NCBI GenBank assembly: GCA_964291405.2
Contig: OZ219926.1
Span: 3,040,001 to 3,104,000, forward strand
Length of the DNA: 64,000 bases
Source of the DNA: Thermodesulfobacteriota bacterium
GTDB lineage: Bacteria; Desulfobacterota; Binatia; Bin18
Direction of reading: 5' to 3'
This document shows, piece by piece, positions 1-64,000 of this stretch. The notes below the pieces were generated by a model. That model saw only the letters and a list, made by a program, of their open reading frames with translations. It was not told the DNA's origin and ran no database searches. A program made the translations under genes and the position numbers. The stretch's first letter is position 1. Each line of letters begins with the position of its first letter.

Positions 1-683
1 ATACACGTCGTCCGGGTTGGCCCATGGCCGTGTTCCTGCAATGTGGCGCGGTAATGCTGGAGTCGGGAGACGACCTCGGGATGGGGTGCGCTCAACCACG
101 GGACGACAAACGCATTGTCTCCGACCTGACCGGCTCCCTCAAACGATTCACGACTGAGGGTGCCGCGATAGATCGGGGGGTGGGGCTGCTGGACCGGCTT
201 GGGGCCGACAGACAACGACGGCACCTGCCAGAATTCGCCCTGATATTCAAAGGGGTCCTCAGTCCAGGCCCGTCGGATAATCTCCAGGGACTCTTCGTAG
301 CGCGCGCGACTCTCGGCCTGATCAACACAAAATCCTTCAAAGTGCTTTGGAATAATCCCGCGTCCGGCCCCAAAGTTGAGCCGGCCGTTGCTCAGGATAT
401 CGAGCATGGCAAAGTCTTCGGCCTTCCTGAGCGGATTCTCAAACGGCAAGAGGCTGATCGCCGTGCCCAGCCGGATACGCGAGGTCTCGCGCGCCACGGC
501 GGTCAGAAACATTTGCGGACTGGGACAAATACCAAACGCGTAGAAGTGTTCCTCACCCAGCCAGATCGAGTCAAAGCCGAGCTCCTCGGCCAGGATGCAG
601 GTCTCAAGGGTATCTTGAAAATACTGCGCCTCGTCTTGCTTGTCGCGGAAAAAATCAAAAAGAGAAAACAGACCAAACTCCAT
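1..683 (-). CDS. LLM-class flavin-dependent oxidoreductase, 3' end cut by window edge
   Basis: Manual translation from ATG 683 (AAGGAG RBS upstream): MEFGLFSLFDFFRDKQDEAQYFQDTLETCILAEELGFDSIWLGEEHF...; close paralog of 731-1777; missing from the ORF track because it has no stop in the window. Confidence 0.9.
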   Translation of the reverse strand, partial: MEFGLFSLFDFFRDKQDEAQYFQDTLETCILAEELGFDSIWLGEEHFYAFGICPSPQMFLTAVARETSRIRLGTAISLLPFENPLRKAEDFAMLDILSNGRLNFGAGRGIIPKHFEGFCVDQAESRARYEESLEIIRRAWTEDPFEYQGEFWQVPSLSVGPKPVQQPHPPIYRGTLSRESFEGAGQVGDNAFVVPWLSAPHPEVVSRLQHYRATLQEHGHGPTRTTC

Positions 684-730
684 GAGAAACTCCTTATGCA
701 GGCAGGACGAGTTGATCTCGCCCCTACGGT

Positions 731-1777
731 CTAAAGAGATGAACGAAATTCCGGCATGACCTCATTGGCAAACAATTCCAACCCATAGCGCGCCCGCTTG
801 GGGTCGCGCGCCCCGGCGTGAAAATAAAAGGCAACCTGGTCCAGCGTGAACTCATCGTCCAACTCGTGCAGCCGGCGGCGGCATTCGGCCGGTGTGCCGA
901 CCACCGCGCGCTCCTCAATCTGCTCGGGCATGGCTCGGGCGAAGTCGATGAACTGTCTGACCGGATCGGCGGTGTTCATCTTGGTCAGCAGTTCCGCGGG
1001 AATCATATTCGTGAACAGGTTGGTGTAGGCACGGGTGACGTCCTGTCCCTCGCGTAGCGCCACATTATGGTCCGGGTCCACGAACAGAAAGAAGATGCAG
1101 GTGGTCCGCTTCTGGCCATGCCCGTTTTCTTCGAGCAGGGTACGATACCGCTGGACTCGCTTCCGCACTGAGGGGTGGGGACCGGTGAGCCAGGGCACGA
1201 TGAAGGCATTATCGCCGATGATCCCCGCGCCTTCAAATGACTCCCTGCTGATCGTCCCACGATAGATGGGCGGGTGGGGCCGCTGTACGGGTTTGGGTCC
1301 AAGCGATAACGACGGCACCTGCCAGAATTCGCCCTGATACGCAAAGGGGTCCTCGGTCCAGGCACGACGGATGATTTCCAGGGACTCTTCATAGCGCGCG
1401 CGGCTCTCGCGCAGCGGGACCCGAAAGCCCTCGAAGTGTTTGGCAATAATGCCGCGCCCGACCCCGAAGTCGAGTCGTCCGTTGCTCAGGATATCGAGCA
1501 TGGCAAAGTCCTCGGCCTTCCGCAGCGGATTCTCAAACGGCAGCAGACTGATCGCCGTGCCCAGTCGAATCTGCGAAGTCTCACGGGCGACCGCGGTCAG
1601 GAATATCTGCGGACTCGGGCAAATCCCAAAGGAGTAGAAATGCTCTTCGCCGAACCAGACTGAGTCAAAGCCCAACTCTTCGGCCAGAATGCTCAGTTCC
1701 AGCGTATCCTGAAAATACCGGACCTCATCCTGGCGGTCACGGAAAAAGTCGAATAACGAAAATAAGCCGAACTCCAC
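731..1777 (-). CDS. LLM-class flavin-dependent oxidoreductase
   Basis: GTG start at 1777 after GGAGG; motifs AEELGFDSVWFGEEH, IRLGTAISLLP, GRLDFGVGRG, PKPVQRPHPP. Confidence 0.93.
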   Translation of the reverse strand: MEFGLFSLFDFFRDRQDEVRYFQDTLELSILAEELGFDSVWFGEEHFYSFGICPSPQIFLTAVARETSQIRLGTAISLLPFENPLRKAEDFAMLDILSNGRLDFGVGRGIIAKHFEGFRVPLRESRARYEESLEIIRRAWTEDPFAYQGEFWQVPSLSLGPKPVQRPHPPIYRGTISRESFEGAGIIGDNAFIVPWLTGPHPSVRKRVQRYRTLLEENGHGQKRTTCIFFLFVDPDHNVALREGQDVTRAYTNLFTNMIPAELLTKMNTADPVRQFIDFARAMPEQIEERAVVGTPAECRRRLHELDDEFTLDQVAFYFHAGARDPKRARYGLELFANEVMPEFRSSL

Positions 1778-1937
1778 GAATCCCCCCTCCTTGAATCGCC
1801 TGTGTGAAGTACATGACCTGCCCACAAGCCGCGCCCCGCGTGACGCTGTACGTCCCAGCAATATACGCGGTCGCCTCATCTGCCAAGAGCAAGAGAAGTG
1901 CAAAGTTTTCCGGTGGAAAAGGAATGGGGAGCGGGAT

Positions 1938-2681
1938 ATGCTTCCCACAATGCGTCGCCAACTCAAATGGAAGCTGGTTGTGACGGGCATCCTGGTGTGG
2001 ATGCTCTCTATGTCTCTTGCGTATGGGGCGGAACTCGATACGCTGACCGACAGGATTGTCGGCGGCACCTCGCTGCTGCACGCTCACCGGCCCAGCTTTA
2101 GTACCCGGACGCTGCACGAGGCGGCGCTCCGCCTTCAACAGTCGATCTACTCTCGAACAGGCACGTCGCGCAGACAGTATGCCGAGCTGACCGCTGCGTT
2201 TAGAAATGTCCGCGCGTCTCACGGATTTGCCCTGGACCGTGAGGTGGAGTTCATTCTGACCCACCTCCAACAAGATATTCGTGCGCTGGACGGAAGACTC
2301 GTGTCCACGTTTGAGCCCTCTCCGCCTTCCTCTCAGGTGTACTCCTATGGCTTCATTCGGGAGGAGACGTGTCTCGGCGGAAACGCGGACGGTAAGCGCC
2401 CCTGTCCCAACCAGACCAACGTGCTGACGTTCCGACTGCCGCGCGGCGCGGCGCGGATCACCAATTTGGTCGGAGAGTGGCGGGACTACGGACTCAAGGG
2501 AAAGCTGCTGGTCCATATCGACGGCGTCCGGGTGTGGCGGACTGACGTGAAGAAGAAATGGGACCGGGACAGAAAGCTCCTTGATCATCCCGTTCCGTCC
2601 GGGGCAACCGTCAGCCTGCGCAGCGAGAACGGCGACCCGATCTGGATTCGTCGGTTCGAGGTCAAGTACGCCCGGCACTGA
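1938..2681 (+). CDS. hypothetical secreted protein
   Basis: Basic then hydrophobic N-terminus ending AYG|A (signal peptide-like); fills the gap between LLM and GST; no family recognised. Confidence 0.7.
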   Translation: MLPTMRRQLKWKLVVTGILVWMLSMSLAYGAELDTLTDRIVGGTSLLHAHRPSFSTRTLHEAALRLQQSIYSRTGTSRRQYAELTAAFRNVRASHGFALDREVEFILTHLQQDIRALDGRLVSTFEPSPPSSQVYSYGFIREETCLGGNADGKRPCPNQTNVLTFRLPRGAARITNLVGEWRDYGLKGKLLVHIDGVRVWRTDVKKKWDRDRKLLDHPVPSGATVSLRSENGDPIWIRRFEVKYARH

Positions 2682-2699
2682 ACCGCCCGCGCCTCGGAG

Positions 2700-2728
2700 T
2701 TGACTTCACCGACAGAGTCCAGGATAGT
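2700..2728 (+). promoter_or_regulatory. putative sigma70 promoter of the GST gene
   Basis: TTGACT-N17-GATAGT about 40 bp upstream of the GST start. Confidence 0.4.
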
Positions 2729-2766
2729 CTGGGGGCTCAAAAAATTCTCCACAGGAGGTGTTCGGT

Positions 2767-3411
2767 ATGAAGATGTATAGCTATCAGCTCAGTAATTTTG
2801 CCGGAAAGTGCCGGGTCGCGGCCTATGAAAAGGGGCTTAACATCGAGTTCCTCGATCCGCGCGAAAACCCTGGACAAAAAGAATACAGAAAAATCAATCC
2901 CACCGGCAAAGTCCCGGCCCTGGAAACCGACGACGGACAGCTCATTGCCGAGTCGGAAGTCATTAACGAGTATCTGGAAGACAAATTCCCGGAGACGCCG
3001 CTGCTGCCGAGCGATGCGGAAGGTAAAGCCGCGGTCCGTTCCATTACCCGCTATCACGATCTGTATATCGATCCACCGATGCGCGCGTGTTTCCCAAAGT
3101 TGTTCGGCCAGGACCTGGACGACCAGTTCATTGCCGACAAGATCGCCGAAGTGAATAATAATCTCGATCAGCTTGAAGCGTCGGTTTCCGACGGGCCGTG
3201 GCTGACCGGCGATAACTTTACCCTGGCAGATGCGGCCATCGCGCCGACCCTGTTCCTCATGGATAATCTGCTGCCGAACTTCGGCTCAAAGAAGCCGTTT
3301 GAGGGCCGGCCTAAACTGTCCGCCTGGTGGCAGCGCATCCAGGAGCGAGAGTCAACCAAGAAGGTACTGGGCGAACAAGGGGCTGCCCTGGCAGCCATGA
3401 TGAAGGGCTAA
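2767..3411 (+). CDS. glutathione S-transferase family protein
   Basis: INPTGKVPAL, ESEVINEYLE, GDNFTLADAA motifs; GGAGG RBS before ATG 2767. Confidence 0.93.
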   Translation: MKMYSYQLSNFAGKCRVAAYEKGLNIEFLDPRENPGQKEYRKINPTGKVPALETDDGQLIAESEVINEYLEDKFPETPLLPSDAEGKAAVRSITRYHDLYIDPPMRACFPKLFGQDLDDQFIADKIAEVNNNLDQLEASVSDGPWLTGDNFTLADAAIAPTLFLMDNLLPNFGSKKPFEGRPKLSAWWQRIQERESTKKVLGEQGAALAAMMKG

Positions 3412-3430
3412 ATCACAATCGTAACAAAAG

Positions 3431-3464
3431 GAAAGAAGGGCGGTTCTTTGACCGCCCTTCTTTC
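3431..3464. terminator. probable bidirectional intrinsic terminator
   Basis: 14-bp inverted repeat GAAAGAAGGGCGGT/ACCGCCCTTCTTTC between convergent genes. Confidence 0.8.
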
Positions 3465-3490
3465 TTGTGGAAAGTGGGCAGGGAAATGGG

Positions 3491-3850
3491 CTATCCGTCC
3501 GTACACTTGGGGTCGCACTGGGCTGCTTGCCGGGCTGCGTCTTTCTCGCACGACTCGCTTGTCGCATAGGTGTTTTTCTGGTCCAGACACTCCAGGATGC
3601 TGTTGATCTGAACCGTCAGGCAGTTCCTGAGACACTCCGGGGCGTTTTCCCCGCCCGCAGCTTCCAGTTGGTCGTTGACATAGGTATTGAGCGCTCCAAA
3701 CCGGGCCAGGATATTTGTCGCCCCCGTTTCCGCCGGTTTTGAGGGGGTGTAACCCTCTGGATAGTCGTCCGCGGCTCTGACAGGGGCGGCGGCGATAAGG
3801 GCGCCGAAACAGAGCCCACACAGCGTCAGGAGTGTCTTCTTTACTGGCAT
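3491..3850 (-). CDS. small secreted six-cysteine protein (paralog 1)
   Basis: MPVKKTLLTLCGLCFGALIAAAPVRA signal peptide; mature part has Cx3Cx10Cx12Cx10Cx3C; paralogous to 3879-4250. Confidence 0.8.
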   Translation of the reverse strand: MPVKKTLLTLCGLCFGALIAAAPVRAADDYPEGYTPSKPAETGATNILARFGALNTYVNDQLEAAGGENAPECLRNCLTVQINSILECLDQKNTYATSESCEKDAARQAAQCDPKCTDG

Positions 3851-3878
3851 ACTTCTCTTCCTTTCTTTCCCCGTTCGA

Positions 3879-4250
3879 TTATGAACCTGAACCGCTACAC
3901 TGCGGGTCGCAGGTCGCCATTTTTTGAGCCGCGTCCTTCTCACACGATTCACTGCCCTCATAAGTATCGTTCGCCTCGGCACAGGCGATGGATTCATTGA
4001 GGGGGATGGTCAGACACGCCCGATAGCATTCCGGCGACTGTTCCCCGCCGGCCGCCTCAAGCTTGTCGGTCATATACGCCGCGACCGCGAAGACGCGGGC
4101 CAGGCTTTTCCGTCCGCCGCCCTCTGCCGGAGTTGAGGGCGTATAGTCCGCGGGGTAGCCGTCCTCGGCAAAGCTTGAAGACAGGCCGATGAAAGCCAGA
4201 CTCAGGACGATCCCGCTCACCCCTACCATTCGGGAGAATATGTGACCCAT
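3879..4250 (-). CDS. small secreted six-cysteine protein (paralog 2)
   Basis: ATG 4250 after AGGAG; signal peptide ending SFA; shares YTPS.PAE.G, LEAAGGE..PEC, SESCEKDAA, CDP.C with paralog 1. Confidence 0.8.
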   Translation of the reverse strand: MGHIFSRMVGVSGIVLSLAFIGLSSSFAEDGYPADYTPSTPAEGGGRKSLARVFAVAAYMTDKLEAAGGEQSPECYRACLTIPLNESIACAEANDTYEGSESCEKDAAQKMATCDPQCSGSGS

Positions 4251-4338
4251 AGCCTCTCCTGCACATTGAAAGAACGAGTGTTTCATACCTTCCTCGCTAC
4301 GGTTGCGCAACTCCAAAGAGCCGACTAAGGACAAAGGC

Positions 4339-4737
4339 ATGGCTCGCGGGTGGGCGGTGAAGAGACGCAGGCGTTCTACCCTGGCTGCCTGGATGAACTG
4401 GCTGTGCCAGCTTGCCACCGTTCTTGTGGCCTTTTGGTGGCCGGCCCTGCTCTCCGACCCCATCTATACCTCCCGACAGGTCCGTCTGGCCGGTCAGCAC
4501 GTTGCCTTGCCGGGGGGTGCTGTTCCGCAGACCGCAGAAGAGCGGGCAATGGCCATCTTCTGGATGTGGAAGCACCGTACGTTGGCACAGGACCCCTGGC
4601 TCTTCGGGCCGTGCCGCGGGCTGCGGGATGTCAATGGCCGTACGCAGACCCTGCTGGTGATTGCGGGTATCTGGCTCGTACGAGCGGGGATCTTTGTCCG
4701 GCAGCGCTCCACTGCCAAGCGCACTCAATACCTCTGA
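4339..4737 (+). CDS. hypothetical membrane protein
   Basis: ORF with two Trp-rich hydrophobic segments filling the gap before the molybdoenzyme; start uncertain. Confidence 0.4.
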   Translation: MARGWAVKRRRRSTLAAWMNWLCQLATVLVAFWWPALLSDPIYTSRQVRLAGQHVALPGGAVPQTAEERAMAIFWMWKHRTLAQDPWLFGPCRGLRDVNGRTQTLLVIAGIWLVRAGIFVRQRSTAKRTQYL

Positions 4738-4805
4738 GACCGCCGTTTCTTTCCTGGATTTCTGGGTGGCGCCGTGGTAGAGGCTAAACAAAGGGGGAGG
4801 GTCTT

Positions 4806-6854
4806 ATGTCTCATACTGTCCAGGTTGTATGCCCGCACGATTGTCCGGATTCCTGTCTCATGGATGTGACGGTTGAGCACGATCGAGCGGTTAGTATCAA
4901 GGCGAGCAAAGAACATCCGTTTACGCGGGGGGCCTTGTGCGCAAAGGTCAACAAATTTCTGGATCGGGTGTACGCGCCGGACCGCTTGCTGTATCCGGTC
5001 AAGCGCGTCGGCCCGAAAGGACCCGGAGCGCAGTTCGTCCGGATTTCGTGGGATGAAGCTGTCTCGACCATTGTGGAGAAGATGCAGGCCACGATGGCAA
5101 CGCACGGACCGCAGTCCATTCTGCCGTATTCATACCGGGGCAATAACGGGGCGTACCAGAGCAACGGGATCGACCGCCGCTTCTTTCATGCGCTGGGCGC
5201 CTCCACCCTGGCCCGCACGATTTGCGCTGGCGGGCTGCTTGGCGCAATGGATTACTCCGATGTGTTCTTTGGTTTTGCTCCAGAGGGACTGGTTGAGAGT
5301 AAACTCATCATCTTCTGGGCCGCTAATCCACTGAACACGGGCTTCCATGTCTGGCCATTCGTCCGCCAGGCACAGCGGCGAGGGGCGCGGCTGATTACCA
5401 TTGATCCGTATCGTTCGCGAACCGCCCGGGCGTGCGATGAGCATATTGCCATCCGGCCAGGAACCGACGCCGCCTTGGCCTTGGCCATGATGAAGGTCAT
5501 TGAAGAAGAAGGGTTGGCCGATCTTGACTATATAGAGCAGCATACCATCGGTGCCGAGCCATTTTTCAGACGCCTGCGCTCCCTCTCGCTCCCGGACTTG
5601 GCGCAGACGTGCGACGTTCCGGTGACGACGATTCAGGACCTGGCGCGCACCTATGCGACGACCCGGCCTGCGGCGATCCGAACCGGCGTCGGCATCCAGC
5701 GCAGCGGTGGCGGGGCAGCGGCCGTCCGGGCCGTGGCTTGTCTGCCCGCGCTAACCGGTGCCTGGCGTGAGGTTGGCGGGGGCTTGTGCAACTTCGGTGG
5801 AGCCATGTTTACCGCCCAGAATATGAAACAGGCCATGCGCTTTGATCTCTCGCCGGAGGGTACGCGTGAGATCAATATGATGCGGCTGGCCGAGCATCTG
5901 CTCGATCCCAGTTTTGATCCGCCCATTAACGTGCTGTATGTCTACAATTGCAATCTGGCTGCCTCGCTGCCTGATCAGGCCGGACTCAGGAGTGCGCTGC
6001 AACGTGCAGACCTGTTTACCGTCGTCCACGACCTCTTCCTGACGGATAGTGCGGACTATGCGGATATCGTCTTGCCGGCGACTTCTCCACTTGAGCAGGA
6101 TGATATGATTCTGGCCTACGGCGGTGATTTTGGCAGCTTCAGCCGTAAGGCGCTTGAACCGCTGGGCGAAGCAAAATCGAATGCCGACGTGTTTCAGTTG
6201 TTGGCAACCGGGCTGGGTATCACTGAGCCAGCGGTGCATGCCTCGGCGGAGGAATTTACCGGCGAAGCCCTCAAGGCCGGGCTGTCTGCCGACGAATTCC
6301 TGTCTCGTCCTTTTATGCAGACCCGCCCTGAGCCGAACCTGCTGCCCCGAGCGCAGGGCGGCTTCCTGACCCCTTCGGGAAAGTTCGAGTTCTGGTGCGA
6401 AAAAATGGAGCGGGACGGTCTTGACCCGCTACCGGCCTTTGTCCCTCCCCATGAGACCCTGGGCGAGGGGCCGTTTCCGTTGAATTTCCTTCCGCGCAAG
6501 CATAAGGATTCGCTGAATTCCTCCTATGGCCATCTGCCGGTGATGCGCCGTCAGGAATCCATGGCCCGGACCTTGGAAATCCACCCGCACGATGCGGCCG
6601 CCCGCGGATTGGACACGGGTGATGAGGTGCGGGTGTTCAACGACCGTGGGGCGTTCGTTCTGCCAGTTGTCATATCCGAGCGGGTTCAGACCGGCACGGT
6701 CGCAACCTTCTGGGGCTGGTGGGACAAACTGTCCGGGGGGAAGGGCAACGTCAATAATGTGACTTCGACTCAACTGACGGACGTGGGCGGCGGCGGTACC
6801 TTTTATGACTGCCGCGTTGAGGTCGAACGCTGGGATGGGCAGGTGCTCTCATAA
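4806..6854 (+). CDS. molybdopterin-dependent oxidoreductase (DMSO reductase superfamily, cytoplasmic)
   Basis: N-terminal CPHDCPDSC...GALCAKV Fe-S motif, [12 protein letters not shown]-terminal [11 protein letters not shown] molybdopterin-binding domain; no Tat signal. Confidence 0.93.
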
Positions 6855-6876
6855 GACAGTTCAAGAGGAATCACAC

Positions 6877-7296
6877 ATGCCACGAATGGAGCCCGTCGAT
6901 AATCTTCCGACCGCCGTCATCCGGGTCCGCATGAGCGCGCATGATGCCCACTATGGAGGCAATCTGGTTGACGGCGCGAAAATGTTGCAACTCTTCGGAG
7001 ATGTGGGAACAGAGTTGAATATCCGTTTGGACGGGGATGAAGGGCTGTTTCGCGCCTATGACAATGTGGAGTTTCTCGCCCCTGTCTATGCCGGAGATTT
7101 TATTGAGGCGCAGGGGCGTATCACTAGGGTCGGACGCACCTCCCGCACCCTCGAATTTGAAGCCTGGAAAGTCATTGCCCCGCGGCCGGACCTCTCGGAT
7201 TCGGCCGCAGAGGTGCTGGAAGAGCCTGTTTTGGTCTGCAAGGCGAGTGGAACGGGAGTCACACTGCTCGAAAGACAGCGGCGGAAGGGTGGCTAG
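6877..7296 (+). CDS. kal: hotdog-fold 3-aminobutyryl-CoA/beta-alanyl-CoA ammonia-lyase-like protein
   Basis: [52 protein letters not shown] matches the Kal family as I know it. Confidence 0.8.
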
Positions 7297-7420
7297 AGCG
7301 TTTCACGGTAGGCTCCAGCCATGCAGTTACGCGCTCGTCATGCTGGAGTGATCCAGCATCTAGCGGCCGAGTCGCCCGGACCGGACTACTATGGTGGAAC
7401 AGTGAGAAAAAAGAGTCACC

Positions 7421-8449
7421 ATGAAATTTATTTTTTGGTTTCTCGTTTATATCGTGGTCTGCGCGGCTCCATACTCCGTTGCGGCGGAAGACGTTGATAT
7501 TGCGGACTGCTTCAAGACTGATCTGGCACCCGCAACCCGGTTCGTTGCCTGCCGCGTGGCCGCTGAAGCCGGACACGCGGATGCGCAGTACAGTCTCGGC
7601 TATATGTACAGCACGGGGGAGGGCGTCCCGCAGGACTATGCGGAGGCAGCGGTGTGGTATCGTCAGGCCGCCGAGCAGGGGGACGCGAGTGCGCAGGTCA
7701 ATCTCGGCTACATGTATGATATGGGCCAAGGCGTCCCGCAGGATTATGCGGAGGCGGCGGTGTGGTATCGTCAGGCCGCCGAGCAGGGAGACGCTCAGGC
7801 TCAGTCTAACCTCGGCGTCATGTACCACATGGGCCAAGGCGTGGCGCAGGACTATGCGGAGGCGGCGGTGTGGTATCGGCGGGCCGCCGAGCAGGGAGAC
7901 GCTCAGGCTCAGTCTAACCTCGGCGTCATGTACCACATGGGCCAAGGCGTGGCGCAGGACTATGCGGAGGCGGCGGTGTGGTATCGTCAGGCTGCCGAGC
8001 AAGGGGACGCTCAGGCCCAGTTCAACCTCGGCGTCATGTACTACAGGGATGAGGGCGTGGCGCAGGACTATGCGGAGGCGGCGGTATGGTATCGGCGGGC
8101 TGCTGAATCCGGAAACGCGAATGCCCAGTTCAATCTTGGCTACATGTACAATTCGGGGGAGGGCGTCTCGCAGGACTATGCGGAGGCGGCGGTGTGGTAT
8201 CGGCGGGCCGCCCAGCAGGGACACGTGAGGGCGCAATCTAGTCTCGGCGGCATGTACTACAAGGGTGAGGGCGTCCCGCAGGATTATATCCTGGCCTATA
8301 TGTGGTTCAATCTCGCTGGTGCAAACGGCCCCAAAAAGTTGCTTGAGGTTCGCGACCTGGTTGCTCAGGAGATGTCCCCGGCCCAGGTCGCCGAAGCCCA
8401 GCACTTGTCCCAGCAGTGGACGGCAACGCATCGGACCGGGGCGGAGTAG
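7421..8449 (+). CDS. secreted Sel1-like repeat protein
   Basis: Signal peptide; seven 36-aa repeats AEQGDAxAQxNLGxMYxxGxGVxQDYAEAAVWYRxA; C-terminal cap. Confidence 0.95.
   Translation: MKFIFWFLVYIVVCAAPYSVAAEDVDIADCFKTDLAPATRFVACRVAAEAGHADAQYSLGYMYSTGEGVPQDYAEAAVWYRQAAEQGDASAQVNLGYMYDMGQGVPQDYAEAAVWYRQAAEQGDAQAQSNLGVMYHMGQGVAQDYAEAAVWYRRAAEQGDAQAQSNLGVMYHMGQGVAQDYAEAAVWYRQAAEQGDAQAQFNLGVMYYRDEGVAQDYAEAAVWYRRAAESGNANAQFNLGYMYNSGEGVSQDYAEAAVWYRRAAQQGHVRAQSSLGGMYYKGEGVPQDYILAYMWFNLAGANGPKKLLEVRDLVAQEMSPAQVAEAQHLSQQWTATHRTGAE
7562..8317 (+). repeat. seven tandem 108-bp coding repeats (Sel1)
   Basis: CAGGACTATGCGGAGGCGGCGGTGTGGTATCG-like block recurs every 108 bp; units 3 and 4 nearly identical. 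Confidence 0.92.
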
Positions 8450-8539
8450 TACGGAACGGGCCGCTGACTGGATAGCCGCTCCGTGTACAAAGCGGAGCCG
8501 ATCGAGCAGGCCGGTCCACGCTCCAGCTTCTACCCCCGT

Positions 8540-9070
8540 CTATGTCCGCTTCGCCTGGGCGAGGAGCAAATCGCTATATGACTCGGCAACAAGATCGTGC
8601 GGCTGGATTCCCAGTCCATGCTGAAATGACTGGCACTGGGCGAGGAGCTGCTCTTGGCTGAGAGTGCCTTCGTTATCAATAGCTTCGATTTCAACAAAAT
8701 GCCCGAGTCCTTCGACGCGATCAATATGAAATTTGACGTTATCGATGAACGCAATCTCCCGTTGCTTTTTGACCACAACAAGCACGCCCAGAGCCTGGGT
8801 GAGTTGGGCTTTGAGTGTCGAATCCGACTGTGTCTTTGTTAAGAGGACATTCGATTGTTTGGCCGACTCCTGATCCGCGCGCTCGTAGTAGATGAGGGCG
8901 TTTTCAATCCGGCCCTCCCGGAGCTTGAGCCGTCCGCGCGGAACCCGAAAATAGGTGTCTGTCTGGTAGTCGATGCCTCTTACGTCTGCGCCGTGCGAGC
9001 GCAGATAGTCCCGGACGCGCCGGGCCTGCGTGCAGCGTGCCTTGATTTCGATAATGGTAATAGGGGACAT
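8540..9070 (-). CDS. CYTH domain protein (class IV adenylate cyclase-like)
   Basis: IEIKAR, QTDTYF, GRLKLRE, VKKQRE, FHIDRVEGLGHFVEIE, SYSDLL. Confidence 0.92.
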   Translation of the reverse strand: MSPITIIEIKARCTQARRVRDYLRSHGADVRGIDYQTDTYFRVPRGRLKLREGRIENALIYYERADQESAKQSNVLLTKTQSDSTLKAQLTQALGVLVVVKKQREIAFIDNVKFHIDRVEGLGHFVEIEAIDNEGTLSQEQLLAQCQSFQHGLGIQPHDLVAESYSDLLLAQAKRT

Positions 9071-9083
9071 ACAAACGACGAAA

Positions 9084-9119
9084 CAAAAGAGGGGCGACCT
9101 GCTGGCCACCCCTCTTTTG
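9084..9119 (-). terminator. intrinsic terminator-like hairpin after the amidohydrolase
   Basis: CAAAAGAGGGG...CCCCTCTTTTG inverted repeat. Confidence 0.65.
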
Positions 9120-9157
9120 CAAACTTCGTAGACAGGGCAGGCTCTGTAGAGAGCGCA

Positions 9158-10840
9158 CTACGCGCTGCGCAGCACCCGCCCGGCAAACGCGCCGGCATGG
9201 TCGAGTCCTTCCATAAACACCTGGCCGTTGACCAGGGTGTACTCATAGCCCGAGGACTTCTGAATATAGCGCCCACTTCCAGCGGGAAAATCGTACACAA
9301 AAGTCGGCGGCGGCAGACGCAGATTGTCATAATCAATGACGTTCACATCGGCGTAAGCGCCTGCGCGCAGCACGCCCCGATCGTGAATGCCAAACAGTTG
9401 GGCCGGTTCCGCGGTCAGCATATGAATGGCCTGTTCGAGCGCAAAATGTTCGCGTTCCTTGACCCAGTACTTCAGAAAATAGGTTGGCAGGCTGGAATCC
9501 ATGATCTGCCCGCAGTGGGCGCCGGAGTCGCCCAAGCCAATAACGACCTGCGGATGATCCAGCATGTGCTGCACGGCATCAAACTGTGGGTTGAGGAAGG
9601 GATAGTTGAACAGCGCCTCGCCGTTATTTTCGAGAGACAGGGCGATAAAAGCTTCGCCCGGACTCACTCCAAGGCGGTCGGCATGGGTCTGAAGGCTGTC
9701 CGATGCCCCCAGGTCATAGCGCACCTCTCCTTGGGGCAGGACAAAAATCTGACTGAAATCAATCGGCGGCGGATCGTCCTTGGCTTCCTGTATCATCCGC
9801 GCCTGATAAGCCGGATCGCGCAGCTTGGCGACTTTGTCGGCCAGGCTCAGACCGCGCAGGGCTCTCCATGCCGGAGCTCGGTCAAACGGTGTCCGATTGA
9901 CAAAGCCGAACAGCACGCCAATACCCCGTGTGGTGGACTGGGCAAAGACTTTGGCCCCGCGCTTGGCGCTGGCGTTGATCTGGTCCAACATGGACGCATA
10001 CGCCGTCGGATGCGGGCGGCTCTGGGCCAGACCAAAGGTCACGGGCCGGCCGGTGGCCAGACTGACTTCCGTCATCCAGTGCACTTCACGTTGCAGGTCT
10101 TCCTGGCTGCCGCTGTCGATACCTGGCGCGGCCTCAACCACGCCGCGTTGCAGTTCGCCCAGCGCACTGGCGATTCCCATCAGCTCGTCAAACTCGGCAA
10201 ACGTGCCGGGAACGGGCTGCCCCTCCGGGGTGCGGTGAAGAATGGTCCGCGAGGTAGAGAATCCGAGCGCCCCGCCGGCAATGGCTTCGGCGACAATATC
10301 GTGCATCTTGCCAATAGCCTCGGGGCTGGCGGGCTTGTTTTCCAGGCTTTCCTCACCCATGGCCCAATAGCGAACCGCGCAGTGACCAACCATACCGCCG
10401 ACGTTGACCCCTTTGGGGGCCGTATCGAGCGCCTTGAGATATTCTCCGTAGGTTTCCCATTTCCAGGGCATACCTTCGGTAATGCTCGCCGCGGGAATAT
10501 CTTCCACCGATTCCATCAGGTGAGCCAGATAGTCCCGATCCTGCGGACGGCACGGGGCAAACGTCACGCCGCAGTTGCCCATGACAACCGAGGTCACGCC
10601 GTGCCAGCACGAGGAGGAGACCGCGGGGTCCCACCAGATCTGAGCATCCAGGTGGGTATGAATGTCCACAAAACCGGGGGTGACGAGCTTGCCTTCGGCA
10701 TTGATGGTCCGTTTTGCCGCACCGGTCACCGTACCGATTTCGGCGACTCGGTCGCCCTGGATGGCAACATCCGCGTGGCGTTGTTGACTGCCGGTACCGT
10801 CAATGACGGTCCCGTTTTTAATAACGATATCGTAGGCCAT
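9158..10840 (-). CDS. N-acyl-D-amino-acid deacylase family amidohydrolase
   Basis: VTPGFVDIHTHLD, GVTSVVMGNCG, GLGDSGAH, DRGVLRAGAYADVNVID. Confidence 0.92.
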   Translation of the reverse strand: MAYDIVIKNGTVIDGTGSQQRHADVAIQGDRVAEIGTVTGAAKRTINAEGKLVTPGFVDIHTHLDAQIWWDPAVSSSCWHGVTSVVMGNCGVTFAPCRPQDRDYLAHLMESVEDIPAASITEGMPWKWETYGEYLKALDTAPKGVNVGGMVGHCAVRYWAMGEESLENKPASPEAIGKMHDIVAEAIAGGALGFSTSRTILHRTPEGQPVPGTFAEFDELMGIASALGELQRGVVEAAPGIDSGSQEDLQREVHWMTEVSLATGRPVTFGLAQSRPHPTAYASMLDQINASAKRGAKVFAQSTTRGIGVLFGFVNRTPFDRAPAWRALRGLSLADKVAKLRDPAYQARMIQEAKDDPPPIDFSQIFVLPQGEVRYDLGASDSLQTHADRLGVSPGEAFIALSLENNGEALFNYPFLNPQFDAVQHMLDHPQVVIGLGDSGAHCGQIMDSSLPTYFLKYWVKEREHFALEQAIHMLTAEPAQLFGIHDRGVLRAGAYADVNVIDYDNLRLPPPTFVYDFPAGSGRYIQKSSGYEYTLVNGQVFMEGLDHAGAFAGRVLRSA

Positions 10841-10957
10841 GACTCCCCCTTGTGTGGCTCAGTGCGTTCCTCTGACCAGCTTGCCTATGTGTTAGCGCTC
10901 CACTTTGCGCAATTCGGGGCGCCGTGTCAATTCGGCTCAAAAAATCGCCACCCAGGC

Positions 10958-11002
10958 CCACCACCCTCCCTGGGAGGGGTGGCGCGTAGCGGCGGGGTGG
11001 GT
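10958..11002 (-). repeat. REP-like palindromic intergenic element
   Basis: Reverse complement ACCCACCCCG..GCCACCCCTCCCAGGGAGG matches the element at 35468. Confidence 0.55.
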
Positions 11003-11114
11003 ACTCCCTGGTCCGGCGATCCCCTGCCTCTGGCGAGCGCTGGTTCCTGGGAATGTGCATCACACGTACCAGAGGAGCCGGAACAGGGAGAACAGCCATG
11101 ACCCGGCAGGCACC

Positions 11115-11300
11115 GTGAGGTCGCAGATTTAACACTCGAACAGATTGGAGACGCTGGAGTTCAAGGAGACGACCGGGACTCGCCGGGAGGCGGCCATGAT
11201 GGTGTGCGCCTTCCTGAACCAGTGCGACGGGCAGATACACGGCGAGCAACGCTGGGGAGTCAGTATGCGACAGGACTCAGAACACCGGACCGATGAGTGA
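11115..11300 (+). pseudogene. remnant of an AlbA_2/Schlafen-like domain gene
   Basis: LTLEQI then frameshift into ETLEFKETTGTRREAAMMVCAFLNQCDGQ, stop at 11298; same LEFK..C A..N..G pattern as the N-terminus of 59491-61137. Confidence 0.6.
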
Positions 11301-11437
11301 ACGCGTGTAAGTCTTCTTGGACGAGTTGAGAGGGGGCAGCAGTAATGAACCCACAGGTATCGGTACCAAAATCCGCCTACGCCACATGATTGAGGCAGTG
11401 GCGGGATGCCGCCGGCGAAGCCTCAGGAAAGCATGGC

Positions 11438-11824
11438 TTACCAGAGGCGGCGCACGCCGTACCGGTCGAAGAGTGATTCGTTTGAAATGAAAACGAGATT
11501 GTGCGCCAGCGCCTGGGCGATGAGCATCCGGTCGAAGGGGTCTCGATGGGGACCCGGTAGCGCGCCAGCGCGACTGGCGTCATCCACGGTGATGGCAAGC
11601 TCGTCGAAACCCTGGTTTGCTATAGCTCCGGCAACGTCAGCGGCGATCAAGTCAGTGCCTGGGAGTTTGCCGAGCCGATGTTTGGTGGTGATTTCCCAGG
11701 CCGACGCTGCGCTTATCAACACTGCATTCGCCTCGTCCGCAATCGTGCGGTATACCGTCTCCGACAGACGCCTGCTGTCTGTCATCCACCAAAGAAAAGT
11801 ATGCGTGTCCAACAGTGCTCGCAC
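11438..11824 (-). CDS. vapC: PIN-domain VapC toxin
   Basis: LLDTHTFLWW, SAASAWEI, HRDPFDRMLIAQA. Confidence 0.95.
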   Translation of the reverse strand: MRALLDTHTFLWWMTDSRRLSETVYRTIADEANAVLISAASAWEITTKHRLGKLPGTDLIAADVAGAIANQGFDELAITVDDASRAGALPGPHRDPFDRMLIAQALAHNLVFISNESLFDRYGVRRLW

Positions 11825-11826
11825 CG

Positions 11827-12060
11827 CTATTCACCTTCCCATGCTTTCAACTCCTCCTCCGGCAGTGGGTCGAAGAAACTGTCTGGAATGACGATCTTTC
11901 CCTTGAAAATATCGGGCTGCCGCTTGCCTTGCTTTTGGACACTCACCAACCGCGCCACCGGCTTGCCGTTGCGGGCAATGATAACCTCCTCGCCGCCCTC
12001 GACTTGCGCAAGCAGACGCGACAACTGGGTCTTCGCTTGATGGACATTCACCACTGGCAT
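11827..12060 (-). CDS. Phd/YefM family antitoxin
   Basis: VNVHQAKTQLSRLL..GEEVIIARNGKPVARLV..FFDPLPEEEL. Confidence 0.95.
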   Translation of the reverse strand: MPVVNVHQAKTQLSRLLAQVEGGEEVIIARNGKPVARLVSVQKQGKRQPDIFKGKIVIPDSFFDPLPEEELKAWEGE

Positions 12061-12090
12061 TGCTGGCTCCTTGAAGTATGATTAGCTAAG

Positions 12091-12118
12091 AGTATGACTA
12101 ATACAAATATTGTGTCAA
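12091..12118 (-). promoter_or_regulatory. sigma70 promoter of the TA operon
   Basis: TTGACA (12118-12113)-N16-CATACT (12096-12091); direct repeat AGTATGA and palindrome TTAGCTAA nearby as a likely operator. Confidence 0.65.
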
Positions 12119-12642
12119 GCGGCCAACTTGATCGTATTTACTCCATGAATACGGTACGGAGGAAATTTTCATATTTCGTGAAATTTCACCCCGCATGAAA
12201 TCATGGAAATCTCGACTCTGCTCTGGCTTTTCGACTTCCTGCGCGGGGTCGGATTCATGCTCTATGCCACCCCCAAATGACCCCTTACGACCCCTCAACA
12301 TCGCCCCCAAAGACCCCTCTGAAACCCCGATTAAGGGGCATTTTTTGATATCAGGGTTTTGTGAAATCACGTGAAAATTTCATAACCCGTGAGAAATCGC
12401 TAACTGCCCGCACACGCGGGACTTTTCGCGATTTCGGCCAAAATCGTTATGAAATATTTCGCCAATTCTCACATCCTGAACCAAAAGTGGCACTGAACTT
12501 TTGGAATTTTACAGCGAGAGTGGAAAGTGTACGCGCGGCAGAGCGTGGCTGTGGCATGCCTGATTTTCCAGTGGATTCTTGCCCAATCGGGGAGCCTTGG
12601 ATGCTTGTCTCCCTCCGAGCAGGTGTGGTACACGGGGCACTC

Positions 12643-14211
12643 ATGAATCTGGTGCAGCATTTCTGGAACCGGCTTGCTCACGATGCAGACCGCGTGCTGT
12701 TCGAACATCTCGCGCCGTCGGGAGAAATCATTTGGCGTCAGACCCGCGGCGCCTTGCTCACGGAGGCTTCGCTGTGGATGGCCGCTCTGCGCGGTGCCGG
12801 CATCGGGCCGGGTGACCGGGTTGCCCTGTCGCTGGGCAAGGCCACTGGTCTGGTCACCGCGCACTTGGCTATTCTTGGTGTCGGGGCCGGTGTGGTGCCG
12901 CTCAATCCCGCGCTGTCTGCGGTCGAGACTGAAGCCGTCCTGAAACAGGCCGAGGTCAAACTGGCGATTACGACCGCGTCAACGGTCAACCGCTCTCCGG
13001 AGATTGTCACTGCGGTCAACGGACCGTGGTGGGTTGCCACCCAGGATGAAGAGCAAGGCGATGTTCCGCAGCAGACCGTCGCGTTAGCCAATGTCCTGGC
13101 CGGTTATCGGCCCGGTGCCGAACCCTATATCGGTTCGGATGACGCGGTTGCCCTGCTGCTGTTCACCAGTGGAACGACCGGGCAACCCAAAGGTGTTGGG
13201 CTGACCCACCACAACATTGGTGCCAACCTCCAGGCCCTACTGGTCGAGACCTGGCAAATGAGCGCCGAGGATCGTCTGTTGCACGCCCTGCCGCCCCATC
13301 ATCTGCACGGCCTGGGTCTCGGCCTGTATGGAACGCTGTACGTTGGCAACGCGGCCGTGCTGCTGGACCGCTTCGACCCCGTGGTCGTTCTGACCGCGTT
13401 GGCCCAACATCGCATCAGCGTGTTTATGGGTGTCCCGACCATGTATCATCGCATGGTTGAACGCATGGCCGAGCTGGCCGGAGACGTGTCCTATGCCTCA
13501 ATGCGGGTGTTTATCTCCGGCTCCGCGCCGCTCTCGCCCGAGACCTTTCGACGTTTTGAAGAGCAGTCGGGTTTCCGTATTGTCGAACGCTATGGCCTGA
13601 CCGAGACCGCGATCAATACGTCCAATCCCCTGGATGGTGAGCGCCGCCCCGGTACGGTTGGTCCGGCCTTGCCGGGGGTTGAGGTTGGGATTTTCGATCC
13701 GCACACCAAGCGGCCGCTCTCGCCTGGGGAGACCGGAGAAATCTGGGTGCGTGGTCCGAATGTCTTTAGCGGCTACTGGAATAATCCGGAGGCCACCGCA
13801 ACGGCCTTCTGTGACGACTGGTTTCGTACCGGTGATTTGGGTGTCCTGTCCGCGGACAACTATCTGTCCATCAACGGTCGGATGAAGGAGCTCATCATCG
13901 TGGGGGGAACCAATGTCACGCCGGGGGAGGTCGAAGCTGTCCTGGAAACTCAAGCGGGTGTGCGTGAGTGTGCGGTTGCCGGTGTGCCGGATGCGGATTT
14001 GGGAGAAAAAGTCGCCGCCTTCATCGTTCCCCAGGCTGACCAGGACGCGACGACTCTTGAAGACCGGCTACGCAAGCGAGCCGAACAGGACCTGGCGCCG
14101 TATAAGCGCCCACGTCTGTATCGCTTTCTGGCCGAAATTCCGCGTAACTCCATGGGCAAGGTCGAACGCGGGAAACTCAAGGACCTGGGAAGCGAAGCCC
14201 CAGCGGTCTGA
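12643..14211 (+). CDS. AMP-binding acyl-CoA synthetase (malonyl-CoA synthetase-like)
   Basis: FTSGTTGQPKG, ERYGLTE, WFRTGDLG, PRNSMGKV; start uncertain (12601 or 12643). Confidence 0.9.
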   Translation: MNLVQHFWNRLAHDADRVLFEHLAPSGEIIWRQTRGALLTEASLWMAALRGAGIGPGDRVALSLGKATGLVTAHLAILGVGAGVVPLNPALSAVETEAVLKQAEVKLAITTASTVNRSPEIVTAVNGPWWVATQDEEQGDVPQQTVALANVLAGYRPGAEPYIGSDDAVALLLFTSGTTGQPKGVGLTHHNIGANLQALLVETWQMSAEDRLLHALPPHHLHGLGLGLYGTLYVGNAAVLLDRFDPVVVLTALAQHRISVFMGVPTMYHRMVERMAELAGDVSYASMRVFISGSAPLSPETFRRFEEQSGFRIVERYGLTETAINTSNPLDGERRPGTVGPALPGVEVGIFDPHTKRPLSPGETGEIWVRGPNVFSGYWNNPEATATAFCDDWFRTGDLGVLSADNYLSINGRMKELIIVGGTNVTPGEVEAVLETQAGVRECAVAGVPDADLGEKVAAFIVPQADQDATTLEDRLRKRAEQDLAPYKRPRLYRFLAEIPRNSMGKVERGKLKDLGSEAPAV

Positions 14212-14235
14212 AGGCAGCCTGAAGGAGTAGCGATC

Positions 14236-15087
14236 ATGCAGCTCGTCACCTATGAACGCAACAATCAACGCAGCACGGGCGTGTTGACCGCCGCCGGTGT
14301 TGTCGATCTTCCGAGCGCCTCCCACGGAGTGGTCCCCGGCGACATGCTGCGCCTGCTCCAAGGCGGAGCGGCCGTGCTGGATCAGGCGCAGGAAGCCACC
14401 GGTGCCGACGGCCCGATTCCGCTGGCCGATGTCCAACTCAAAGCCCCTATTGCGAGACCGGGGAAAATCCTCGGGATCGGACTGAACTATGCCGACCATG
14501 CCGCGGAAGGCGGCAGGAAGAAACCGGACTATCCACTGATTTTTGCCAAGACCGTACCGGAGACGATCGGCCTGGGCGAGGCGATTCACCTTCCGCCGGT
14601 GAGTCAGATGGTTGATTTTGAGGGCGAGTTGGCGGTCGTGATCGGCACCTTGGCCAGAGCGGTTTCAGCCCAGGACGCCCTCAACTATGTTGCCGGTTAC
14701 ACGATTTGTAATGATGTGAGCGCGCGCGATTATCAGCGCCGGAGCGGCCATACTCCCGGCAAGTCGTTTGAGACGTTTGCGCCGCTGGGGCCGGTCATTG
14801 TCACCCGAGACGAAATTCCCGACCCCCACGCGTTGGACATTCGGACCGTGGTCAGCGGGCAGGAAATGCAGCACTCCAACACGAAACATCTGATTTTTCA
14901 GATTCCGTATTTGATCGAGTATCTGTCGCATATCTTTCCCCTGGAACCGGGCGATGTGATTACCACCGGAACCCCCTCGGGCGTGGGGGCCTATCGCGAG
15001 CCGCCTCGCTTTCTCAAGGCCGGCGATACGGTCCGGATTGAAGTGGAGGGAATTGGGGTTTTGGAGAACCCGGTAGTGGCCGGCTGA
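14236..15087 (+). CDS. fumarylacetoacetate hydrolase family protein
   Basis: GIGLNYADHA, VDFEGELAVVIG, NDVSARD, PGDVITTGTPSGVG. Confidence 0.94.
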   Translation: MQLVTYERNNQRSTGVLTAAGVVDLPSASHGVVPGDMLRLLQGGAAVLDQAQEATGADGPIPLADVQLKAPIARPGKILGIGLNYADHAAEGGRKKPDYPLIFAKTVPETIGLGEAIHLPPVSQMVDFEGELAVVIGTLARAVSAQDALNYVAGYTICNDVSARDYQRRSGHTPGKSFETFAPLGPVIVTRDEIPDPHALDIRTVVSGQEMQHSNTKHLIFQIPYLIEYLSHIFPLEPGDVITTGTPSGVGAYREPPRFLKAGDTVRIEVEGIGVLENPVVAG

Positions 15088-15167
15088 ATCCGCGGCCCGG
15101 TCCTCGCCTGACACTCTCACGCTTGCAACTCTATCCTTACACAACCACGAAGGTGGGGAAGTGAACG

Positions 15168-16919
15168 ATGGCGGATCAGCCCACAGACACCCACCAGGAT
15201 ATTCGCTACGAGCCCGATGAGCGTCCCCCGCTCGCGCTCTCCATCGGGCTTGGGTTCCAGTATGCCATACTCGCCGTTGCCGGCATCGTACTGACGCCGG
15301 TCATGATGATCAGAATTGCGGGCGGGAGTGAAGCCTATCTGTCATGGGCGGTGTTCGCCGCGCTCGTGATCAGTGGGACAACCACGATAATTCAGTCCGT
15401 CCGTCTCGGGCGCATTGGTGCGGGCTATATTCTGCTCATGGGCAGCTCCGGCGCCTTCATTGCCGTCTGCGTGTCAGCGCTGGAGCAGGGTGGACCGGGA
15501 CTGATGGCGAGCCTGATCGTCATTGCCTCTCTCTTCCAGTTCGTGCTTGCGACCAAGCTGTCATGGTTCCGGCGAATCTTCACGCCAACGGTAGCCGGCA
15601 CCGTGCTGATGCTGATCCCGGTGACCATCGGCCCGCTCGTCTTGAGTAAGCTGACAGACGTGCCGGCGGGCGCGTCGCCAGCGGCCGCGCCCGTGACCGC
15701 AGGTGTGACCCTGGTGGTCACGATTGTAATGGCGCTCTATAACTCTAGCGCGTGGCGGCTCTGGGCTCCGGTCATCGGGATAGGCGCGGGCAGCGCGGTC
15801 GGTGGTCTGGTTTTCGGCATCTATGAAACCGCGCGTATCTCCGAGGCGGCCTGGGTCGGCTTGCCGGCAGTCGTGTGGCCCGGCCTCGACCTCAGCTTTG
15901 GTCCGACCTTCTGGGCTCTGCTGCCGGCGTTCGTGCTGGTGACGCTCATTGGTGCGCTCGATACGATCGGCGACACTATTGCGATCCAGCGGGTCTCGTG
16001 GCGTAGACCGCGCGCGATCGACTTCCGCTCGATTCAGGGTGCGCTCACTGCCGACGGCCTGGGCAATCTGCTCTCCGGGTTCGCCGGCACGGTGCCCAAC
16101 GCGACGTATACGGCGAGTATCTCGGTCGCCGAAATCACCAGAGTGGCGGCCCGTTTTGTCGGCGTGTGTGTGGGCGTCATTTTCGTTGTACTGGCCTTCC
16201 TGCCGAAATGTGTTGCTGCCGTGGTGGCCATACCGGGTCAGGTGGTGGCGGCCTATTTTATTGTGCTGATGGCGATCTTCTTTGTCATGGGGATGCGCAT
16301 CCTCTTTCAGGACGGTCTCGACTATCGAAAGGGCGTCATAGTGGGCCTCGCGTTCTGGATTGGGAGTGCGCTTCAGCTTGATTGGATCTTCCCGGAATAC
16401 TTTCAGGGGTCGTGGAGCAAATTGCTCAGGAACGGGATGACTGTCGGCGGCTTCACGGTGATGTTCCTGACGCTGTTCGTCGAGCTGACCGGGTCACGTC
16501 GCCAACGCCTCAAGACCATCTTGAACGTCGATGCTTATCCGAAGGTTGATGCCCTCCTGTCCGGATTTGCCGCCCATCAGGGCTGGAACCAAGAGATGAC
16601 CGATCGGCTGCGCGCGGTCGGTGAGGAGACGCTCCTCATCCTCATCCAGCAGAAAGAGAAAGGTTCGACACACGCCGAGCGCCGCCTGTTGCTGATCGCA
16701 CACAGCGATGGCGAGGCGGCTGATCTGGAATTCATCGCCGCCGCCGACGAGACGAATATCGAGGATCAGATGGCACTGCTCAGCGAACAGGTTGTAGGGG
16801 TGCCGGTCGAGGAAGAGCTCTCCCTTCGTCTGTTGCGGCATTACGCCACGTCCGTGCGCCATCAGAAATTTCACGATACCGACGTGGTCACGGTCCGCGT
16901 GGAGCCGACCGTCTCCTGA
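15168..16919 (+). CDS. NCS2/SLC23 xanthine-uracil permease-like protein with C-terminal soluble domain (paralog 1)
   Basis: YEPDERPP...GLGFQ, FTPTVAGTV, ADGLGNLLSG..GTVPN; many TM segments; about 140-aa soluble tail. Confidence 0.88.
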   Translation: MADQPTDTHQDIRYEPDERPPLALSIGLGFQYAILAVAGIVLTPVMMIRIAGGSEAYLSWAVFAALVISGTTTIIQSVRLGRIGAGYILLMGSSGAFIAVCVSALEQGGPGLMASLIVIASLFQFVLATKLSWFRRIFTPTVAGTVLMLIPVTIGPLVLSKLTDVPAGASPAAAPVTAGVTLVVTIVMALYNSSAWRLWAPVIGIGAGSAVGGLVFGIYETARISEAAWVGLPAVVWPGLDLSFGPTFWALLPAFVLVTLIGALDTIGDTIAIQRVSWRRPRAIDFRSIQGALTADGLGNLLSGFAGTVPNATYTASISVAEITRVAARFVGVCVGVIFVVLAFLPKCVAAVVAIPGQVVAAYFIVLMAIFFVMGMRILFQDGLDYRKGVIVGLAFWIGSALQLDWIFPEYFQGSWSKLLRNGMTVGGFTVMFLTLFVELTGSRRQRLKTILNVDAYPKVDALLSGFAAHQGWNQEMTDRLRAVGEETLLILIQQKEKGSTHAERRLLLIAHSDGEAADLEFIAAADETNIEDQMALLSEQVVGVPVEEELSLRLLRHYATSVRHQKFHDTDVVTVRVEPTVS

Positions 16920-17002
16920 TGAGCGGACCCGCGCCGCGTGGGTCCGCTCCTTACTGCCAACGTCTTCCTGACGCTGCGCCATGTCCCTGCTATAGTCGTG
17001 GG

Positions 17003-18604
17003 GTGCCCCCAACCGACACGTCTGTAGACCCTTCCCAAGGGACTCCTGACTCTTTGCGGTCCCGGATCGCTCGGAAGGGCAGCCCCATTATTATTGCGAC
17101 GCTGCTAAGCCGGCCGCTGGGTTTTATCCGGGAAGCCGTCCAGGCTGCGCTGTTTGGTGCGTCTCGCCTGACGGATGCCTTTCTGGTTGCGTATAACGTC
17201 CCGGAAATGATGCAGACCCTTTTCTTCAGCGGGGTACTGAGCAATTTTTTCGTGCCGGTCATCACCCGCTATCGCGACAAGAAAGACGAGCTGAGTACGA
17301 TTTTCAGCCTCGCTCTGAATGGGGCCATCCTCTTGGCCGTGCTGCTGGCCGGGGGGTGTTATGTCTTCGCCTCTGGCCTCATGACTGTGGCTGCGCCCGG
17401 TTTGGCCGGGGACGATCACGCGCTGGCGGTCTTTCTGTTTCGATTCATGCTGCCCATGCTGGTCCTGCACTGCCTGCTGGCCGTGATGAAAGGCACGCTC
17501 AACAGCCTCGACCACTACGCCATGCCGGAATACGCGGGGGTGTTTTTCAATCTGGTTATGATTCTGTGTGCCCTGGCTCTCGCACCCAGCTATGGCATTA
17601 CCAGCCTGGCAATCGGCGTTGTCGCCGGCAGCAGCCTCCAGGTGCTGATCCAACTACCCACGCTGCGACGCTACGGTATCCGCTATCGACCAACCCTGGC
17701 TTTCTCTCACCCGGCCCTGCGAGAAATGGGCGGCCTGGCGCTCGGCGCCTTTATTGCCACCGCGGTTGTGCCCATCAATGCCTTTGTGGCGCGGGCTCTG
17801 GCATCAACTCTGGCCGAGGGCAGTATATCCGCCCTGGCGTATGCCTTTCGGGTATTTCTGTTACCGGTTAGTGTGGTCGCGGTTCCGGTCTATACCGTCC
17901 TGCTGACCGAACTCTCAAGCGCCCACAACCAGGGACAGCTTGCGACCTTCAAAAAACAGGCCGAGGCCGGACTCTCGCTGCTCTTTGCGGTTGCCCTGCC
18001 GGCAACCGCGATCCTGGTTGCCCTGGCGCTGCCTATCACCCGCCTGCTGTACGAACGTGGTCAATTCACTCCGGAAGACGTGGCCATGACCAGCCAGGCC
18101 CTGATGGCCTACGGGGTTGGCATCCTGGCCTATGGGACCAGTCAGGTGATGGTGCGCCTCTTCAACGCCACAAAGGACACCCGGACGCCCGCTTGGATTG
18201 GGGTTGGTTCGATTGGGCTGCACGCGGCCGGCTGTTGGCTGCTGATGCAGGTGTGGGGTCACTGGGGTATTGCCCTGGTGACCTCGCTGGTGTCCTATCT
18301 GAACACCGGTGTCCTGTACGTCATCTTTCGGCGGCGGCACGGCCCGCTTGATGAAGGAATCCTCCTGCGGCGTCTTGGAGTCCATGTCGTGTTAGCTGTG
18401 GTTTTGGGAGGCTGCCTGTTTTTTTTCAGCCAGCCTCTGGCCACTGCCACCGGCTCGCTCATGACCGGTGAGCATCTTCTCCGTTTGGCCGGCATCCTGA
18501 TCGCCGGCGGAGGCGTCTATCTCGTGCTCGGTCTGCTCTTCAAAGTGGAAGAGGTTCGCACGGGAGTGCGTGTGCTCAAGCGGGCGGTGAGGGGACTGAA
18601 ATAA
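17003..18604 (+). CDS. murJ: lipid II flippase MurJ (MviN)
   Basis: TLLSRPLGFIRE, TDAFLVAYNVPE, LLYERGQFT, KDTRTP; start uncertain (16919 or GTG 17003). Confidence 0.9.
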   Translation: MPPTDTSVDPSQGTPDSLRSRIARKGSPIIIATLLSRPLGFIREAVQAALFGASRLTDAFLVAYNVPEMMQTLFFSGVLSNFFVPVITRYRDKKDELSTIFSLALNGAILLAVLLAGGCYVFASGLMTVAAPGLAGDDHALAVFLFRFMLPMLVLHCLLAVMKGTLNSLDHYAMPEYAGVFFNLVMILCALALAPSYGITSLAIGVVAGSSLQVLIQLPTLRRYGIRYRPTLAFSHPALREMGGLALGAFIATAVVPINAFVARALASTLAEGSISALAYAFRVFLLPVSVVAVPVYTVLLTELSSAHNQGQLATFKKQAEAGLSLLFAVALPATAILVALALPITRLLYERGQFTPEDVAMTSQALMAYGVGILAYGTSQVMVRLFNATKDTRTPAWIGVGSIGLHAAGCWLLMQVWGHWGIALVTSLVSYLNTGVLYVIFRRRHGPLDEGILLRRLGVHVVLAVVLGGCLFFFSQPLATATGSLMTGEHLLRLAGILIAGGGVYLVLGLLFKVEEVRTGVRVLKRAVRGLK

Positions 18605-18606
18605 AA

Positions 18607-18751
18607 ATGTGGGTGACGACCCTGGGGGTGGAGTTTCTGCGGGGAGCCGCAGGGGGAGTGTGTGATGGCGGGTTCCCCGACCCCGGGTGAGACCGTGCTG
18701 TTGGAATGGCAGCAGAATAACCAGAATTTTGTCATCACAGACATGAATTGA
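18607..18751 (+). pseudogene. frameshifted 3' fragment of a probable secreted-protein gene
   Basis: VTTLGVEFLRGAAG / frameshift in the G5 run near 18652-18656 / ECVMAGSPTPGETVLLEWQQNNQNFVITDMN*. Confidence 0.4.
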
Positions 18752-18830
18752 GGAGATAGGGTAACGAAAACATGCCGCATGAGAGGCGAGGGTATTATCC
18801 GATATCCATGTGGGACATGAGGGGTGCGTG

Positions 18831-20597
18831 ATGGGTGTTGACGGTTCCGGCCAACTCGCGAGCGTACGCTACCAGCCCGACGAGAAACCGCCGCCAGCAA
18901 TCGCGTTCGGTCTCGGTTTACAGTTCGCCATTCTCATTATTGCCAGAATAGTCGTGATTCCTATGGTTGTGGTACGGGCCGGCGGCGGGACCGAAGCCTA
19001 CCTGTCCTGGGCTCTGTTCGCCGCGGTCTCGATCTGTGGCCTGACCACGGTACTGCAAGCGTTCCGGTTTGGCCGTATCGGTGCAGGCTATGTCGCCGTG
19101 ATGGGTACCTCCCTGGCTGTCGTAGCGGTAAGCATCACGGCGGTGGCCGAGGGCGGCCCGGCGTTGCTCGCGACCCTGGTGGTCGTCGCGTCGCTGGTCC
19201 CGCTGGCGCTTTCCGCACGGCTCTCGCTGTTTCGGCGGCTCCTGACCCCGACCGTTTCGGGGACGGTCATCATGCTGATCCCGGCCACGTTGATGCCAAC
19301 GGTCTTCGGTCTACTGGAGGATGTGCCGGTGGGAACCTCGACTCTGGCCGCTCCGTTGAGCGTCCTCGTGACCATGTTGATCATTACCGGCATCGCGCTC
19401 AGGACAACAGGAGCGCTACGTCTCTGGGCGCCGGTGATCGGTGTAGCCATCGGCTCTTTGGCGGCGGGGTGGTTCGGTCTCTTCAACGTGGACGGTATCG
19501 CCGAGGCTGCGTGGGTCGGCCTTCCGGCAGGCGAATGGCCCGGCTTGGCTCTTGATTTCGGGCCACTTTTTTGGGCGCTTCTTCCCGCCTTCGTACTCGT
19601 GGCGCTGATCGAAAGCGTCCAGACGATCAGCAATGCCGTCGCCGTGCAGCGTGTCTCCTGGCGGCGGCCTCGGGCGGTGGATTTTCGGGCGGTCCAGGGC
19701 GCGGTGACGGCGGCCGGAATCGGCAACCTGCTGTCCGGCTTGGCCGGAACGGTGCCGAACACACTGCTATCGACCGGTGTGGCGGTGATCGAACTCACCG
19801 GGGCGGCGGCCCGCCGCGTCGGGGTTGCCGTTGGCGTTATATTCGTCGCCGTGGCGTTCCTTCCCAAGGCGCTCGCCGTGGTCCTGGCAATACCGGGTCC
19901 GGTCGTCGCGGCCTATCTCGCCGTCTTACAGGCGACGCTCTTTGTGGTCGGCATGAAGGTTATCGTTCAGGACGGAATCGACTATCGCAAGGGGCTGGTC
20001 GTCGGCCTGTCGTTCTGGGTCGGTGTCGGCTTTCAGAATGGCGCGATATTCCCCGAGTTTGCTCAGGCATTCGCCGGAGGCCTGCTGCGGAATGGGGTCA
20101 CGGCAGGCGGTCTTATGGCTATCCTCATGACGTTCTTCATGGAGATGACAAAACCACGCCGCGGCCGGATGGAGACAGGATTTGGTCTTTCCGCGCTGAC
20201 AGAGATTAGGGAGTTTCTTGTCGCGTTCGCGTCTCGTTGCGGCTGGGATAGAGCGATGGTGGAGCGCCTTGAGGCTGTCGGCGAGGAGACGTTGCTGACG
20301 CTGCTCGGGCAAGACGAGGCCGACGAGGAGAAGGAGCAGCGACGGCTCCTCCTGATGGCGCGCAAGGAGGGGGCTGGAGCGGTACTCGAGTTCGTTGCCG
20401 CGACCGGCGAGGACAACCTCCAGGACCGGATGGCACTGCTTGGCGAGCAGGTGGGCGAAATCCCGATCGAGCGGGACGTTTCGCTTCGGCTGTTGCGCCA
20501 CCTCGCGTCTTCGGTCCGTCACGAGCAATATCATGACACCGATATCGTGACTGTCCGTGTGGATGCCCCGGAGAAAATTCCCGGCGGACCGGCCTAA
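18831..20597 (+). CDS. NCS2/SLC23 permease-like protein with C-terminal soluble domain (paralog 2)
   Basis: Collinear paralog of 15168-16919 (YQPDEKPP, QRVSWRRPRAVDFR, SLRLLRHLASSVRHEQYHDTDIVTVRV). Confidence 0.88.
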   Translation: MGVDGSGQLASVRYQPDEKPPPAIAFGLGLQFAILIIARIVVIPMVVVRAGGGTEAYLSWALFAAVSICGLTTVLQAFRFGRIGAGYVAVMGTSLAVVAVSITAVAEGGPALLATLVVVASLVPLALSARLSLFRRLLTPTVSGTVIMLIPATLMPTVFGLLEDVPVGTSTLAAPLSVLVTMLIITGIALRTTGALRLWAPVIGVAIGSLAAGWFGLFNVDGIAEAAWVGLPAGEWPGLALDFGPLFWALLPAFVLVALIESVQTISNAVAVQRVSWRRPRAVDFRAVQGAVTAAGIGNLLSGLAGTVPNTLLSTGVAVIELTGAAARRVGVAVGVIFVAVAFLPKALAVVLAIPGPVVAAYLAVLQATLFVVGMKVIVQDGIDYRKGLVVGLSFWVGVGFQNGAIFPEFAQAFAGGLLRNGVTAGGLMAILMTFFMEMTKPRRGRMETGFGLSALTEIREFLVAFASRCGWDRAMVERLEAVGEETLLTLLGQDEADEEKEQRRLLLMARKEGAGAVLEFVAATGEDNLQDRMALLGEQVGEIPIERDVSLRLLRHLASSVRHEQYHDTDIVTVRVDAPEKIPGGPA

Positions 20598-20680
20598 AGC
20601 GGCCATGAGCCCACACCCGGCCCATAAAGTATTCCCTGGTCTCAGGAAGCGGGAGAGAGCAACGTAAACTCCGCACCGGT

Positions 20681-22570
20681 CTATTGGGATAGGGCTTCGA
20701 GCACTTCCCAGCGTTCGTACGCCTGCGCGAGTTCTCGTTCGATGTCGTCTAAGCGCTGTTGTAATGTCGTGATTTCCGCTCCACCTCTACGGTAGAGTTC
20801 GGAGTCGGACAGCCTGGCGTGTATCTCGGCTTGCTCGTGCTCAAGTGACTCAATATGCTGTGGTAGCGCTTCAAGCTCGCGCTGTTCCTTGTAGCTGCGC
20901 TTGCGCTGTCGTTCCTGGCGTTCTCGTTGGAGGGACGCCGTTTTCGGCTCGGACCTCTGCGGTGTGGTTTCCGTGGGGCGGCGCTGACGCAGCCAGTCAT
21001 CATAGCCACCAATATACTCGTCAATGTGTCCGTCGCCTTCAAAGACGAGGGTGCTGGTGACAACATTATTGAGAAAAGCCCGATCATGGCTCACTAAAAG
21101 GACCGTGCCGGAGTATGCGAGCAAGAGTTCTTCGAGTAGCTCCAAGGTCTCGATGTCGAGGTCGTTGGTTGGCTCGTCTAAGACCAGCACATTCGAAGGT
21201 TGGGCAAACAGACGGGCGAGCAACACCCGGTTCCGCTCTCCACCGGATAAAACGCTGGCCGGACTCCGGGCACGGTCTGGCGAGAACAGAAAGTCTTGCA
21301 GGTAGCTGATAATATGACGATCCTTGCCATTGAACGTGACATGATCGTTTCCCCGTCCTACAATTTCCTGGACTGTTTTGTCGGCCTCAAGCGGCGTACG
21401 GAGTTGATCGAAATAGGCGACTGCCAAATTAGTGCCGTGGTGAACACTTCCCTGTTGGGGCAGGAGTTCGCCTAATAAAAGCTGAAGCAGTGTTGTTTTT
21501 CCTATGCCGTTCGGACCGATAACACCGATCTTATCGCCCCGTAGAATCACCGTGGAAAAATCCTTGATAACGGGCTGGCCCGCATACGCATAGCTGACGT
21601 CTTGCGCCCGAAGCACAAGTTTTCCGGAGCGTTCCGCTTCCTGGACTTGGAAACGGACCGTGCCCGGCTGTGTGCGGCGGTTTCTTCGGATCGTCCGGAG
21701 TTCCTGAAGGGCTTGTACACGGCCCTCATTCCGAGTCCGGCGGGCTTTAATGCCTTGACGAATCCAGGCCTCTTCCTGGGCGAGTTTTTTATCGAACTGG
21801 GCCCAGTGTTGGGCCTCGGTCTCAAGCGCTGCCTGTTTCCGTTCCAGGAAGGTCTCGTAGTCGCACGACCAACTCGTCAGACGCCCCCGATCAAGTTCCA
21901 CAATACGGGTGGCAAGATTTTTGAGCAGCATGCGGTCGTGCGTCACAAAGACGAGGGTCTTGACCTGTTGCAGCAAGAACTCTTCGAGCCAGGTAATAGA
22001 CTCCATGTCGAGGTGGTTGGTCGGTTCGTCGAGCAGCAGGATATCGGGGTCACTCACCAAGGCTTCGGCAAGGAGCACACGACGTTTGAGTCCGCCGGAA
22101 AGCGTGTTGAATACCGCCCGCTCGTCGAGCTTCAACTGACTCAGTGTGTGCTCGACCCGCTGATGAACCAGCCAACCTCCGTTGCTATCTACAGCTTGTT
22201 GCAGACGCTCCAACTGCCGGAGCAGTTTTGGATCATTCTTTTGACTCACTTGGGCACTGACGGTGTGATAGGCCGCCAGAGTTTCACCCAGTTTGCCTAA
22301 GCCCTGGGTCACGCGCTGCAACACCGTCCCAGGCAGAGACAGAGGAATGTCCTGAGGGAGGAAGCTGGCGCGCGTATCCTTAGCGCGGACGAGCTGACCG
22401 GCGTCGGGCCGGACCTTACCCTGAATCACTTTCATCAGGGTAGACTTCCCCGCCCCGTTGCGGCCCAGGATGCCAACCCGCTCCCCCGCTTCGAGTTGCA
22501 AACTCACCCCGTCCAGCAACGGCGGCTCTCCAAAGCTGACCCGGACATCCTGAAGGCTCAGTACTGCCAT
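20681..22570 (-). CDS. uup: ABC-F family ATPase Uup
   Basis: Two ABC domains (GRNGAGKS, GPNGIGKT), EEAWIRQGIKARRTRNEGRV, C-terminal coiled coil. Confidence 0.93.
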   Translation of the reverse strand: MAVLSLQDVRVSFGEPPLLDGVSLQLEAGERVGILGRNGAGKSTLMKVIQGKVRPDAGQLVRAKDTRASFLPQDIPLSLPGTVLQRVTQGLGKLGETLAAYHTVSAQVSQKNDPKLLRQLERLQQAVDSNGGWLVHQRVEHTLSQLKLDERAVFNTLSGGLKRRVLLAEALVSDPDILLLDEPTNHLDMESITWLEEFLLQQVKTLVFVTHDRMLLKNLATRIVELDRGRLTSWSCDYETFLERKQAALETEAQHWAQFDKKLAQEEAWIRQGIKARRTRNEGRVQALQELRTIRRNRRTQPGTVRFQVQEAERSGKLVLRAQDVSYAYAGQPVIKDFSTVILRGDKIGVIGPNGIGKTTLLQLLLGELLPQQGSVHHGTNLAVAYFDQLRTPLEADKTVQEIVGRGNDHVTFNGKDRHIISYLQDFLFSPDRARSPASVLSGGERNRVLLARLFAQPSNVLVLDEPTNDLDIETLELLEELLLAYSGTVLLVSHDRAFLNNVVTSTLVFEGDGHIDEYIGGYDDWLRQRRPTETTPQRSEPKTASLQRERQERQRKRSYKEQRELEALPQHIESLEHEQAEIHARLSDSELYRRGGAEITTLQQRLDDIERELAQAYERWEVLEALSQ

Positions 22571-22747
22571 GTCAGGAGGTTTCTCATATTCGAGGGCGGA
22601 AGGCTATTGCGGTCATGCGCTATGGATGCTCGTGCGAGTGTTGTAAAATGTCCACTTCGACACAATGACAATAGCCTCAGGCTGGCCGCTTTATCTCTAG
22701 CAGGTTTTCGAGTAAACAAAGCGGGCAACGGTGGAAGGAAGGCCATT

Positions 22748-23542
22748 ATGGGACAACTGGAAAACAAAGTCGCTCTCATTACCGGCTCCGGGCGGGGGCA
22801 GGGGCTGGTGGCCGCCAAGCGCTTTGCCTCAGAAGGGGCGAAGATCGTGATCAACGACCTGGACGCGGAGTCTGTTGAGGCTGCGGTTGCCGCGGTCAAA
22901 AACGCTGGTGGCGAAGCTGTTGGGGCCGTCGGAGATGTATCGAAAGCCGCAGACGTGCAAGCTGTTCTGCAAACCGCCCAGGACGCCTTTGGCGGGTTTG
23001 ACATTCTGTATAACAACGCCGGGATCGGCTACTCGGCGACCTCGCGCTTCGGCATTGCCATGAGTGATATCGTCAACTGTACCGAGGATGACTGGCGGCG
23101 CATTATGGATATCAATGTCGGTGGGATTTTTCTATTTTGCAAATACGGGATTCCCCGGCTGATCGAACGCGGAGGCGGGGTCATTATCAACACCGCCTCC
23201 ATTGCCGCTCTGCGCGGGGCTCAGGACGCGCACGCCTACACCGCCAGCAAAGGCGCTATTCTGGCCCTGACCAGGGCGATTGCGGTGACCTATGGCCCTA
23301 AAGGCATCCGTGCCAACACGCTCTGCCCCGGCGTGATCGACACCGAAATGATTCACGATACCTTAATCAGCCAGAAGGGCATCAGCGATCTCCTGGCCCG
23401 CAACACCCCGCTCCAGCGCAACGGCACGCCGGAAGATGTGGCCGATGTGGCGCTCTTCCTGGCGAGCGATCAGTCACGTTTTGTGACGGGTGAGGCGTTT
23501 GCCATCGATGGCGGGATCATCCAGCATCTTGGGTTGGCCTAG
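22748..23542 (+). CDS. SDR family oxidoreductase
   Basis: TGSGRGQG, NNAG, YTASK, RANTLCPG. Confidence 0.93.
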   Translation: MGQLENKVALITGSGRGQGLVAAKRFASEGAKIVINDLDAESVEAAVAAVKNAGGEAVGAVGDVSKAADVQAVLQTAQDAFGGFDILYNNAGIGYSATSRFGIAMSDIVNCTEDDWRRIMDINVGGIFLFCKYGIPRLIERGGGVIINTASIAALRGAQDAHAYTASKGAILALTRAIAVTYGPKGIRANTLCPGVIDTEMIHDTLISQKGISDLLARNTPLQRNGTPEDVADVALFLASDQSRFVTGEAFAIDGGIIQHLGLA

Positions 23543-23567
23543 GCCGAGTATTAAAAAAGGGGAATTT

Positions 23568-24518
23568 ATGGATCAGGAACAACTCGTCAGAGTGTACAAG
23601 AACTCGGTGCTGGCGCGGCGCTTTGAGGCGAAAATCGTCGAGCTGGCCATGGCCGGCGAACTGCCACCCGCGTTGCACGTCGGCGCCGGCCAGGAGGTGG
23701 CGCAGATCGCCGCCATCGAGGCCCTGCGGCCCGACGATTATATCCTGTACGGCCATCGCGGTGTGGCGTATATGGTCGCTCGGGGCGTGAGCCTGGCCGA
23801 TATGCTGGCCGATATGGCCGGCAAGGAGGGCGCGACCAGTCGAGGCAAGGGCGGGGTGATGCACGTCGTGGACGTACCAAAGGGCATTCTGGGTGAGAGC
23901 GGGACTTTGGGCGGTAGCTTCGTTGTCTCGGTTGGCGTGGGCATGGCGCTCAAGCGTAAGCAGCCGGACACGGTCGTGACCTATTTCTTTGGAGATGGGA
24001 CCGCGAACCGGGGCCCGTTCCACGAGGCGCTCAACTGGGCCGCAGTTCAGAAACTGCCCTGTATCTATTTTTGTGAGAATAACGGCCTCGCGATTTCCAT
24101 GCCGACCAGCCGCTCGACCGCCGTCGAGAATATCGCGGACCGGGCCGCAGGCTATAACGTCCCTGGAGTGGTGGTTGACGGGAATGATCCGGTGGCGGTG
24201 TACGAAGTCATGGAACAGGCCGTGGCGCGGGCGCGGGCCGGCTACGGCCCAACGCTGATTGAAGCCAAGGTGACGCGGCTGCAAGGACATTATGTAGCCG
24301 ACCAGCAGGAATACCGGGCCGACATCGACCAAGTAGCGGAAAAAGACCCCTTGCCGAAGCTGCAACAGACCCTGTGTGACCGGGGCATGCTGACACAGTC
24401 GGACGTGGATGACATACAGGCCGCCGCAGACCAACAGATCGAAGCAGCCGTAGCAGTCATGCGCGCGGCCCCGCTGCTTGCACCGGAAGTCGCTCTGCAA
24501 GACGTGTATGCGGAGTGA
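23568..24518 (+). CDS. TPP-dependent 2-oxoacid/acetoin dehydrogenase E1 alpha
   Basis: GQE, HRG, GKGGVMH, GDG...ENN TPP-binding motif. Confidence 0.93.
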   Translation: MDQEQLVRVYKNSVLARRFEAKIVELAMAGELPPALHVGAGQEVAQIAAIEALRPDDYILYGHRGVAYMVARGVSLADMLADMAGKEGATSRGKGGVMHVVDVPKGILGESGTLGGSFVVSVGVGMALKRKQPDTVVTYFFGDGTANRGPFHEALNWAAVQKLPCIYFCENNGLAISMPTSRSTAVENIADRAAGYNVPGVVVDGNDPVAVYEVMEQAVARARAGYGPTLIEAKVTRLQGHYVADQQEYRADIDQVAEKDPLPKLQQTLCDRGMLTQSDVDDIQAAADQQIEAAVAVMRAAPLLAPEVALQDVYAE

Positions 24519-24541
24519 GCAGCCAAGCGGAGTACACAACC

Positions 24542-25513
24542 ATGCCAACACTGACCTACAGTCAGGCGATTAACGATGCGCTCGCCGAAGAAATGCAGCG
24601 CGATGAAAACGTGATTTTGTACGGCCAGGACGTTGCGGTCTGGGGCGGGATTTTCAAAGTCACCGACGGGCTGCTTGAAAAGTTCGGTCCGGATCGTGTG
24701 TTCGATACGCCTATCTCCGAAAGCGTGATGGTCGGCGCCGGTGTGGGTGCGGCTTCGATGGGCTTGCGGCCGGTGGTGGAACTTCAGTTTGCCGATTTTG
24801 TCATTACCGCGGGTGATGAAATTTTCTTTAAGGCTGGCATGTGGCGCTATATGCACGGCGGGGCGCATACGATTCCGCTGGTGGTGCGGGCCCCCTCGGG
24901 CGGCTCGGGCTTTGGGCCCGAGCATTCCGCCTGTCCCGAAGCCTTTATCATGCACGCTCCCGGTCTGTTGTGTGCCGTCCCCTCAACGCCGGAAGATGCC
25001 AAGGGTCTGCTCAAGCAGGCGATTCGACTCGATAACCCGGTCATCTATTTTGAGCACAAACTGCTGTATCAAATGCGGGATGAGGTGGCGGACGGAGAGG
25101 TCTTGACGCCCTTTGGCAAAGCGGTTGTCCGACGCGAGGGCGAAGCCGTGACGATTGTGGCCTGGCAGGACATGCTGCGCCGTTCGCTCGCGGCGGCGGA
25201 ACGGCTGAGCCAGGAGGGCATCGAGGTCGAGATCGTTGACCCGCGTACCCTGAATCCGTTTGATAGAGAAACCATTATCGAGTCGGTCAAAAAGACTGGA
25301 GCTTGTATTGTGGTTGAAGAGGCCTATCGCACGCTCGGGGTTGGGGCGGAGATCGGAGCCCTGCTCGTAGAAGAGGCCCTGCCTTATCTGGACAAACCGC
25401 TCAAGCGCCTGGCCATTCCTGATGTACCGATTCCGACCAGTCAACACCTGGTCGATGCCATCGTTCCTTCGGTGGACGATATTTACCGGGCGGTCAGAGA
25501 ACTCGTTGACTGA
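24542..25513 (+). CDS. 2-oxoacid/acetoin dehydrogenase E1 beta
   Basis: DRVFDTPISES, GLRPVVELQFADF, NPVIYFEHKLLY, VDPRTLNPFD. Confidence 0.94.
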   Translation: MPTLTYSQAINDALAEEMQRDENVILYGQDVAVWGGIFKVTDGLLEKFGPDRVFDTPISESVMVGAGVGAASMGLRPVVELQFADFVITAGDEIFFKAGMWRYMHGGAHTIPLVVRAPSGGSGFGPEHSACPEAFIMHAPGLLCAVPSTPEDAKGLLKQAIRLDNPVIYFEHKLLYQMRDEVADGEVLTPFGKAVVRREGEAVTIVAWQDMLRRSLAAAERLSQEGIEVEIVDPRTLNPFDRETIIESVKKTGACIVVEEAYRTLGVGAEIGALLVEEALPYLDKPLKRLAIPDVPIPTSQHLVDAIVPSVDDIYRAVRELVD

Positions 25514-25520
25514 GGCTGGT

Positions 25521-27140
25521 GTGCAAAATACCAAAGTCGTGATGCCCAAACTCGGCCAGGCCATGACTGAGGGCGTGGTTGTGCGGTGGCACCGCAAAGA
25601 CGGCGAGCGCGTCACTGTCGGCGAGCTGCTCGTCACGGTAGAGACGGACAAAGCCACGTACGATCTTGAGGCGACGGCGAGTGGGACGCTCCACGTCGTG
25701 GTCCAAGAAGGCGAAGAAGTCCCGATTCATACTGTTATTGCCGAAATTGGCGACGCTCCGGTCCAGGCGGGTACCGCGCCCACTCCGTTGCTGGTTGAAC
25801 CGGTTGTCCAACGGCAAAAAGCGTCACGCCCAGGGCGCATCCTCGCCTCGCCAAAGGCCAAACGGCTGGCCGCTGAACGCGGGATCGACCTCTCGGCCCT
25901 GACGCCGTCCTCTGCGGATGGCGTGATTTCCGCGACTGATGTGGAGCGGGCTGCGGAGAGCGCGGTTGTCGATCGACGGCCAGCGGCCTCCGCTCATGTT
26001 GCGCCCCGGCGGACCGAGCACGAACGCCGCGCCCTGACCGGCATACGGAAGGCCGCAGCCCGCCGAGTCCAGGAAGCCTGGCAGACCATTCCGCATATTG
26101 TCCAGATGATCGATGTCGATGCCAGCGCCCTGCAAGCGGTCCGGGAGCGGCTCAGAGCGGATATCTCCGAACTGACGCTCAACGACCTGATTTTATACGC
26201 GGGGGCGCGGGTGCTGGCCGGACTGCCCGACCTCAATGGCACGGTCGAAAACGAAGAGCTTATTCTCTATGACGGTGTGGATATCGGCTTTGCCGTTGAC
26301 TCGCCGCGCGGCCTGCTGGTCCCGGTCATCCGTGGGGCGGACGGCCTTTCCCTCACATCGCTTGTGAAGGAAAGGCAGCGGCTAGTTGAAGCCGCTCGTG
26401 AGGGGCCGTTGCAATCGGCCGATATGGGTCAGGCCAGTCTGACCGTCTCCAACCTCGGCATGTTCGGCATCCGGGCCGGAACACCGGTCATCAATCTGGG
26501 TGAACCCATCCTCGTTTTTGTGGGCACGGTTGAAGAGCGGCCGGTTGTGCGCGGTGGGCAGATTATCGCCTGCCCCATGCTGACGCTCAGCATTGCCTAT
26601 GACCACCGGGTGGCGGACGGGGTGGCGGCGTCCCGGTTGAGTCAGGGTCTGAAAGAGGCGTTGGAGGAACTTGAGTCAACAGTCGAAAGTCAAAAGCCGG
26701 AAGCGTCGCGGTCCCAAGAATCGTTGGGCAAACGGGAAGTCCGTTCGGTGTCGGCCGGTGACCGCTATGCCGTTCAGGTGCGAAGTCACAGTCATGTCTG
26801 GAGCCTTGACGAGTCGGCGAGCGACGGCGGAGATGATACCGGCCCGGATCCGGTAACGGCCTTTCTTGGTGCCCTGCTCTCCTGCATGACGATTGCCTTC
26901 AAAGCGGCTGCCCGACGCCGCAAGATTGCCATTGAACGAATTGAGGGGCATGCCAAAGCACCGCCGAAGGGCCACGTGAAAGAAATAGCCTTAACCCTGG
27001 CGGTATGGAGTGCGGCTTCGGAGCAGGATTTACAGCTCCTCCTCGAACGGGCCAAGCGCGGCTGCTATGTGAGCGGGCTGCTAAGGCCGGATATTCAGCT
27101 TACGGTGGAGTTGGTCAGCCACGCGCCGGACTCTGCCTAG
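25521..27140 (+). CDS. dihydrolipoyl acyltransferase E2 fused to a C-terminal OsmC-like domain
   Basis: Lipoyl domain ETDKAT; PSBD ASPKAKRLAAERGIDL; catalytic DHRVADG; then DE...GGDDTGPDP...GALLSCM...AKRGCYVS, all in one uninterrupted frame. Confidence 0.88.
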   Translation: MQNTKVVMPKLGQAMTEGVVVRWHRKDGERVTVGELLVTVETDKATYDLEATASGTLHVVVQEGEEVPIHTVIAEIGDAPVQAGTAPTPLLVEPVVQRQKASRPGRILASPKAKRLAAERGIDLSALTPSSADGVISATDVERAAESAVVDRRPAASAHVAPRRTEHERRALTGIRKAAARRVQEAWQTIPHIVQMIDVDASALQAVRERLRADISELTLNDLILYAGARVLAGLPDLNGTVENEELILYDGVDIGFAVDSPRGLLVPVIRGADGLSLTSLVKERQRLVEAAREGPLQSADMGQASLTVSNLGMFGIRAGTPVINLGEPILVFVGTVEERPVVRGGQIIACPMLTLSIAYDHRVADGVAASRLSQGLKEALEELESTVESQKPEASRSQESLGKREVRSVSAGDRYAVQVRSHSHVWSLDESASDGGDDTGPDPVTAFLGALLSCMTIAFKAAARRRKIAIERIEGHAKAPPKGHVKEIALTLAVWSAASEQDLQLLLERAKRGCYVSGLLRPDIQLTVELVSHAPDSA

Positions 27141-27141
27141 T

Positions 27142-27180
27142 TCCCTCGCCCCCAAGGGGGAGAGGGGTAAGGTTAGGGAG
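27142..27180. repeat. REP-like hairpin between convergent genes
   Basis: CCCTCGCCCCCAAGGGGGAGAGGG imperfect palindrome. Confidence 0.45.
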
Positions 27181-27216
27181 TCGCAGTAGCGACGCTATCG
27201 AGTTGTCTGGACCTGC

Positions 27217-28152
27217 CTATCCATGCAGGGCGGCTTTCAATGCCGCGGCGGCCGTTTCCAATGCCTGCCCTGCCGGCTCTATGGCCTTGGCCATACCCAT
27301 AAAGCCGTGGATGAGCCCCTCGAAGCAGGTGTATTCGACCGCGACGCCCGCTTCACGTAGCTTGGCCGCGTACGCGGCTCCCTCGTCCCGCAGAGGATCG
27401 TATTCCGCGGTGGCAATAAAAGCCGGCGGCAGGGAGCGGCATTGATCGGCTGAGGCGTGCAGGGGAGATGCCAGCGGGTTTTGTCCATCCGCCCCACTGG
27501 CGAGATAGTGATTCCAGAACCACTCCATCATCTCGGTTGTCAGAAAATAGCCTTCCGCATTGTCCGTGTGCGACGGCAGGTCTACTGCGTGCGCCGTGAC
27601 CGGGTACATGAGGAATTGATAAATCAGAGCTGGCAGGCCACTCTCTTGTGCCTTTAGGGTCACCGCGGCTGCCAGGTTGGCGCCGGCACTCTCACCGCCC
27701 ACCGCCAGCCGAGAGGCGTCTCCGTTCAAGGCGGCTGCGTTGAACGCCACCCACCGTGTCGCAGCGTAGCAGTCATTGACCGCTGCTGGGAATTTGTCTT
27801 CCGGCGCGAGGCGGTAGTCTGCGGAGACCACCACACAGTTGGCAAGATTGGCCAAGGCGCGGCAGGAGGCATCCACCGTGTTCAGACTGCCGACCACCCA
27901 GCCACCCCCGTGAAAATAGACCAATAGGGGAAATGGCCCGTCCCCGGTGGGAGTGTAAACACGGATGGGCTGTTTGCCGGCAACCCCGGGTATCAGTCGG
28001 TCTTCGACCGTACCGACCGGCTCGGGGTCAGCCGTCGCACCCCGCGCGGCTTCCATGGCGGCCCGCGCTTCCTGGGGTGAGAGATGATGTAAGGGTGGGC
28101 CGGCAGCGGCCATCTGTTCGAGGGCTTTTGCAACCTGGGGATGGAGTGGCAT
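27217..28152 (-). CDS. HSL-family esterase (alpha/beta hydrolase)
   Basis: HGGGW, DYRLAPE, GESAG, DPLRDEG, HGF. Confidence 0.94.
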   Translation of the reverse strand: MPLHPQVAKALEQMAAAGPPLHHLSPQEARAAMEAARGATADPEPVGTVEDRLIPGVAGKQPIRVYTPTGDGPFPLLVYFHGGGWVVGSLNTVDASCRALANLANCVVVSADYRLAPEDKFPAAVNDCYAATRWVAFNAAALNGDASRLAVGGESAGANLAAAVTLKAQESGLPALIYQFLMYPVTAHAVDLPSHTDNAEGYFLTTEMMEWFWNHYLASGADGQNPLASPLHASADQCRSLPPAFIATAEYDPLRDEGAAYAAKLREAGVAVEYTCFEGLIHGFMGMAKAIEPAGQALETAAAALKAALHG

Positions 28153-28179
28153 GGCGTTTTCCTTTCATCCGAGTGCACA

Positions 28180-28962
28180 TCATGTCAGAAAATTACGTAT
28201 GAGCCGGACACATTCGGCCGGCTTTTCCAGTGGCGGACAGTTGCCGCATTGCGGAATAATCTCCAGGCGGGCGTTGGGTAGCGCGTGCTGATACAAGGTG
28301 CCGCACTCCAGCGGTACGATCCGATCGTCCTGACCCCAGATAATCAGAGTCGGCAAATGCACCCGGCCTAGCAGCCCAGGCAGACTGGGGCTGAACATAT
28401 ACGGCTTCCAACAGTAGCGGACCAGGGTTTCCTGGTTACGCGTTTGTATGTCGCGCTCTTCCTTGGACGGCTTACCCTGGAACAGTTCGGCATACTCGGC
28501 AACCTGCTGCGGATCGAAATACGCCAGTTGTCTGGTACCCTCTTGTCCGTGCAGAAAGATATCGGCAATTTCGCCGTCCCGCGGTTGGATACCGGCCGCG
28601 TCAATCAGAATGAGCCGCTCAAATGTTCTCGGCGACATGACCGCCATTTCTGCTGCCAGCCAGCCGCCGATGAAGTGGCCGGCCAGGGTCACCTGAGGCA
28701 GGTCCAGCGCGTCCAACAGCCATAAACTGAAACGGGCCAGGTCCGTGAAGGATTCGAGCCAGGGGGGACGCTCGGATTGTCCAAAGCCCGGACAGGTTGG
28801 CGCATAGACGGTAAAGGACTCGGCTAACTGTTCATGATATTGCCGCCAGCCCAGACTGCCTTCCGCGCCGTGCAGCATGATCAGCGGCTTGCCCTGGCCG
28901 CCTTTCAGATAATGAATTTGGGCGCCGCCAACTTCGATAGCGTGTTCCGCGTGTTCTGGCAT
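28180..28962 (-). CDS. alpha/beta hydrolase-fold protein lacking catalytic Ser and His
   Basis: LHGAEG, PGFGQS, PTLIIWGQDD are typical; nucleophile elbow reads GHFIGG and the His site reads CGNCP. Confidence 0.88.
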   Translation of the reverse strand: MPEHAEHAIEVGGAQIHYLKGGQGKPLIMLHGAEGSLGWRQYHEQLAESFTVYAPTCPGFGQSERPPWLESFTDLARFSLWLLDALDLPQVTLAGHFIGGWLAAEMAVMSPRTFERLILIDAAGIQPRDGEIADIFLHGQEGTRQLAYFDPQQVAEYAELFQGKPSKEERDIQTRNQETLVRYCWKPYMFSPSLPGLLGRVHLPTLIIWGQDDRIVPLECGTLYQHALPNARLEIIPQCGNCPPLEKPAECVRLIRNFLT

Positions 28963-28981
28963 GAGCGTATCTCTCGGTATG

Positions 28982-30196
28982 CTACGGGGCTTGTTCAAAG
29001 GGTCCGGGCAGCCCCAGCTCTTTTCCCATTTCCCGGACTGCCGGGAGCACGTCATGCTCCATCAGGGCTAAGCAGCGCATCGTGTCTGCATGCCCGATGG
29101 TGCCATCGTTTGTCCAGACGCCAAGAATGCCGGGGCGGACAACGCTGAGGACTTCGCGTAATTTTCTGATCACCGTGTCCGGGTTGCCGACAATAACCCG
29201 GTTGCTTTCCACAACCTTCTCCCAGCCCGCGGAATCAACGCCGCCGTAGAGGGGGTCAGGCCGGAGCGAATAGCGCCGGTACTGGTCGACAATGCGCTTG
29301 GCTCCTTCGCGCGAGTTATAGCCCGGTGGGGCCATGAAGTCTCCCGGTAGCGGCACGCGACCGACACCGGCATTCCCAATCAGAAAGCCCTTGCCGACCT
29401 CATATGCTTTTTCGTCCGTGTCCTGGACATGGACGCGCACAAGATAGCCAAAGTTTTGTGGACCCGGTTCATAGCCCACCTGCTTAGCGGCCTCGGTATA
29501 AATGGCGGTCAGGTCCAGGGTCACCTGGGGGTCGGTTTCCAGATAGATGTAGGGGTAGTGGTGCTGGGCACACCAGATCAGCGTCTCCGGGCTGCCGATA
29601 CCGGGAATCCAGATGGGCGGATGCGGCTGTTGGAGCGGCCGCTCAAAGGGGTTGACCACCCGAAACTGGTAATGCTTACCTTCCCAGCGCCACGGCCCTG
29701 GGGTTGTCCAGGTTTTGATGATCAGGTCATGCGCCTCTTCAAAACGCTCGCGGTTATACACCGGGTTGGTATTCGTTGCCCAGCTCTCGATGCCCGTTCC
29801 CCGCACGAAGCCTGACACGAGTCGGCCCCGAGAGATCATATCGATCTCCGCCAGCTCCTCGGCCAGTCGTAGCGGGTTATCGAAAATCGGGAGCGGATTG
29901 CCCAGCAGGACGATTTTTGCCCGCTTGGTGGTACGGGCCAGGATGGCGGCTTCGAGATTCATGGCCGCCCCCATACACGTCGGGGTATTATGATGCTCGT
30001 TCAGCATCAGGCCGTCGAAGCCAACCTCTTCGGCGTACTCGTACTCGTCGAGATAGGTATTATACAGGTCCGCCCCCAGGCTTGGATTGAAATAGGCATT
30101 CGGAAACGTCAGGCGGACCGCGCTACGAAAACTCTGACGAACATCTTCTTCCGAGTAGTCTACATAGGCTCGCTCGGTAAAACGCATGAGAAACAT
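28982..30196 (-). CDS. LLM-class flavin-dependent oxidoreductase
   Basis: AEEVGFDGLMLNEHH, LAEELAEIDMISRGRL, RPLQQPHPPIW; start could be 30187, 30196 or 30202. Confidence 0.92.
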   Translation of the reverse strand: MFLMRFTERAYVDYSEEDVRQSFRSAVRLTFPNAYFNPSLGADLYNTYLDEYEYAEEVGFDGLMLNEHHNTPTCMGAAMNLEAAILARTTKRAKIVLLGNPLPIFDNPLRLAEELAEIDMISRGRLVSGFVRGTGIESWATNTNPVYNRERFEEAHDLIIKTWTTPGPWRWEGKHYQFRVVNPFERPLQQPHPPIWIPGIGSPETLIWCAQHHYPYIYLETDPQVTLDLTAIYTEAAKQVGYEPGPQNFGYLVRVHVQDTDEKAYEVGKGFLIGNAGVGRVPLPGDFMAPPGYNSREGAKRIVDQYRRYSLRPDPLYGGVDSAGWEKVVESNRVIVGNPDTVIRKLREVLSVVRPGILGVWTNDGTIGHADTMRCLALMEHDVLPAVREMGKELGLPGPFEQAP

Positions 30197-30323
30197 ACCC
30201 ATGCCCCTCCTTCCTCCCTCGGACACTATCCTGTCTGGTATCACCGGATCAAGGGAAAGGGGCGGACGCAGCTTGACTCTTGTCCGCAGGCCGCATACGG
30301 ATAGCCGAAGAGGAGGACTGACT

Positions 30324-30743
30324 ATGGCAAAGACCTACGCCAAGAGCACAATTTCGTATGAATCTGCCGCAAAAATGGTGGCCGCGGCCGTCGCCAAGGC
30401 GGAGGAGCTGGGCTGCAAACAGAACGTCGCGGTTGTTGACGATGGCGGCAACCTCAAGGCGTTTGGCCGTATGGACGGCGCCCCGCTGCTTGGGGTGGAA
30501 GGCTGTCAACGCAAGGCATTTACCTCGTTGTTTGGGGTAGGGACACAAGACCTCTACAGCGCCATCAAAGACGATCAGTCTCTGGTCGTCGGCTTGTCGC
30601 ATTTCTCTAGGGCGACCATGGTCGGGGGCGGGCTGCCCATTGTCGTTGATGGAGAGGTCATCGGTGGGATCGGTGTTGGCGGCGGCACGGTCGATGAAGA
30701 CGTGGCCTGCTCGCAAGCCGGGCTTGACGCGCTCAACGGCTAG
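30324..30743 (+). CDS. GlcG/HbpS family heme-binding protein
   Basis: VAVVDDGGNL..F.RMDGA, KAFTS, GGGLPIVVDGEVIGGIGVGGG..DED. Confidence 0.9.
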   Translation: MAKTYAKSTISYESAAKMVAAAVAKAEELGCKQNVAVVDDGGNLKAFGRMDGAPLLGVEGCQRKAFTSLFGVGTQDLYSAIKDDQSLVVGLSHFSRATMVGGGLPIVVDGEVIGGIGVGGGTVDEDVACSQAGLDALNG

Positions 30744-30764
30744 CCTGCCGCATTCCCGGATTGG

Positions 30765-31160
30765 TTAGATCGGTCGCGGCACGCGCGGGACGGGGCGTTG
30801 CGACCCGCCCGGTGGTGGGGTCTGGGGAGACGTCCCTTCTCCCCCGCCCGCCCGGAGTTGGTCTTGTGTACAGAGTCCCTTTTCGATCAGGACCTTTTCC
30901 AACGAAGCCAGCCAGTGTTCATAGTAGCCGGTCACGGGGGTGCCCGGCTTGTCGGCGCGGGCCTTATCCGCGGCGCCAATTTCTGCAATCAAATGATCCC
31001 GAAAATCGTCCCACTGATACTGCCCCTGCTCACACAGGGCCACGGCCAGGGCAAAGGCGCGCCGTTCCCAGGCGTCGTGAAAGACGAGCTCGCCGCTCTT
31101 TCGCGGAAGGGCAGAGTCCCCCTCCATATTTGAGATCTTGCGATCGGGCGTAGGTTTCAT
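30765..31160 (-). CDS. nitrile hydratase accessory protein (P14K-like)
   Basis: [38 protein letters not shown]; overlaps the nthA stop. Confidence 0.9.
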
Positions 31161-31819
31161 GCTGCTGGAGGTCCGACCTTGGTGACGCCAATCATCGCGT
31201 CACGGCTAACCAGCGCGGTGAGTTCTTCTTCACTCATGCCCTCGGTTCCGGCGGGACGTTCGGGTAGCACCATATAGCGGATTTCTGCACTACTGTCCCA
31301 GACCTTCACCGCGGTTGATTCGTCAAGCGTAAGCCCGAAATCGCGCAGGACGCCGCGCGGGTCCACCACCGAACGCGAGCGATAGGCCGCGTCCTTGAAC
31401 CAGGCCGGCGGCAGGCCCAGAACCGGCCACGGATAGCAGGAGCACAGGGTGCAGACGACCAGGTTATGGGTGTCTGGGGTGTTCTCAACCACGACCATAT
31501 GCTCGCCCTGAAGGCCGCTGAAGCCGAGTTCCGCAATGGCTGCGGTGGCGTCTTTGAGCAAGCGCTCTTTATACGCGGGATCGACCCAGGCCCGAGCAAC
31601 AACCTTGGCCCCATTGGTCGGCCCGAGGTCGTTCTCATATGTTTCAACCAGCTTGTCGAGCGTTTCCGAAGAGACCAGACCTTTGGCAACGAGTAAGGAC
31701 TCTAGGGCCTGTACCCGCTTCTCCAAGGCCGCGGTCTGTTCGGGAGTGGTGTGTTTCTCCAGATAGGGGTTGGGCGGAGCATCGTGGGCGCTATGGCCGT
31801 GAGGATGATCGTCACTCAT
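31157..31819 (-). CDS. nthA: nitrile hydratase alpha subunit, cobalt type
   Basis: [10 protein letters not shown] metal motif (Thr/Tyr indicates Co type); [12 protein letters not shown]. Confidence 0.96.
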
Positions 31820-31830
31820 GACTCTTCTCC

Positions 31831-32490
31831 TTAGGCTGGGTCGAGATAATCTTCCCACAGGTCGATATACAGATTGTCTGTCGTGGCCGCCTCCGGGCCC
31901 CAGAGTTCCTGGGCGGTAAAGCAGACCGAATACAGCGGCTGTGGCTGTTCGCCTTGGCCGTGAGCATTGGTATCCGGGTACACAAAGGTGCCGTAGACTT
32001 GGGCTATCGTCCCGTTTTTCCCGCGGACGTAGCGGGGCAGTCGGGTGTGACCGGTTGGATTCAGGTTACGGGCCCGAACTTGGTCACCAACTGAGAAACG
32101 TGAGGTCAGACGACCTTCTGTCCGATTGCAGGGTGCCCCGCCTTGTACAACTGCCGGGACCGCCTCCGGCGGAAGCGGACCTTCTGTTCGCTTGCCGGCC
32201 TCTTGGGCGACTCCGGTTGCTAATTCCTCTGGGGTGAGCACCCCTTTTTCCACAGCCAGGGTTTCCAGTGCGGCCAGCCAGTGTTCATAGTAGGTCGAGG
32301 AGAGATAATGGACGGGGTCCATGCGTTCGATCGCGTGCCGAAAGGCGTCGAGCGTGTCGAGTTGGCCCATGCCGAGCATGGTCATGGCAAACACGCGCTT
32401 CTCCCACTCGGCATGAAAGATCGGCTCATTCTCTTCCGGTTTGACCGGGCCGTAGCAGGTCATACCACCCATGTCATGCACGCTGTTCAT
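31831..32490 (-). CDS. nthB: nitrile hydratase beta subunit
   Basis: [36 protein letters not shown]. Confidence 0.96.
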
Positions 32491-32572
32491 ACGTTTCTCC
32501 TCGGGCTTAACGCGTGGGCATCAACCTAACACTCGCTCTGTTGAGGGTCAATCAATTGGGCGCTGTGTACGC

Positions 32573-33379
32573 TTAGGGTGTGGTTTCCGCTATCCACGCC
32601 TGCGCGACTTCACGGTGCGTTGCAAACCAGACGCCCTCATGTTCCAGGATATGTTGAATCAGCCGCTCCAGCATGGCCATGCGCGAGCGGCGGCCAATAA
32701 CCTGCGGGTGCATAACAATGCCGAGAAAGCCGCCGTCCGCATAGGCACCGTCAAACTCGGCCTCCCAGATTTCATACACCTTATTCTGGCTCGACATGCC
32801 AGCGAAATAGGGAGAGAAGCTGAACAGAAAATGCGGCGCATCGTCCAACTCCCAACTAAAGGGAATCTCCAGGAGCTGACGTTTGGTCTGTGGGGTTGTG
32901 AGCCAGTAGGGGTTATCGTCGCCAACCAGGCTGCTGTCGTACAGAAAATCGTGGTCGAGCAATAAGTCAAAGGTATGCGGGCCGGTATTGCCGGCTGGAG
33001 AGCGGTAGCCCTGTGGCGCCTGGCCGGTAATACGCTTGAGGCTCTCTGTCCCCTTCAACAACACCTCCAGCTCGGCCTCGCGACCCTTGTTGGCGACAAA
33101 CTCGTGCTCATAGCCGTGATGCCCGATTTCATGCCCGTCGGCGTACATCTGTTCAACCAACTGCGGGTGGGTGTCCGCCGACCAGCCCGGCACAAAGAAC
33201 GTTGCCTTGAGGTCATATTTTTTGAGCAGGTTGAGAATACGCGGCACCCCAACCCGCGCCCCGTACTCGCCGCGCGATAGCTGACCTGGAAAGGGCTGGC
33301 GCATAGTCCGAAACCAGAGTGTTTCCGCATCAAAGTCAAAACTCAGGCCAACCGCACAGCGTTTATTATCCGGCCACAT
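32573..33379 (-). CDS. polysaccharide deacetylase family (PuuE/PgdA-like)
   Basis: SFDFDAE, GEYGARVGVPRIL, GHEIGHHGYEH, GYRSP, MHPQVIG. Confidence 0.92.
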   Translation of the reverse strand: MWPDNKRCAVGLSFDFDAETLWFRTMRQPFPGQLSRGEYGARVGVPRILNLLKKYDLKATFFVPGWSADTHPQLVEQMYADGHEIGHHGYEHEFVANKGREAELEVLLKGTESLKRITGQAPQGYRSPAGNTGPHTFDLLLDHDFLYDSSLVGDDNPYWLTTPQTKRQLLEIPFSWELDDAPHFLFSFSPYFAGMSSQNKVYEIWEAEFDGAYADGGFLGIVMHPQVIGRRSRMAMLERLIQHILEHEGVWFATHREVAQAWIAETTP

Positions 33380-33477
33380 GGGACGCTCCTTTGTCACAAC
33401 TCAGGTCGGTGTTTTGTCTGACTGTAAAAGAGTGAGCCAGTATTCTCAATGGACACCTCACGGAATCTCGGCGGGCG

Positions 33478-33506
33478 TTGAAAAATGGCAGGTGGCGTTC
33501 TAGGCT
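33478..33506 (+). promoter_or_regulatory. putative sigma70 promoter of the Uma2 gene
   Basis: TTGAAA-N17-TAGGCT followed by GGAG RBS and ATG 33528. Confidence 0.45.
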
Positions 33507-33527
33507 GAAAAACTACGGAGAATAAAG

Positions 33528-34145
33528 ATGCCTCAAGTAAGCAAACCAGCTTGGCCGGGTTGGGCGGAATATTCCATTCCGGTGAAAATCAATGTGCGGG
33601 CGGTACAACTGACGGATGAACAGTTCGTGCTTTTGTGTCAAGAGAACCCGGAGTTGCGCCTTGAACTAACCGCAGAGCACGAGTTGGTGATTATGCCTCC
33701 AACAGGATCAAAGACGGGATGGCGGAATAGTAGAATTACCCAGCGTTTAGCAAACTGGGCCGAAACGGACGGAACCGGTCTGGTCTTCGATTCTTCAACC
33801 GAGTTCATGTTGCCGAATGGTGCAAAACGTTCACCGGATGTCTCATGGCTGAGACGCGTCCGTTGGGAGGCTTTGACCGAAGTACAGCAGAACGGCTTTG
33901 CCCCGCTGTGTCCCGACTTTGTGGTCGAGCTTCGCTCGCAACAGGATCGTCTCGCTACCCTGCAAGAAAAAATGCAGGAGTATCTTGCCACCGGTGCCCA
34001 GCTCGGCTGGCTGATTGATCCGCTTGAAAAGTGCGTCCATATCTACCGCTCGAAGCAGACCGTTGAGACCCGTGATGATCCGGCTTCACTCGACGGTGAA
34101 GCCGTCTTGCCCGGATTCGTCCTGGATGTTCGGGAGCTGTGGTAG
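33528..34145 (+). CDS. Uma2 family (DUF820) endonuclease
   Basis: FDSST.F.LPNGAKRSPDVSW, CPDFVVELRS, KMQEYL..GAQLGWLIDP. Confidence 0.93.
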   Translation: MPQVSKPAWPGWAEYSIPVKINVRAVQLTDEQFVLLCQENPELRLELTAEHELVIMPPTGSKTGWRNSRITQRLANWAETDGTGLVFDSSTEFMLPNGAKRSPDVSWLRRVRWEALTEVQQNGFAPLCPDFVVELRSQQDRLATLQEKMQEYLATGAQLGWLIDPLEKCVHIYRSKQTVETRDDPASLDGEAVLPGFVLDVRELW

Positions 34146-34194
34146 GTGACAGGAATATCAGCGGTCGGGGCGGAAAGCGGACGTTTGCTCTGGT

Positions 34195-34584
34195 ATGAAG
34201 CTAAAACGGATGAAGATTGTCGTGCAGCCAGAGGACGATTTTTTCGATCAGGTCCGCGAGGCATTTTCTACTGTTGCCAAAGCGTCACGGAAATGCGAAA
34301 AACTCCCACGGTCCACACCGGTTCTCTCCTTTCCCAGCATCAAGGAGATGGCTCGGACACTGACGCCAAAACGTCTTGAACTCCTGAGATTGATCCGGCG
34401 AAACGATCCTCAATCAGTGCGCCAATTGGCCACGTTGGCAGGTAGAGATATAAAGAATGTCAGTACGGACCTGAAAGTCTTGGAGAACCTGGGATTGGTC
34501 GAAACTGAAGAGCGGGAGTCGCCCCGCCAGCGCAAACGTCCGGTGAGCACCTTTGATCGACTGGACATGGAGGTGTATTTATAG
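34195..34584 (+). CDS. HTH DNA-binding protein, HVO_A0114/COG4190-like
   Basis: LSFPS..EMARTLTPKRLELLRLI...SVRQLA..AGRDIKNVSTDLKVLENLGLV. Confidence 0.8.
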   Translation: MKLKRMKIVVQPEDDFFDQVREAFSTVAKASRKCEKLPRSTPVLSFPSIKEMARTLTPKRLELLRLIRRNDPQSVRQLATLAGRDIKNVSTDLKVLENLGLVETEERESPRQRKRPVSTFDRLDMEVYL

Positions 34585-34606
34585 TCTTGTTTCCAAGGCG
34601 GACTGT

Positions 34607-35401
34607 ATGACAACATTTTTTGACGGACCGAAACCCAGACTGTTTGCACACCGGGGCGCTAGCGGGGAAGCGCCCGAGAATACCATGGCCGCGTTTCAGC
34701 GGGCTGTGGATGCGGGCGTTGAGTATATTGAGTTGGATGTACATGCGTCTGAGGATGGGCAGGTCATGGTCATCCACGACGCGACCATCGAGCGGACGAC
34801 CAATGGTCTGGGTGAGGTTCGGAACTATTCCCTTGCTGCCCTGCAACAGCTCGACGCGGGCTATCGGTTTTCGCCGGACGAGGGCAAGACGCTCCCTTTC
34901 CGCGCGTCGGACGTCATTATTCCTTCGCTCCAAGAGGTGCTGGAGAGCTTTCCGCAGGTAAAATTTACGGTTGAGATCAAGCCATCCGACCCGCCCATCG
35001 AAGAACCGGTGATTGCGGTGATCAAAGACTGCGGCAAGGCAGATGACGTTATCATTGCGTCAGAACATGATGTGGTGTTGGCGCGCGTACGAACCCTGGC
35101 CCCGGATATCCCGACGAATTTTGGCTATAACGAAGTGGTCGATTTTATCCAGCGCGTTGCAACCGGTCAGCTAGACGGCTATCAGCCGCCCGGTCAGGCG
35201 CTTCAGATCCCACCCACATATCAGAATATCCCGTTAGTGACGGAACAAACGATTGCCGCCGCGCACCAACTCAATGTGGAAATCCATGCGTGGACGATTA
35301 ATGAGCCACACGAGATGCGCAGCCTGCTTGACCTCGGTGTAGACGGGGTGATGTCAGACTTTCCGGCGCGTTTATTGGAAGTGGCACGGGAGAGAGGGTA
35401 A
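34607..35401 (+). CDS. glycerophosphodiester phosphodiesterase
   Basis: AHRGASGEAPENT, IELDVH, IHD, WTIN, GVDGVMSDFP. Confidence 0.95.
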   Translation: MTTFFDGPKPRLFAHRGASGEAPENTMAAFQRAVDAGVEYIELDVHASEDGQVMVIHDATIERTTNGLGEVRNYSLAALQQLDAGYRFSPDEGKTLPFRASDVIIPSLQEVLESFPQVKFTVEIKPSDPPIEEPVIAVIKDCGKADDVIIASEHDVVLARVRTLAPDIPTNFGYNEVVDFIQRVATGQLDGYQPPGQALQIPPTYQNIPLVTEQTIAAAHQLNVEIHAWTINEPHEMRSLLDLGVDGVMSDFPARLLEVARERG

Positions 35402-35467
35402 GGCGGAGAGTGTGGAAACCTGATAGCCCTGCTCTCGTTCCTCAATTGGCCATGGTCCAGAGAGGGA

Positions 35468-35510
35468 ACCCACCCCGACCCACGGCCACCCCTCCTTGGA
35501 GGGGGAGGGA
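35468..35510 (+). repeat. REP-like palindromic intergenic element
   Basis: ACCCACCCCGACCCACGGCCACCCCTCCTTGGAGGGG, similar to 10958-11002 in the opposite orientation. Confidence 0.55.
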
Positions 35511-35528
35511 TGCCGGGAATGAGCCCGC

Positions 35529-36365
35529 TTACTGAATCTTCGGCATAACCTCGGCGGCAAAGCGCTCTATGCCACTGCGGAAGGTCGCGGCATCAGCGTA
35601 GCGTCCCAGCCCCAGAACGTAGTAATTGGCCCCGGCCTCTTTCATGGCCGATATGCGATCGATCATGGGTTCTGGGCTGCCCTCGCGGATCATGCCGCCG
35701 ACGATCAGGGCGGGCATGGACCGTCCGTGCTTTTCGGATTCCTCGCGTAAATGGGCGGCAACCTGGGCCAACTCTCCCGACTGGAGTCCGATCGGATAAT
35801 AGCCGTCGCCCCATTTGATGGTCCGCTCAATGGCCTTGGGGCCGGCTCCCCCAACCCAGATGGGCGGACGCGCCGGACGCGGGGCAAAGACAAACTCGGG
35901 GAATTTGATGTGAGTCCCGTCGTACGCACTCACATCGTTATCAAACAACTGATGGACGACTTCGAGGGTTTCGTTGGTAATGGCGCCCCGCTTGCGCGGG
36001 TCCACGCCCAGGGCTTCAAATTCCGGCCGCATCCAGCCGACCCCGGCACCCAGGATAAGCCGCTCGCCTGAGAGTTCCTGGAGGGTGGCCACCTGCTTCG
36101 CCATATACACGGCAGGCCGGTAGGGAAAGACCAGGACGGAAATACCGAGCTGAATTTTCCGGGTCAGCGCGGCAAAATAGGCCAGCGTCGTCAGCGGCTC
36201 AAAATAGCGTCCGCCCGATCCTTCAGTTTGATCCGGTGGAATGGCCAGATGATCGACTACAAACGCGGCATCAAAACCGGCTTCTTCCACGGCCTGCACG
36301 CACGCACCGAGCGTGTCCCGGGTCGCGGCCGGACCCATATTGCGGATGACAACACCAAATTTCAT
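35529..36365 (-). CDS. LLM-class oxidoreductase, probably F420-dependent type
   Basis: EEAGFD..FVVDH, EPLTTLAY.AA.T, VATLQELSGERLILGAGVGW..EFEALG, PPIWVGG. Confidence 0.9.
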   Translation of the reverse strand: MKFGVVIRNMGPAATRDTLGACVQAVEEAGFDAAFVVDHLAIPPDQTEGSGGRYFEPLTTLAYFAALTRKIQLGISVLVFPYRPAVYMAKQVATLQELSGERLILGAGVGWMRPEFEALGVDPRKRGAITNETLEVVHQLFDNDVSAYDGTHIKFPEFVFAPRPARPPIWVGGAGPKAIERTIKWGDGYYPIGLQSGELAQVAAHLREESEKHGRSMPALIVGGMIREGSPEPMIDRISAMKEAGANYYVLGLGRYADAATFRSGIERFAAEVMPKIQ

Positions 36366-36667
36366 GCGTCTTCTCCTTCGCCGTCTTGAAACAAACGTTC
36401 AGCCAATTCCTCGGCCAGCGCCGAGCGCTCGTCCTTATCCTCTCGAAGCAGATCGAAAGACAGGTTCATCAGCATTTTTCCGAGGACCTCGCGTTGGAGC
36501 AGATTGAGGCTGACGGTTTGTGGCTGTTCCTCTTCGAGGTGAGCCAGGAGGGTCTCCATGGAGCGGACCCCGGCGTCATTCTCCTGTCGCGCCAGCCGGT
36601 CGCCCGCCATGCCCGCTGCCTGCTGCAGCAAGGCGACTTCTCGGGTGGTGAGGGGATACGAGGACAT
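36362..36667 (-). CDS. hypothetical protein
   Basis: 101-aa helical ORF 12 bp after leuD with ATGA overlap into the LLM gene. Confidence 0.7.
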   Translation of the reverse strand: MSSYPLTTREVALLQQAAGMAGDRLARQENDAGVRSMETLLAHLEEEQPQTVSLNLLQREVLGKMLMNLSFDLLREDKDERSALAEELAERLFQDGEGEDA

Positions 36668-36679
36668 GGCGAGTATTTT

Positions 36680-37300
36680 CTACCCCAAATCCGGAAACAG
36701 CCAGGGCGCTTCGTTTTTGCGGCGTTGCTCATAGGCCGTGATATCGGCATCGTTTTGCAGGGTGAGCCCGATTTCATCCAAGCCGTTGAGCAGACAGTTT
36801 TTCCGAAAGGGATCAATGTCGAAATGAAAACTGCTCCCCCCCGGTGTCGTGACGGTTTGGGCCGCCAGGTCCACGCTGAGTTGATAGCCCGGCTGGGGTT
36901 CGACTGCGGTGAATAATTGATCGACTTCTGCGTTTGTCAGGACAACCGGCAGCATACCGTTTTTGAAGCAGTTGTTAAAAAAGATATCGGCAAAACTGGG
37001 GGCGATCACGCACCGAAACCCATAGTCCAACAAGGCCCACGGTGCGTGCTCGCGCGACGAGCCACAGCCGAAATTGTCCCGCGCCAGGAGAATGCTCGCG
37101 CCGGTATAGCGCGGTTGATTGAGGACAAAGCCGTCCTGGGGATTGCCGTCGCTGGCGTAGCGCCAATCCGAGAACAACCCTTCCCGCAGGCCCGTGCGCT
37201 TAATGGTCTTGAGATACTGCTTGGGGATAATTTGATCGGTATCGACATTCACCCGGTCGAGCGGGGCAACAATACCTGTGAGCGTGGTAAAAGCGTCCAT
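36680..37300 (-). CDS. leuD: 3-isopropylmalate dehydratase small subunit
   Basis: [36 protein letters not shown]. Confidence 0.97.
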
Positions 37301-37330
37301 AGCGGTTTCCTTTATGTCTCCAATGCGGAT

Positions 37331-38734
37331 TTAGCTCCAGTTTCTGATATCGACAAAGCGGCCTTCGATAGCCGCGGCTGCGGCCATGGCCGGGGAGACC
37401 AAATGGGTACGCCCGCCCTTGCCCTGACGGCCTTCAAAATTACGGTTGCTGGTTGAGGCGCAGCGCTCACCCGGCTGAAGGGTGTCGGCGTTCATGGCCA
37501 GACACATGGAACAGCCGGCCTCGCGCCACTCGAAGCCTGCGTCCTTGAAAATGAGGTCGAGCCCTTCGTCCTCGGCCTGCTTTTTGATCAGGCCGGAGCC
37601 TGGCACTACCAAGGCGTTGACGGTCGAGGCGACCTTTCTACCCTTTGCATAGTGGGCAGCAATGCGCAGGTCCTCGATGCGTGAATTGGTACAGGAGCCG
37701 ATAAAGACCCGGTCGACCGGAATTGCCGTTATGGGGGTTCCGGCTTTCAGATCCATATAGGCCAGGGCCCGTTGCGTGGCTTCTTGCGTTTCCGGCGAGG
37801 GCATATCGGCCGGGTCTGGCACGGCGCCGGTAATATCGGTAACCATGCCCGGATTCGTACCCCAGGTGACCTGGGGGGCGATGTCTTCCGCTTTCAGTTC
37901 TATGGTCTTATCAAAGCTGGCGTCCGGGTCTGACGGCAGTTGCTGCCAGGCCGCTACCGCCCGCTCGAACAGCTCGCCCTTGGGTGCAAACGGGCGGTCC
38001 TTGATATAGGCAAACGTCTTTTCGTCCGGCGCGACCATACCGGCCCGCGCGCCGCCCTCAATGGACATATTGCACAGCGTCATGCGGCCTTCTATTGACA
38101 GTGCCCGGATGGCCGAGCCCGTGTATTCGATGACATGCCCGGTTCCGCCGGCCGTCCCGATTTTGCCGATAATAGCCAGGATAATATCTTTGGCGGAACA
38201 CCGCTCGGGCAACTCGCCCTCCACCCGCACCTGCATGGTTTTGGCCTTCTTTTGGAGCAGGCATTGGGAGGCTAACACGTGCTCAACCTCGCTGGTGCCA
38301 ATGCCAAAGGCTAGGGCGCCAAACGCGCCGTGTGTGGCGGTATGGGAATCCCCGCACACAATAACCATACCCGGCAGGGTGAGCCCTTGCTCCGGTCCGA
38401 TCACATGCACAATGCCCTGACGGATATCGTCTATGTCGAAAATTGGGACGCCGGTTGTCCGACAGTTCTCCTGGAGAGCTTCAATCTGCTTGGCTGCCAC
38501 TGCATCCTCAATCGGTTTGTCCCGGTCTGTTGTTGGCACGTTATGGTCGGGCACGGCTATCGTCGCCTGGGTACGACGCACGTTCCGGCCGGCCAGTTGT
38601 AAGCCCTCAAACGCCTGTGGAGAAGTCACCTCGTGGGTGAGGTGACGATCAACATACAAGAGCGCGGTGCCGTCCTCTTCGGTCCGCACCACGTGCGACT
38701 CCCAGATTTTCTCAAACATCGTCTTGCTCGCCAT
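37331..38734 (-). CDS. leuC: 3-isopropylmalate dehydratase large subunit
   Basis: [51 protein letters not shown]. Confidence 0.98.
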
Positions 38735-38931
38735 GATCTACCCCTTTATGTCCTATCTTTCTCTTGGGACGTGGCTGCTGAAAGAGCTATACCTTTCTCA
38801 GATTTGGTAGAGGCTGGCAAGATGGAAGGAGCGGAGGCGGTATGGTAGGATGGCCCTCCTGAGGAAGCGGGCATGGGTCATCATGTCCCATCGCTTCAAA
38901 AAACAAGAGACAATCGTGCAGGGGGAACTTC

Positions 38932-39792
38932 ATGGGCGAATGGACCGTTGACATCAATGAAAAAGACTTTGAGCAGGACGTGCTCGAACGCTCGTACAGC
39001 GTCCCGGTTGTGCTGGATTTTTGGGCTCCGTGGTGCGGTCCCTGTCGTGCTATCGGCCCGGTGTTGGAGAAACTCGCGGACGAACAAGCCGGTAAGTTCG
39101 TTCTGGCGAAGGTGAATGTTGATGAAAATCCCGCTCTGGCCCAATCCTTTCAGATCAGCAGTATTCCGGCGGTGAAGGCCGTCAAGGAGGGCGCTATTGC
39201 CAACGAGTTTCTGGGCGCTCTGCCCGAGCCGGCGATTCGCCAATTTATTGAAGAACTGATGCCGTCCGAGGCCGACGCGCTGGCCCAGCAAGGCCAGGAC
39301 CTGCAAGACCAGGGAAAGGAGCAAGGAGCCGAGAGTCTCTATCGCGCCGCCCTCTCAAAGGACGAGCGGCAGCCGAAGGCACTGCTCGGGCTGGCCCGTC
39401 TTCTGATGGGCAAGGAAGAACACGCGGACGCGCTTACCCTGCTTGGCCGTGTCCTGCCACATACGCAGGAGCATGCCGAAGCGCAGCAGGTAGCCGCTCA
39501 GATACGCGTCAAACAGACCGGAGCCAGCGCCGATGAAGAGGTCGCTTGTCGCGAGAAAATTGAGGCCGACCCGAACGATCTGGACACACGGTTTGACCTT
39601 GCCCAGATTCTGGCGGCTTCGACTCGCTATGAAGAGGCGCTTGCCGAATATCTGGAGATCGTGAAGAAAGACCGCACCTTCCGAGACGAAGGCGCGCGGA
39701 AAGCCATGCTCGAAATTTTTGAGGTGGTTGGCGCTCGGAGTGAATTAGCTGATCGATACCGGTCGGAAATGGCTAAGGTGTTGTTCAGTTAG
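38932..39792 (+). CDS. cnoX: thioredoxin-TPR chaperedoxin CnoX/YbbN
   Basis: DFWAPWCGPC thioredoxin domain plus TPR C-terminus ending YRSEMAKVLFS. Confidence 0.88.
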   Translation: MGEWTVDINEKDFEQDVLERSYSVPVVLDFWAPWCGPCRAIGPVLEKLADEQAGKFVLAKVNVDENPALAQSFQISSIPAVKAVKEGAIANEFLGALPEPAIRQFIEELMPSEADALAQQGQDLQDQGKEQGAESLYRAALSKDERQPKALLGLARLLMGKEEHADALTLLGRVLPHTQEHAEAQQVAAQIRVKQTGASADEEVACREKIEADPNDLDTRFDLAQILAASTRYEEALAEYLEIVKKDRTFRDEGARKAMLEIFEVVGARSELADRYRSEMAKVLFS

Positions 39793-39833
39793 GTGCGGCA
39801 GGTTGGGTGGGCGAAGCGCCATTCGACGATTCT

Positions 39834-40703
39834 CTACGCTAACGCCCACTCCTCACCTTCGTTTTTCACCATACCTTCTTTTTCCAGCTTAATCAGGTGG
39901 GACTGCACGGAGTTCCCGGCCGCGGCGTGCAGAAACTCGGGCACGTCCACATAAATACGCTTCACCATGTCTGGAATTCTGGTCAGTCCGGCGCCAAGTG
40001 CGTCCAGCACCTGCTGCTCGCGCAACTCGCGGTGGGCGATGTAGGCGTTCAGTTTTTTATACGGCTCGCGAATCGCCGGGCCGTGAGCGGGATAAATCAC
40101 CGATAGATCAAGGTCGAGCAGCTTGCGCAGTGAGGCCATATAGTCAATCAAGCCGCCGCCTTCTTCCGGTACGACCGTCGTTCCGGCTCCCAGCACCAGA
40201 TCTCCGGTAAAGAGCGCTTTTTCCTCTTCGAGGTAGTAACACAGATGGTCCTTGGCATGACCCGGCGTATGGATCGCGTGCAGGGTGGCCCCGTCGGTCT
40301 CGATGGTAGCGCCGTCTTCGATATAGGTCAGTGGGAAGGTGTAGGCCGCGTCCTTTTCCGGCCAGCGATGTTTTGAGACGCTGAGTTCGCCAAAACGTTT
40401 CTGCACATTGGGCACCCCGCCGATATGGTCCTGATGGACATGGGTGAGGACAATCTCCTGGAGTTCATTGGCGCCTTTGGTTTCGGACAGGCCCTGTTCC
40501 AATAAGGGGTCGTAGACCTCCAGGCCGATTCCTGTGTCGAGCAGCAATGGTCGTTTGCTCGTGCCAACCAGATAGGTGTTGGTTCCGGGGCCGGTGAACG
40601 GCCCAGGGTTTTGACCGAGCACGGTCGCAACCCGCTCGCTCCAGGTGTCGAAGTCGGGCAACTTCAGCCCGGCCATGGTGTCAGTCACAACACGTTGCGG
40701 CAT
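39834..40703 (-). CDS. MBL-fold metallo-hydrolase (LACTB2-like)
   Basis: NPGPFTGPGTNTY, THVHQDH, TPGHAKDH, C-terminal winged helix. Confidence 0.92.
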   Translation of the reverse strand: MPQRVVTDTMAGLKLPDFDTWSERVATVLGQNPGPFTGPGTNTYLVGTSKRPLLLDTGIGLEVYDPLLEQGLSETKGANELQEIVLTHVHQDHIGGVPNVQKRFGELSVSKHRWPEKDAAYTFPLTYIEDGATIETDGATLHAIHTPGHAKDHLCYYLEEEKALFTGDLVLGAGTTVVPEEGGGLIDYMASLRKLLDLDLSVIYPAHGPAIREPYKKLNAYIAHRELREQQVLDALGAGLTRIPDMVKRIYVDVPEFLHAAAGNSVQSHLIKLEKEGMVKNEGEEWALA

Positions 40704-40706
40704 GTC

Positions 40707-41873
40707 TCAGCTCCTCAGTAGGTTGGCGGCTATGGTTCTGAGTTGCATATTCGAGGTGCCCTCATAGATTTTGCCGATCTTGGCGTCCCGGTAGAACTTC
40801 TCGGCAGGATAGTCTTTGGTAAAACCCACACCACCGAAAATCTCCAGCGCGCGCGAGGCCACCCGTTCACCGACCTGGGAGCAAAAGAATTTGGTCATGG
40901 CCGCGGAATGGGCAAACGGTTGTCCGCTCTCTTTGAGGCGGGCCGTGTTATACACCATCAGCCGGGCGGCCTCGATCTCGGTCGCCAGCTCGGCCAACTC
41001 GAATTGGACGGCCTGAAAATCTGTAATCGCCCGCCCAAACTGTGAACGCTCTCTGGCATAGCCCAGCGCACACTCAAAGGCCCCCTGGGCCAGACCGGTC
41101 ATTTGCGCTCCGATCCCAATCCGGCCTTCGTTCAGGGTCTCAATCGCGACTTTATAGCCCTGGCCGATTTCTGCCACGACCTGACTGCGCGGCACCCGGA
41201 CGTCTTCGAGAATCAGCTCACAGGTCGAACTGGCGCGAATCCCAAGTTTGTCTTCTTTTTTCCCGACGCTGAAACCTGGCATATCGCGTTCGACCATGAA
41301 GGCGGTCACGCCCTTATAGCCCTTGTCCGGGTCGGCATTGGCAAAGAGCAGATACACCCCGGCTTCGGCGCCATTGGTGGTCCACATCTTTTGGCCGTTC
41401 AGCACAAAGGTATCGCCCTCCGGCCGCGCGCGGGTCTGCATGGCAAAGGCGTCGCTCCCGGAACCGGACTCGGATAAGGAATAGGCCCCGACCGTGTCTG
41501 TGGCCAGGCGAGGGAAAAACTGAGCTTTCTGGTCAGGGTTGAGCCAGCGGACGAGGGCATTGTTGACCAGGGTATTCTGGACATCCACACAGGTGGCGAC
41601 CGCCGGGTCAATCCGTGCAAACTCTTCAATGGCCAGAATCGACATAAAGAAACTGGCATCCGCGCCGCCATAGCTGGCGGGGATTTCGATGCCCATGACC
41701 CCCAAGTCAAAGAGTTGGGCAATCAGCCCCTGGGGGATCTTGGCCGCGCGGTCCATCTCCATGACGTGGGGTTTGACCTGTTCCTCGGCGAACTCCCGCA
41801 CCATCGTCCGAAATAATTCCTCTTCCTCACTCAGCGTCGCCAGAGGCAGATGTGTCGCGTGATCCATAGGCAT
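40707..41873 (-). CDS. short/branched-chain acyl-CoA dehydrogenase
   Basis: SLSESGSGSDA, KLGIRASSTC, LNEGRIGI, RDAKIGKIYEGTSN. Confidence 0.95.
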   Translation of the reverse strand: MPMDHATHLPLATLSEEEELFRTMVREFAEEQVKPHVMEMDRAAKIPQGLIAQLFDLGVMGIEIPASYGGADASFFMSILAIEEFARIDPAVATCVDVQNTLVNNALVRWLNPDQKAQFFPRLATDTVGAYSLSESGSGSDAFAMQTRARPEGDTFVLNGQKMWTTNGAEAGVYLLFANADPDKGYKGVTAFMVERDMPGFSVGKKEDKLGIRASSTCELILEDVRVPRSQVVAEIGQGYKVAIETLNEGRIGIGAQMTGLAQGAFECALGYARERSQFGRAITDFQAVQFELAELATEIEAARLMVYNTARLKESGQPFAHSAAMTKFFCSQVGERVASRALEIFGGVGFTKDYPAEKFYRDAKIGKIYEGTSNMQLRTIAANLLRS

Positions 41874-41979
41874 CTTCCCCCCTTGCTTGGTTGGATGGTG
41901 TCATTGTTGGCACGTTGCTTCTCGGATGTCCAGCCGGTATATCATCACGAGAAAACGCTCACGGACAGTTTTCCTTGGT

Positions 41980-42549
41980 ATGAAAATCGGACTCATCGCC
42001 GACTCGCATATCCCTGAGGCCATGCCCGAACTCCCGAGCCAGGTACGGACGGTGTTCGCCGGGGTTGACCTGATTGTCCACGCCGGCGACCTGCACTGCC
42101 TTGCCGTGCTGGACTGGCTCGAAGCGATCGCGCCGGTGGTGGCGTGTCGGGGCAATGGCGACGAAGGCTCGGGCGGACGCGCGGTCGTCCCGGAAGACCC
42201 TCGACTGCACGAGACCGTTGTGACGCAGTGCGCCGGCTACACGTTGGGGCTGGTGCACGATGTGTTGGATCCGAACGAATATCCGCACTGGCCGATTGAG
42301 CGGACGATGGAGCGGGCCTTTGGTCGGCGGACCGATATTATTGTCTGCGGCCATACCCATGTCGAGCGCATCCAACGCTACGCCGATGTCCTGGTCATTA
42401 ATCCCGGCAGTCCGACCTATCCGCACAATTACGCGGCCCAGCCGGGCACGGTTGGCATGCTGACCCTAGAAGAGGGCGGTGGCGGCACGGTTGAGATTTA
42501 CGACCTGAAGACGCTTGCCGTGCTGCCGGAGTTTTCGACGACGTTCTGA
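41980..42549 (+). CDS. YfcE-like metallophosphoesterase
   Basis: ADSH, HAGD, GNGD, GHTH, NPGS. Confidence 0.92.
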   Translation: MKIGLIADSHIPEAMPELPSQVRTVFAGVDLIVHAGDLHCLAVLDWLEAIAPVVACRGNGDEGSGGRAVVPEDPRLHETVVTQCAGYTLGLVHDVLDPNEYPHWPIERTMERAFGRRTDIIVCGHTHVERIQRYADVLVINPGSPTYPHNYAAQPGTVGMLTLEEGGGGTVEIYDLKTLAVLPEFSTTF

Positions 42550-42579
42550 CTCGAGCGACGTGTCCCAGGTAGCGCGACT

Positions 42580-43623
42580 TTACCCGCCCAGACTAATCAT
42601 CTCGATTTTTTTATGCTCTTTGGGGTCGTAGCCGGCTCCCGAACGCAGGGCGGCCAAGCGTTCTTCCGAGTAGCGGTCCGTCCGTTGGAGCCAGACCTGT
42701 TGCAGCACGTCGAGCAGCCTGTCATCACTGGCCCCACCACGCAGCAGAACCTTGAGATTGTGGCCGGTGTTGGCAAAGAGACAGGTCACCAGTCTGCCGT
42801 CCGCGGTCAGCCGCGCGCGCGTACAAGACGCACAGAACGGCTCGGTGACCGAGGCGATCACCCCGATATCACCGCTGCCGTCTACACACTGATAGTCCAC
42901 CGACGGTGCGCTGCCGCCTTTTCGGCCTACTTCCCGCAGGGGAAAACGCGTGTTGATGATGTCCAGGATTTCCTGCTTGGGCACGATGGTGTCCGACTGC
43001 CAGTGATTGGCATTGCCCACATCCATGAACTCGATGAAACGGATGGCAAAGCCGTGCTCAAGCGAGAACGTCACCAGATCGATAATCTCATCATCATTCA
43101 CGCCGCGTTCGATGACCGCGTTGAGCTTAATCGGCGAGAACCCGTGCTCCTTGGCCACAAACAGGCCGTGCAGAACTTTCTGCAAGTCGCCGCGCTTGGT
43201 AATGCGCCGAAAGCGCTCGGGTTTGAGGCTGTCGAGGCTGACGTTCAGCCGGCGTAAGCCAGCCGCTTTCAGGGCCTGGGCTTTTTCCGCCAGGGTTGAG
43301 CCGTTCGTGGTGAGACACAGATCACGTAGGCCGTCGAGGTCGGACAGGCTTTTGACGAGTTGCTCAAGGTCTCGCCGGGCCAAGGGTTCGCCCCCGGTTA
43401 AACGAATTTTTTCAACCCCAAGCTGAATAAACAGGCGGGCCAAGCGCGTGATTTCCTCAAACGTCAGCACCTCGCTCTTGTCCAGCCAGTCGTAGTCGTC
43501 CAGTGGCATGCAATAGGTGCAGCGAAAATTACACCGGTCGGTGACGGAAATACGCAGGTCCTTGACCGGGCGTTGCAGGGTATCGAGCACGAGTCGGTTT
43601 CTCCCTTCTTTCCAGTCTGTCAT
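42580..43623 (-). CDS. moaA: GTP 3',8-cyclase
   Basis: LRISVTDRCNFRCTYC, FCASCTRARLTADG..TC, C-terminal LGG. Confidence 0.97.
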   Translation of the reverse strand: MTDWKEGRNRLVLDTLQRPVKDLRISVTDRCNFRCTYCMPLDDYDWLDKSEVLTFEEITRLARLFIQLGVEKIRLTGGEPLARRDLEQLVKSLSDLDGLRDLCLTTNGSTLAEKAQALKAAGLRRLNVSLDSLKPERFRRITKRGDLQKVLHGLFVAKEHGFSPIKLNAVIERGVNDDEIIDLVTFSLEHGFAIRFIEFMDVGNANHWQSDTIVPKQEILDIINTRFPLREVGRKGGSAPSVDYQCVDGSGDIGVIASVTEPFCASCTRARLTADGRLVTCLFANTGHNLKVLLRGGASDDRLLDVLQQVWLQRTDRYSEERLAALRSGAGYDPKEHKKIEMISLGG

Positions 43624-43717
43624 GTATTATATCTATCTCGCCTGTTGAGCAAAGACGTCGGTTCGCTCATCGCTGTTTATATTGACATATTCGTGTCTCC
43701 TCAATATGCCTTGACCT

Positions 43718-43960
43718 ATGCGAAAAAAAGACCGGGTCCGCCTCACGACCGTCAAGGGGAAAGGGCTGCTGCCGGGCGTTGACCTTGATGCTGCTGCCTC
43801 GCGGGCCGACTTGCTGGAGCAGGAAGATGCTTCAGAGCTATCGCTCAAACGGCGCTCTCTTGCCGAGAAGGTCCGGCTCCATAGAGAAGGGTATAAGCAG
43901 CATCCAATAAGCCAAGACGAATTTACGCCCGTATCTGGAGCCCGGACATGGCCGAGGTAA
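43718..43960 (+). pseudogene. chimeric remnant of antitoxin-like C-termini
   Basis: VRLTTVKGKGLLPGVDLD..A.RADLLE (VapB-like tail) joined to LHREGYKQHPISQDEF...W (CopG/MazE-like tail); no N-terminal DNA-binding domain, no toxin. Confidence 0.45.
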
Positions 43961-44000
43961 ATCGTGCGGAGATTTGACCGTTCTCGAGGAGGAGGAATGC

Positions 44001-44762
44001 ATGCGTATCAAAGATAAGGTCGCGCTGGTGACCGGCGGCAGTCGAGGCATAGGCCGGGCGATTTGTTTGCGTCTGGCCGAGGAGGGAGCCAAAGTCGCCA
44101 TTGCCGATATTCTGGAAGACGAAGCCCGGAAAACAGCCGACGATATTCTGGCCGCCGACGGGCAGGCTCAGGTGGTCAGGACCGATGTGACTCAGCTCGA
44201 TCAGGTCCAGGCCTGCGTGAGACAGGTGACGGATAGCTGGGGACCGATTGACGTGCTGGTGAACAATGCCGGTTGGGACAAGATCGAGCCTTTTCTCCAG
44301 AGTGCGCCCGAGACCTGGGATAAGGTGATCGCGATCAATCTGCGCGGTCCCATTAATTTTTGCCATACGGTGGCGGCGCAGATGGCCGAGCGCGGCCAGG
44401 GCAAGATTATTTCGATCAGCTCGGACGCCGGCCGGGTCGGTTCGACCGGAGAGGCGGTCTATTCGGCCTGTAAAGCCGGGATTATCGGCTTTTCCAAGAC
44501 GCTGGCGCGTGAACTGGCACGTGCGAAGATCAACGTCAACGTGATCTGTCCCGGTCCCACGGATACGGCGCTGCTCCAGCAGGTTTCATCAGGAGAAAAA
44601 GGGGCCAAGATTATCAGCGCCATGACCCGCGCGGTCCCGTTTCGACGGTTGGGGCAGCCCGAAGAAATTGCAAACGCCGTTGCGTTTTTTGCCTCGCCGG
44701 ATGCGGATTTCGTGACCGGCCAGGTCCTGTCCGTCAGCGGTGGGCTGACTATGGCAGGCTAA
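44001..44762 (+). CDS. SDR oxidoreductase, BadH-like (2-hydroxycyclohexanecarboxyl-CoA dehydrogenase-like)
   Basis: NNAGWD, SSDAGRVGSTGEAVYSACKAG, CPGPTDT, GQVLSVSGGLTMAG. Confidence 0.88.
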   Translation: MRIKDKVALVTGGSRGIGRAICLRLAEEGAKVAIADILEDEARKTADDILAADGQAQVVRTDVTQLDQVQACVRQVTDSWGPIDVLVNNAGWDKIEPFLQSAPETWDKVIAINLRGPINFCHTVAAQMAERGQGKIISISSDAGRVGSTGEAVYSACKAGIIGFSKTLARELARAKINVNVICPGPTDTALLQQVSSGEKGAKIISAMTRAVPFRRLGQPEEIANAVAFFASPDADFVTGQVLSVSGGLTMAG

Positions 44763-44781
44763 GGCCGAAAGGAATACGTGC

Positions 44782-45570
44782 GTGCGTTTCGCAGACAAAG
44801 TGGCTCTTATCACCGGCTCTTCGCGGGGCATCGGCCGAGCGATTGCCCTGCGGCTGGCGTCCGAGGGAGCAAGGATCGGCGTGAATTACCGCCGGAATAC
44901 CGCCGAGGCGGAAGCGGTTGCCGCTGAAATCGCACAGCGGGGCTCCGAGGCGCTGCTGTTCCAGGCCGATATGAGTGACAGCGAGGCGGTTCGGGCGATG
45001 TTCCGGCAGGTGAAGGCGGCATTCGGTCATCTGGATATCTTTATCGCCAATGCCGCGGCCACCGCCTTTCGGCCATTGCTGCGCCAGGGTGAGCACAACG
45101 TGACTCGGACCTTTGATCTGACCATCACTGGCACCTTGGTTGCCGTGCAGGAAGCGGTGCCCCTGATGGCCGGTCGCCGGGGAAAAATCGTCACCATATC
45201 CGGCATTGACTCTTTGCGTATGCTGACCGGCCACGGCTTGCTGGGTGCGGCCAAGGCTGCCCTGGAAAACATGACGATGTATCTGGCGCACGAACTCGGC
45301 CCGCGCGGGATTGCCGTCAACGGCATTAACCCCGGCCTGATTCAGACCGACTCGGCTCAAATGTACGCGGGCGGGGAGGCTGCCTACGCGCAGTACGAAC
45401 GCGATGTTATTCCCCAAACTCCGGCCGGTCGGACAGGCCGGCCGGAAGATATTGCCGCAGTGGCCGCCTTTCTCTGCTCTGAGGATGCAGATTTCATTCG
45501 TGGCCAGACCCTGCTCGTGGATGGCGGGCTGCTGTCATCGTCTATTGCGAGCCGGGAGCGCGAAGGCTGA
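44782..45570 (+). CDS. SDR oxidoreductase, FabL-like enoyl reductase
   Basis: TGSSRGIG, FIANAAATAFRP, AKAALE...YLAHELGPRGI, IRGQTLLVDGG. Confidence 0.85.
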   Translation: MRFADKVALITGSSRGIGRAIALRLASEGARIGVNYRRNTAEAEAVAAEIAQRGSEALLFQADMSDSEAVRAMFRQVKAAFGHLDIFIANAAATAFRPLLRQGEHNVTRTFDLTITGTLVAVQEAVPLMAGRRGKIVTISGIDSLRMLTGHGLLGAAKAALENMTMYLAHELGPRGIAVNGINPGLIQTDSAQMYAGGEAAYAQYERDVIPQTPAGRTGRPEDIAAVAAFLCSEDADFIRGQTLLVDGGLLSSSIASREREG

Positions 45571-45609
45571 GTGGGAGGGCAAAATGAGTAGCATCAAACA
45601 CGGCGGGGC

Positions 45610-45930
45610 TTACTCACCGTCAGATGAATCCGGGCTGTCCGCACTAATCAAGATCAGCTTGCCGGTTTCTGGATCTCGGTAGACTTGTCCTACAGGCTTC
45701 AGTCCACTACCACCCTCACGTATGCCTTCCGGAACATTCGGGAGTTCCCGGCCTTCTTCAATGATTTTGTCTCTGGAAAGTTCTCTGACAAGTTCGGGGC
45801 TTAAAGCAAAGAGGGCGGCAATGAGCCCGCAAGTAAAAACGAGCATGATATCTATCAGGTTCGCAAGCGGTCCAAGCGGTTCATCAGCTTGCCCGGTAAA
45901 ACGACTGGGCCGCCAGTTACGCTGACTCAT
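45610..45930 (-). CDS. DUF2149 family membrane protein
   Basis: EPLGPLANLIDIMLVFTCGLIAAL, G.G.K.VGQVYRDPETGKLILI. Confidence 0.88.
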   Translation of the reverse strand: MSQRNWRPSRFTGQADEPLGPLANLIDIMLVFTCGLIAALFALSPELVRELSRDKIIEEGRELPNVPEGIREGGSGLKPVGQVYRDPETGKLILISADSPDSSDGE

Positions 45931-46391
45931 CTGCTGTTCCCTTCCAGGCTCTTTGTTTCCAAGGCTTCAAGCTTGTCCATTACCGTGTCGTACCAACGAC
46001 GGCGAAAACGTCCGAGTACAAAGCCAATCGCCCCGGCGAGCAGACCAAGGACGGTCGTGTCAAAGGCAATGGTTATCGCCTCGGTCAGAATAGTGAGATT
46101 GCCTTGTCCTAAAGCGGCTAATCCCGGCCCCAGTGGAATAAGCGTTCCCATCAGGCCGAACATGGGGGCAATCCGCGCAATCACATCGGCCCGTTCAATA
46201 CGCTTGCGCCCCTGTGACTCAACTTGATTTTTTTCGAGCAGGGTTACATGTTTGAGCGCTCCGTATCGCTCACCAAGAGCCGTGCCGATTTCAAAGACCG
46301 CCATCGCTACCAGCAAGATTAACCCGATCGCTACTGGATAGAGTAACAGCGCGACAAGATCATGCATCAGGGGCAGAATGATATTTCCCAC
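45927..46391 (-). CDS. MotA/TolQ/ExbB proton channel family protein
   Basis: ARIAPMFGLMGTLIPLGPGLAAL, AFDTTVLGL, RRRWY; GTG start. Confidence 0.9.
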   Translation of the reverse strand: MGNIILPLMHDLVALLLYPVAIGLILLVAMAVFEIGTALGERYGALKHVTLLEKNQVESQGRKRIERADVIARIAPMFGLMGTLIPLGPGLAALGQGNLTILTEAITIAFDTTVLGLLAGAIGFVLGRFRRRWYDTVMDKLEALETKSLEGNSR

Positions 46392-46394
46392 GGT

Positions 46395-49300
46395 TTACGC
46401 TTCTTTCCTCACCCGACGGCCCCTCCATATCCCTGTCACTATCAATAAGAAGATAAGCAGGATAAGCCAATAGGCCGTCTGTGAATGGACTTCTTGAGCA
46501 GCAGGCTGTGCCGTGTCCTTTTCTGGACTATCGACTTGCCCGCTGTCCTCAAGATTTATTTCTGTAATGCGGGTTGGCGCTCGTTCCGTGTTTACGTCAC
46601 CCTCTGCAATGCGGGTGTCATCAAGCAATTGTTGCAAGGCTTTTGCCATATCGGCCGCCAGTCTTGGCATGACCCAGGGAAAAACGGGATGATCCGGTGT
46701 CGTATGGCCGCTGCCTGGTAGCCCATGCGTCAATACTTTATTCACAAAGGCTCTGGCTAGGTCTTCAAGCCGTTCGTCGTTCGCCTGCCAAAAACCTTTT
46801 TGCGCAGCGACCAGCATAATGGCCTCGATATTGATTTTTACATGGATGTTTTCATGCTCCTCAAGAAAACGGTCAAGATCGATATCATAGCGGTCCTGCA
46901 AATACACCGCGTCCACCTCATCCCACACGCGGCTGGTGATAATATCCGGGTTTGTGACCTGCCATCCCCATAGATACTCGATAAACTCGGACCCCATTGT
47001 CCGCGCGCCCGCATAGCCGTGTTCCATCAGCGGTTTCAACCACTCGGGGTTCAAGAACCGGCCACGCAGCTCACCCAGAAGCGCGCTGGTGAGCGGTTGC
47101 AGGCTCGCATTTTCAGGGTCCGCATGATGAATGACCTTATTCTCAGGCGTTTTGCCCGTCAGCGTTTCAACGGCCAGGCTGAGGCCGCCCAGATAATCAA
47201 ACGCGTCGTTATTATCCAGCAAGCCGTACAGATTGCTGGCCCGGCCCAGATAGGTATTCTTGACGGAAGAGAGATGGCGCCTGAACACGGTATGCGCCGG
47301 AATCCCGTGCCGGGTGGCGCTATAAGCGTGTCCCATACGAGCAATATAGACCGCACCAAGCTCCTCACGTTCTTCCCACGCCCCGGAGCGTTCTGCCAGC
47401 CGGTTCACCCCTGCGCCGTATGTACCGGGCGCGGCCCCAAACAAGCGCAGTGCAGCCCTCTCCCCCGCCCGTTCGAGCGCTGTTCCCGCAGCTATTTCTT
47501 TTTGGGTATCCGCAATCCAGTGCGCGGCAACGTCATTGACCTCAATCGGTTCCGCGCTACCTGTTGCCAGTGCTCCGAGCGGCGCCAGCGCCTGATCCAG
47601 TGCGGGAATCAGATCAGGATGGATCGAACGAATATGGCGACTCGAACCATCCAGGGCAAGCAACACCGCCTTATCAAGCAAGACCAGTTGTTGGCCGTAT
47701 AAATCGCGGAACAAGCCCGAGGAGATAAAAACGGTGTCCAGGCGACGGCGCCTCTTGTGTGTCAGGGGCAGGCGTTCAATTCCGGTGACAATACCCCGGG
47801 TATTCCACACCGGCTTGATGCCCAGTAAGTCCAGCCCGAAGGCAATCATGGCCCCTTCGTCCCGTACAGTATCAGAAGCCCATAAGATCACCGCTTCCCG
47901 CCCATCTTCTGTGGTGTCGTTATCCTCGACGGCTTTGACAGCCAACTCCTGTCCCATGGCATAGCCCAGCTGTGTTGGTAAAACGGAGCTATCGAGCGCA
48001 TAGAAATTCCGCCCAGTCGGCAGGGCCTCAGGCGTGCGGATCGGATCGTTGCCTTTGCCTGGCTCCACAAACGCCCCATTCAGGGCATTGAGAAAAGCAG
48101 TGCGCTCCGCTTTCGGGGAGTTTTGCAGCGGGAAACGAAAGGCCGTACTCTTGGCGTCATCACCATCACTAATGGAAGCCAGCATGAGTTGAACCGCCTC
48201 AGCGTCCCACTCCCTGCCGAAAATATGTAAACCGCGCGGCATGAAATCTTCCTGCAACTGGGTCAGATAATGCCCCACCTCATGGACAAGAAACTCACCG
48301 TCCGCTTCCTCAAAGCTGATACCCCGCGCTTGCAATTCTTCTTCCATCGAAGCGCTCAGTTCATCCTTCAGATTCAGCGTAGTGATCAAATCCCGCATAG
48401 CGGTTAAGGCACGGGTTTTTGCCGGGGCCGCACTATCCGGCCCGGAGGCTTCATAGGATTCGACGAGTTGCCTGAGACGCAAGAGGTCGTCATAGAGGGG
48501 AGTGACCCCAAGGGGCGGGGTGAGATGGTCAACCATGATTGCAAGGCCGCGGCGTTTGGCCTGTATGCCTTCGCCGACGCCATCAACAATATATGGATAG
48601 ATTCCGGGGATCGTCGCAGCAATTTGCAGTGGGTAATCGCTGGCACTGACCCCAACACCGTGCCGCGGTAAGAACTCATAGGTTGAGTGGCGTCCGACAT
48701 GCACGAGGGCATCGGCTTGAAACTCTTTCTGGAGCCACAGATAAAATGCCAGATACTGGTGAGGTGGTGGGAAGCTCATATTTGCGTGGAGCAATTCCTC
48801 GTTGAGTTCCCAACCGCGCGGAGGTTGCGGGCCGATGAAAATATTCCCGAACCGAAGACCTGGAAGCAGGATATTTCCGGCATGCACCATAATCCTGCCG
48901 GGTGCCGGGCCCCAGCCGCGCAAGCCTTCTATCCCCGTTTTTGTCAAGGCATGTGTCAGAGCGTCTATTTCCGGAAAATCAGGCTCGCCACCTATAGCCC
49001 GTTCATATTCTGCCTGTAATTGATGCAGGAGCTTCAGCGCACGATCTTTTGCCGGGTGCCGGACCCCTTCAAGAACATGCTCAATATCGCCGGTCACGCG
49101 CTTCGCCAGTTTTTTCGCAGTGACGACTTCCCCTTCAGCCAGCATGCGTTTCAACTGGGCATTCAGATACCCCAGCGGACCCTCAACCATTTCAGATTGT
49201 AGACTGGCGGGCAGAGCGCCTAGCCAATTCTCATATTTCGCTTTGGATATATTGGTCACCTTTGCAGCCATAGCGGCAATGGCCTGGCGGTCTTCCGGCA

Positions 49301-50723
49301 GGTTCGTGGCCTTTTCCTGGATAAGCCTGAGCAACGCTTCCGGGCTTTCGGGCAACTCACCGGTGCGATAGCCTGCACTTTTCATCCAGGTGAGCATCTC
49401 ATGCAGTGAGGCTGGGACATCCAGATTATCCGCCCCGATATTATGTCGTCCCGGCGGATGGTTGTAATAGATAATGGCGAGCTTCTTTTCGGCATTCTGT
49501 TTTTGCCGAAGCCGCCGCCAGGCATCTATCCGACCGATCGTCAGACTGATCTGATCATCAATAGGCAGTGTTTGTGTCAGCCGGACTCCGGTCACAGGGT
49601 CCGTATCTTCAGGAGAGGCTGCGGCTACGACAAGGGGCTGTCCAATACCTTGCAACTCAGGCATGGCAATACGATAGTGTACCGAATCCCAGGGCAGGCC
49701 GTCGTCCGAGTAGCGCCATTCCGCTTCCGTACGGTCAGTGACACGAATGGCTTTCAGAACGGGCACCCCGATTTCTACGATATGTCTGAGTGATGCCTGG
49801 CGGCCTTCACCGCCGCCAATGACAAAATCTTGCAAAGAGATGACTCCCGCGACAGGAAACTGCCGGTTCAAATCTGCTATTTTTTTAAGCGCGGCCGTGC
49901 TCGCTTCTCCCCAACGGGCAAAAAATGCGAGGCATTGCATGCCTTTTGTTTCGGCCTCGGTACACAGGTGGTTGACGGTATCAATGTCACCCGCTCGGTC
50001 ACCAGTGTCATGATCGACGATAGCGATCCAGCCGTTGGCGGATTGCGCTAGAATGGCGGCTTCGTCTGTAATAAACCTGCCACCCGAATAGACTCGAAGG
50101 CTGGGCCGCTCTACAAGAGCGACCGGCGTAATGGTCGCGTCTATTTCAGCCGCTAAATGTTCGAGAAAACCCAACATGTTTTCCCGTCCCCGGCCCTGCC
50201 AGTAGGCTTTCAGGGCTAACCACTTTTGTTGACCGGGATGCTGTTTTTGCCTGCGTTCAAGCCAGGTTTGCAAAGTCTCATTCTTGGCGAGGCTTTTGGT
50301 CAAAGCCAGAATTTGTTGGCCGCTCATACCTGCAAAAACTGGGATCTTTTGGTTTCGGGAAAGTTCCACAAGACGCTGAGTCGAGCTGACAGCATAAAAA
50401 ATCTTTGACGCGGCATGCGTCTCCAAGAGCTTCGTGAAACGGGCGACCTGGTCACCAAAAAATGCCGACGCTGAAATGACACTTGCCTGTTCAAGCTCCT
50501 GCACAATCGCCCTATCACTCATCTGGCGAAGCTGTGACGGTGTCCTGAGAACAATTCTGTAGCCCGGATGCTTATCAAGAAATGCGGCTGCACCAGATGC
50601 CAGAGTAGAGGCTGAGCGATCAGAGACAATGCCAAAGACGTATTTATCTGGAGTGAAAGCCGAAGTCGCAGCACCCTCCAATAACAGCACCGCTATAAAA
50701 AGGTATCTGAGGAAACAGCTCAC
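46395..50723 (-). CDS. exported, membrane-anchored CobN/Mg-chelatase family protein (HmuS/BtuS-like)
   Basis: YYNHPPG, PQPPRG, PPPHQYLAFY, HVGRHSTYEFLP, LPTGRNFY, NPEW...MEHGYAGAR; N-terminal signal peptide (GTG 50723) and C-terminal TM. Confidence 0.92.
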   Translation of the reverse strand: MSCFLRYLFIAVLLLEGAATSAFTPDKYVFGIVSDRSASTLASGAAAFLDKHPGYRIVLRTPSQLRQMSDRAIVQELEQASVISASAFFGDQVARFTKLLETHAASKIFYAVSSTQRLVELSRNQKIPVFAGMSGQQILALTKSLAKNETLQTWLERRQKQHPGQQKWLALKAYWQGRGRENMLGFLEHLAAEIDATITPVALVERPSLRVYSGGRFITDEAAILAQSANGWIAIVDHDTGDRAGDIDTVNHLCTEAETKGMQCLAFFARWGEASTAALKKIADLNRQFPVAGVISLQDFVIGGGEGRQASLRHIVEIGVPVLKAIRVTDRTEAEWRYSDDGLPWDSVHYRIAMPELQGIGQPLVVAAASPEDTDPVTGVRLTQTLPIDDQISLTIGRIDAWRRLRQKQNAEKKLAIIYYNHPPGRHNIGADNLDVPASLHEMLTWMKSAGYRTGELPESPEALLRLIQEKATNLPEDRQAIAAMAAKVTNISKAKYENWLGALPASLQSEMVEGPLGYLNAQLKRMLAEGEVVTAKKLAKRVTGDIEHVLEGVRHPAKDRALKLLHQLQAEYERAIGGEPDFPEIDALTHALTKTGIEGLRGWGPAPGRIMVHAGNILLPGLRFGNIFIGPQPPRGWELNEELLHANMSFPPPHQYLAFYLWLQKEFQADALVHVGRHSTYEFLPRHGVGVSASDYPLQIAATIPGIYPYIVDGVGEGIQAKRRGLAIMVDHLTPPLGVTPLYDDLLRLRQLVESYEASGPDSAAPAKTRALTAMRDLITTLNLKDELSASMEEELQARGISFEEADGEFLVHEVGHYLTQLQEDFMPRGLHIFGREWDAEAVQLMLASISDGDDAKSTAFRFPLQNSPKAERTAFLNALNGAFVEPGKGNDPIRTPEALPTGRNFYALDSSVLPTQLGYAMGQELAVKAVEDNDTTEDGREAVILWASDTVRDEGAMIAFGLDLLGIKPVWNTRGIVTGIERLPLTHKRRRRLDTVFISSGLFRDLYGQQLVLLDKAVLLALDGSSRHIRSIHPDLIPALDQALAPLGALATGSAEPIEVNDVAAHWIADTQKEIAAGTALERAGERAALRLFGAAPGTYGAGVNRLAERSGAWEEREELGAVYIARMGHAYSATRHGIPAHTVFRRHLSSVKNTYLGRASNLYGLLDNNDAFDYLGGLSLAVETLTGKTPENKVIHHADPENASLQPLTSALLGELRGRFLNPEWLKPLMEHGYAGARTMGSEFIEYLWGWQVTNPDIITSRVWDEVDAVYLQDRYDIDLDRFLEEHENIHVKINIEAIMLVAAQKGFWQANDERLEDLARAFVNKVLTHGLPGSGHTTPDHPVFPWVMPRLAADMAKALQQLLDDTRIAEGDVNTERAPTRITEINLEDSGQVDSPEKDTAQPAAQEVHSQTAYWLILLIFLLIVTGIWRGRRVRKEA

Positions 50724-50733
50724 CGGGTTGACC

Positions 50734-50955
50734 TTAACACTTGAACAGAGGATTACGTGCAGAACAGTGCGAATGCATGGTAGCGCTAGGCGTTCTCCGT
50801 TCCGCCGATCCAATAGACACCCTCACAGCGTCCATCACGATTGGATAGATAGACAGAGAGCTGGCGGATTCGAACCGGAATGCCGGTGCCGTACTTACCA
50901 CTGTTGTGAGGGCCGCACAAGACAGGAATCGGTTTCCCAACTCGAACTTCTCCAT
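50734..50955 (-). CDS. small hypothetical ORF or gene remnant upstream of the chelatase
   Basis: GAAAGGA RBS before ATG 50955; signal-peptide-like start; ends 10 bp before the chelatase start. Confidence 0.35.
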   Translation of the reverse strand: MEKFELGNRFLSCAALTTVVSTAPAFRFESASSLSIYPIVMDAVRVSIGSAERRTPSATMHSHCSARNPLFKC

Positions 50956-51083
50956 TCGTTTCCTTTCACTCAGAAATGCGTACAGATAACCTGCAGGGGC
51001 GAACCTCTATGACTGAGCCTGTGACTTTGGTACGTTGCGAGCCACCCACACGTGCCAGACGTGTCACAGGAGGAGGGAAGTGC

Positions 51084-51623
51084 ATGGCTGAACACATCAA
51101 GGTCAAAATCAAACCACTCACCGCCGAAGCCTTTGCGCCCTACGGTAAAGTCCTGGAACAGAAAAAGCTGATCTATCCCGAGGTCGAAGAGGGCAGGGTG
51201 GCCATGGAAATGCTGTCGTTCCAGTATCGGCCCAACGCCAGAATCATGGACCAGATGGCCATCCATTTTTCCTACAACCAGACCTTCATCCCTGTGCAGG
51301 GCTCTTTGATTCTGGTTGTTGCCCCACCCCCCGACAGCCGCGAGGGGGGTCCTGAGGAATATGCGTTTGATTATGACAACGTGGCGGCCTTTAATGTCGA
51401 TCCCGGTCAGGCGGCCTTTATCTATAAGGGCACCTGGCACAACGCGTTGACCCTGGGCAAAGAGTGCTCGTTTATCAACGTGACCCGTAAGAACGAGGGC
51501 GAGGGCATCAGTCCCGCCGGCGAGATGGAAGGCAAGATCGAGCAGGCCCACGCCGTGCGCTCGTATGTCGAATTCGTAGACATGAAGAATCGGGACGGGC
51601 GGGTAATTGAGCTCGAAGTCTGA
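51084..51623 (+). CDS. ureidoglycolate lyase family (cupin) protein
   Basis: PLTAEAFAPYG, H..YNQTFIP, LVVAPP, PGQ...IYKGTWH. Confidence 0.85.
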   Translation: MAEHIKVKIKPLTAEAFAPYGKVLEQKKLIYPEVEEGRVAMEMLSFQYRPNARIMDQMAIHFSYNQTFIPVQGSLILVVAPPPDSREGGPEEYAFDYDNVAAFNVDPGQAAFIYKGTWHNALTLGKECSFINVTRKNEGEGISPAGEMEGKIEQAHAVRSYVEFVDMKNRDGRVIELEV

Positions 51624-51634
51624 GGAGGGAGCCC

Positions 51635-52750
51635 GTGACGTATAAGATCATCTCTGCTGACTCCCATATGTGCGAGCCGCCGACGCTGTGGGTGGACCGC
51701 ATAGAGCAGCGGTTTCGTGACCAGGCCCCCAGGGTGATCAAAAACCCCGGCGATAAAAAAGGCCACTTCTTTATGTGCCAAGACCTGCCGCCGCTCCGTC
51801 TCTCCGGGGCGTTTGCTGCGGGTCAGACGTTTAATAAGGACTTTATGGAAGCCGGACCCGAGGACGCCCTGCCCGGTGGCTGGGACCCCGCGGCCCGGCT
51901 GAAAGACATGGAGTTGGACGGCATTCAGGCCGAAGTCCTGTACACTACCTGTGCCTTTGTCCTGTTCTGGCTGGAAGACGCCGCGCTGCAACAAGCCTGC
52001 TTCCGGGTCTATAACGACTGGCTGGCCGAGTTTTGCAGTTATGATCCCAAGAAGTTTGCTGGCCTGGGGCTGATCTCTCTGTTTGATATCGAGCAGGGCT
52101 GTGCCGAGCTTGAACGGTGTAAAAAGATGGGCCTCAAAGGGGCCATGATCTGGGCCTCGCCGCCCGATGACCAGCCCTACGGCTCGGCGGCCTATGAGCG
52201 CTTCTGGGCGACGGCTCAAGAGCTTGAGATGCCCCTGTCGCTGCATCTGGCGACCGGACGCAGTAAGGACAGCCAACAGGACGAGTCGGACATTGCCGAA
52301 CTGTATGTGCGTATGATTATTCGCCCCAGTGAGATGCAGCATTCCTTTTTACGGCTGGTCTTCAGCGGGGTGTTGGAACGCTTCCAGCAACTCAAGTTTG
52401 TCTCCGCCGAAGGCGATATCGCCTGGGTGCCGCACTTATTGGAGCGGGCGGATAAATACTACCGGCGGTTTAAGCAAGGCTATGGGGTGAAGCTGTCACT
52501 CAAACCGAGCGAGTACTTCCAGCGCCAGATGTACGCCACTTTTATTGATGACCCCATGGGGCTCAAGACCTACACCCTGGCCGGTGGGGCGGAGAACTTC
52601 ATGTGGTCCACCGATTATCCGCATCAGGCCTCAACCTTTCCGCACACCCAGGAAACGCTGGAGCGAGCCTTTCAGGATGTGCCGGAAGCAGATAAACAAA
52701 AGATGACACGCGATAACGCGTCGAAGCTATACGGATTGCCAGTGGAGTAG
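51635..52750 (+). CDS. amidohydrolase_2 family protein
   Basis: ISADSH..EP, RLKDMELDGI.AEVLY, LSLH, MWSTDYPH. Confidence 0.92.
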   Translation: MTYKIISADSHMCEPPTLWVDRIEQRFRDQAPRVIKNPGDKKGHFFMCQDLPPLRLSGAFAAGQTFNKDFMEAGPEDALPGGWDPAARLKDMELDGIQAEVLYTTCAFVLFWLEDAALQQACFRVYNDWLAEFCSYDPKKFAGLGLISLFDIEQGCAELERCKKMGLKGAMIWASPPDDQPYGSAAYERFWATAQELEMPLSLHLATGRSKDSQQDESDIAELYVRMIIRPSEMQHSFLRLVFSGVLERFQQLKFVSAEGDIAWVPHLLERADKYYRRFKQGYGVKLSLKPSEYFQRQMYATFIDDPMGLKTYTLAGGAENFMWSTDYPHQASTFPHTQETLERAFQDVPEADKQKMTRDNASKLYGLPVE

Positions 52751-52754
52751 GCAT

Positions 52755-54011
52755 ATGCAGACACAACACAACGGAAATGGCAGCCATGGCACTTCTTTTT
52801 CCTGGCCGGCAGAGGGTGGCGCACGGGTGCCCTATCAGGTCTTTTATGACCCCGACATTTACGCCCAGGAGCAGGACAAGCTCTTTCGTGGTCCCATCTG
52901 GAACTATGTGGCGCTCGAAGCCGAAGTGGCGCAGCCGGGTGATTTCAAATCTACCTTTATCGGCGACACGCCTGTTGTGGTCACGCGCGACAAAGAGGGC
53001 GGCCTGAATGCCTTCGTGAATCGCTGCGCGCATCGTGGCGCCATGGTCTGCCGTGAACTGAGCGGCAACCGCCCGACCCATACCTGCATCTACCACCAGT
53101 GGAGCTATGATCTCAAAGGCAATCTGACCGGGGTGCCATTCAAGAAAGGGATTGGGGGTGTGGGCGGCTATGGCGAGGATTTTGATCGGGCCAAGCATTC
53201 GCTCCAAAAACTCCGCGTTGCCGCCTATCGCGGCCTGATCTTCGCCTCGTTCAACCCGGACGTTGAGCCGCTGGAGGACTATCTCAGTCCACCCATGCGA
53301 GAATGGCTGGACCGCCTTTTCAATCGTCCCATCCAGGTCCTGGGCCATACCCGCCAGTGGGTGAACGCCAACTGGAAGCTGTATTTTGAAAACGTCAAAG
53401 ACCCGTATCACGCCAGCCTGCTGCATGTGTTCCATGCTACGTTTGGCCTGTACCGTTCGTCACAACAGGGCGGGGTCATCATGGACACTCACTCACGGCA
53501 TGACGTGCTGCACGCCAAGCCGCAGGCCGAGGAAGACCTCTCGACGTATGAATCCGGGCTGCACAGCTATCAAAAGGGCTATCAGCTTGCCGACCCGTCC
53601 GTGCTCAAAGGGCGACCCGAGTTTGAGGGCCTCTTTATCCAGACCATCTTCCCCTGTCTGATTGTTCAGCAGATTGCCAACACGCTGGCCGTCAGGCAGG
53701 TTCTGCCCAAGGCGCCAGATCGCTTTGAGCTGATCTTCACCTATTTCGGTTATGAGGACGACGACGAGGAAATGCGTGAGATTCGGCTGAAACAGGCCAA
53801 CCTGGTCGGTCCGGCCGGTCTGATTTCCATGGAAGACGGCTATGCGGCCGAGATCGTCCAGCAATCGGTGACGGGCGATCACAGCGCGACGTCCTTTGTT
53901 GAAATGGGGGGAACCGAGGTCGCCAACGAACAGAGCCTCATTACGGAAACCGCTATCCGCGGGTTTTGGGGCTATTACCGCGACACCATGGGCTTTCACG
54001 TGGGCGCGTAA
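52755..54011 (+). CDS. Rieske aromatic ring-hydroxylating oxygenase alpha subunit (salicylate 5-hydroxylase/anthranilate dioxygenase-like)
   Basis: NRCAHRG...CIYHQW Rieske motif; NWKLYFENVKDPYHASLLH; GPAGLISMED. Confidence 0.94.
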   Translation: MQTQHNGNGSHGTSFSWPAEGGARVPYQVFYDPDIYAQEQDKLFRGPIWNYVALEAEVAQPGDFKSTFIGDTPVVVTRDKEGGLNAFVNRCAHRGAMVCRELSGNRPTHTCIYHQWSYDLKGNLTGVPFKKGIGGVGGYGEDFDRAKHSLQKLRVAAYRGLIFASFNPDVEPLEDYLSPPMREWLDRLFNRPIQVLGHTRQWVNANWKLYFENVKDPYHASLLHVFHATFGLYRSSQQGGVIMDTHSRHDVLHAKPQAEEDLSTYESGLHSYQKGYQLADPSVLKGRPEFEGLFIQTIFPCLIVQQIANTLAVRQVLPKAPDRFELIFTYFGYEDDDEEMREIRLKQANLVGPAGLISMEDGYAAEIVQQSVTGDHSATSFVEMGGTEVANEQSLITETAIRGFWGYYRDTMGFHVGA

Positions 54012-54020
54012 ACGGGAAGG

Positions 54021-54524
54021 GTGACGGCTATGAGCGGCATGAGCGCTATTGAAACCCGTTTTGCGGTTGAAGACCTGCTGCACGCCTATGTAGCCTGTCT
54101 GGATAATGACGAGCTCGAAGACTGGCCGAATTTTTTTGTCGAAGAATGCCTGTATCAGATCATCCCCCATGAGAATGTGTCGCAGGATCTGCCCATCTCG
54201 CTGATCTATTGTGACAGCCGAGGGATGTTGCAGGACCGCGTGACCGCCTACCGCAAGGCCAATTACTATGCGCCCCATCTGTACCGCCACGTGGTCAGCG
54301 GGGTGCGGATCATCGGCGAGGACAACGGCGTGATTGAGGCTCGCGCCAACTATGTGGTGCTCCAGACCCATCTGGACCCGGTCGATTACGGCAGCACCGA
54401 GGTGTATAGCGCCGGCGAGTATCGAGACAAAGTGATCATCAACGACGGGGTTGCCAAGCTGAAAGAGAAGATCGTGGTGGTTGACACCAGTCGGATCTCG
54501 TCGCTGCTGGCAACGCCGCTGTAA
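54021..54524 (+). CDS. ring-hydroxylating oxygenase beta subunit
   Basis: LEDWPNFF, CDSRGMLQDRV, RHVVS, GEYRD, LLATPL. Confidence 0.92.
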   Translation: MTAMSGMSAIETRFAVEDLLHAYVACLDNDELEDWPNFFVEECLYQIIPHENVSQDLPISLIYCDSRGMLQDRVTAYRKANYYAPHLYRHVVSGVRIIGEDNGVIEARANYVVLQTHLDPVDYGSTEVYSAGEYRDKVIINDGVAKLKEKIVVVDTSRISSLLATPL

Positions 54525-54538
54525 CGGTTCTGTCTCTC

Positions 54539-54730
54539 ATGAAAAAGACGGTCCAAAGATTTCGTAGCTTCGAGGAAGCAGACGAAGCCGACTACGTGTA
54601 TTACCAATCCCTGTCCGGTGACGAGAAGCTCCAGATATTGCTTGAGCTCATCATGCCCGAGAACCCCAATGAGGCAGTTATCGAGCGATCTGCGCGAGTT
54701 CATCCGCTTGCTGAACACGAAGAATGTTAA
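54539..54730 (+). CDS. small hypothetical protein, partner of the nucleotidyltransferase
   Basis: 63 aa, FRSFEEADEAD..YYQSLSGDEKLQILLEL; overlaps the next gene. Confidence 0.7.
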   Translation: MKKTVQRFRSFEEADEADYVYYQSLSGDEKLQILLELIMPENPNEAVIERSARVHPLAEHEEC

Positions 54731-55124
54731 GTATGTGGTCGTGGGTGCCTGGGCGCTCGCCTTCCACGGGCGGCCTCGTTATACCGGAGACCTCGACCTC
54801 TTTGTGGCCTGCGACCCGGACAACGCGGCAAAGTTGACGGATGTACTTGACGAGTTCGGATTCGGCGGTATTGGCGTTGAGCGTGAAGATTTTTTGCAAG
54901 AAGACGTGGTGATTCAGCTCGGCATGGTTCCGAATCGGATCGATCTGCTCACCGGGATCAGTGGGGTGACGTTCGAGGAAGCGTGGGCCGGACGAGAGGT
55001 TGGACATCTCTCAGGGGTCGAACCCAATATCATAAGCCGGGAACATTTGATCAAAAACAAGCGTTCGACAAACCGTGCAAAAGATCGTGGGGATGTCGAG
55101 CTATTAGAAAAGACCAAGCCCTGA
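54669..55124 (+). CDS. nucleotidyltransferase (DUF6036-like)
   Basis: YVVVGAWALAFHGRPRYTGDLD, RIDLLTGISGV.F, LIKNK....RAKD..DVE. Confidence 0.88.
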   Translation: MRQLSSDLREFIRLLNTKNVKYVVVGAWALAFHGRPRYTGDLDLFVACDPDNAAKLTDVLDEFGFGGIGVEREDFLQEDVVIQLGMVPNRIDLLTGISGVTFEEAWAGREVGHLSGVEPNIISREHLIKNKRSTNRAKDRGDVELLEKTKP

Positions 55125-55139
55125 AGGGGCGCGCTGAGG

Positions 55140-55844
55140 CTATTCAAACCCCTGCGTCTCTTCGTCGGCAGTCCGGGGAGCATAGCGCACCGCCCGCTTT
55201 CCGGCCCCCCAGACGATGGCCAGTGAGAGTACGCTCCACAGCCCGGCCCAGATAAAAGCCGGGACTGCGGTCAGCTCCGCCAAAATGACCGCGTCCGTGC
55301 GCATGCCGATAAACAAGAAATCCGTCAGGTCATACACGGCGTACAGCGAACTCGTGACCGCCAGGATGTCCACGATATAGTGTGTGCCCGGAAAAGGCCG
55401 GCGCGAGAGCAGGGCAAAGCTCAGGGCCGTCCCGCAGCCAAATACCAGCCCAAAGCCATTACGCACAAAAACGAGCGTCACCAGCCCGAAGAAGACGGCC
55501 AGTCCAAAGAAGACCGCTGAAGCCCATTCATCCCGGGTTGAAAGCAGGAGCAGCAGGCCACCAAAAAGTGCGCTGCCGATATAGCCGGCAGCGGCAATAA
55601 ACAGCGGGTTGCCACCGACATGCTGGACATAGCCCGACTGCCACGGTGTCACCACCATGGAGATCACCTGTCCGCCGGTGAGAACCGTGGTGAATGCATG
55701 ACCCGCTTCGTGGATAAAGACCACGAAAATTTTAATCGGATAGAGAAACGGCGTGTGCCAGAAAAGCAGCGACACAAAACCGATGGTGAGGAAAACCAGC
55801 AGTTGGCGGAGGTTCAGCGGTCGGAGGTGTTGACTGTCCGGCAT
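55140..55844 (-). CDS. M50B family membrane metallopeptidase
   Basis: HEAGH, AGYIGS, TDA..LA; multiple TM segments. Confidence 0.9.
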   Translation of the reverse strand: MPDSQHLRPLNLRQLLVFLTIGFVSLLFWHTPFLYPIKIFVVFIHEAGHAFTTVLTGGQVISMVVTPWQSGYVQHVGGNPLFIAAAGYIGSALFGGLLLLLSTRDEWASAVFFGLAVFFGLVTLVFVRNGFGLVFGCGTALSFALLSRRPFPGTHYIVDILAVTSSLYAVYDLTDFLFIGMRTDAVILAELTAVPAFIWAGLWSVLSLAIVWGAGKRAVRYAPRTADEETQGFE

Positions 55845-55855
55845 AGTTCATTTCC

Positions 55856-55880
55856 TGGGAGCGCGGGCATCTTGCCCGCC
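55856..55880 (+). repeat. REP-like hairpin
   Basis: GGGAGCGCGGGCATCTTGCCCGC (GCGGGCA/TGCCCGC stem); single copy in the window, at the edge of the defence operon. Confidence 0.35.
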
Positions 55881-55984
55881 CAGCGCAAGTGGGGGGCACG
55901 CCCTGAGAGCACATAGCCTGCACTATACGCAAGAGAAATACTTCAGGTAAAGTAAGCCGGAGCAAAAAAGGTTCCGAAGCAATC

Positions 55985-58900
55985 ATGCCCAGACTTGAAG
56001 AAATTACGCGCGGAGCGGTGGTCAAGGGAGTTCTGCCGGATGGTTTTGTGACGGCCGTGGATGTCAACTGGATCGGTTCAGCCGCTATTGAACTGACCTA
56101 TAAAGACAGTCAGGGCAGGCTGGGCAGTGAGCTGCTCTATCGGGATCGAGAGCCTGCTCTCGAAATCCTTGAGTCCGGGACGCCGTGGAGCTTCGATGGT
56201 GACCCTGCTCTTTTCCGCCTTGTATCAGAGGCGCACCGCATCCGTCTCGCCTATCTTTTCGATCCATTCCTGGCCGTGCACACCGCCCTTATTGACCCGC
56301 TGCCCCATCAGATTAGCGCGGTATATGAGACCATGCTTCCCCGCCAACCGTTGCGCTTCCTGCTGGCAGACGACCCTGGAGCGGGGAAAACGATTATGAC
56401 CGGGCTCTTAATTAAGGAATTGATGGCCCGTGGAGACCTGCAACGCTGTCTGATCGTTTGTCCGGGTAATCTCGTGGAGCAGTGGCAGGACGAACTCTAT
56501 CGGCGCTTTCATCTGCCGTTCGAGATCATGACGAATGACAAGTACGAGGCGGCACGCACCGGCAACTGGTTCACAGAGAACCCACTTGCCATCTGCCGTC
56601 TCGACAAGCTCAGCCGCAACGAGGACGTGCAGGAAAAACTGAAAGCCACCGATTGGGACGTGATCGTGTGTGATGAGGCCCACAAAATGAGCGCGTCGTT
56701 TTGGGGCGGTGAGATTCGCCGCACCAAGCGCTACCAGTTGGGTCAACTGCTGTCTACCGTAACGAGACATTTCCTCCTCCTGACCGCCACGCCCCACAAC
56801 GGCAAGGAAGAAGACTTCCAACTCTTCCTGGCCTTGCTTGACGGGGACCGCTTTGAGGGGAAATTCAGAGATGGCGTGCACTCCGTAAACGCTTCGGACC
56901 TCATGCGGCGCATGGTTAAGGAAGACTTGCTCAAGTTTGATGGCCGACCGCTCTTCCCGGAACGAAGGGCGTATACCGTTGAATATGAACTCTCCGAGGG
57001 CGAAATGGACCTGTACCGGCAGGTTACGGAGTATGTACGAGGAGAGTTTAATCGGGCCGAACAGCTCGCCAACGACGGACGCAAGGGTACGGTCGGCTTC
57101 GCGCTCACGGTCCTGCAACGTCGTCTCGCTTCGTCGCCCGAGGCCATCTATCAGTCGCTCCGGCGCCGTAAAGAGCGTCTTGAGAAACGCTGCCGCGAAG
57201 AAGAACTCCTGAAGCGGGGAGCGAGTGTTCGTATCGCCTGGCAAAAAGAAGTGCCGAGGCTGTCCGAAGACGACCTGGAGGATTTGGAGGACGCGCCGGA
57301 CCAGGAGGTCGAGGCTACCGAAGAGCGGGTGGTCGATCAGGCGTCGGCAGCGCAGACGATTGCAGAGTTGAAGGCGGAAATTACCATCCTGAAAGAGCTG
57401 GAACTGGTCGCTCTTCGGGTCCGTCAGTCGAACTCGGACCGGAAGTGGGATGAGTTGTCTCGGCTGTTGCAAAATCAGACCGAGATGTTCGATGCCCACG
57501 GCCATCGACGTAAGCTTATTATCTTCACAGAGCATCGGGATACGCTGAGCTATCTCCAGGAACGCATCAGCTCCCTGATTGGGAAGCCGGAAGCCGTGGT
57601 CGTCATTCATGGGGGTCTCGGGCGGGAGGAGCGTCGGAAAGCGGAGACGCTGTTTACGCAGGACAAGGCTGTCGAGGTATTACTCGCGACAGACGCGGCC
57701 GGAGAAGGTATCAACCTTCAGCGCGCCCACCTGATGGTGAATTACGACCTGCCGTGGAATCCGAACCGCCTGGAGCAGCGCTTTGGCCGCATCCACCGTA
57801 TCGGCCAGACCGAGGTCTGTCACTGTTGGCATCTTGTTGCCTATGAGACGCGTGAGGGCGAGGTCTACCGTCGCTTACTGGACAAAATAGAGGAAGAGCG
57901 CAAGGCGCTCGGCGGCAAGGTCTTTGATATCCTGGGGAAGCTGACCTTCAATGACAAACCGCTTCGGCATCTGTTGCTGGAGGCGGTTCGCTACGGTGAC
58001 CAGCCGGAGGTACGCGCCCGACTCGATCAGGTTGTTGAGCATGCGATGGACCATGATGCGCTGCGTGCCCTCATCGAAGAACACGCCCTCGCCCATGATG
58101 CAATGGACGCCACGCGCGTTCAGGCGATTCAGGAGGCGATGGAGCGTGCCGAGGTTCGACGGCTGCAACCGCATTTCGTCGCGGCATTCTTTATCGAGGC
58201 GCTCCAGCGTCTCGGAGGAACGGTGCGGGAGCGAGAGCCCAAACGATACGAAGTCACGCACGTCCCCGCTATCGTCCGAAACCGGGACCGCGTCATCGGC
58301 CTGCGCGACCCCGTACTCACACGCTATGAACGCATTACCTTTGAAAAGAATCTCATCAGCACTCCCGGCACTCCCCTGGCGGAGTTCGTCTGCCCCGGCC
58401 ACCCGCTGCTGGATGCCACGCTCGATCTGATTCTTGAACGCCACCGTGCTCTCCTCAAGCAAGGAGCGATCCTGGTCGACGAAGAGGATGCGCATGATGC
58501 CGTGCGAGCGCTGGTCTATTTGGAGCACGCTATTCAGGATGCCAGAACAGACCGGACCGGCAACCGACGTATTGTCTCTCGTCAGACTCAGTTCGCCGAG
58601 GTCACCGAAGACGGCCGTGTTTCGGGAGCCGGCTTCGCTCCCTATCTCGACTACCGGCCACCGACGGAGGCGGAACATACGCTGATTCAGGCGCTGAGTC
58701 AGCCACGTTGGCTGCGGGATGAGATCGAATCCCACGCCCTGAAATACGCGGTTCAGGACCTTGTGCCCAACCACCTTCAGGAGGTGAAGGCTCGCAAGGA
58801 AAAACTGGTGGACAAAACGCTGGCGGCCGTCAAGGAGCGTTTGACCGTCGAGATCAGTCACTGGGATCACCGCGCGGAACAACTCAAGCAGCAGGAGTTG

Positions 58901-59494
58901 GCGGGAAAGGTCAACGCAAAAATTAATTCCGGCAAGGCCCGTCAGCGGGCGGACGAATTGGCGGCCCGCCTTCAGCAACGGATGGACGACTTGAGGCAGG
59001 AACGCCAGCTCTCTCCGCTTCCTCCGAACGTCATAGGGGGGGCGATGATTGTCCCCATTGGTCTGTTATATCAATGGAACGGAACACCGTCCCGCGCCCT
59101 TCACGCTAAGGAAACCCGACGAGTCGAGTTGATCGCAATGAAAGCGGTCATGGCGGTTGAACGCGGACTCGGATTTGTTCCCCGCGACGTGTCGGCCAGC
59201 AAGTGTGGCTATGACATAGAATCCCGCGACCCCACGGGCGAAGCGCGGCTCCGCTTTATTGAGGTGAAGGGCCGAGTCCAGGGGGCTGACACCGTCACCA
59301 TCACCAAGAACGAGATTCTAAGTGCGCTGAACAAACCGGAACAATATATCCTTGCCATTGTCGAGGTTGACGGTGAGACCGCGCGAGCGACCACATATAT
59401 TCGCAAGCCCTTTGTCCGTGAGCCGGATTTCGGTGTGACCAGTGTCAACTACAAGCTGGCCGAACTGCTCGCCAAAGGGGAGGCCCCGCGATGA
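55985..59494 (+). CDS. SNF2-family helicase with C-terminal DUF3883/NOV_C nuclease-like domain
   Basis: [42 protein letters not shown]; C-terminal GYDIES...FIEVKGR. Confidence 0.94.
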
Positions 59495-61137
59495 GCTGGA
59501 CCCCTGAAAAGGTCAATTTGGTACTGGGCGAGACGGAGGGAGAGTCACTTGAGTTCAAAGAGGCTCAAACGAGCTTTCAATTTGATGAATTAGTCAAGTA
59601 TTGTGCCGCGCTGGCCAATGAAGGTGGCGGGTCAATTGTCTTGGGTATCACGGACCGTCGCCCAAGACGGGTAGTCGGCTCCCAAGCATTCCCACAGCCC
59701 GAACGGACACGAGCCGGATTGATTGAGCAGCTTCATCTCAATATTTCATTCAACCTTGTCCAACATCCTGACGGGAGAGTCCTAGTCTTTGAGGTTCCAC
59801 CCCGTCCAATCGGAATGCCGATTAAGGCTGACGGTGTTTACTGGGCTCGCCAGGGCGACAGCTTAGTCGCTATGTCGGAAGGTCGGCTGCGGCAAATTTT
59901 CGCCGAATCGGGACACGATTTTTCGGCTGATATTTGCCCCACCTTGACGCTAGATGGGCTTGATGAGCAGGCCATCGAAGATTTCAGACGACGATGGATC
60001 GAAAAGAGTGGCAATCACGGCCTCGCCGCCTTATCCAAAGAGCAGTTGCTCGCCGATATCGAGGCAGTGACAGAAGACGGAGTGACGTATGCAGCGTTGG
60101 TCCTGTTTGGCAGTCGTCAGGCGGTACGTCAACATCTGGCACAGGCCGAGGTCGTTTTCGAGTATCGACCGAGCAACGCATCAGGACCGGCCCAACAACG
60201 CGAGGAATTCAATGCAGCCTTCTTTCTCTGGTACGACCGTTTATGGGAACTCGTCAATCTGAGGAACGACAAGCAGCACTTCCAATCGGGCCTGTTCATA
60301 CTGGACGTTCCCACTTTTTCTGAGCGGATCGTGCGCGAGGCAGTCCTGAACGCTGTCAGCCACCGTAACTACCAGCTCAGCGGAAGTGTCTTTGTGAGGC
60401 AATATCCACGCTCCTTACGCGTCGAAAGTCCCGGTGGATTCCCTGTTGGCATCAACGAATCAAATATTCTTGATCGACAAACGCCACGCAACCGACGCAT
60501 TGCGGATATATTTGCCAAGTGCGGGTTGGTAGAGCGTTCTGGTCAGGGTATGAACCTGATGTTCGAGACGAGCATCAAGGAAAGTAAATTGCGGCCCAAC
60601 TTCTCCGGGACGGACCAGTATCAGGTGAACCTGACGCTTGATGGTGAAGTGAGAGATACCCGTTTCCTGGAGTTCCTTGAAAAAATAGGTAGAGAGAAAC
60701 AGGAGTTGTTCAGTACCTCGGATTTTCTACTTTTGGATATTATCCACCGAGAAAAGCCTGTGCCGGAGAAACTGCAAACTCGTTTGCATTCGTTGGTCGA
60801 CATGGGCGTTATTGAACGTTTCGGTCGGGGTCGTGGGGTTCGGTATATTCTTTCCCGGAGGTACTATGCCCTGACCGGTCAAAAGGGACGCTATACACGG
60901 AGAAGGGGACTAGATCGTGATGCTAATAAGGCACTGCTTTTGAAACATATCCAAGAAAGCGTAAAAACTGGCTGTCCGCTGAAGGAATTGTTACAGGTTC
61001 TTCCTGCACTAACGAGGCCTCAAGTTCAGACCTTGCTTCGAGAACTCAGAAACCAGGGCGAAATTCACCATAAAGGAACCACACGAGCCGCCCTATGGTT
61101 TCCAGGGCTACCTTCTCCCCCTATTGCATCTAAGTAA
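59491..61137 (+). CDS. AlbA_2/Schlafen-like domain + HATPase_c_4 + HTH protein
   Basis: ESLEFKEA..ALANEGGG.IVLGI, REAVLNAVSHRNY, SPGGF, PRNRRIA, VERSGQG; ATGA overlap with the helicase. Confidence 0.9.
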   Translation: MSWTPEKVNLVLGETEGESLEFKEAQTSFQFDELVKYCAALANEGGGSIVLGITDRRPRRVVGSQAFPQPERTRAGLIEQLHLNISFNLVQHPDGRVLVFEVPPRPIGMPIKADGVYWARQGDSLVAMSEGRLRQIFAESGHDFSADICPTLTLDGLDEQAIEDFRRRWIEKSGNHGLAALSKEQLLADIEAVTEDGVTYAALVLFGSRQAVRQHLAQAEVVFEYRPSNASGPAQQREEFNAAFFLWYDRLWELVNLRNDKQHFQSGLFILDVPTFSERIVREAVLNAVSHRNYQLSGSVFVRQYPRSLRVESPGGFPVGINESNILDRQTPRNRRIADIFAKCGLVERSGQGMNLMFETSIKESKLRPNFSGTDQYQVNLTLDGEVRDTRFLEFLEKIGREKQELFSTSDFLLLDIIHREKPVPEKLQTRLHSLVDMGVIERFGRGRGVRYILSRRYYALTGQKGRYTRRRGLDRDANKALLLKHIQESVKTGCPLKELLQVLPALTRPQVQTLLRELRNQGEIHHKGTTRAALWFPGLPSPPIASK

Positions 61138-61281
61138 AAAAACTAAAGACCGCTTCTGATGCAATACTATTAGCGTAAGTCTTTGTATTTGAAGGGAATA
61201 TGAGATTTTCGATATTGCATATTTTGCAAGAATATAATTGCGAAGCTGCAATACAGTACGATTCATAAGGCATAGATAACG

Positions 61282-64000
61282 ATGCAACGACGAAAGAAAC
61301 TCATTGAGGTGGCACTGCCGTTGGAGGCGATCAATAGGGAGGCGGCGCGGGAGAAATCTATCCGGCACGGGCATCCGTCCACGCTCCATCTGTGGTGGGC
61401 GCGGCGGCCCCTGGCCGCGTGTCGGGCCGTCCTGTTCGCGCAGTTGATCGATGATCCGTCCTCAGACCCGCAATATCGGATCGGTCAGCGGGTCGATGAA
61501 GAGCGAGCAGGCGAAAAACGCGCCGAGTTGTTCAACCTGATTGAAGATTTGGTCAAGTGGGAGAACTCGAACAACCCGGACATCATCAACAAAGCCCGCG
61601 CCGAGATTGCCCGCTGTGTGGCCTCGCGCAAAATCGAACTGGGAGACCTCAAGCAAGCGACCGTCATTTTCGGGCGTGACGAGGGCCAGGAGCATCCGAA
61701 CGGCCCCATCTCTACTGCGGGTGTGACGGCCTACGAGATGGTACTGATGCGCTGCACCCCGGAGGCGGTGAACCATTTCCTGGTGACCTATGCCCCGCCC
61801 GTGCTCGACCCTTTTGCCGGCGGAGGCTCGATTCCGCTGGAGGCGCAACGGCTGGGCTTACGGGCGCATGCCTCAGACCTCAACCCCGTGCCGGTACTCA
61901 TCAACAAGGCGCTGATTGAGATTCCGCCCAAGTTTGCCGGACAGCCACCAATCAACCCCGCGTGGCAGCACAAACACCAATCGGAAAAGACGCTCAGTTC
62001 TACCTCCTGGCCCGGCGCGCGCGGCCTCGCCAAAGACGTACGCTACTACGGGGAGTGGATGCGCAACGAGGCGGAAAAACGGATCGGCCATTTATACCCC
62101 AAGGTGAAAATTACCCAGGATATGATAGACGCGGGCCGGGACGACCTGAAGCCGTATCTGGGACAGGAACTGACCGTGATTGCCTGGCTGTGGGCGCGGA
62201 CGGTCAGGTGCCCGAATCCTGGTTGCCAAGCAAACATGCCCCTGCTCACATCCTTCACTCTATCGGAGAAAAAAGACAAGGAGAGGTATCTGATCCCGGA
62301 AATACGCGGGAACGAACTCTTGTTCAAGGTACACGGAGCGGTTCCTGAGAGTCGATATAATGTATCAAAGGGAATGAAGCGTGGTGTATCCGGTATCTTC
62401 GAGTGTATTTTCTGCGGAACAGTAACGACGCGCAACTACACCGCAACTTTTGCCTGTGAGCGTGGTCTGGGAGCCATCCCAACCGCAGTTGTTCTTGAAG
62501 GAAACCGTGAAAGGGTGTACGTCCCAGCTCACTATTGTTCGTATCCAACAGAATTCCCGGATATAGATACTGTCGGTCTTGAGCCTGAACTTGCACCGAA
62601 TCCGCGTGATGTCTGGTGTAGAAACTTCGGATTGCTCAAGCCCGCTGCTCTCTTCACCCGGCGCCAACTCACTGCGCTGACAACTTTCGGTGATCTCGTA
62701 TCTGAGGCGCGGAAGCAAGTATTGGCCGATGCCCAAATGGCAAGCATACTCCCGGATGACGATACGCCCCTTGACGAGGGTGGTATGGGACCTCGGGCGT
62801 ATGCTGATGCCGTGGCGACTTATCTAGGACTTACTCTGAGCAAACTCTCAGATGCATCAACTTCGTTAACGAGATGGAGCCCGAAAAGGGACCAAGCGAT
62901 CGCAACCTTTGGGCGTCAAGCGCTACCGATGGTTTGGGATTATGCTGAGTCGAATCTATTTAACGGTAAAGCGGGTGATTTCGGTACGTCGCTCAACACA
63001 ATCCTTCGTACCCTTAACTCTTTCTGTCTAATTCCCAACTCCGGCTGTCAAACCTCTGTTAAGCAACATGATGTAACCTCACCCGTCACCTACTCTGGTG
63101 AGATTATTACCACCGACCCCCCCTACTACGACAACGTAGGCTACGCCGACTTGAGCGATTTTTTTTACGTCTGGCTCCGTCGGACTCTCAAAGGTGTATA
63201 TCCAAGTCTTCTATCAACAATGTTGACACCCAAGGCCCAAGAACTGATTGCCAGCTCATATCGGCATGAGGGAAGCAAGGACAAAGCGGCTCGCTTTTTT
63301 GAGGATGGGCTTGGCACTGCTATAGGCAAATGGCGTGAGCATGGACATGCTGATTATCCCACGACCATCTTCTATGCATTCAAACAGGCGGAAACAGATT
63401 CATATGGTACCGTTTCGACCGGCTGGGAAACATTCCTTACCGGTGTTATGCAACACAGGTTCACAATAACCGGAACTTGGCCTATACGAACTGAGCGTTC
63501 TGCTCGAAGTATTGCTGTGGGAACCAATGCCCTGGCCTCCTCTATTGTCCTCTCGTGTATCCCACGTTCTGCCGAGGCCGGTCTTGCGACGCGGCGTGAG
63601 TTTCTGAATGCGCTGACTCGTGAATTGCCCGACGCTTTGCGCACTCTCCAAGCCGGCAATATCGCGCCAGTGGATTTGGCCCAGGCCGCCATTGGGCCGG
63701 GCATGGCGCTCTTCAGTCGCTATGCCAAGGTCATTGAAGCGGACGGCTCGCCCATGAGCGTGCGCACGGCGTTGGCCTTGATTAACCAGGTACTTGATGA
63801 GGTGCTGGCCGAGCATGAAGGCGAATTCGATGCGGACACGCGCTGGGCCGTCGCTTGGTTCGAGCAGCATGGGTTTGAGGCCGGCGACTTTGGCGTGGCT
63901 GAAACGCTCTCCAAGGCCAAGAACACGTCCGTACAGGGGCTGGTGGATGCCGGCGTGGTGAAAAGTCGTTCCGGGACGGTGCAGTTGCTGAGCCGTGAGG
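61282..64000 (+). CDS. DUF1156 adenine-specific DNA methyltransferase, cut by window edge
   Basis: Manual translation MQRRKKLIEVALPLEAINREAAREKSIRHGHPSTLHLWWARRPLAACRAV; DPFAGGG near 61807, TDPPY near 63112; frame open to the window end. Confidence 0.93.
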   Translation, partial: MQRRKKLIEVALPLEAINREAAREKSIRHGHPSTLHLWWARRPLAACRAVLFAQLIDDPSSDPQYRIGQRVDEERAGEKRAELFNLIEDLVKWENSNNPDIINKARAEIARCVASRKIELGDLKQATVIFGRDEGQEHPNGPISTAGVTAYEMVLMRCTPEAVNHFLVTYAPPVLDPFAGGGSIPLEAQRLGLRAHASDLNPVPVLINKALIEIPPKFAGQPPINPAWQHKHQSEKTLSSTSWPGARGLAKDVRYYGEWMRNEAEKRIGHLYPKVKITQDMIDAGRDDLKPYLGQELTVIAWLWARTVRCPNPGCQANMPLLTSFTLSEKKDKERYLIPEIRGNELLFKVHGAVPESRYNVSKGMKRGVSGIFECIFCGTVTTRNYTATFACERGLGAIPTAVVLEGNRERVYVPAHYCSYPTEFPDIDTVGLEPELAPNPRDVWCRNFGLLKPAALFTRRQLTALTTFGDLVSEARKQVLADAQMASILPDDDTPLDEGGMGPRAYADAVATYLGLTLSKLSDASTSLTRWSPKRDQAIATFGRQALPMVWDYAESNLFNGKAGDFGTSLNTILRTLNSFCLIPNSGCQTSVKQHDVTSPVTYSGEIITTDPPYYDNVGYADLSDFFYVWLRRTLKGVYPSLLSTMLTPKAQELIASSYRHEGSKDKAARFFEDGLGTAIGKWREHGHADYPTTIFYAFKQAETDSYGTVSTGWETFLTGVMQHRFTITGTWPIRTERSARSIAVGTNALASSIVLSCIPRSAEAGLATRREFLNALTRELPDALRTLQAGNIAPVDLAQAAIGPGMALFSRYAKVIEADGSPMSVRTALALINQVLDEVLAEHEGEFDADTRWAVAWFEQHGFEAGDFGVAETLSKAKNTSVQGLVDAGVVKSRSGTVQLLSRE

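What the first reader, a model, noticed from the sequence alone, without database searches (positions are those of the whole stretch)
22748..27140. E2-OsmC fusion in an E3-less dehydrogenase operon: candidate self-contained 2-oxoacid-fuelled thiol peroxidase or redox relay
Seen: operon SDR-E1alpha-E1beta-E2. E2 has intact lipoyl-Lys (ETDKA), PSBD and DHRVADG, then continues in frame (about 26730-27140) into an OsmC-like domain with both Cys (GALLSCM, TGC 26883; KRGCYVS, TGC 27063). No lpd/E3 gene is in the operon or window. Known: Ohr/OsmC peroxidases are reduced by lipoylated E2 proteins, and mycobacteria couple DlaT to AhpD/AhpC. Inference: substrate oxidation by E1 reduces the lipoyl arm and the fused domain re-oxidises it, passing electrons to peroxides or disulfides instead of NAD+. 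The SDR may supply the substrate. Caveats: the domain looks YhfA-like (DPV instead of NPE), so sulfur/disulfide chemistry is as plausible as peroxidase activity, and the retained PSBD could recruit E3 in trans.
Basis: partly seen in the sequence, partly recalled or inferred. Interest (0 to 1): 0.82.

Follow-up and report, generated by a model that had tools for sequence, protein, structure and literature searches.

The report
E2 acyltransferase fused to OsmC-like domain
The lipoate-carrying core subunit (E2) of a pyruvate-dehydrogenase-like complex here carries a conserved extra two-cysteine OsmC-like domain, a fusion shared by one bacterial class and many salt-loving archaea that probably ties the lipoate arm to peroxide or disulfide reduction.

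Summary
One ORF (window 25521/25542-27140) encodes lipoyl domain, PSBD, E2 catalytic domain, a roughly 20-residue linker and an OsmC-family domain. It is not a lost stop codon. I hold 267 fused homologues, from Candidatus Binatia (55 of 401 sampled class genomes have a junction-spanning match) and from many named haloarchaea (86 of 120 best E2-core hits). Both cysteines are kept in 268 of 268, the DHR motif in 267 of 267, and the lipoyl-lysine motif in 242 of 243 full-length proteins. DNA and metatranscriptome contigs bridge the junction.

The domain belongs to the poorly characterised Ohr-like/YhfA-like group. The catalytic Glu of Ohr/OsmC is Val/Ile/Leu in 268 of 268.

The "E3-less, self-contained" reading is weak. 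The genome has one true lpd, another E2 operon also lacks an adjacent lpd, and a Haloarcula plasmid has OsmC, E2-OsmC and lpdA in a row without an adjacent E1.

Best reading (about 0.5): a lipoyl-dependent thiol oxidoreductase, probably a peroxidase, tethered to its reductant. Ten literature searches found no description of the fusion.

The parts
22748..23542 (+). SDR-family oxidoreductase, first gene of the operon in this Binatia family only
   Evidence: Pfam adh_short_C2 4.7e-64. NCBIfam best hits are generic SDRs; glucose 1-dehydrogenase subfamily 240 bits against cut-off 215, BudC 220 against 270. Present upstream in 19 of 22 related loci. Absent in 10 of 10 loci of family f5.
23568..24518 (+). 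E1 alpha subunit (ThDP-dependent 2-oxoacid dehydrogenase E1, heterotetrameric type)
   Evidence: Pfam E1_dh 3e-70. NCBIfam PDH E1alpha models 258 and 248 bits, below cut-offs 394 and 411. One of four E1alpha genes in the genome.
24515..25513 (+). E1 beta subunit (ORF as listed; likely start ATG 24542)
   Evidence: Pfam Transket_pyr plus Transketolase_C. NCBIfam PDH E1beta subfamily NF006667 331.9 bits against cut-off 321. Nearest solved chains are PDH E1beta 1ik6, 3duf and 1w85. 64% identical between the two Binatia families.
25542..25748 (+). Lipoyl domain of E2 (residues 1-69; Lys37 codon 25650-25652). The gene may start at GTG 25521.
   Evidence: Pfam Biotin_lipoyl 3.8e-14. ETDKA motif with Lys in 115 of 115 N-terminally complete close homologues. 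Lipoyl-Lys motif in 242 of 243 fused proteins of at least 500 aa.
25839..25946 (+). Peripheral-subunit-binding domain (PSBD, residues 100-135)
   Evidence: Pfam E3_binding 2e-09. PF02817 is listed for most fused homologues; some haloarchaeal forms have two.
26016..26678 (+). E2 acyltransferase catalytic domain (residues 159-379; His355 codon 26604-26606)
   Evidence: Pfam 2-oxoacid_dh 4.3e-62. DHR motif in 267 of 267 fused proteins. Nearest solved cores are PDH E2. Local alignments to solved cores stop 4-7 residues before those chains end.
26679..26726 (+). Linker between E2 core and OsmC-like domain (polar, Ser/Glu/Pro/Ala-rich)
   Evidence: Across 267 fused proteins the gap between the core and OsmC profile matches has a median of 22 residues (range 8-159) and is rich in S, E, P and A. 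Metatranscriptome contig X20 record 19 covers 26656-27827 region start, precisely 26656-26827, with no differences.
26727..27137 (+). OsmC-superfamily domain of the Ohr-like/YhfA-like group (Cys448 codon 26883-26885; Cys508 codon 27063-27065; stop 27138-27140)
   Evidence: Pfam OsmC 49.3 bits against 27.5. NCBIfam OsmC_like_Se 55.2 against 95 and OsmC TIGR03562 20.4 against 85.8, so not a member of either. Both Cys in 268 of 268, Val/Ile/Leu at the Ohr/OsmC Glu position in 268 of 268. By profile the nearest solved chains are 9wo1, 3cje, 2opl, 3eer, 2onf and 2pn2.
27217..30244 (-). Convergent cluster: LipP1-type hormone-sensitive-lipase-family esterase (27217-28152), alpha/beta hydrolase (28180-29055), luciferase-like monooxygenase (28982-30244). 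A lineage-specific neighbour, not part of the conserved core.
   Evidence: Pfam and NCBIfam. All three present in 19 of 22 related loci, with the LLM 87-99% identical. Absent beside the fusion in family f5 and in haloarchaeal loci.

Best explanation
The gene encodes a complete, catalytically competent E2 (lipoyl domain, PSBD, acyltransferase core) whose C-terminus is joined by a flexible linker to a two-cysteine domain of the Ohr-like/YhfA-like branch of the OsmC superfamily. Most likely this domain is a thiol oxidoreductase whose reductant is the dihydrolipoyl-lysine arm of the same E2 scaffold. Cys448 would be oxidised by a hydroperoxide (or attacks a disulfide-type substrate), would form a disulfide with Cys508, and the dihydrolipoyl arm would reduce that disulfide. 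The arm can be charged in two ways. One is E1alpha-beta turnover of a pyruvate-like 2-oxoacid followed by acyl transfer to CoA. The other is NADH through the genome's single Lpd, recruited in trans by the PSBD. The fusion therefore hard-wires an antioxidant or thiol-redox module to a 2-oxoacid dehydrogenase core. Shown here: the architecture, its conservation and the gene contexts. Inferred: every catalytic step, the oxidant and the electron route.
For: (1) The architecture is real and old. There are 267 fused homologues. 115 of 120 best hits to the window's E2 core and 86 of 120 best hits to a haloarchaeal E2 core carry PF02566. Two well-supported E2-core clades, one from Binatia and one haloarchaeal, each have SH-aLRT 99.
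(2) Everything the mechanism needs is under selection together. Both Cys are kept in 268 of 268, DHR in 267 of 267, and the lipoyl-Lys motif in 242 of 243 proteins of at least 500 aa.
(3) Established biochemistry fits. Ohr and OsmC disulfides are reduced by lipoylated proteins and not by Trx or GSH (passages of review PMC8945050). An Ohr-like protein of Trichomonas was reported active with lipoylated H and L proteins (passage of PMC5384416). The reduced lipoate of Mtb DlaT drives AhpD/AhpC and can be made by E1 turnover or by E3/NADH (passage of PMC12995895).
(4) Contexts pair the fusion with either electron source. E1alpha-E1beta is adjacent in 19 of 22 loci, in 10 of 10 f5 loci and in the one further f1 locus L046, and in 5 haloarchaeal metagenome contigs. 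On a Haloarcula plasmid the row is a stand-alone OsmC, E2-OsmC and lpdA with no adjacent E1.
(5) The stand-alone paralogue in this genome lies behind a DsbD_TM-AhpC/TSA redoxin gene, which is a thiol-redox setting.
(6) Contigs of metatranscriptomic libraries cover the E2 core, the linker and the OsmC part.
Against: The domain lacks the catalytic Glu of Ohr/OsmC (Val/Ile/Leu in 268 of 268) and fails the NCBIfam OsmC and OsmC-selenoprotein cut-offs. Peroxidase activity is unproven or disputed for this third group: TvOsmC was inactive in the hands of Meireles et al. (PMC5384416 passage), and esterase-OsmC fusions showed no activity with DTT (PMC5113044 passages). Five short Biotin_lipoyl+OsmC proteins that looked like independent support have no Lys at the aligned lipoylation site (0 of 5). 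The domain has been lost repeatedly: Haloferax and other unfused orthologues are nested among fused ones, there is a decayed copy in L033/G441, and four same-genus genomes have only the stand-alone paralogue. It is therefore dispensable. Whether a C-terminal domain can be reached by the N-terminal lipoyl arm is unknown, because no structure could be predicted. RNA-library contigs may contain DNA (tool caveat).
Confidence: 0.5

Rival explanations
1. One reading: a self-contained, E3-independent 2-oxoacid-fuelled peroxidase or redox relay. E1 reduces the lipoyl arm and the fused domain, not E3, is its physiological oxidant, so electrons bypass NAD+.
For: No lpd lies within about 10 kb of the fusion in 22 loci, in 10 f5 loci plus L046, or in the haloarchaeal contigs L048, L052 and L054. 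E1alpha-beta plus E2-OsmC is the conserved core in Binatia. E1-driven reduction of E2 lipoate feeding a peroxidase has a precedent in Mtb (PMC12995895 passage).
Against: The genome has one true lpd, next to another E2. The two other lpd-like genes are a PRK06370 FAD oxidoreductase and a glutathione reductase. The second E2 operon also lacks an adjacent lpd, so absence from the operon is uninformative. The PSBD is retained. A Haloarcula plasmid places lpdA (523 bits, over the cut-off) directly after the fused E2, with the only E1alpha about 30 kb away. Turnover limited by peroxide supply could not sustain catabolism.
Confidence: 0.15
2. Structural or regulatory module. The obligately dimeric OsmC fold at the E2 C-terminus replaces or supplements the canonical inter-trimer contact, or acts as a redox switch whose Cys448-Cys508 disulfide tunes core assembly or activity under oxidative stress, without catalytic turnover.
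For: The C-terminal helix of E2 makes the inter-trimer contact that builds 24- and 60-mers (PMC12995895 passages). Alignments of the window's E2 to solved cores end at residues 376-379, 4-7 residues before those chains end, and the following residues are polar. Active OsmC and Ohr are homodimers (PMC8945050 passage). The esterase-OsmC domain had no detectable enzyme activity. An engineered E2p with a C-terminal fusion exists among solved entries (8eqn, title only).
Against: Invariance of both Cys plus the P-x-P-V and D-E-P motifs across two domains of life suggests chemistry rather than a mere dimerisation handle, although a redox switch would also keep the Cys. Haloarchaeal forms keep a partly hydrophobic stretch after the core, so loss of the canonical contact is not general. 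No structural test was possible.
Confidence: 0.15
3. A different thiol chemistry. The domain may reduce or transfer persulfide, polysulfide or low-molecular-weight disulfides. It may instead repair or protect the lipoyl arm itself, for example by removing adducts or resolving aberrant lipoyl disulfides.
For: The catalytic Glu is absent. The best NCBIfam match is an OsmC-related (seleno)protein model rather than a peroxidase model. An OsmC-like protein is induced with a sulfide:quinone oxidoreductase and rhodanese cluster during disulfide catabolism in Rhodococcus (PMC5157978 passages). VOC/glyoxalase genes lie next to the stand-alone paralogue and next to a haloarchaeal fused gene.
Against: No sulfur-trafficking genes (rhodanese, TusA, DsrE, SQR) were seen in the annotated neighbours examined. 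The contexts are carbon-catabolic. All evidence is circumstantial.
Confidence: 0.15
4. Assembly or annotation artefact (a lost stop codon or a chimeric contig).
For: None found.
Against: There are hundreds of independent fused sequences. Gap-free DNA contigs from another study cross the junction (X3 record 25). A decayed copy with a frameshift and a stop in L033 shows what a broken version looks like.
Confidence: 0.01

Closest known systems
Ohr/OsmC lipoyl-dependent peroxidases with lipoylated E2 (SucB, PDH E2) and Lpd as separate proteins (Xylella fastidiosa and others; seen as passages of review PMC8945050, and of PMC5384416)
   Same: OsmC-superfamily fold by Pfam. Two Cys about 60 residues apart at the canonical positions. 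The proposed reductant is protein-bound dihydrolipoamide.
   Different: Here the domain is covalently fused to the E2. It lacks the catalytic Glu (268 of 268) and fails the OsmC family cut-off, so it is not a member of the Ohr or OsmC subfamilies. Activity is untested.
Ohr-like/YhfA-like third group of the OsmC superfamily (solved chains 3cje, 2pn2, 2onf, 1vla, 1lql, 1ml8; TvOsmC of Trichomonas)
   Same: Cys pair kept and Glu absent. These are among the nearest solved sequences by profile. TvOsmC was reported to work with lipoylated H protein and L protein (PMC5384416 passage).
   Different: Known members are stand-alone proteins of unknown or disputed function. This one sits on an E2 and has its own conserved motifs (D-E-P, G-G, P-x-P-V, R-x-C).
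Mycobacterial DlaT-AhpD-AhpC-Lpd peroxynitrite reductase/peroxidase (passages of PMC12995895)
   Same: An E2 lipoyl arm serves as electron hub for peroxide reduction. The arm is chargeable either by E1 2-oxoacid decarboxylation or by E3/NADH.
   Different: The acceptor there is a separate AhpD (another fold) that passes electrons to AhpC. There is no fusion and no OsmC-family domain.
Carboxyl esterases with a C-terminal OsmC domain (EstO/EstRM family; PMC5113044, passages; probably the type of solved entry 9wo1, title and alignment only)
   Same: A C-terminal fusion of an Ohr-like two-Cys domain to an unrelated enzyme. 9wo1 is the best profile match (118.8 bits).
   Different: The partner is an alpha/beta hydrolase without a lipoyl arm. 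No peroxidase activity was found with DTT.
Canonical PDH/BCKDH-type E2 (nearest solved cores 7uom, 3duf, 1b5s) and the unfused haloarchaeal orthologues such as those of Haloferax
   Same: Lipoyl domain, PSBD and catalytic core with DHRxxDG. E1alpha-beta partners. About 70% core identity between fused haloarchaeal E2 and unfused Haloferax E2.
   Different: An extra domain of about 135 residues follows the core. In the Binatia proteins the usual terminal helix is not recognisable.

Membership tests
2-oxoacid dehydrogenase E2 (dihydrolipoyl acyltransferase) | N-terminal lipoyl domain with the lipoylatable Lys in a D-K-A type turn | tested here: met
   Pfam Biotin_lipoyl. ETDKA Lys37 in 115 of 115 close homologues. 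Motif present in 242 of 243 fused proteins of at least 500 aa.
2-oxoacid dehydrogenase E2 (dihydrolipoyl acyltransferase) | Peripheral-subunit-binding domain | tested here: met
   Pfam E3_binding 37.9 bits against 23.7.
2-oxoacid dehydrogenase E2 (dihydrolipoyl acyltransferase) | Catalytic domain with the DHRxxDG His/Asp | tested here: met
   PF00198 at 4.3e-62. DHR in 267 of 267.
2-oxoacid dehydrogenase E2 (dihydrolipoyl acyltransferase) | Assignment to a substrate class (PDH, OGDH, BCKDH or acetoin) by a curated equivalog model | tested here: not met
   The best NCBIfam models, PDHac_trf_mito 231 against 445 and sucB 209 against 379, are all below cut-off. E1beta just passes a PDH E1beta subfamily model. 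The substrate therefore remains 'pyruvate-like, unproven'.
2-oxoacid dehydrogenase E2 (dihydrolipoyl acyltransferase) | C-terminal helical turn that docks into the neighbouring trimer (24- or 60-mer assembly) | tested here: inconclusive
   Local alignments to solved cores end 4-7 residues before the chain ends, and the window residues there are polar. No structure prediction was available.
Ohr subfamily (organic hydroperoxide resistance peroxidase) | Peroxidatic and resolving Cys about 60 residues apart | tested here: met
   Cys448 and Cys508 are 60 residues apart and are kept in 268 of 268.
Ohr subfamily (organic hydroperoxide resistance peroxidase) | Catalytic Glu ten residues before the peroxidatic Cys. 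The requirement for the Glu comes from PMC5384416 passages; its exact spacing is recalled. | tested here: not met
   That position is Val in 260, Ile in 5 and Leu in 3 of 268.
Ohr subfamily (organic hydroperoxide resistance peroxidase) | Catalytic Arg in the first beta-hairpin loop | tested here: inconclusive
   An Arg near the start of the domain (Arg398) is kept in 251 of 268. Its structural equivalence cannot be judged without a model.
OsmC subfamily (TIGR03562) | Score over the curated cut-off | tested here: not met
   20.4 bits against 85.8.
OsmC-related (seleno)protein NF041052 | Score over the curated cut-off | tested here: not met
   55.2 bits against 95. It is the best-scoring model but falls below the cut-off.
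Ohr-like / YhfA-like third group of the OsmC superfamily | OsmC fold with the conserved Cys pair but without the Ohr/OsmC Glu (definition from PMC5384416 and PMC8945050 passages) | tested here: met
   Pfam OsmC is over the gathering score. Cys pair present and Glu absent. The nearest solved sequences by profile include the Ohr-like entries 3cje, 2pn2, 2onf, 1lql and 1ml8. Whether the Arg is absent is unresolved.
Lipoyl-dependent peroxidase system (functional class) | Hydroperoxide reduction supported by dihydrolipoyl protein | not testable with these tools
   This needs enzyme assays. Only context and conservation bear on it.

The most novel reading that the evidence does not exclude
E2-OsmC is the core of a self-contained 2-oxoacid:hydroperoxide (or disulfide) oxidoreductase. 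E1alpha-beta charges the lipoyl arm, the fused Ohr-like dimer discharges it in place of E3, and the dimer also replaces the canonical C-terminal inter-trimer contact, which would give a new kind of E2 core architecture. This would assign a physiological reductant and role to the whole uncharacterised Ohr-like/YhfA-like branch. It would also show that carbon oxidation is wired directly to oxidant defence without NAD in Binatia and many haloarchaea.
Probability: 0.12. Interest if true: 0.85.

Novelty: new variant of a known kind. Interest (0 to 1): 0.62.

Why it matters
2-oxoacid dehydrogenase complexes are among the best-studied multienzyme machines, and their E2 C-terminus is the element that builds the core. 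A natural, widespread C-terminal domain on E2 is therefore unexpected.

The fusion is a Rosetta-stone link between a lipoyl carrier and the third, functionally unassigned branch of the Ohr/OsmC superfamily. It offers a direct way to learn what that branch does.

It occurs in many cultured haloarchaea (Natrinema, Natronococcus, Halorubrum, Halogranum and others). The sampled Haloferax orthologues lack it, which may be why it has gone unnoticed. Biochemistry and genetics are therefore feasible.

If peroxidase activity is confirmed, this would be a one-polypeptide version of the Ohr-lipoyl and DlaT-AhpD systems. It would be relevant to oxidative-stress physiology of sponge-associated Binatia and of haloarchaea.

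Tried and rejected
There is therefore no model and no fold search.
- Complex prediction of an OsmC-like dimer with the lipoyl domain: unavailable.
- The ESM Atlas does not hold the window's protein. With the haloarchaeal homologue P0162, its nearest cluster after its own was a Binatota E2 cluster (score 0.93). This is only a lead, and the E2-core tree could not resolve a link between the two clades.
- Biotin_lipoyl+OsmC two-domain proteins, considered as independent support for lipoyl coupling: rejected, because 0 of 5 keep a Lys at the aligned site.
- Stand-alone top hits P0124-P0126, considered as the closest free-living relatives: they lie on contigs of 1-2 kb and share clusters with 331- and 360-aa members, so they are probably fragments of fused genes.
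- First metagenome query A2 had no stretch conserved enough to search with. The narrower A3 worked. Of its 20 loci, only L048-L056 are E2-OsmC; the rest are weak or unrelated OsmC-like hits.
- Plasmid search with the OsmC part found the fusion on only one plasmid record.
- lpd search in the metagenome records behind L048 and L052-L054 was not possible because they are not held.
- Promoter and terminator scan of the operon gave nothing above shuffles.
- Acetoin-dehydrogenase reading of the operon: no support beyond a below-cut-off BudC hit for the SDR, and PDH-type best hits for E1 and E2.
- Parts of the stretch without cover in the RNA-library contigs are not interpreted.

Full report
**What is in the sequence**

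On the + strand the window carries four genes in a row:
- a short-chain dehydrogenase (22748-23542);
- E1alpha (23568-24518);
- E1beta (ORF 24515-25513, likely start 24542);
- one long ORF that ends at the TAG at 27138-27140.

Counted from ATG 25542, the last product has 532 residues. Pfam finds Biotin_lipoyl (1-69), E3_binding (100-135), 2-oxoacid_dh (159-379, E 4e-62) and OsmC (430-523, 49.3 bits against a gathering score of 27.5). Homologues are called at 539 aa, which fits a GTG at 25521 preceded by GAGG. All residue numbers below count from ATG 25542. The whole-genome scan for lipoamide dehydrogenase puts no hit inside the window.

**Not an artefact, and not rare**

- A search with the C-terminal 173 residues returned 192 proteins. 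All 120 listed carry both PF00198 and PF02566.
- A scan of one genome per species found 22 loci. Nineteen are titled Candidatus Binatia, two 'uncultured Enterobacteriaceae' and one 'Proteobacteria bacterium' (all MAG labels).
- In a sample of 401 genomes of the same class (including this one), 94 have some match, and these fall in only 3 of 20 families. By my count from the table, 55 have a single match that spans the E2/OsmC junction: 36 in families f1/f99 at 56-92% identity and 19 in family f5 at 34-43%.
- A profile-free search of 1.84 billion representatives with the OsmC part alone gave 278 hits. Of the 52 among the best 150 that are at least 200 aa long, 32 are 2-oxoacid_dh+OsmC, 7 are double OsmC, 5 are Biotin_lipoyl+OsmC, 2 are alpha/beta-hydrolase+OsmC and 1 is glycosyltransferase+OsmC.
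- Names attached to distant fused clusters are haloarchaeal: Natrialbaceae/Halovalidus, Halolamina and Halomarina.
- A search with a haloarchaeal E2 core showed PF02566 on 86 of the 120 best hits. These include many cultured genera (Natronococcus, Natrinema, Natronobacterium, Halobiforma, Halopiger, Halorubrum, Halogranum, Halobellus, Halalkaliarchaeum). The Haloferax orthologues, at about 70% core identity, are unfused.
- With the window's own core, 115 of 120 best hits are fused.
- DNA contigs from public runs cross the junction without gaps. X3 record 25 covers 25839-27001. X1 record 4 covers 22793-27200, but X1 may be the source sample. A contig of a metatranscriptomic library (X20 record 19, 26656-26827, no differences) covers the end of the core, the linker and the start of the OsmC part. 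The tool warns that such libraries can contain DNA.
- Half of the runs that hold the stretch (10 of 20) are labelled sponge metagenome.

**Conservation**

In query plus 120 close homologues, Lys37, His355, Cys448 and Cys508 are invariant wherever the residue is present. Results:
- Cys448 is kept in 268 of 268, Cys508 in 268 of 268 and Pro437 in 268 of 268.
- DHR is kept in 267 of 267.
- A lipoyl-Lys motif is present in 242 of 243 proteins of at least 500 aa. The exception has no lipoyl domain in its gene call.
- The linker between the two profile matches has a median of 22 residues (range 8-159) and is rich in Ser, Glu, Pro and Ala, like other E2 linkers.

**What kind of OsmC domain**

The position ten residues before Cys448, where Ohr and OsmC have their catalytic Glu, is Val in 260, Ile in 5 and Leu in 3 of 268. 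The Glu requirement comes from PMC5384416 passages; the exact spacing is recalled. The domain scores 20.4 bits against the OsmC model (cut-off 85.8). Its best model, OsmC-related (seleno)protein, reaches 55.2 against 95.

A profile of 80 relatives ranks solved chains as follows: 9wo1 (a 400-residue 'OsmC', 118.8 bits), 3cje, 2opl, 3eer, 2onf, 2pn2, 1vla, 6mjn, 1lql and 1ml8. All of these rank ahead of E. coli-type OsmC and most true Ohr entries. The domain therefore belongs to the third, Ohr-like/YhfA-like group. Two papers describe that group as keeping the Cys pair, lacking the Arg and Glu, and being biochemically unresolved (passages of PMC5384416, and PMC8945050).

An Arg near the start of the domain (Arg398) is kept in 251 of 268. 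Without a model I cannot say whether it plays the role of the Ohr Arg.

**Gene contexts**

In the window's own family, the order SDR-E1alpha-E1beta-E2-OsmC is found in 19 of 22 loci. Two further loci are cut by contig ends and one is decayed. The convergent esterase, hydrolase and luciferase-like monooxygenase trio is complete in 19 of 22.

In family f5 the row is E1alpha-E1beta-E2-OsmC in 10 of 10 loci. It has no SDR and no trio. The conserved core is therefore E1alpha-beta plus E2-OsmC.

With this genome's true Lpd as query, no lpd lies within about 10 kb in any of these loci: 0 of 22, 0 of 10, and 0 in L046. L047 is the same contig as L032.

Haloarchaeal metagenome contigs show E2-OsmC convergent with a VOC/glyoxalase gene, an NAD-kinase-like gene, E1beta and E1alpha. 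A 2-oxoacid:ferredoxin oxidoreductase lies upstream. No lpd was found within the flanks held. The E1 pair is seen in all 5 contigs with enough downstream DNA, but several of these are probably the same population.

On a Haloarcula ordinaria plasmid, by contrast, the order is a stand-alone OsmC (141 aa), E2-OsmC (583 aa) and lpdA (523 bits, over the cut-off). There is no E1 beside it; the only E1alpha on the replicon lies about 30 kb away. This is one record only.

**Is 'E3-less' meaningful?**

The genome has four E1alpha genes, three E2 genes and a single bona fide lpd, which lies next to E2 number 1. The two other lpd-like hits are a PRK06370-type FAD oxidoreductase and a glutathione reductase. 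The E2 number 2 operon also has no adjacent lpd. Sharing one Lpd in trans is therefore the rule in this organism. The PSBD is retained, and the Haloarcula arrangement pairs the fusion with lpdA. The absence of lpd from the operon cannot carry the inference that the OsmC-like domain replaces E3.

**Evolution**

A quick maximum-likelihood tree of 34 E2 cores gives a Binatia clade (13 rows, SH-aLRT 99) and a haloarchaeal clade (17 rows, 99). Unfused rows are nested in both, and well-supported branches force at least 4 gains or losses. The relation between the two clades is unresolved.

There are several signs of loss:
- L033/G441 holds a decayed copy, with a 5' deletion, a frameshift in the linker and a stop in the OsmC part.
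- Four same-genus genomes have only the stand-alone paralogue.

The domain is therefore ancient, long maintained and repeatedly lost. That pattern fits an accessory, condition-dependent function.

**Mechanism**

The best-supported reading is that the fused domain is a two-Cys thiol oxidoreductase that draws electrons from the dihydrolipoyl arm of its own scaffold, most plausibly to reduce hydroperoxides. The supporting points are:
- Ohr and OsmC disulfides are reduced by lipoylated proteins.
- An Ohr-like protein was reported to work with lipoylated H and L proteins, although another laboratory saw no activity.
- Mycobacterial DlaT feeds AhpD/AhpC with lipoate reduced either by E1 turnover or by E3/NADH.
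- The two kinds of context found here, E1 beside the fusion or lpdA beside it, match those two electron sources.
- The stand-alone paralogue of this genome follows a DsbD_TM-AhpC/TSA redoxin and a glyoxalase gene.

The counter-arguments are:
- The Glu is missing.
- Esterase-OsmC fusions were inactive with DTT.
- The five Biotin_lipoyl+OsmC proteins lack the lipoylation Lys.
- The domain is dispensable.
- Nothing is known of its geometry.

The C-terminus of E2 normally forms the inter-trimer contact. Alignments to solved cores stop 4-7 residues before their ends, and the window continues with polar residues. A structural or redox-switch role is therefore a serious rival.

I put the lipoyl-coupled oxidoreductase reading at about 0.5. 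The E3-independent variant, the structural or regulatory role and other thiol chemistry each get about 0.15.

**Novelty**

Automatic annotation already sees both parts: JGI names such as 'E2 component/uncharacterized OsmC-like protein' appear. Ten full-text searches found no paper that describes or discusses the fusion. Supplements were closed. One paper on esterase-OsmC proteins states that an OsmC domain linked to another enzymatic domain had not been seen before.

I file the finding as a new variant of a known kind: a lipoyl-dependent thiol peroxidase system in fused form, with an unassigned subfamily domain. Structure prediction, complex prediction and the scan's earlier findings were not available.

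Noticed in passing
L012:7530-7980 (also L017, L018, L020, L022, L027, L031); window 24512/24542: In 7 of 22 related loci a small ORF of about 120 codons (a helical protein that looks like the 'four-helix-bundle / 23S rRNA intervening sequence protein' type; that name is recalled, not tested) is inserted exactly between E1alpha and E1beta. It is flanked by G-rich and C-rich mirror-like stretches. A DNA contig of run X3 shows the same thing as 437 extra letters between window 24512 and 24542. The window itself lacks the insert. It looks like a small mobile or selfish cassette.
   Followed up: partly
L033:9500-10560 (= G441:C1:732933-733500): A decayed copy of the operon in a same-genus genome. 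SDR, E1 and the 5' half of E2 are gone, the linker has a frameshift, and a stop lies inside the OsmC part. The esterase, hydrolase and LLM trio next to it is intact.
   Followed up: yes
P0157, P0161, P0178, P0209, P0218 (P0281 is labelled Candidatus Binataceae): Proteins of about 240-260 aa with a Biotin_lipoyl-like domain fused directly to the same kind of OsmC-like domain but without an E2 core. None has a Lys at the aligned lipoylation site. Their function is unknown.
   Followed up: partly
window 27217-30244 (- strand): A LipP1-type esterase, an alpha/beta hydrolase and a luciferase-like monooxygenase lie convergent to the operon. The monooxygenase is the best-conserved protein of the neighbourhood (87-99% identity over 19 loci), more so than E1 or E2. 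This may be a ketone or ester catabolic route linked to the SDR; that was not tested.
   Followed up: no
L011:895-1800 (G000:C3:3933575-3934480) and L052:10425-10952: A VOC/glyoxalase-family gene lies directly beside the stand-alone OsmC-like paralogue of this genome, which itself follows a DsbD_TM-AhpC/TSA redoxin gene. Another VOC gene lies beside a haloarchaeal E2-OsmC gene. This may be coincidence or a hint at 2-oxoaldehyde chemistry.
   Followed up: no
window 27141-27185: Directly after the stop codon lies a C-rich then G-rich palindrome-like stretch. It is similar in flavour to the flanks of the inserted small ORF in relatives, and it has no T-run.
   Followed up: no
P0393, P0395, P0399, P0400 (Haloferax) against the fused haloarchaeal E2s: The Haloferax orthologues (about 70% core identity) lack the OsmC-like domain and nest among fused sequences in the tree. 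This probably reflects a secondary loss, and it may explain why the fusion has not been studied.
   Followed up: partly
runs X3-X12, X19, X20: Half of the public runs that hold this stretch (10 of 20, including both RNA-library holders) are labelled sponge metagenome, so the organism appears to be sponge-associated.
   Followed up: no
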